DNA of 18,497 nt, taken from Candidatus Thorarchaeota archaeon. GTDB taxonomy: Archaea > Asgardarchaeota > Thorarchaeia > Thorarchaeales > Thorarchaeaceae. Below, one piece after another: positions 1 to 18,497 of this stretch. The DNA is taken from assembly GCA_029858305.1 (NCBI GenBank), contig JAOUFI010000043.1, positions 1 through 18,497 of the forward strand, read 5' to 3'. The notes under the pieces are model-generated. The model was not told the DNA's origin, ran no database searches, and was given only the letters and a program-made list of their open reading frames with translations. Position 1 is the stretch's first letter, and every line of letters starts with the position of its first letter. A program made the position numbers and the translations under genes.

Positions 1-1
1 T

Positions 2-889
2 GCTGCCATAGATCCTCCTCGCGATCTTGCTGAAACCCAGACTCTGGCGCTTTCCGAGTCTGCGTTATATTCTGAGGCCACACTACTGAAAAAGCCCTCT
101 TTCACAACAATCTTCTCTGATAGGACGTTGCCTATCGGACCTTCAGCTCCACTTGATTTCTTTAGACTCGAGGATGAACCGAAGGTACCCAAGGTTGTTG
201 ATAAAATCACATCTGATACGGACCTGAAAGCTGTGGGCGGGATTATGGAGCTTTTTAATGATGGAATTCGTCAGGAGCACATCACCCGATTATTATCGGT
301 TGGCGTTTTAGGACAAAGAAAGAAACGAAGACTGGTCCCTACGAAATGGAGTATCACAGCCATTGACGATATAGTAGGTCGTCGCTTGCACAGACAGGTT
401 CTTCGATTTTCAGCAATCAATGATTTTTTGGTGAGTATTGATCAAGCTCTTGGAAATACAGTAGCCATCCTCTTCTATCCAAGCGGTTGGCAATTTGAAG
501 CCATGGAGTCTTGGCTTGGAGGACTGAATCCGCCGATCATCAATGACTTTGAATTCGGGAAAGGTCGGAAGGATTATGCCAAAGCTGTGGTTGGTGCGTA
601 CTATGCAACTCGCTTGCCTGTCCTAGAATATCTCGTAAAGAAGAAGAGGCAATCAGGAGTAATAGTTTTCTTGGAAACCGATCCCGCTCAGTGGATTCCT
701 CTTGGGGTATGGCGGTTTCGCGAGATCGCCAAAAGGGCATTGGATCGGGGTGTGAAGAAGTTCCAAAGTATGGATGAGGCAACTACTGAGATTGGGAAAT
801 ACTTGCGCAATCCAGTTCATCGCTGGCTCAAAAGGAGCAGACTCTACAGCGAATTTAAAACTCAAACAAAACTCTCTGATTTCATCTAA
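2..889 (+). CDS. nreA: Archaeal DNA repair protein Nre (NreA/B family), 5'-truncated by the window edge
   Basis: The frame is open from base 2 (AAIDPPRDLAETQTLAL...). It has Nre-type motifs PIGPSAP, LLSVGVLG..KRRLVPTKWSITAIDD, GAYYATRLPVLEYL and WIPLGVWRFRE, plus a C-terminal PCNA-binding PIP box QTKLSDFI. Confidence 0.9.
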   Translation, partial: AAIDPPRDLAETQTLALSESALYSEATLLKKPSFTTIFSDRTLPIGPSAPLDFFRLEDEPKVPKVVDKITSDTDLKAVGGIMELFNDGIRQEHITRLLSVGVLGQRKKRRLVPTKWSITAIDDIVGRRLHRQVLRFSAINDFLVSIDQALGNTVAILFYPSGWQFEAMESWLGGLNPPIINDFEFGKGRKDYAKAVVGAYYATRLPVLEYLVKKKRQSGVIVFLETDPAQWIPLGVWRFREIAKRALDRGVKKFQSMDEATTEIGKYLRNPVHRWLKRSRLYSEFKTQTKLSDFI

Positions 890-919
890 CGATTGTTTAT
901 GTATCTATCATGCATTTCC

Positions 920-952
920 TTTTAATAATATGATTCATTGATAATTTTGGAG
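920..952 (+). promoter_or_regulatory. Putative TATA box (TTTTAATA, 920-927) and SD (GGAG, 949-952) for the 961 gene
   Basis: AT-rich TATA-like box about 35 nt upstream of the ATG; GGAG 8 nt upstream of the ATG. Confidence 0.4.
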
Positions 953-960
953 AGTTTCAC

Positions 961-2313
961 ATGCGCGCTACAAAATGTAATCTTGTGACCCTATGGGTCT
1001 TGATGCTTCTAGTTCTACCATTTGCAGTTATGCCTGTATCCAATGCTTGGACTGCGGGTGATGAGGCCGCAATTTTAGGCCATACATTCACAGAAGAGTA
1101 TTGGACAAATAGCTCTATTCGAGTTCAAACTGGAGATGGGACCGTTTCAAGCTTTACAGCTTCATATGTTCATGTAGGCGAGTTCTCAACATTCCTAATC
1201 GCATTCAATAGTGCAAACACAACCGACGGTAAGAAGTATATTCTACCGTATCAGTTGTTTGGAATGTACTTTAAGACTCCTGAAAACAAAGAAGTCTTCA
1301 TTGGAGCGATCTTTGCCTTCTTGCTTGCCCACATTGACAATACGACCTTTGCAGACAATGACTTGCCTGATATAGGCCACGACAATGCCTCGTACGTCGT
1401 TCCATTGGCATCAGACAATACTTGGCCTGAATACACGCCATCAGTCGTTCCAATTCCTGCAACGAAGATTAGCGATAACCATTATCGCTTTGGTATGCAC
1501 TACTACAATCTCACCTGCAGAGTGGTCGATTCAGCCAAAGGATTTGTAGGCACATACCTACTTCCACTTGTAACAGTGCTTGTCAGCGAACTGACAATTC
1601 AATATGATATAACAATTGATGAAAGTGGTGAAGTCCATGCCGAAACTTTGTACACTCTTGGACAAGTCAAGAAACTCAGAATATTGATTTTTGATGTACC
1701 TCCAACTGACATCATTGACGAAACATTTAGGATATCTGCAGTTCATTATCTATCGATATTCACGTCCAAATACAATGTTACCAAAATGACATCTGGCAAT
1801 ACAATTGATCCTCCAACTTCAACAGCTTTGCTAGATGATGATATAAGTATCAAAGTCGGTGATGATAACGAGCGCGCGTTCGATATTGGTTTGGGCCGTC
1901 AATATTCGCTAATCAATGAGTCTGCATCACCATGGACTACTGTATCAGATGACGAAACTGCACTTAATTGTCTACTTGGCGCTAGGTTTACTGACATGCT
2001 TCTTGTTGCATGGCAAGCCCCATTCTCAGCGTTCTTGCTGGCAAATATGGCATATGGCCTATCAGCTCAGATTAGATCAATGTATACATCTGTTGCAGAT
2101 TTAGCAGTTCATGCCAACACAGCATTTCATCATAGCAATTGGTGGTATGGTGTCACCTTCCCAACATGGAATGGACTTCGTATCCAACAAGATCCGGTAT
2201 ATACCGCATACACCAATCTAGCGAATGAAGATAGTGGTGGAGGAGTGGTTGTTCTCCTTCTCATTGTCGTCGGAGTACTTGCAGTAGTCTATATCATTCG
2301 TCGACGAAGATAA
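961..2313 (+). CDS. Secreted, C-terminally membrane-anchored surface (glyco)protein of unknown function
   Basis: N-terminal signal peptide (MRATK, hydrophobic stretch, SNA), C-terminal GGG linker + TM helix + RRRR stop-transfer, and seven N-X-S/T sequons. Confidence 0.75.
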   Translation: MRATKCNLVTLWVLMLLVLPFAVMPVSNAWTAGDEAAILGHTFTEEYWTNSSIRVQTGDGTVSSFTASYVHVGEFSTFLIAFNSANTTDGKKYILPYQLFGMYFKTPENKEVFIGAIFAFLLAHIDNTTFADNDLPDIGHDNASYVVPLASDNTWPEYTPSVVPIPATKISDNHYRFGMHYYNLTCRVVDSAKGFVGTYLLPLVTVLVSELTIQYDITIDESGEVHAETLYTLGQVKKLRILIFDVPPTDIIDETFRISAVHYLSIFTSKYNVTKMTSGNTIDPPTSTALLDDDISIKVGDDNERAFDIGLGRQYSLINESASPWTTVSDDETALNCLLGARFTDMLLVAWQAPFSAFLLANMAYGLSAQIRSMYTSVADLAVHANTAFHHSNWWYGVTFPTWNGLRIQQDPVYTAYTNLANEDSGGGVVVLLLIVVGVLAVVYIIRRRR

Positions 2314-2323
2314 CAACAATAGC

Positions 2324-2376
2324 ATGTCCCTTCATGTCCTGTGTCCCAGGACATAGGGACATACCTCTTCTTTTTT
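2324..2376 (+). terminator. Hairpin followed by a T-tract downstream of the surface protein gene
   Basis: ATGTCCCT-TC-ATGTCCT [GTGTCCC] AGGACAT-AGGGACAT stem (2324-2362), then CTCTTCTTTTTT. Confidence 0.6.
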
Positions 2377-2439
2377 CAAATCACTCATCGAGGAATTTAA
2401 GAGAAGCGAATAGGACTTTCTATCGAGAGGACTTGTGCT

Positions 2440-3966
2440 TTGATATACGAGCGACTTTGCAATTTTAGTGTGAAAATTCCTCCCTTCTCAAGAATCACTA
2501 GAAAGGTTGACGACAGAGAACTAACTAGAGCTGTCCGTTTTCTTCTTCCTATTATGACTGTATCCACTCAAGGCGTGGTTTCAGCAGCATATCTCTCTGC
2601 TGTGTTAGTATTCATTGGAGCAACAATATCCATGCTACTCTTTGGATTAGGTCTTTTGATCACAATTCCTCTCGCTGCAATGCTATCTGTTGTTTTTTAT
2701 TACATAATCATCTCTTACCCTGTTTCAATGATGAATGGCTACAAATTAGGACTATCAGAAGAAGCTGACATCGTCTTTGAGCAATTTATTCTAGTGTTTC
2801 AATCGCGTGGCACAATCTTTGACGCGATCGAGATGGTGGCACAGTCCGCTCATCCATATCTATCAAGAGCCTTTCAACTGATGCTCACTCGCATAGCAGA
2901 GGGTGTTCCTCCAGAGACCTGTTTGATGGATTTTGCAAAGGATCAACCCTCTGATGATATTCGGCGATATTTCTCGACGATAGTTGGATCGCTTGAGACA
3001 AAAACCGATCTGCTCGATGAGATGTCTGGTGAGTCATTTGAGGCTGACCTTGCTCTCCGACAGAAAAACCTAGAGCTCGAGAGCCGGCTCTTGATCGTAG
3101 CAGCTTTGGTCACTTACCTGCCTATCATGTTCACACTAGCTATCTCTCTGGGAGGATACGCGACCCAATGGGCTGTAGTATTGGCAGCACCAGGCTTTAT
3201 TCTTTTCAATACACTCCTCAAGAATCGGTTCTCAAGGCAATTTTCAGCCTATTTTGACAGGCCTCGTGATGACTCTCTATTCCCTCCCACTCAGAAAGAC
3301 ATCATTGTTGAATATGATGCATTTCTGAACCTAATGATATTGCTAGGTCAAAGACTTTCATCAGGTGATACACTGGAGGTAGCACTACCAGCAATTCGGG
3401 ATGATTTGGAGTTTGAAGTAAAAAAGCTAGTGGATATTGCTATCCGATCGATCTACCAAGACCATCACAGTATCTCAGAAGCGATGCATCTTGCATCAGA
3501 ATGTGCACTAGGTCAGAGAGTTTCTCAGATGTTTAGAATGATAGCGCTGATGTGCGAAACTTCAACTCAGGACGCTGGAGAACGAATCTCAAAGATTGCC
3601 GCAAGACTCGTAAAGAGGTCTGCAGTTGCTAAAGAGCGAGACTCCATAATTGCAGCTCAGAGATTGAAGGTATATTTGTTGACCATAACGAGTGCTGCTG
3701 TCTTAGGAATGCTTGCATCACTTGCACCCTTCCTATTCATCGGTTCTCTTCTAACTCAAGGGCCAACATGGACAGCAAGTTCCGTCTCAATGCTAGACAT
3801 TGCTCCTCTACTTGCGACTCTGGGCATTACGATCCTATCGATGGGATATCAGAATACAAGAATGGTTAGTGGTTCTCGCCCAATTGTGATGGCTTTGATA
3901 TGCGGCTTAATATTTTGGATTGCCTTTGCATTATCCTCTGGACTAATGGGTTTGAGTCTAGTGTAG
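2440..3966 (+). CDS. Type II secretion system F / TadB-TadC / ArlJ-like pilus assembly platform membrane protein (two-domain)
   Basis: Two repeats of TM pair, cytoplasmic helical domain and TM helices, with T2SSF-like segments (GTIFDAIEMVA..YLSRAFQLML..EGVPPETCL and SGDTLEVAL..SISEAM). TTG start with GAGG SD. Confidence 0.7.
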   Translation: MIYERLCNFSVKIPPFSRITRKVDDRELTRAVRFLLPIMTVSTQGVVSAAYLSAVLVFIGATISMLLFGLGLLITIPLAAMLSVVFYYIIISYPVSMMNGYKLGLSEEADIVFEQFILVFQSRGTIFDAIEMVAQSAHPYLSRAFQLMLTRIAEGVPPETCLMDFAKDQPSDDIRRYFSTIVGSLETKTDLLDEMSGESFEADLALRQKNLELESRLLIVAALVTYLPIMFTLAISLGGYATQWAVVLAAPGFILFNTLLKNRFSRQFSAYFDRPRDDSLFPPTQKDIIVEYDAFLNLMILLGQRLSSGDTLEVALPAIRDDLEFEVKKLVDIAIRSIYQDHHSISEAMHLASECALGQRVSQMFRMIALMCETSTQDAGERISKIAARLVKRSAVAKERDSIIAAQRLKVYLLTITSAAVLGMLASLAPFLFIGSLLTQGPTWTASSVSMLDIAPLLATLGITILSMGYQNTRMVSGSRPIVMALICGLIFWIAFALSSGLMGLSLV

Positions 3967-4021
3967 TAGAGTTTATTTGTAGCTAAATGCAATGCGATTT
4001 TAGTTAGGATGAGGTGTTAAA

Positions 4022-4666
4022 ATGCTTCAAATACCATTTCTTGATTGGACTCTTCCTGAGATTATGGCCTATTTCCAGGATGACTGGATTCTTGCATGGG
4101 TGCTCATACTTTCAGGAGGTCTATTGGCCATCTGGCTGTTAGAAAACATCACTGATCCAATCCCACTGTTAGGTACAATTTTCGATTTCCTCGTTAAGAT
4201 TGGAACCTACATTGGCTTCTTCGTGGGTATCTTGGATATTTTTGTTGGATATGTAGTTTGGCAAGTTCAACCAGGCGCAGTTATTGTGGCTGGTGTGCTG
4301 ATCCTTATGGGATTCTCACTTGTCATGAGGGTGCTCTCAAAATTCCCGCTCGCCTTGGTCTTTGCTTTGGCTGTTGCGGCATTTGGAGCCGCCACAATAT
4401 ACGGACTCCTAAATCCATATGTGTCAGCACCTGTGATTGGTGAATACATTGCATGGCTAACTTCTGGAAAAGGACTGTTGGTCATCGGCTTCATCATATT
4501 TTGTGTTGCATATGTTTTGGGTGGATTGCTAATCAAACTCATCCAGCTGATAGGCAAGATATTTGCTTCAGTGCCAGTAAGCGTTCTTGTTGGCTTAGCA
4601 GCCATTGGAGTAGGCGTGATTGTTCTACTCAATCCAGTATTACTCGGGCTAGTAGCTTGGCCATGA
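4022..4666 (+). CDS. Polytopic membrane protein (about 6 TM), unknown function
   Basis: Almost entirely hydrophobic, Gly-rich 214 aa ORF with a strong GAGGTG SD. Confidence 0.8.
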   Translation: MLQIPFLDWTLPEIMAYFQDDWILAWVLILSGGLLAIWLLENITDPIPLLGTIFDFLVKIGTYIGFFVGILDIFVGYVVWQVQPGAVIVAGVLILMGFSLVMRVLSKFPLALVFALAVAAFGAATIYGLLNPYVSAPVIGEYIAWLTSGKGLLVIGFIIFCVAYVLGGLLIKLIQLIGKIFASVPVSVLVGLAAIGVGVIVLLNPVLLGLVAWP

Positions 4667-4671
4667 GATAT

Positions 4672-4704
4672 AGAGGGGATCCTTCCCCTCTTTCCTCTCT
4701 TTTT
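4672..4704 (+). terminator. Hairpin plus pyrimidine/T tract between convergent genes
   Basis: AGAGGGGA [TCCT] TCCCCTCT perfect 8-bp stem, followed by TTCCTCTCTTTTT. Confidence 0.65.
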
Positions 4705-4710
4705 CTATCA

Positions 4711-4974
4711 TTAAGCAGTAGGTTTCCTTATCTCTCTGAAGAATAGGAATTTCAAATCACGGTCGCTGTAGAATTGTGCAGCTGCCTCAATGGACTTTTT
4801 TGCAGCTTTGATTCCATCTATTGGCTCTGAGAGATACAACTTTTTTTCGGAATCAATTTGAATAGAAGCAAGGGAAAAACCCTCTGGAAGTTCAAATTCG
4901 TCTGGTGCCAAAAGAGCAACACGAAAGGAGGACATACCTCCTACAGATTCTAGCCAGAGTTCACAGTATGCCAT
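4711..4974 (-). CDS. Small hypothetical protein (87 aa)
   Basis: ATG start with a purine-rich upstream sequence, protein-like composition, and it fills the gap ending at the terminator. Confidence 0.65.
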   Translation of the reverse strand: MAYCELWLESVGGMSSFRVALLAPDEFELPEGFSLASIQIDSEKKLYLSEPIDGIKAAKKSIEAAAQFYSDRDLKFLFFREIRKPTA

Positions 4975-5214
4975 TGATTATCTCTTTTTTTAAAATCATT
5001 AATACCAATGAAGCTTTCCATGATTGATTACAGATTCCCAACATACCCTTCCTTCGTTCCTCGAATTGTGGTTACTGTGTAAAACCACCAAGGTGCCAAG
5101 GATGTCCCAAAGAATTCTTATAGTAGGTATGCATGTAATCTAGTAAATCCGAATACAATCTAATAGGGTTGATGGAATTTACTAACATCATATTAATTGG
5201 AGGTCTTAGAATTC

Positions 5215-5892
5215 ATGTCTCTTAGATTCGAGGAATCGTTATTGATGAGAGAAAAAATGGAGTTGGACGCCAAGCTAAAGAAGCTTCGAAAGGACAAGAA
5301 TGATGACAGAGTCCAGCTTCCAAAAACCGAGCAAGCTAGACTAGACGAGATTAACGAGCTACTGAAGAAGAAAATCATTAGTGTTACAATGACACAGTCA
5401 CTCGTGAATCATATCGATGACTTAGTCAAGGAGCGAGCTGGGCGATCACGTGCTCAAATGATTGAGGATTCAGTTAGATGGTTCCTCGACTTTACAGTGC
5501 ACAAATGGAACGAACGGGGTATCTATGTTAACACCTCAAGAGCAGTATTTGAATCTGAAGCAATATCTTCTCTGTTCTTCTCCAAACTCACCCCTTCTGA
5601 CCAATACGATTTGGGAATCACTGCAGGAGGTCAATCGCCAATTGCTGATGTTGTTCGCTTGATATATGGAGAATCTCCAGAAAATGTTGATAGTCGCGGT
5701 TTAGTCCTGAATCTGCTACAAGATAATGGATGGGGCTCGATATCTATTAATGAACAGGGCTTGATTGTCATTGGTAGTCCATTCTACCCTGCACCTTTCA
5801 TACGAGGTTATCTTGAATCCTTATTTAAGACAAAGCTCAAAGTTGTTGAAACTAATGTGAAAGAGAATGTCGCACTGCAGGTAGTCAAGTAA
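5215..5892 (+). CDS. Ribbon-helix-helix (CopG/MetJ-like) regulator with N-terminal coiled coil and C-terminal V4R/HNOB-like domain
   Basis: RHH pattern IISVTMTQSLVNHIDDLVKERAGRSRAQMIEDSVRWFL and V4R-like motifs YDLGITAG, LQDNGWGSISI and FIRGYLESLF. GGAGGT SD at 5199-5204 favours ATG 5215 over TTG 5197. Confidence 0.7.
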   Translation: MSLRFEESLLMREKMELDAKLKKLRKDKNDDRVQLPKTEQARLDEINELLKKKIISVTMTQSLVNHIDDLVKERAGRSRAQMIEDSVRWFLDFTVHKWNERGIYVNTSRAVFESEAISSLFFSKLTPSDQYDLGITAGGQSPIADVVRLIYGESPENVDSRGLVLNLLQDNGWGSISINEQGLIVIGSPFYPAPFIRGYLESLFKTKLKVVETNVKENVALQVVK

Positions 5893-5933
5893 TATCTGTA
5901 TAAAGGATTGACCGCTACCTCGAGAAGTGGTTA

Positions 5934-6359
5934 CTACCACTCTTGACCAATCTCGAGAATCTCGAATTCGCTTTCATAAAGCCCTGGAATGCTATTGATC
6001 GTTCGTCTAATATCTGGCTCTTTGGTTCTGATGTCATCCGCAGAGAAATATACTTCATAGATGCATCGATTTTCTTCGAAACAGAATCCTGTTGTGAATA
6101 GTACCTTCAGATCATGATGTTTGAATAACTGAGTCATTGTTTGCATAAGAGCAGGATTGACCTTTTCAACTTCAAGTCTAACCCGCGCACCGCCTTCTTT
6201 TGTCATTGGAATTAATCGAATCTCACCTGATCTCTCGAAGTAGATTACCATAGCGGCCTTTAAGCCTTGCAGGGCTTCATTTTGGAAGAAGTCAGCTGGT
6301 AGTCGAATCTCCTTCTTCCTGTGAACATCTGCTATCATTCCTTTTGTTAGTCCGGCCAC
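5934..6359 (-). CDS. Hypothetical protein, predicted AbrB-like N-terminus with ACT-like C-terminus
   Basis: ADVHRKKEIRLPADF...GEIRLIP resembles a swapped-hairpin AbrB domain. The remainder shows a beta-alpha-beta-beta-alpha-beta pattern. GTG start with GAGGCG SD. Confidence 0.55.
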   Translation of the reverse strand: MAGLTKGMIADVHRKKEIRLPADFFQNEALQGLKAAMVIYFERSGEIRLIPMTKEGGARVRLEVEKVNPALMQTMTQLFKHHDLKVLFTTGFCFEENRCIYEVYFSADDIRTKEPDIRRTINSIPGLYESEFEILEIGQEW

Positions 6360-6448
6360 GCATATCGCCTCTTACCTGTCAATATGCCTCTGTGTCATCG
6401 AAGTATTTGTATCTTCGTACCATCTACTATTAGGCGTTTCTGGGATAC

Positions 6449-6463
6449 TTATTAGCATAATAA
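6449..6463. promoter_or_regulatory. Perfect 6-3-6 inverted repeat, candidate operator in the divergent intergenic region
   Basis: TTATTA-GCA-TAATAA. Confidence 0.35.
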
Positions 6464-6537
6464 AGCTATCAAAAGTGTTAGAAATCCATAAAACAGGGAG
6501 AGAAATTGGGTTTCTATTGTTTGAAAACAGGAGATAT

Positions 6538-6666
6538 ATGAAAATGGCAAAAGAAGGCCGAATCTATGTTTGTGATATATGTCAGCAAGTGATTGTAGTG
6601 AAGAAGTCCGGAGTAGGAACTTTGGTTTGTTGTGGGCAACCCATGCGACTCTATGAGGATGATTGA
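6538..6666 (+). CDS. Desulforedoxin-type FeS4 iron-binding small protein (desulfoferrodoxin N-terminal domain, stand-alone)
   Basis: MAKEGRIYVCDICQQVIVVKKSGVGTLVCCGQPM matches the CxxC...G.G.L.CCG.PM signature. AGGAG SD at 6529-6533; start is 6538 or 6544. Confidence 0.85.
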   Translation: MKMAKEGRIYVCDICQQVIVVKKSGVGTLVCCGQPMRLYEDD

Positions 6667-6737
6667 ATTTCTTTGACTTTTGCAGCTGGAGAAATCAATA
6701 GTATTATTTCTGAGCTGTTCCTGAACACTTGACAATG

Positions 6738-6779
6738 TTTATATCTACTCTAGCGGGCGAAATCAAAGTTCTCGGGGTG
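6738..6779 (+). promoter_or_regulatory. Putative TATA box (TTTATAT, 6738-6744) and SD (GGGGTG, 6774-6779) of rpo5
   Basis: Canonical archaeal TATA-like box about 45 nt upstream of the ATG; SD 7 nt upstream of the ATG. Confidence 0.5.
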
Positions 6780-6786
6780 TGCTTCC

Positions 6787-7344
6787 ATGTTTGAATTGCC
6801 AAGCCAGGTTGTTAAGACAAGAGGTCTTCTAAATCTTCGTGCATACAAGACCACAGAATTATTGGAGTATGACGATAAGTATGTCATGTATCCGACAAAG
6901 GGAGAAGGCGAGAAAATATCCCGATATGTCGTATGGATCCTCAAAGAACCAAAAGTCATTGGTATTGCATTTGTGAAGGACATTGCCAGTAAGATGGAAG
7001 AAGTTGAAGCACAACGTGGTATGCTTATTGGTGGTCTTCGTTTTACTCCTGCAGCAAAGAAGGAAGCTAGTTCATCTCGAGTTGAACTTATCGAAGGTGG
7101 ATATGCATCTTTTGACTTATTCGAACATGAACTCGTACCACCTCATTCAATTGCCTCAGAAGAAGAGATTGAGCTCGTCTTGAATCACTATAAAATCCAC
7201 AAAACCCAACTCCCGCGAATTAGCCATGATGATCCAGCTGTACGTGTACTTGGTGCTGTTAGTGGTCAAGTATTGAGAATCGAACGAACCAGTGATACTG
7301 CAGGGACTACATACTATTATCGACTTGTTGTTAGAGGCGTGTAG
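6787..7344 (+). CDS. rpo5: DNA-directed RNA polymerase subunit Rpo5/RpoH with RPB5-like N-terminal domain
   Basis: C-terminal signature HELVPPH...EEE...L..Y......LPRI...DP....G...GQVLRIERTSDTAG..YYRLVV, preceded by about 108 aa resembling the eukaryotic RPB5 N-domain. Confidence 0.9.
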   Translation: MFELPSQVVKTRGLLNLRAYKTTELLEYDDKYVMYPTKGEGEKISRYVVWILKEPKVIGIAFVKDIASKMEEVEAQRGMLIGGLRFTPAAKKEASSSRVELIEGGYASFDLFEHELVPPHSIASEEEIELVLNHYKIHKTQLPRISHDDPAVRVLGAVSGQVLRIERTSDTAGTTYYYRLVVRGV

Positions 7345-7406
7345 GACATCAATCTGGAATTGTTACCAATATTAATCGTGCCTGAAGGCAGAATGAATTA
7401 TCATAT

Positions 7407-8171
7407 CTAGAATACTATGAGTCCCATTTGCATTGCAATTAGTAGCATCACTACACACGAGATTATGGGTAGAGTAACATTATCTGTTCCCTTGGGGCTT
7501 ACTAACTCAACGATGGTTGCAGTAAATGCTCCAATTAACGCCAACAGTATCATATTCACATAACCCGTGCCTGGAGTGAATACTGTTAAACTGAATATAC
7601 CAAACCACCAGAATGCCAACATAGCTCCAAAGAATCCGAAGAAGAAAAGCGCAAGGCTACCTTCTATGCTCCTTTTCGAACCGAAAATCTGTTTGGTATG
7701 ATTTGTTCCGTACTTCATTCCTATCGGCGCGCTCATACCATCTCCAAGCATCATAATCATTATTGCAGCGCCAGCAACGAAGTAAAATTCATCATAGCCG
7801 GTGAACGTGAATATCGATGTTAGAATTGTGATAGAAACCGCATACCAGAACGGGCCTCTCACACTACCATGTTCAAGATCTTCCGGGCGAGCCATTGCGG
7901 CAAAGAAGCGTCCAAATCTCTCAGTATTAGCCAATCCAAGCATAATAACGAATGTCAGTGCAACAAAGGTGGCTACCCACGGATGAGGATAATAGGGAAC
8001 AGTCCAAATTGCTGCCCCTGCAAAGAGGTGCACAATCTTTCTTGTAAAGTCCGAGCCAAGATCCATCTTCCTCCGCCCAATATCTGCAAAGGTGAGAATG
8101 ATTACTGCATAGATTACAGCAATGAAGAAGACAATAATGTCCTCCAAGACAATAGTGAATTCAACCTGCAA
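7407..8171 (-). CDS. CTP-dependent polyprenol/dolichol/phytol/diacylglycerol kinase family membrane protein (SEC59/DGK1/VTE5)
   Basis: Motifs RKIVH, GDGMSAPIGMKYG, KRSIEGS and ELVSP.GTDN, with multiple TM helices. TTG start with GGTGA SD. Confidence 0.85.
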   Translation of the reverse strand: MQVEFTIVLEDIIVFFIAVIYAVIILTFADIGRRKMDLGSDFTRKIVHLFAGAAIWTVPYYPHPWVATFVALTFVIMLGLANTERFGRFFAAMARPEDLEHGSVRGPFWYAVSITILTSIFTFTGYDEFYFVAGAAIMIMMLGDGMSAPIGMKYGTNHTKQIFGSKRSIEGSLALFFFGFFGAMLAFWWFGIFSLTVFTPGTGYVNMILLALIGAFTATIVELVSPKGTDNVTLPIISCVVMLLIAMQMGLIVF

Positions 8172-8236
8172 GACAATCGTTCACCGAGTTCTTTTGTTCT
8201 CTAAACGAGTGAATATATCTATCGGCAAAATGGGAA

Positions 8237-9049
8237 TCATTCTTGTATGCCCTGCGCTTTAAGTCCTGTGACCGACTCTAATTTCTTAACCGCATTTTTG
8301 ACATGATTTTGCGCCTCATCGAGAGTTGAACCACTCATCGAAATCCACACTCTAAGCGTCTTTGAGGTCCCATAAGTCTTTGGCATGGATTTAATATATA
8401 CTCCAGGACAGGCATTCATTACAGTGTCTATGGCTGGTGCAAATACAGATTCATCATGCATCTGAAACTCAACTACCTGTTCATAGAATCTGTTCTTAAT
8501 CCTTTCTTTGACCCATGGCATTATTGAGTTTTCAAAAATAAATTTCAACTCACTGGGAACTCCGGGCAAACAAAAAATTGTTGATACTCCTTCTTGAATC
8601 ATGATACCAGGTGCTCCTCCTACTTGATTATCTAGTGGAATAGAACCCTCTGGAATTTGTGCCATTTTTATTCTTGCATCAGTCATCTCTGGCGAATCAA
8701 CAATACCTCTTTCAAAAAGAGTCTGGTATTGACGCTTGACAATTGCTAGCGCATCCGGATCTTCTGATATTTTTCTATTAATCGCCTGAGCTATTGCTTT
8801 GAGAGTCATATCATCATGAGTTGGTCCAAGCCCTCCTGATGTTATCACAATATCACATGAGTCTTTCACAAAGTTCAGGGCTTGTTCAATCTCATCTAAC
8901 TCGTCTCTTACAGATACTAGCCTCTTGATCTGCATTCCTAGTCTGACCAGCCTAATTTCCATCCAATTAGAGTTGGTGTCGAGGACTAATCCATCAAGAA
9001 CTTCATTTCCAATAACTAGGATTCCAACTGTCCTAATCTCTTTTTTCAA
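8237..9049 (-). CDS. CinA-like molybdopterin-binding domain protein (COG1058; probable ADP-ribose/FAD pyrophosphatase), lacking the PncC domain
   Basis: Motifs IGNEVLDG...DTN, SGGLGPTHDDMT, GGAPG and LPGVPSE. TTG start with AGGAG SD. Confidence 0.88.
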   Translation of the reverse strand: MKKEIRTVGILVIGNEVLDGLVLDTNSNWMEIRLVRLGMQIKRLVSVRDELDEIEQALNFVKDSCDIVITSGGLGPTHDDMTLKAIAQAINRKISEDPDALAIVKRQYQTLFERGIVDSPEMTDARIKMAQIPEGSIPLDNQVGGAPGIMIQEGVSTIFCLPGVPSELKFIFENSIMPWVKERIKNRFYEQVVEFQMHDESVFAPAIDTVMNACPGVYIKSMPKTYGTSKTLRVWISMSGSTLDEAQNHVKNAVKKLESVTGLKAQGIQE

Positions 9050-9056
9050 GGCAATC

Positions 9057-9719
9057 TTACTCCTGAAGATCCGATTTCAACTCTGACTCAAGAATTCGTG
9101 TTAAATCTTGTAAAGTCTGAAGTCTCTCAAATGCTAGCTCTTTCCCTCTTTCAGTTACAACGCTGGCTGCAATTCTTGATGCTAGTGGGAGAAACTCAAC
9201 AAGCTGGATATGGAAATCACTAAGATTTTTCCCCGGATGCATTCTGATTCCATTCAAGACATACTGGAGTAGTCCCACGAGACCAAGTTTGTGTATCTTA
9301 TCTGCTTCCCAAAGAATTTGAGCTTCAATTGGTTCGAGTGGCCTATCTAAAGTTAAACCCACATGTTTCCTTATTACATCACATACCTTTTCAACAATAT
9401 CAATTTCATACCCATTCTTGGTCAAATACTCTTTTGCTAACTCTGCGCTCGCCACTCCGTGATGTTGTATTTCAATACCTCCCAAACCCGGCTTGGCAAA
9501 ATCATGAAACCATGCAGCTAGTATAATTACCTCCATGTCTGCATCCAACTTTGAGGCAAGATGTTTTGCCAATCCTACAACTTGCTCGACATGATCTCCA
9601 CGATAATTGTAAAGCGGCTCTTGCTGGCTCTTCGATGCTTCGATCCACTCTTCGATTGCTGCCTTACTTGTAGTATTTGCCACCATTCTTTTGATTTGTT
9701 CCTCAATACCAGCTGTCAT
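9057..9719 (-). CDS. HD-domain metal-dependent phosphohydrolase
   Basis: H(VEQV)...AAWFHDFAK...HHG...H...EADK motif set. Confidence 0.88.
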   Translation of the reverse strand: MTAGIEEQIKRMVANTTSKAAIEEWIEASKSQQEPLYNYRGDHVEQVVGLAKHLASKLDADMEVIILAAWFHDFAKPGLGGIEIQHHGVASAELAKEYLTKNGYEIDIVEKVCDVIRKHVGLTLDRPLEPIEAQILWEADKIHKLGLVGLLQYVLNGIRMHPGKNLSDFHIQLVEFLPLASRIAASVVTERGKELAFERLQTLQDLTRILESELKSDLQE

Positions 9720-9762
9720 CGTTAATCTATCCTTTCATGATTTTGGGTTCTTATGAACTATA

Positions 9763-10527
9763 TCACCTGATACTAATCTTCGGGTACAAACGAATCGTAT
9801 TCTCCAGCACTTTTTCACGTAGTTCTTCAGAGTCCATGCGCAGTATTCTAGACACCTCATTAATTACAATAGGTAAATTTGTTGGATCATTCCTCTTTTC
9901 ACTATCCGGTCCCAAAACCGGGCTATCTGTTTCGATAAGAAGTCGGTCAATTTTGACTGCTTTCACAAGTTTCTGTTTTTGAGGTGACCTGACAACCGAT
10001 GTCGGAATTGAAAAATAGAAATCCAATTCTCTGGAAGCTTCTCTCGCGTAACTTGCCTTTCCATCAAAAGCATGCATTTGAACAAAAGAGGCTTGTGTCT
10101 TGGATAAAACATCAAGAGCCTGTTTTCCTGCTGAACGTGAGTGTATTTGAATGGGGAGCTGCAGTTCTTTGGATAGTTGAACGATTCTCTGAAGACTCTC
10201 TATTTGAGCTGTACGATTGCTATGATCTCTCTCGCGATAATAATCAAGACCTACTTCTCCAATTGCTATAATCTCCTCTTGATGAGCTTCGATGAAGCTG
10301 ATGAGCCTTTCAGTCTGTTGCCAAAGCATTGGATCAAGTCCGATACTGGCAAATACATTCTCATAGTGTGTTGCAGTCTTTAGACATATTTCCCATTCTT
10401 CTGGAGCGATGGCGGATGTTATGCACACAATTCCCATTCGTTCAGCTCTTTGAAGGACGATATTGAGGTCTTGCCTGAATTCTTTTTGTTCGAGGTGACA
10501 ATGGGTGTCTATCATTCTAATTTGCAT
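9763..10527 (-). CDS. tatD: TatD family deoxyribonuclease / amidohydrolase-fold nuclease
   Basis: Motifs IDTHCH, AIGEVGLD, IHSR, MHAF and LIETDSP. ATG at 10527 follows a GTGAGAGTG SD-like element (the ORF track extends to TTG 10572). Confidence 0.9.
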   Translation of the reverse strand: MQIRMIDTHCHLEQKEFRQDLNIVLQRAERMGIVCITSAIAPEEWEICLKTATHYENVFASIGLDPMLWQQTERLISFIEAHQEEIIAIGEVGLDYYRERDHSNRTAQIESLQRIVQLSKELQLPIQIHSRSAGKQALDVLSKTQASFVQMHAFDGKASYAREASRELDFYFSIPTSVVRSPQKQKLVKAVKIDRLLIETDSPVLGPDSEKRNDPTNLPIVINEVSRILRMDSEELREKVLENTIRLYPKISIR

Positions 10528-10681
10528 ATCGTCACTCTCACGTCTAGCTTTTACTCGTGGCTCTCTTCTCAAATGTCTTCGTACATTAGATTACTCATTA
10601 AAAACTACAATCTGTTTATTAGTTCAATCAGTAAAGATGCTGTAATATCACTTGAATATCATCCAAGGTCAGGATTGCTTA

Positions 10682-11296
10682 ATGATTGCCATTATCGATT
10701 TTGGGATGGGAAATCTCGGTTCAATCCAGAATATGCTTATTCGGATGGGCTATGAGGCTAAAATCACCTCGGATTTGGATACAATCTCAAACTCTTCCAA
10801 ATTGATACTTCCGGGTGTCGGTGCATTTGACAAAGCGATGTCAAATCTGAAGAATAAAGGATTGATTCCAACACTTAATCATCTTGTGTTTGAGAAGAAA
10901 GTACCAATACTCGGTATATGTCTAGGAATGCAATTACTATCAAATCGAAGTGAAGAAGGTGTATTGGACGGCTTAGGTTGGATTGATTCTGAAACGTTGC
11001 TTTTTAAATTTGATGTTAATGAGAACTTAAGAATCCCGCATATGGGCTGGAACACAATCAGAATCCAAAAGGATTCCTGTTTATTCCACGATATGTTCGA
11101 TGAACCTCGGTTTTATTTTGTACACTCCTTTTATGTCAAATGTAATCATAATGATGATATACTTGCAATGACTGACTACGGATTTGCTTTTGTATCGAGT
11201 ATGAATCGGGATAACATATATGGAGTTCAATTTCATCCCGAAAAGAGTCACAAGTTTGGGATGAAGATCTTAAAAAACTTCGCGGAGCTTTGTTGA
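10682..11296 (+). CDS. hisH: HisH-like glutamine amidotransferase subunit (WbuY/AglY-type) of acetamidino-sugar synthesis
   Basis: Motifs IAIIDFGMGNLGS, ILPGVGAF, GICLGMQ (catalytic Cys), PHMGWN and QFHPEKS. Context beside the N-acetyl sugar amidotransferase indicates the sugar-modification paralog. Confidence 0.9.
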   Translation: MIAIIDFGMGNLGSIQNMLIRMGYEAKITSDLDTISNSSKLILPGVGAFDKAMSNLKNKGLIPTLNHLVFEKKVPILGICLGMQLLSNRSEEGVLDGLGWIDSETLLFKFDVNENLRIPHMGWNTIRIQKDSCLFHDMFDEPRFYFVHSFYVKCNHNDDILAMTDYGFAFVSSMNRDNIYGVQFHPEKSHKFGMKILKNFAELC

Positions 11297-12054
11297 TGCT
11301 TAGGACTAGAGTAATTCCCTGTCTGCTGCTACGCGAGAGAGGCCTTGTAAAAACAGTTCGTTTTAAGAATCCTATCTACGTGGGTGATCCAATTAACGCA
11401 GTACGCATTTTTAATGACAAAGAAGTTGATGAAATAGTATTCTTAGACATTACTGCCACGATTGAAAAAAAACCTCCTCAGTTCGATTTGATTCAAGATA
11501 TCACTACTGAATGCTTTATGCCCTTTGGATATGGTGGCGGCATTCATGATATAGAAACAGCACAGAAACTTCTGAAAATTGGTACTGAAAAGGTGATTTT
11601 TAACTCATCAGCGACAGATCTCGAATTGATAAGGAAAGCTGCTGATGAATTTGGTAGTCAGAGTGTGGTTGTTTCAATTGATGTGAAGCGTTCAAAATTT
11701 TCGACATACCAAGTCTATACTCACTCTGGGACAATGAATACAAAAAAAGATCCTGTTGAATTTGCAAAGGCAGTGGAAGCCGCAGGAGCTGGTGAAATCT
11801 TTTTGAATTCGATTGACCGTGATGGCACAATGGAAGGTTATGATCTCAAACTTATTCAAGCAGTTACATTATCGGTGAATATTCCTGTAGTTGCTTGTGG
11901 AGGGGCAGGGAACTTGGTACACTTCCAAGAAGCAATATTAAAAGGCGGAGCCTCTGCTGTTTCAGCAGGTAGTCTATTTGTTTTCCATGGAACGCATAAA
12001 GCGGTTCTGATTAATTATCCTACCCAAAAAGAATTGAAACAGTATCTACCCTAG
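11296..12054 (+). CDS. hisF2: HisF-like protein (AglZ/HisF2/WbuZ acetamidino modification family)
   Basis: HisF fold motifs (YVGDP, DEIVFLDI, GGGI, SIDRDGT..GYD, ACGGAG). The canonical IPCLD catalytic Asp is replaced (IPCLLL), and it ends AVLINYP. TGATG overlap with hisH. Confidence 0.88.
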   Translation: MLRTRVIPCLLLRERGLVKTVRFKNPIYVGDPINAVRIFNDKEVDEIVFLDITATIEKKPPQFDLIQDITTECFMPFGYGGGIHDIETAQKLLKIGTEKVIFNSSATDLELIRKAADEFGSQSVVVSIDVKRSKFSTYQVYTHSGTMNTKKDPVEFAKAVEAAGAGEIFLNSIDRDGTMEGYDLKLIQAVTLSVNIPVVACGGAGNLVHFQEAILKGGASAVSAGSLFVFHGTHKAVLINYPTQKELKQYLP

Positions 12055-12070
12055 ACAATGAGGTGTTAAA

Positions 12071-13162
12071 ATGGCTCGTGATTTTCAAAGATGTACAAGA
12101 TGCGTAATGGATACTACTGATCCAAACATCGAATTCGATGAAAACGGAGTTTGCAACCATTGCACTTCATATCTCTCTCGAATCGATCAATTTATTCTAC
12201 CTGAAAAAGTCCGACAAAAAAAGCTTGAAGAAACAATATTCAAAATGAAGGCGCATGGTCAAGGGAAGCCATATGATTGTGTTGCAGGGGTTTCTGGTGG
12301 TGTGGATAGTACCTATATGGTCTATAAGGCGACAGAATTAGGATTGCGTCCTCTTGCTGTCCATCTGGATAATGGCTGGGATTCAAAAATTGCAGTATCA
12401 AATATCGAACGTGTTTTGAAGAAACTTGGCGTTGATCTCTACACTCACGTAATCAACTGGGAAGAGTTCAAGGATTTGCAGCACGCTTATTTTAAGGCAT
12501 CTGTAGTCGACATTGAAGTTGCTTCTGATCATGCCATCATGGCATTAGTACGCAATTACACAGCTGATAGAGGTTTGAAATATATTCTAGGTGGCACAAA
12601 TTACGCTACAGAGGGTATTATGCCTCGTAGTTGGGTTTGGACGAAAAACGATCTTACAAATCTCAAAGATATCCATAGGAAGTTCGGATCCAGAAAATTA
12701 AAAACGTATCCCACACTTGGATTTCTAAAATTGGTTTATTTGCGAAAAATCAAGGGACTAACGACATTTCCCTTCCTCAATTATATTGATTACAATCGTG
12801 AAAAAGCTAAACAATTTCTAATCGAGAATTTGGGTTGGGAAGATTATGGCGGAAAACACCACGAATCCATCTTCACAAAATTCTATCAAGCTTACATTCT
12901 ACCAAGGAAATTTAATATTGATAAAAGAAAAGCGCACCTCTCGACGATGATATGCTCCGGACAAACTACACGTGAAAAAGCACTGAAGGTACTAGAAGAA
13001 CCGCTTTATGACTTGAAGGAGCTCCAACGAGATAGGGAATATCTTCTAAAGAAGTTTGGATGGTCTGAGCAGTACTTTGAGGATTTGATGAATCTTCCAG
13101 TAATGCAACATACTGATTATAAGACTGATTTATGGTTACGTCGACTTCTCGGTTCTGGCTAA
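12071..13162 (+). CDS. N-acetyl sugar amidotransferase (WbuX/WbpG/AglX-like PP-loop ATPase)
   Basis: CTRCVMD...CNHC, YDC..GVSGGVDS PP-loop, HLDNGW and YGGKHHES. GAGGTG SD. Confidence 0.9.
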   Translation: MARDFQRCTRCVMDTTDPNIEFDENGVCNHCTSYLSRIDQFILPEKVRQKKLEETIFKMKAHGQGKPYDCVAGVSGGVDSTYMVYKATELGLRPLAVHLDNGWDSKIAVSNIERVLKKLGVDLYTHVINWEEFKDLQHAYFKASVVDIEVASDHAIMALVRNYTADRGLKYILGGTNYATEGIMPRSWVWTKNDLTNLKDIHRKFGSRKLKTYPTLGFLKLVYLRKIKGLTTFPFLNYIDYNREKAKQFLIENLGWEDYGGKHHESIFTKFYQAYILPRKFNIDKRKAHLSTMICSGQTTREKALKVLEEPLYDLKELQRDREYLLKKFGWSEQYFEDLMNLPVMQHTDYKTDLWLRRLLGSG

Positions 13163-13196
13163 GAATTGACTATATCCTAGAGATTGCGGGTATCCT

Positions 13197-13715
13197 TCAA
13201 CTATCTTCGTCATCAATAATATCCGAAAATTGATGGGTCTTGGCAAACTTCTCTCTTAGCTCAATACCCTTGTCTATGTCTTCGTTCCTTTCAGGACGCA
13301 AAGCTTGCATTTCAGAATAATACTCTCTTGTTTCTCTAATGGTAGTTCGATCTAAATCAAAGTGCGTCGCGAGTTCTTCAGATACATCAAGGAGCGCTGA
13401 ATATATTGGAAACCAAAACACGTGGTCTTTTGGTGAAGGAACATATTGGTATGGATTCCTCTCCAGATTGACTTCTTGTGATGGTGCCCACATAAACAAA
13501 ACTCTGTCATATAGGTAACCAAAGAATAGAAAGATTATGAGGATGATACCCGAGAATACAAATGGGCCTAGTGTTTCCATATCTGCAAGACCCGGGACAT
13601 ATTTTACATATGTAATTGCTAGAAGTAATATTCCATAAAAAAGAGTCCAGATTCCTCTTATCTGAACAATTCGCCATTGCTGTTTCATTACCCATTTTTT
13701 AATTCCCATATTCAT
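13197..13715 (-). CDS. Uncharacterised 2-TM membrane protein (single copy of the G[YW]xYD..W..ERNPY domain)
   Basis: Homologous to both halves of the upstream 339 aa ORF. TAATG overlap with it and GGAGG SD. Confidence 0.8.
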   Translation of the reverse strand: MNMGIKKWVMKQQWRIVQIRGIWTLFYGILLLAITYVKYVPGLADMETLGPFVFSGIILIIFLFFGYLYDRVLFMWAPSQEVNLERNPYQYVPSPKDHVFWFPIYSALLDVSEELATHFDLDRTTIRETREYYSEMQALRPERNEDIDKGIELREKFAKTHQFSDIIDDEDS

Positions 13716-14734
13716 TATTCCTCCATAAAGATCGTTCCATGTGAATCTCGCAAATCTCGTGCTGCTCCCAAATCCTGATCTTTCGATGAAGTGAGTTTTA
13801 CATAATTGTCAAGGAAATGAATTATATTTCTTACACTCTCTGAATCGATTCCTAATTTTGTCTGAATATTATACACATTAGAAAAAAGAGCATAAAAGAA
13901 TGGAATTGTAAACGAAAGCTGAGCAGGTTCTGCGACATAGCTGTAGGGATTTCTTTCTACCCTCACCGCTGAATCGACTGACCATATTCGTAATTTCTTA
14001 TCATAAACCCATCCTAATGTAATAAATGCAACAAGTAAAGGTAGGGAAATTCCAAAGGTTGCATACCATAATGCTGACTCTTCTGTTGCAAATGGGTATA
14101 TAATAAAAACATAGAAAACTCCGAAAACCAAAACATCTTGAAATAATCCAGTAAGACCCTGAATCCATGTAAGTCTTAGAACTTGGACTTCCCATGCAAT
14201 TTTTAACCTCGTGAAAATAGAAACGGATTTAGCTTTAGATGGGTGTGTTGGAGTAAATGGGTGCAGTTTGTTGAATTCTTCACTAATCTTAATTGTGCTT
14301 TTTATTCCCTCTCTTGACGGATCTAATTCTTTGTATTTATTGAGATAAATCGCAAGATCTTCAAGTTGTTGATTGTTTATCCCTTCTTTACTACATACTT
14401 TACTTAATGTTTCAACAATCGTCCTTAGAACTGGATACTCAAAAGCAATTGTACTAATCATCGGCACATAGTAGTAGGCACTCCTTTCAATAATTGCCTG
14501 ATTCTTCTGACTCCACATTCGTATTCTTGTATCGTATATCCATCCCAGAAAGAGAAAAGCTGCAAATAGCATCACACCAAGGGTAAGAGCTCCCCAAAGT
14601 CCCCAGTCACCAAGAATAGGTACAAAGTCGACATATAATCCTCCAATAACTAGCATTCCCATTGCTAAACTTGTCAGAATTCTAATTTCACTTACCCGCC
14701 AATATTGTTTCATAAGCCATTTTTTCATTGACAA
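13715..14734 (-). CDS. Uncharacterised membrane protein with a tandem duplication of the same 2-TM domain
   Basis: GWIYDTRIRMW..IERSAYYYVP in the first half and GWVYDKKLRIW..VERNPYSYVA in the second half. AAGGAG SD before TTG 14734 / ATG 14728. Confidence 0.8.
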   Translation of the reverse strand: MSMKKWLMKQYWRVSEIRILTSLAMGMLVIGGLYVDFVPILGDWGLWGALTLGVMLFAAFLFLGWIYDTRIRMWSQKNQAIIERSAYYYVPMISTIAFEYPVLRTIVETLSKVCSKEGINNQQLEDLAIYLNKYKELDPSREGIKSTIKISEEFNKLHPFTPTHPSKAKSVSIFTRLKIAWEVQVLRLTWIQGLTGLFQDVLVFGVFYVFIIYPFATEESALWYATFGISLPLLVAFITLGWVYDKKLRIWSVDSAVRVERNPYSYVAEPAQLSFTIPFFYALFSNVYNIQTKLGIDSESVRNIIHFLDNYVKLTSSKDQDLGAARDLRDSHGTIFMEE

Positions 14735-14819
14735 GCTACTGATACTCCTTCATCGAGTCACTTGGTATTCGTAATAACTATTCCGACAGAGTGGTGATTG
14801 TATCAAATACAATCTCTGA

Positions 14820-15449
14820 TTATTGTGGTTTTTCAAGTAAGAACATCATATCAACATTCTCGTTCTCTAGATACTTGAGCTTCTTTTCTTTTATTAAAAT
14901 TAGATCAGAATATTGATCCATGAATATCCTCAGGAAATTATTCTTCCATAGCCGATTCTCATGGCCTCTGTAGACAATTTCCTTGCATGTTTCGGAATAA
15001 TACTCAAAACACCAAAGGTACCTACTTGAAACTCGATACATCTCATCGATGATTTGTGGAAGATCATCAGGTGCAATATGTATCAAAACCCCACTAGTGA
15101 ATACTAAGTCAAAAAAACCGTCCTTGAAGGGAATATCGAAAGCAGATCCTTCCACAATACTAAATTTCTTGTTTTCTCGTGCTATTTCTAACGCTTTCTT
15201 ATTGATTTCGAGACCCCATAAATTACTATATCCTTGGTTCTCAAGAATTAGCAATTGATTTGCCCTATTGCATCCAACTTCGAGAATTCTAGCATTTTTA
15301 TTAATCGAAGAAAGAAATTCTTTATTTAATTCTGAACGTGATACTCCCCATTGTTTTTTGTAGAATGTATCCCAATCACCTGAATTTCTAATAGTATACT
15401 CATTTCCGAATTCGCCTGTCCAGAATTCTTCTTGTTCGGTTTTTTTCAT
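14820..15449 (-). CDS. Pseudaminic acid biosynthesis-associated class I SAM methyltransferase
   Basis: Family-typical TEQEEFWTGEFGNEYTIRN, ILEVGCN, FDLVFTSGVLIHI and YRGH...LWK. Confidence 0.88.
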   Translation of the reverse strand: MKKTEQEEFWTGEFGNEYTIRNSGDWDTFYKKQWGVSRSELNKEFLSSINKNARILEVGCNRANQLLILENQGYSNLWGLEINKKALEIARENKKFSIVEGSAFDIPFKDGFFDLVFTSGVLIHIAPDDLPQIIDEMYRVSSRYLWCFEYYSETCKEIVYRGHENRLWKNNFLRIFMDQYSDLILIKEKKLKYLENENVDMMFLLEKPQ

Positions 15450-15623
15450 TTATTAGTTATCCCCAGTTGTTGTATAAAAAACACTTAAGCCGATGGGCTG
15501 CCATTATGAGCTGCCAAGAGTACAAATTATAAAACTTTCCAAAAACATTGATTACCATAAGAAAGTCGGATATGCTTATTAGTATCTCTAAAATTTCTTT
15601 TTGTAAAAGAAGGATGTTATAGA

Positions 15624-16715
15624 ATGCAACACTGCAAGCGCTGTTTAATGCCAGATACAAGACCTGGTTCAATTTTCAAAGACGGAATATGTCAAGCCTG
15701 TTATAACTATGAATCGCGTAGCGCTGTCAATTGGGATAAACGTCTGAAAGAACTACGAGAGCTTTGTGATAAATATAGAAAAAGTGACGGATCCTATGAT
15801 TGTGTTATTCCCGTTAGCGGAGGGAAAGACTCTCATTTCTTAGCTCATATTATGGTTGAGGAAATGCATATGCACCCACTTCTGGTTACTGTGACTGACA
15901 GTTTCACTCATAGTCAAGCCGGATCTCATAATCTTAGGAACATGATTGAAACTTTCAAATTAAATCATTATCTTTACACAATTAATCATGATTTATTTAA
16001 ACGCGCAACTAGAATCGCTTTTGAAACCACTGGAGAAGCATTAAAGTTCGTAGAATATGCCATATACACAATCCCGACCCTTGTTGCTCAAAAATTCGAT
16101 ATCTCATTAGTTGTGTTTGGAGAGAATTCTTCTTTCGAATACGGCACGACTTCAAAGAATTTCTTCGACGCAAGCCCAATTGTGAAAACCATGTCTGATA
16201 CCTTGGAGAAAGACAGACAATGGTGGATAGAACATGGTCTTTCTAGTGCAGAAGTTGGTTCTATTCAGCTTGACAAAAATAAACCACTACCTCTTGTAAT
16301 TTATATGAGCTACTTTATTCCATGGAGTAGTGTTCGCAATCTTGAAGTTGCAAAAAGATATGGTTTTAGAACTCTAGCACATGAATGGGAGCGTGAAGGG
16401 TGTGTTGAAAATTTTGAACAGATGGATTCTTTTGCATACTTAGTTCATCTTTGGTTGAAATATCCAAAATTCGGTTTTCAGAGAACATCGGATATTGTTA
16501 GTCGAAGACTTAGAGAGGGACGACTTACAATAGAAGAAGCAAAACAACTTATCAAAGAAAAGGATCACAAACTCGATCAGAAAGCCATGATTGATTTTAT
16601 TAGTTTCTTGGGATACACGCAGAAAGAGTTTTGGGAAATCACTGATAAGCTGTGGAATAGGGAAATCTTTGAACAAAAAGAAGGTGAGTGGATTTTAAAG
16701 AATCCTCCATATTAA
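15624..16715 (+). CDS. N-acetyl sugar amidotransferase (PseA/LegX-type), second paralog
   Basis: CKRCLMPDTRP...CQAC, YDCVIPVSGGKDS, FGENS..EYG and KYPKFGF.R. Confidence 0.9.
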   Translation: MQHCKRCLMPDTRPGSIFKDGICQACYNYESRSAVNWDKRLKELRELCDKYRKSDGSYDCVIPVSGGKDSHFLAHIMVEEMHMHPLLVTVTDSFTHSQAGSHNLRNMIETFKLNHYLYTINHDLFKRATRIAFETTGEALKFVEYAIYTIPTLVAQKFDISLVVFGENSSFEYGTTSKNFFDASPIVKTMSDTLEKDRQWWIEHGLSSAEVGSIQLDKNKPLPLVIYMSYFIPWSSVRNLEVAKRYGFRTLAHEWEREGCVENFEQMDSFAYLVHLWLKYPKFGFQRTSDIVSRRLREGRLTIEEAKQLIKEKDHKLDQKAMIDFISFLGYTQKEFWEITDKLWNREIFEQKEGEWILKNPPY

Positions 16716-16782
16716 TTATCAATGCTCGATCTATGAGAAAAATCCTTCAGGAAAAAGGTAATTTTCAAGCGTGGAGAGAATT

Positions 16783-17448
16783 ATGGAGAAAGTTGTAACA
16801 GTTCTTATCCGTGTATACAATAATTCTGATACCGTAAAAAGGGCAATTGAGAGTGTTATCCAACAGACAATAGATTCGAATATAATGAATATACTTGTGG
16901 TTGATGATGGATCAAAAGATGATTCGCTTGAAATAGTAAAATCTTTTAAAAACGTGGAAATCATTCAGACAGATCATAAAGGCTCTATCTCTGCATTGAA
17001 TATTGGCCTGAAACATGTTACAACTCCTTATGTCATAATGCTTGACTCTGATGATTGGTTTGAAAATTCCACATTAGAGAAGATGCTTTTTGAATTTCAG
17101 AATAATCCTGAAATTGACTTTGTGTACAGTGATTACTTCGAGATTCTAAATGAAACGAGAAAGATTGTATCGATAGGAAACAACCTTTTCAACACTCTTG
17201 CAGCAGGCATCATGTTTTCAATGGCATTGTTCAAAACACATGGATATTATGACGAGAACTTACTATTCTCTGAATATGATTTACTCATTCGTATACTTCC
17301 AACAGCTAAAGGGAAATATTTACCACTCCCATTATATAATTACTACAGGAGGAAAGATAGCGTATCGGCTGGTCAGTCATTTTTCAAGCGAGGTACCAAG
17401 GAGTTATTTGAAAAATATGGGCAATACTTCCCGATTCGTGAATATTAG
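16783..17448 (+). CDS. Glycosyltransferase family 2 (GT-A)
   Basis: VTVLIRVYN, VVDDGSKD, ALNIGL, LDSDD (DXD) and VYSDY. GGAG SD favours ATG 16783 (ORF track start is GTG 16771). Confidence 0.9.
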   Translation: MEKVVTVLIRVYNNSDTVKRAIESVIQQTIDSNIMNILVVDDGSKDDSLEIVKSFKNVEIIQTDHKGSISALNIGLKHVTTPYVIMLDSDDWFENSTLEKMLFEFQNNPEIDFVYSDYFEILNETRKIVSIGNNLFNTLAAGIMFSMALFKTHGYYDENLLFSEYDLLIRILPTAKGKYLPLPLYNYYRRKDSVSAGQSFFKRGTKELFEKYGQYFPIREY

Positions 17449-17450
17449 AG

Positions 17451-17963
17451 GTGCGATTATTGGAAGATGTACTACTTGAAAGCGGGCCTATCCAACTACG
17501 TCCTGCTACAATACACGATTTAGAACTATTAATGGCATGGAGATCGCATCCCGAAGTATATCGCCATTTTTCTGTTCAAAATCGACCTCTTCACTGGGAT
17601 GAGCATTATAAATTTTGGACTACGAGAAAAAATAGGCTTGACTGGATTATCTATTATACAGATGATACTGGAACACGAAAGGTCGGGAGTGTTAATATAA
17701 CGCACCTATCAGATGAAGTTCCAGAGATTGGTGTATTTATTGGTGAGGTAACGTTGATGGGTCGAGGTATCGGAAAACAGTCTGTCAAAATGGCATTAAA
17801 CTGGCTTAGATCAAATGGTTATAGTAGGGTTCTTGCGCACATATCTAAGGCCAACAATCGCTCTCAAAGACTATTTGCTTCATTAGGATTCATACAATGC
17901 AAAGATGCGCAGAATGGTGGAGATTTGTTATTTGAAAAGATACTAGATGAATCTGGTAAATAG
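17451..17963 (+). CDS. GNAT N-acetyltransferase, PseH/RimJ-like
   Basis: LMAWRSHPEV...WDEH..FW, acetyl-CoA motif MGRGIG and N.RS..LF..LGF. The true start may be TTG 17460 after GAGGTG. Confidence 0.82.
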   Translation: MRLLEDVLLESGPIQLRPATIHDLELLMAWRSHPEVYRHFSVQNRPLHWDEHYKFWTTRKNRLDWIIYYTDDTGTRKVGSVNITHLSDEVPEIGVFIGEVTLMGRGIGKQSVKMALNWLRSNGYSRVLAHISKANNRSQRLFASLGFIQCKDAQNGGDLLFEKILDESGK

Positions 17964-17973
17964 ATGCTCTTAC

Positions 17974-18495
17974 CTACTGAATTATTTCGCGGAATGATTG
18001 TAGTACATATTCAATGTCCCCATCAGTAAGTGATGGATACATCGGTATAGAAATAATCCTCTCGTAGAATCTTTCCGTATTAGGAAGATACAAGTCTCTA
18101 AAACCTGCTTCTCTATAGAACGGATGCCAGTAAATTGGGATATAGTGAACTTGACAATAAATCCCTCGATTTTGAAGGGCATCGAAAACATCTCTTCTTT
18201 TCTTTGAGTCACGAAGTTTAATTACATAAAGGTGATAGGAGTGCTTTTCTTCTTCATGTTCTGGAATCAACTCCACTTCATCGGGAAATGATTCAAAGAA
18301 ATCCGAATACACTTTGGCTATTTCACGGCGCCTTTTCACAATCTGGTCTATTCTTGATAGCTGACTTAATCCTAGAGCAGCTTGGATGTCGGTCAATCTA
18401 TAGTTATATCCAAGATAGTGCATTTCATGATACCAAGGATCACTAATAGCGTATTTGAATTCTGAAGGATTTTTCGTAAGGCCGTGTGACCGTAG
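17974..18495 (-). CDS. pseC: DegT/DnrJ/EryC1/StrS aminotransferase, PseC-like; C-terminal part only (gene starts beyond the window)
   Basis: The frame is open to the window edge: LRSHGLTK...PWYHEMHYLGYNYRLTDIQAALGLSQL...HLYVI...QVHYIP...SIPMYP. Confidence 0.85.
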   Translation of the reverse strand, partial: LRSHGLTKNPSEFKYAISDPWYHEMHYLGYNYRLTDIQAALGLSQLSRIDQIVKRRREIAKVYSDFFESFPDEVELIPEHEEEKHSYHLYVIKLRDSKKRRDVFDALQNRGIYCQVHYIPIYWHPFYREAGFRDLYLPNTERFYERIISIPMYPSLTDGDIEYVLQSFREIIQ

Positions 18496-18497
18496 CA

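What the first reader, a model, noticed from the sequence alone, without database searches (positions are those of the whole stretch)
6787..7344. Archaeal Rpo5 carrying the eukaryote-type RPB5 N-terminal jaw domain, outside the rpo operon
Typical archaeal Rpo5/RpoH is about 75-85 aa, matches only the RPB5 C-terminal assembly domain, and heads the rpo5-rpo2-rpo1 operon. This protein is 185 aa. Its segment VVWILKEPKVIGIAFVKDIASKMEEVEAQRGMLIGGLRFTPAAK aligns by eye with human RPB5 as I recall it ([43 protein letters not shown]), and LNLRAY echoes RPB5 CHDRGY. The gene stands alone with its own TATA box and SD. It could be a prokaryotic ancestor of the full RPB5 jaw (a downstream-DNA and transcription-factor contact surface), or a second, swappable Rpo5 giving an alternative RNAP form. 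I cannot confirm whether this has been reported for the lineage.
Basis: partly seen in the sequence, partly recalled or inferred. Interest (0 to 1): 0.82.

Follow-up and report, generated by a model that had tools for sequence, protein, structure and literature searches.

The report
Archaeal Rpo5 with eukaryote-type jaw domain
This Thorarchaeota-type (Asgard) archaeon's only detected gene for the small RNA polymerase subunit Rpo5 carries an extra front half, a dead restriction-nuclease domain that matches the "jaw" half of eukaryotic RPB5, so this part of our polymerases probably arose in archaea.

Summary
Window 6787-7344 (+) encodes a 185-aa protein. Residues 109-181 are a full Rpb5_C/RpoH domain. 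Residues 1-104 are a PD-(D/E)xK (restriction-nuclease) fold. It is the only Rpb5_C gene found in the assembly, which is 88.9% complete.

A profile built from the N-domains alone (24 Asgard sequences) hits only eukaryotic Rpb5 among solved chains (human E 4.6e-9). It also reaches true eukaryotic Rpb5 in a 1.84-billion-protein library. The full-length model overlays whole Rpb5 at TM about 0.8.

The domain is equally or more similar to Mrr-type nucleases, and Pfam's own Rpb5_N model does not detect it. It looks like a less derived intermediate. The catalytic Lys is missing in 0/58 archaeal and 0/7 eukaryotic copies, against 41/42 Mrr relatives. The Arg of the eukaryotic DRGY motif is invariant. 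dN/dS is about 0.02.

The long form occurs in 15 of the 21 Asgard family-level groups I examined, always away from rpoB. Short forms sit directly ahead of rpoB (9/9 loci). Single-domain trees do not resolve where eukaryotes branch.

I found no paper describing this. The scan has reported the same thing in eight other genomes.

The parts
6725..6744 (+). Conserved promoter block ACACTTGACAATGTTTATAT. It holds a TATA-like TTTATAT at 6738-6744, preceded by a BRE-like stretch, about 45 nt upstream of the ATG.
   Evidence: Read. The block is conserved, with a few substitutions, in 13/13 upstream regions of Thorarchaeota-type orthologues whose surrounding sequence has diverged. Its promoter function is inferred. 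No RNA data were available.
6774..6779 (+). Shine-Dalgarno-like GGGGTG, 7 nt before the ATG.
   Evidence: Most orthologues carry a GGGGT / GAGGTG / GGGTG-type purine-rich stretch at the same distance, but it is not identical in all 13. Function is inferred.
6787..7344 (+). rpo5 (rpoH), long form: 185 aa plus the stop codon. It is the only Rpb5_C-bearing gene found in the assembly.
   Evidence: dN/dS against close orthologues is 0.016-0.034 in both halves.
6787..7098 (+). N-terminal domain, residues 1-104. It is an inactivated Mrr-like PD-(D/E)xK fold homologous to the eukaryotic Rpb5 N-terminal ('jaw') module.
   Evidence: The AF2 N-domain model has pLDDT 90.7, with helices and strands in the order of a nuclease-type core. 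Fold matches are 1y88 Z 10.6 and Arabidopsis NRPB5 Z 8.9.
6838..6846 (+). R18-A19-Y20. This is the counterpart of the eukaryotic (D)RGY motif at the end of helix alpha-1.
   Evidence: R is invariant in 58/58 archaeal long forms and 7/7 eukaryotic Rpb5, against 16/42 Mrr-like proteins. Yeast rpb5-R26E in the invariant DRGY motif is lethal (PMC1802627, passages read).
6928..6942 (+). Strand V48-V49-W50-I51-L52. It occupies the place of the nuclease (Q/E)xK motif, with W50 and L52 replacing Q and K.
   Evidence: Column counts are. K is present in 0/58 archaeal long forms, 0/7 eukaryotes and 41/42 Mrr-like proteins. Q/E is present in 0/58, 0/7 and 39/42. At the five catalytic columns the window has V8, D29, V33, W50 and L52.
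7045..7059 (+). T87-P88-A89-A90-K91. [quoted passage not shown]
   Evidence: It aligns to human ...MTPSAK.... T87 is conserved in at least 90% of aligned sequences.
7111..7329 (+). C-terminal Rpb5_C / RpoH 'assembly' domain, residues 109-181.
   Evidence: PF01191 matches positions 1-73 of 73 (E 8e-27; genome scan). It aligns to P. furiosus and T. kodakarensis Rpo5 (E about 1e-20). Foldseek gives TMt 0.9 to archaeal RpoH chains.

Best explanation
This is the functional Rpo5 (subunit H) of a Thorarchaeota-type Asgard archaeon, and the only one detected in the assembly. It is in a two-domain 'long form'.

The C-terminal half is the universal archaeal/eukaryotic assembly domain, which docks the subunit on the largest RNAP subunit.

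The N-terminal half is a domesticated, catalytically dead Mrr-type restriction-nuclease domain. It is homologous, by shared descent, to the N-terminal 'jaw' module of eukaryotic Rpb5.

The gene has left the rpoH-rpoB-rpoA operon and is transcribed from its own conserved TATA promoter.

The long form is a lineage-wide feature of most Asgard groups and of some records labelled Bathyarchaeia. It is not a peculiarity of this genome. The most economical reading is that the fusion predates eukaryogenesis and was inherited by eukaryotes.

Shown here: the architecture, the homology signals, the dead active site, purifying selection, the single detected copy and the operon detachment.

Inferred: incorporation into RNAP, the jaw position, any DNA or factor contact, and the direction of descent.
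For: (1) Architecture and identity. Rpb5_C and the RpoH equivalog both score over their cutoffs. Only one copy is found in the assembly.

(2) N-domain profile against PDB sequences. With no C-domain in the query, the top 11 of 19 rows at E<=10 are all eukaryotic Rpb5. Human is 4.6e-9. Arabidopsis NRPB5A is 1e-8 over profile positions 7-96. S. pombe is 8.8e-4 and yeast 0.002. No restriction enzyme is listed.

(3) The same profile against 1.84 billion representatives. There are 1301 hits at E<=1e-3. Seven of the 150 listed carry PF03871 over its cutoff (P0171 8.9e-12 down to P0255 4.6e-7). P0171 is from a sturgeon and P0222 from a sundew.

(4) Local hhalign. Asgard N-domains against eukaryotic N-domains give probability 98.7%, E 2.5e-16, over 96 columns including helix alpha-1.

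(5) Full-length AF2 model (pLDDT 87.1). Foldseek ranks 1-34 are Rpb5-type chains of eukaryotic Pol I-V and ASFV polymerase entries. TMq is mostly 0.73-0.82 over about 200 columns, for example 8uhd_E at 0.82 and rmsd 2.3 A. Archaeal RpoH chains cover only the C half (TMq 0.39).

(6) Shared derived states. The catalytic K is present in 0/58 archaeal long forms and 0/7 eukaryotes, against 41/42 Mrr-like proteins. The R of RGY is present in 58/58 and 7/7, against 16/42. R26E in the yeast DRGY motif is lethal (PMC1802627).

(7) Selection. N-domain dN/dS is 0.024 and 0.016. C-domain dN/dS is 0.021 and 0.034.

(8) Distribution. The long form was verified by alignment in 15 family-level groups. Named members come from Thor-, Heimdall-, Hel- and Lokiarchaeota, plus one Bathyarchaeia-labelled cluster.

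(9) Operon. In 9/9 complete short-form loci, RpoB is the next ORF downstream. There is no RpoB-like ORF in the ORFs of loci L001-L051. In five relatives rpoB lies far away on the same contig or on another contig.

(10) Promoter. The TATA block is conserved in 13/13 upstream regions.
Against: Pfam's own RNA_pol_Rpb5_N model does not match the window protein, even at E<=10. Across 201 Asgard genomes it gives 6 hits at E<=0.01 and 1 over its cutoff.

Of the 24 N-domains scanned singly, 24 match Mrr_cat (best 2.5e-12) and only 5 match Rpb5_N (best 1.7e-5).

hhalign is stronger to Mrr-like domains (99.6%, E 3.5e-24) than to eukaryotic ones. Some restriction endonucleases outrank every eukaryote in the big search, for example P0144 at 2.5e-16.

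The N-domain fold alone does not discriminate. AF1548 scores Z 10.6 and NucS Z 9.5, ahead of NRPB5 at Z 8.9. EndoMS tops Foldseek.

The N-domain tree (107 columns) puts the 7 eukaryotes on the Asgard side at only SH-aLRT 84. An AU test does not reject eukaryotes grouping with the Mrr set (p 0.55).

The C-domain tree is a polytomy, and eukaryotes are not resolved inside any Asgard group.

The eukaryotic and Mrr comparison sets were chosen as hits of the Asgard profile. This flatters the Asgard-centred comparisons.

AF2 was trained on Rpb5 structures. The interdomain geometry may therefore be partly recalled, and the linker block has pLDDT 68.

There is no expression or biochemical evidence. The assembly is 88.9% complete and lacks rpoB, so a second rpo5 cannot be excluded.
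Confidence: 0.8

Rival explanations
1. Convergent fusion. Asgard archaea and eukaryotes each fused an inactivated Mrr-like domain to the N-terminus of Rpo5/Rpb5 independently, so the two jaws are related only as members of one nuclease superfamily.
For: The N-domain scores better against Mrr_cat and Mrr-like proteins than against eukaryotic Rpb5-N. The AU test does not reject eukaryotic N-domains grouping with the Mrr set (p 0.55). The fold alone does not discriminate. Closely related dead-nuclease proteins without Rpb5_C exist in archaea, so raw material was available (P0186 cluster, labelled Bathyarchaeota 'restriction endonuclease').
Against: Several features would all have to arise twice in sister lineages. 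These are the same domain order, a comparable predicted whole-chain geometry (TMq about 0.8), the same loss of Q and K to hydrophobic residues (0/58 and 0/7), and the same invariant Arg at the end of a long first helix. Among PDB sequences the N-only profile finds Rpb5 and no nuclease.
Confidence: 0.1
2. Horizontal transfer of a full-length Rpb5 gene from an early eukaryote or a giant virus into Asgard archaea, where it replaced the native short rpoH.
For: The gene sits away from the rpoB operon, as a replacement copy might. Giant-virus Rpb5 homologues also have two domains, for example ASFV 8q3b_E.
Against: The archaeal N-domain is less derived than the eukaryotic one. It is closer to Mrr, it lacks the stretch of about 15-20 residues that eukaryotes carry between the RGY helix and the first strand (gap in the hhalign alignment), and PF03871 misses it. 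The long form is present in 15 of 21 examined Asgard family-level groups, down to about 20-35% N-domain identity. In the C-domain tree the 3 eukaryotic rows branch outside all 35 archaeal rows (97/92 support), not within them.
Confidence: 0.04
3. An alternative, swappable Rpo5 paralogue that gives a second RNAP form, beside a canonical short Rpo5 not seen in this assembly.
For: The assembly is 88.9% complete and lacks the rpoB contig where a short rpo5 would sit. Ten of 14 same-genus genomes carry two or more Rpb5_C matches.
Against: In relatives the extra copies are themselves long forms in tandem, not short ones. Five relatives with a located rpoB (95-100% complete) each have a single Rpb5_C match, and it is the long one. 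Selection on this copy is as strong as expected for an essential subunit.
Confidence: 0.04
4. The N-domain is still an active or DNA-modification-reading nuclease module that happens to be fused to Rpo5, for example as a defence function.
For: Pfam Mrr_cat scores over its cutoff. The closest fold match is the Mrr-like AF1548.
Against: Four of the five catalytic columns are non-catalytic in the window protein (V8, V33, W50, L52). The Lys is absent in 58/58 long forms. Weak matches to an 'inactive restriction endonuclease' family also appear (NA-iREase1).
Confidence: 0.02

Closest known systems
Eukaryotic Rpb5 / RPABC1 (Pfam PF03871 + PF01191; e.g. PDB 1dzf, 8uhd_E, 7eu0_E), shared by Pol I, II and III
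   Same: It has two domains in the same order: a dead PD-(D/E)xK N-module followed by Rpb5_C. The whole-chain model overlays at TMq about 0.8. The two share the invariant Arg of (D)RGY, the hydrophobic replacement of QxK, and the P..KVG(I/V) and TP.AK stretches.
   Different: The N-module is about 104 aa against about 130-140 aa. It lacks the eukaryotic insert after the first helix, and the first helix is shorter (residues 6-17). PF03871 itself does not detect it. It serves one polymerase, not three. It is expressed from an archaeal TATA/SD-type gene.
Canonical archaeal Rpo5 / RpoH (NCBIfam NF007129; PDB 8cro_H, 4qiw_H, 7ok0_H)
   Same: The C-terminal 77 residues are an equivalog-level match (97.9 bits; 53-56% identity to Thermococcales chains in the Foldseek alignments). 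It is the only such gene detected in the assembly.
   Different: The canonical form is 77-84 aa and has a single domain. It is the first gene of the rpoH-rpoB-rpoA cluster (9/9 short-form Asgard loci; PMC10833476, passages read). This protein has 104 extra N-terminal residues and stands alone.
Mrr-type restriction endonuclease catalytic domain (Pfam PF04471; AF1548, PDB 1y88; MspJI, AspBHI)
   Same: It has the same fold (Z 10.6 to 1y88). The Pfam match is over its cutoff. hhalign gives 99.6%.
   Different: The catalytic D...(Q/E)xK residues are lost. It is fused to an RNAP subunit. It carries a longer first helix with an invariant Arg.
Viral two-domain Rpb5 homologues (ASFV, PDB 8q3b_E / 8q3k_E)
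   Same: The architecture is two-domain, and the whole-chain overlay gives TMq 0.72-0.74.
   Different: Sequence identity is only 15%. These are viral proteins tied to eukaryotic hosts.
Sulfolobales Rpo13 (functional analogue only)
   Same: Passages of PMC13257274 describe it as lying near the N-terminal part of Rpo5 and contacting double-stranded DNA. That is an archaeal addition at the same corner of the enzyme.
   Different: It is a separate small subunit of a different lineage. I did not test for homology.

Membership tests
Archaeal Rpo5/RpoH (PF01191, NF007129) | An Rpb5_C domain that scores over the curated cutoffs | tested here: met
   PF01191 scores 93.3 bits against 23.5. NF007129 scores 97.9 against 83.
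Archaeal Rpo5/RpoH (PF01191, NF007129) | A single-domain protein of about 75-85 aa | tested here: not met
   The protein is 185 aa with a folded 104-aa N-domain.
Archaeal Rpo5/RpoH (PF01191, NF007129) | The gene lies directly upstream of rpoB | tested here: not met
   No ORF of RpoB size is present on the 18.5-kb contig. The Pfam families found in 20 ORFs are unrelated. The contrast is the 9/9 short-form loci that have RpoB next.
Archaeal Rpo5/RpoH (PF01191, NF007129) | It is a stoichiometric subunit of the RNA polymerase | not testable with these tools
   Inferred from the equivalog-level C-domain, the single detected copy and dN/dS of about 0.02.
Eukaryotic Rpb5/RPABC1 (PF03871 + PF01191) | The N-terminal module is recognised by Pfam RNA_pol_Rpb5_N over its gathering score | tested here: not met
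   No match for the window protein at E<=10. Five of 24 relatives match at E<=1. One of 201 genomes scores over the cutoff.
Eukaryotic Rpb5/RPABC1 (PF03871 + PF01191) | The N-module is homologous to the eukaryotic module by profile comparison | tested here: met
   The N-only profile hits human Rpb5 at 4.6e-9, and only Rpb5 fills the top 11 PDB rows. Seven PF03871-positive proteins are found at 9e-12 to 5e-7 among 1.84 billion. hhalign gives 98.7%.
Eukaryotic Rpb5/RPABC1 (PF03871 + PF01191) | A two-domain chain whose domains are arranged as in Rpb5 | tested here: met
   The prediction gives TMq mostly 0.73-0.82 over about 200 columns for ranks 1-34. The caveat is that AF2 may recall Rpb5 structures.
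Eukaryotic Rpb5/RPABC1 (PF03871 + PF01191) | A long alpha-1 helix ending in the invariant (D)RGY motif | tested here: inconclusive
   The Arg is invariant (58/58) and the motif here reads RAY. The helix spans residues 6-17 only, against the first 30 residues in yeast (PMC1802627).
Eukaryotic Rpb5/RPABC1 (PF03871 + PF01191) | It occupies the lower jaw and lies near downstream DNA | not testable with these tools
   Inferred by homology only.
Mrr-type restriction endonuclease (PF04471) | A Pfam Mrr_cat match and a PD-(D/E)xK fold | tested here: met
   The Pfam match scores 24.3 bits against 21. The fold match to 1y88 is Z 10.6.
Mrr-type restriction endonuclease (PF04471) | The catalytic D...(Q/E)xK residues | tested here: not met
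   The window has V33, W50 and L52 at the D, Q and K columns. K is present in 0/58 long forms against 41/42 Mrr-like proteins.

The most novel reading that the evidence does not exclude
The N-terminal 'jaw' module of Rpb5 was described in 2007 as one of only two typically eukaryotic features shared by all three nuclear polymerases. On this reading it is a domesticated archaeal Mrr-type restriction-nuclease domain. It was fused to Rpo5 before eukaryogenesis in an ancestor of Asgard archaea, and perhaps earlier, given records labelled Bathyarchaeia. The fusion went together with release of rpo5 from the rpoH-rpoB operon, and the domain was later lost or never fixed in a few lineages. Asgard RNAPs would then already carry a eukaryote-like lower jaw that can serve as a docking surface for factors or chromatin.
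Probability: 0.7. Interest if true: 0.8.

Novelty: new variant of a known kind. Interest (0 to 1): 0.7.

Why it matters
Reviews and primary papers I could read state that archaeal RpoH has only the C-terminal domain (PMC3906176, abstract). They call the Rpb5 N-module 'eukaryotic' (PMC1802627, passages; PMC3424549, table row 'Eukaryota').

If the long form is ancestral to Rpb5, another 'eukaryote-only' piece of the transcription machinery moves into archaea, as Rpb8 did earlier.

It would also give that module a concrete origin: a dead restriction nuclease.

It makes the jaw's function testable in a simpler, single-polymerase system. Natural short-form and long-form lineages, and tandem paralogues, are available for comparison.

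It also explains why annotation pipelines miss the feature. Pfam labels the domain Mrr_cat.

Tried and rejected
- RNA evidence: no RNA holder was listed for window:6400-7500.

- rpoB in the own assembly: PF00562 found nothing. The check for a short rpo5 ahead of rpo2 was therefore done in relatives only.

- The search for related loci with alignment A1 returned an error because no stretch was conserved enough. I sent the single window protein to the same tool instead.

- The N-domain fold search does not single out Rpb5. I rejected it as a discriminating test.

- The N-domain tree and AU test and the C-domain tree do not resolve where eukaryotes branch. They also do not resolve how often the N-domain was gained or lost. 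Short forms are scattered (4 changes on the tree), but most forks are open.

- The sigma-70 promoter and terminator scan is uninformative for an archaeon.

- Net charge of the N-domain (+2, pI 8.8) says nothing decisive about DNA binding.

- Complex prediction was not used. The subunit's binding to RNAP follows from family membership, and a pass would rest on likeness to solved structures.

- Literature: nine searches and passages of 12 papers found no description of an N-terminal domain on archaeal Rpo5. PMC13257274 modelled a Thorarchaeota Rpo5 within a subunit complex, but in the passages I read it discusses only Rpo6 and Rpo8.
Full report
**What is there.** The window is one whole contig (C19, 18,497 b) of a 3.04-Mb assembly in 205 contigs, 88.9% complete. 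The frame 6787..7344 (+) opens with ATG and encodes 185 aa. Pfam places a complete RNA_pol_Rpb5_C domain at residues 109-181 (E 8e-27). It places a marginal but above-cutoff Mrr_cat match at 46-104. NCBIfam calls the C half an RpoH equivalog. It is the only Rpb5_C match in the assembly. The nearest named records are Candidatus Thorarchaeota MAGs at 97% and 92% protein identity. All 120 listed database relatives, out of 252 hits, are 174-212 aa long and cover 94-99% of the query. Where they carry names, they are named RpoH of Thor- or Lokiarchaeota. A few are named 'RPABC1' by the JGI pipeline.

phmmer aligns residues 47-181 to human and bovine RPB5 72-209 in a single stretch (E about 5e-19). 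That alignment runs through the domain boundary into the N half. Solved archaeal RpoH chains of 77-84 aa align only to residues 105-184.

**Is the N half specifically Rpb5-like, or just another Mrr domain?** It is both.
- The single-sequence tests are ambiguous. The N half alone hits Mrr_cat (3.6e-5) and NA-iREase1, not PF03871. Its only PDB sequence hit is an RPB5 at E = 1.
- I then built an N-domain-only alignment, A1, from the window plus 23 Asgard long forms taken from genome loci. Identity to the window is 16-65%.
- As a profile against PDB sequences, its top 11 of 19 rows are all eukaryotic Rpb5. Human is 4.6e-9. Arabidopsis NRPB5A is 1e-8 over profile positions 7-96. S. pombe is 8.8e-4 and yeast 0.002. 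No nuclease is listed up to E = 10.
- Against 1.84 billion representatives the profile gives 1301 hits at E<=1e-3. Seven of the 150 listed are genuine eukaryote-type Rpb5, with PF03871 at 36-135 bits, at E 8.9e-12 to 4.6e-7. They include a sturgeon protein and a sundew protein.
- The same list holds many longer proteins without Rpb5_C that are named restriction endonuclease or Mrr, and some rank above every eukaryote, for example P0144 at 2.5e-16.
- Scanned singly, 24/24 N-domains match Mrr_cat and 5/24 match Rpb5_N.
- PF03871 run over 201 Asgard genomes gives 6 weak hits and only one over its cutoff.
- Local hhalign gives Asgard-eukaryote 98.7% (E 2.5e-16, 96 columns), Asgard-Mrr 99.6% (E 3.5e-24) and eukaryote-Mrr 97.2% (E 3.6e-11).
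- The archaeal domain therefore behaves as an intermediate between the two. The caveat is that both comparison sets were picked as hits of the Asgard profile.

**Structure.**
- The full-length AF2 model (53-row alignment, pLDDT 87.1, pTM 0.68) has an N-domain with helices and strands in the order of a nuclease-type core, followed by the RpoH fold.
- Foldseek ranks 1-34 are Rpb5-type chains from eukaryotic Pol I-V and ASFV polymerase entries. They align over about 200 columns at TMq mostly 0.73-0.82. Archaeal RpoH chains follow and cover only the C half.
- The N-domain modelled alone (pLDDT 90.7) does not discriminate. VIA-align gives AF1548 Z 10.6, NucS 9.5, Arabidopsis NRPB5 8.9, AspBHI 8.2 and ASFV Rpb5 7.9. 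Foldseek mixes EndoMS, Rpb5, AF1548 and MspJI at E 4e-5 to 1e-3.

**Dead nuclease, shared derived states.**
- I aligned 58 archaeal long-form N-domains, 7 eukaryotic ones and 42 Mrr-like domains. Six N-terminal dead-nuclease proteins without Rpb5_C were set apart.
- The Mrr set keeps E (41/42), D (41/42), D (42/42), Q/E (39/42) and K (41/42).
- The long forms have K in 0/58 and Q/E in 0/58. The eukaryotes have 0/7 and 0/7. In both groups these positions are replaced by hydrophobic residues.
- The window has V8, D29, V33, W50 and L52 at the five catalytic columns.
- The Arg of RGY is present in 58/58 and 7/7, against 16/42.
- In yeast the DRGY motif is invariant. R26E is lethal, and the first helix is critical in vivo (PMC1802627, passages).

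**Selection.** Against close orthologues the N half has dN/dS 0.024 (dS 0.71) and 0.016. The C half has 0.021 and 0.034. Both halves are under equally strong constraint.

**Distribution and gene order.**
- PF01191 is found in 194 of 201 sampled genomes of the phylum.
- The window's N-domain alone finds a match at E<=1e-3 in 96 of 201. Most of these lie immediately upstream of, and in frame with, the Rpb5_C match. A few are in 430-500-aa frames that are other proteins.
- By alignment I verified long forms in 15 family-level groups: f1, f2, f4-f7, f10, f12, f16, f18, f19, f21, f22, f25 and f27. One further group (f11) has a long ORF whose N region did not align.
- Short forms of 79-122 aa occur in six groups: f3, f8, f9, f13, f15 and f24.
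- Five groups (f14, f17, f20, f23, f26) were not examined.
- In 9 of 9 complete short-form loci the next ORF downstream is RpoB, at phmmer >=1445 bits to a PF00562-bearing fragment. None of the ORFs of loci L001-L051 is RpoB-like. A tenth 'short' locus (L060) is a long form cut off by a contig end.
- In five relatives rpoB lies 0.6-1.5 Mb away on the same contig or on another contig. Each of these genomes has a single Rpb5_C match.
- Named long forms include Heimdallarchaeota (P0121 cluster) and Helarchaeota (P0190). One cluster has a Bathyarchaeia-labelled member (P0181). There is also a Bathyarchaeota-labelled contig at 41% identity.

**Own promoter.** The block ACACTTGACAATGTTTATAT (6725-6744) is conserved, with a few substitutions, in 13/13 upstream regions while the flanks differ. 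A GGGGTG-type purine stretch sits 7 nt before the ATG. The neighbours are unrelated. Upstream on the same strand is a 63-aa desulforedoxin-like ORF. Downstream is a convergent 254-aa ORF with no Pfam match, followed by MoCF_biosynth, HD and TatD genes.

**What stays open.**
- Phylogeny of the 107-column N-domain puts the eukaryotes on the archaeal-Rpo5 side only weakly (SH-aLRT 84). An AU test does not reject the alternative (p 0.55).
- The 77-column C-domain tree is a polytomy, with short forms scattered among long forms.
- Descent from a single archaeal fusion therefore rests on architecture, predicted geometry and shared derived residues, not on a resolved tree.
- Incorporation into RNAP, the jaw position and any DNA or factor contact are inferred.

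**Literature.** Nine full-text searches and passages of twelve papers gave no description of a two-domain archaeal Rpo5. Several state the opposite (PMC3906176 abstract; PMC1802627; PMC3424549 lists PF03871 as 'Eukaryota').

**Earlier findings of this scan.** The scan has already reported the same feature in eight windows of other genomes, three as single genes and five as tandem pairs. My results agree with those notes. Here I add the operon contrast, the catalytic-column counts, the negative PF03871 genome scan and the unresolved AU test.

Noticed in passing
L010:1501-2706, L018:1501-2696 and other f1 loci (relatives, not the window): Many genomes of the same genus and family carry two tandem long-form rpo5 genes about 50-70 nt apart. 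Ten of 14 same-genus genomes have 2 or more Rpb5_C matches. The window's genome and three close relatives (G188, G103, G191) have one.
   Followed up: partly
P0146 / P0272 (Heimdallarchaeota-labelled, 349/498 aa); 432-500-aa frames in G163, G148, G015, G036, G178: These are proteins with two or three repeats of the same dead-nuclease-like domain and no Rpb5_C. They may be paralogues of the jaw domain in Asgard genomes.
   Followed up: no
P0186 cluster (196 aa, labelled Bathyarchaeota 'restriction endonuclease'), P0176, P0163, P0207, P0217, P0235: These are stand-alone proteins with an N-terminal domain that lacks the catalytic Lys. In the N-domain tree they fall among the Rpo5 N-domains and not with the active Mrr set. 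They are candidate free relatives of the domesticated domain.
   Followed up: partly
L047 (G127), L048 (G026), L033/L032/L036: Some long-form Rpo5 proteins carry additional acidic or low-complexity C-terminal tails, giving total lengths of 208-301 aa.
   Followed up: no
L053:6433-11385 (G012) and G041:C5 (open frame 1624 aa): In some Asgard genomes the RpoB-bearing ORF is about 1620-1650 aa rather than about 1120 aa. This suggests a fusion with a neighbouring gene.
   Followed up: no
window 6475-6666 (+): A 63-aa ORF with a Desulfoferrodoxin N-terminal (desulforedoxin-like) domain (E 5.9e-12) lies 120 nt upstream of rpo5 on the same strand.
   Followed up: no
window 5934-6359 (-) and 5197-5892 (+): ORFs of 141 aa and 231 aa with no Pfam match lie here. 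ORFs of the same size and relative position (141 aa on the minus strand, plus a 167-189-aa ORF upstream) sit upstream of rpo5 in two same-genus relatives, L010 and L018, so the neighbourhood appears conserved.
   Followed up: no
window 10652-12054 (+): A hisH-like glutamine amidotransferase and a hisF-like gene lie adjacent. The rest of the contig is ordinary housekeeping: methyltransferase, GT2, GNAT, DegT aminotransferase and a T2SSF-like membrane protein.
   Followed up: no
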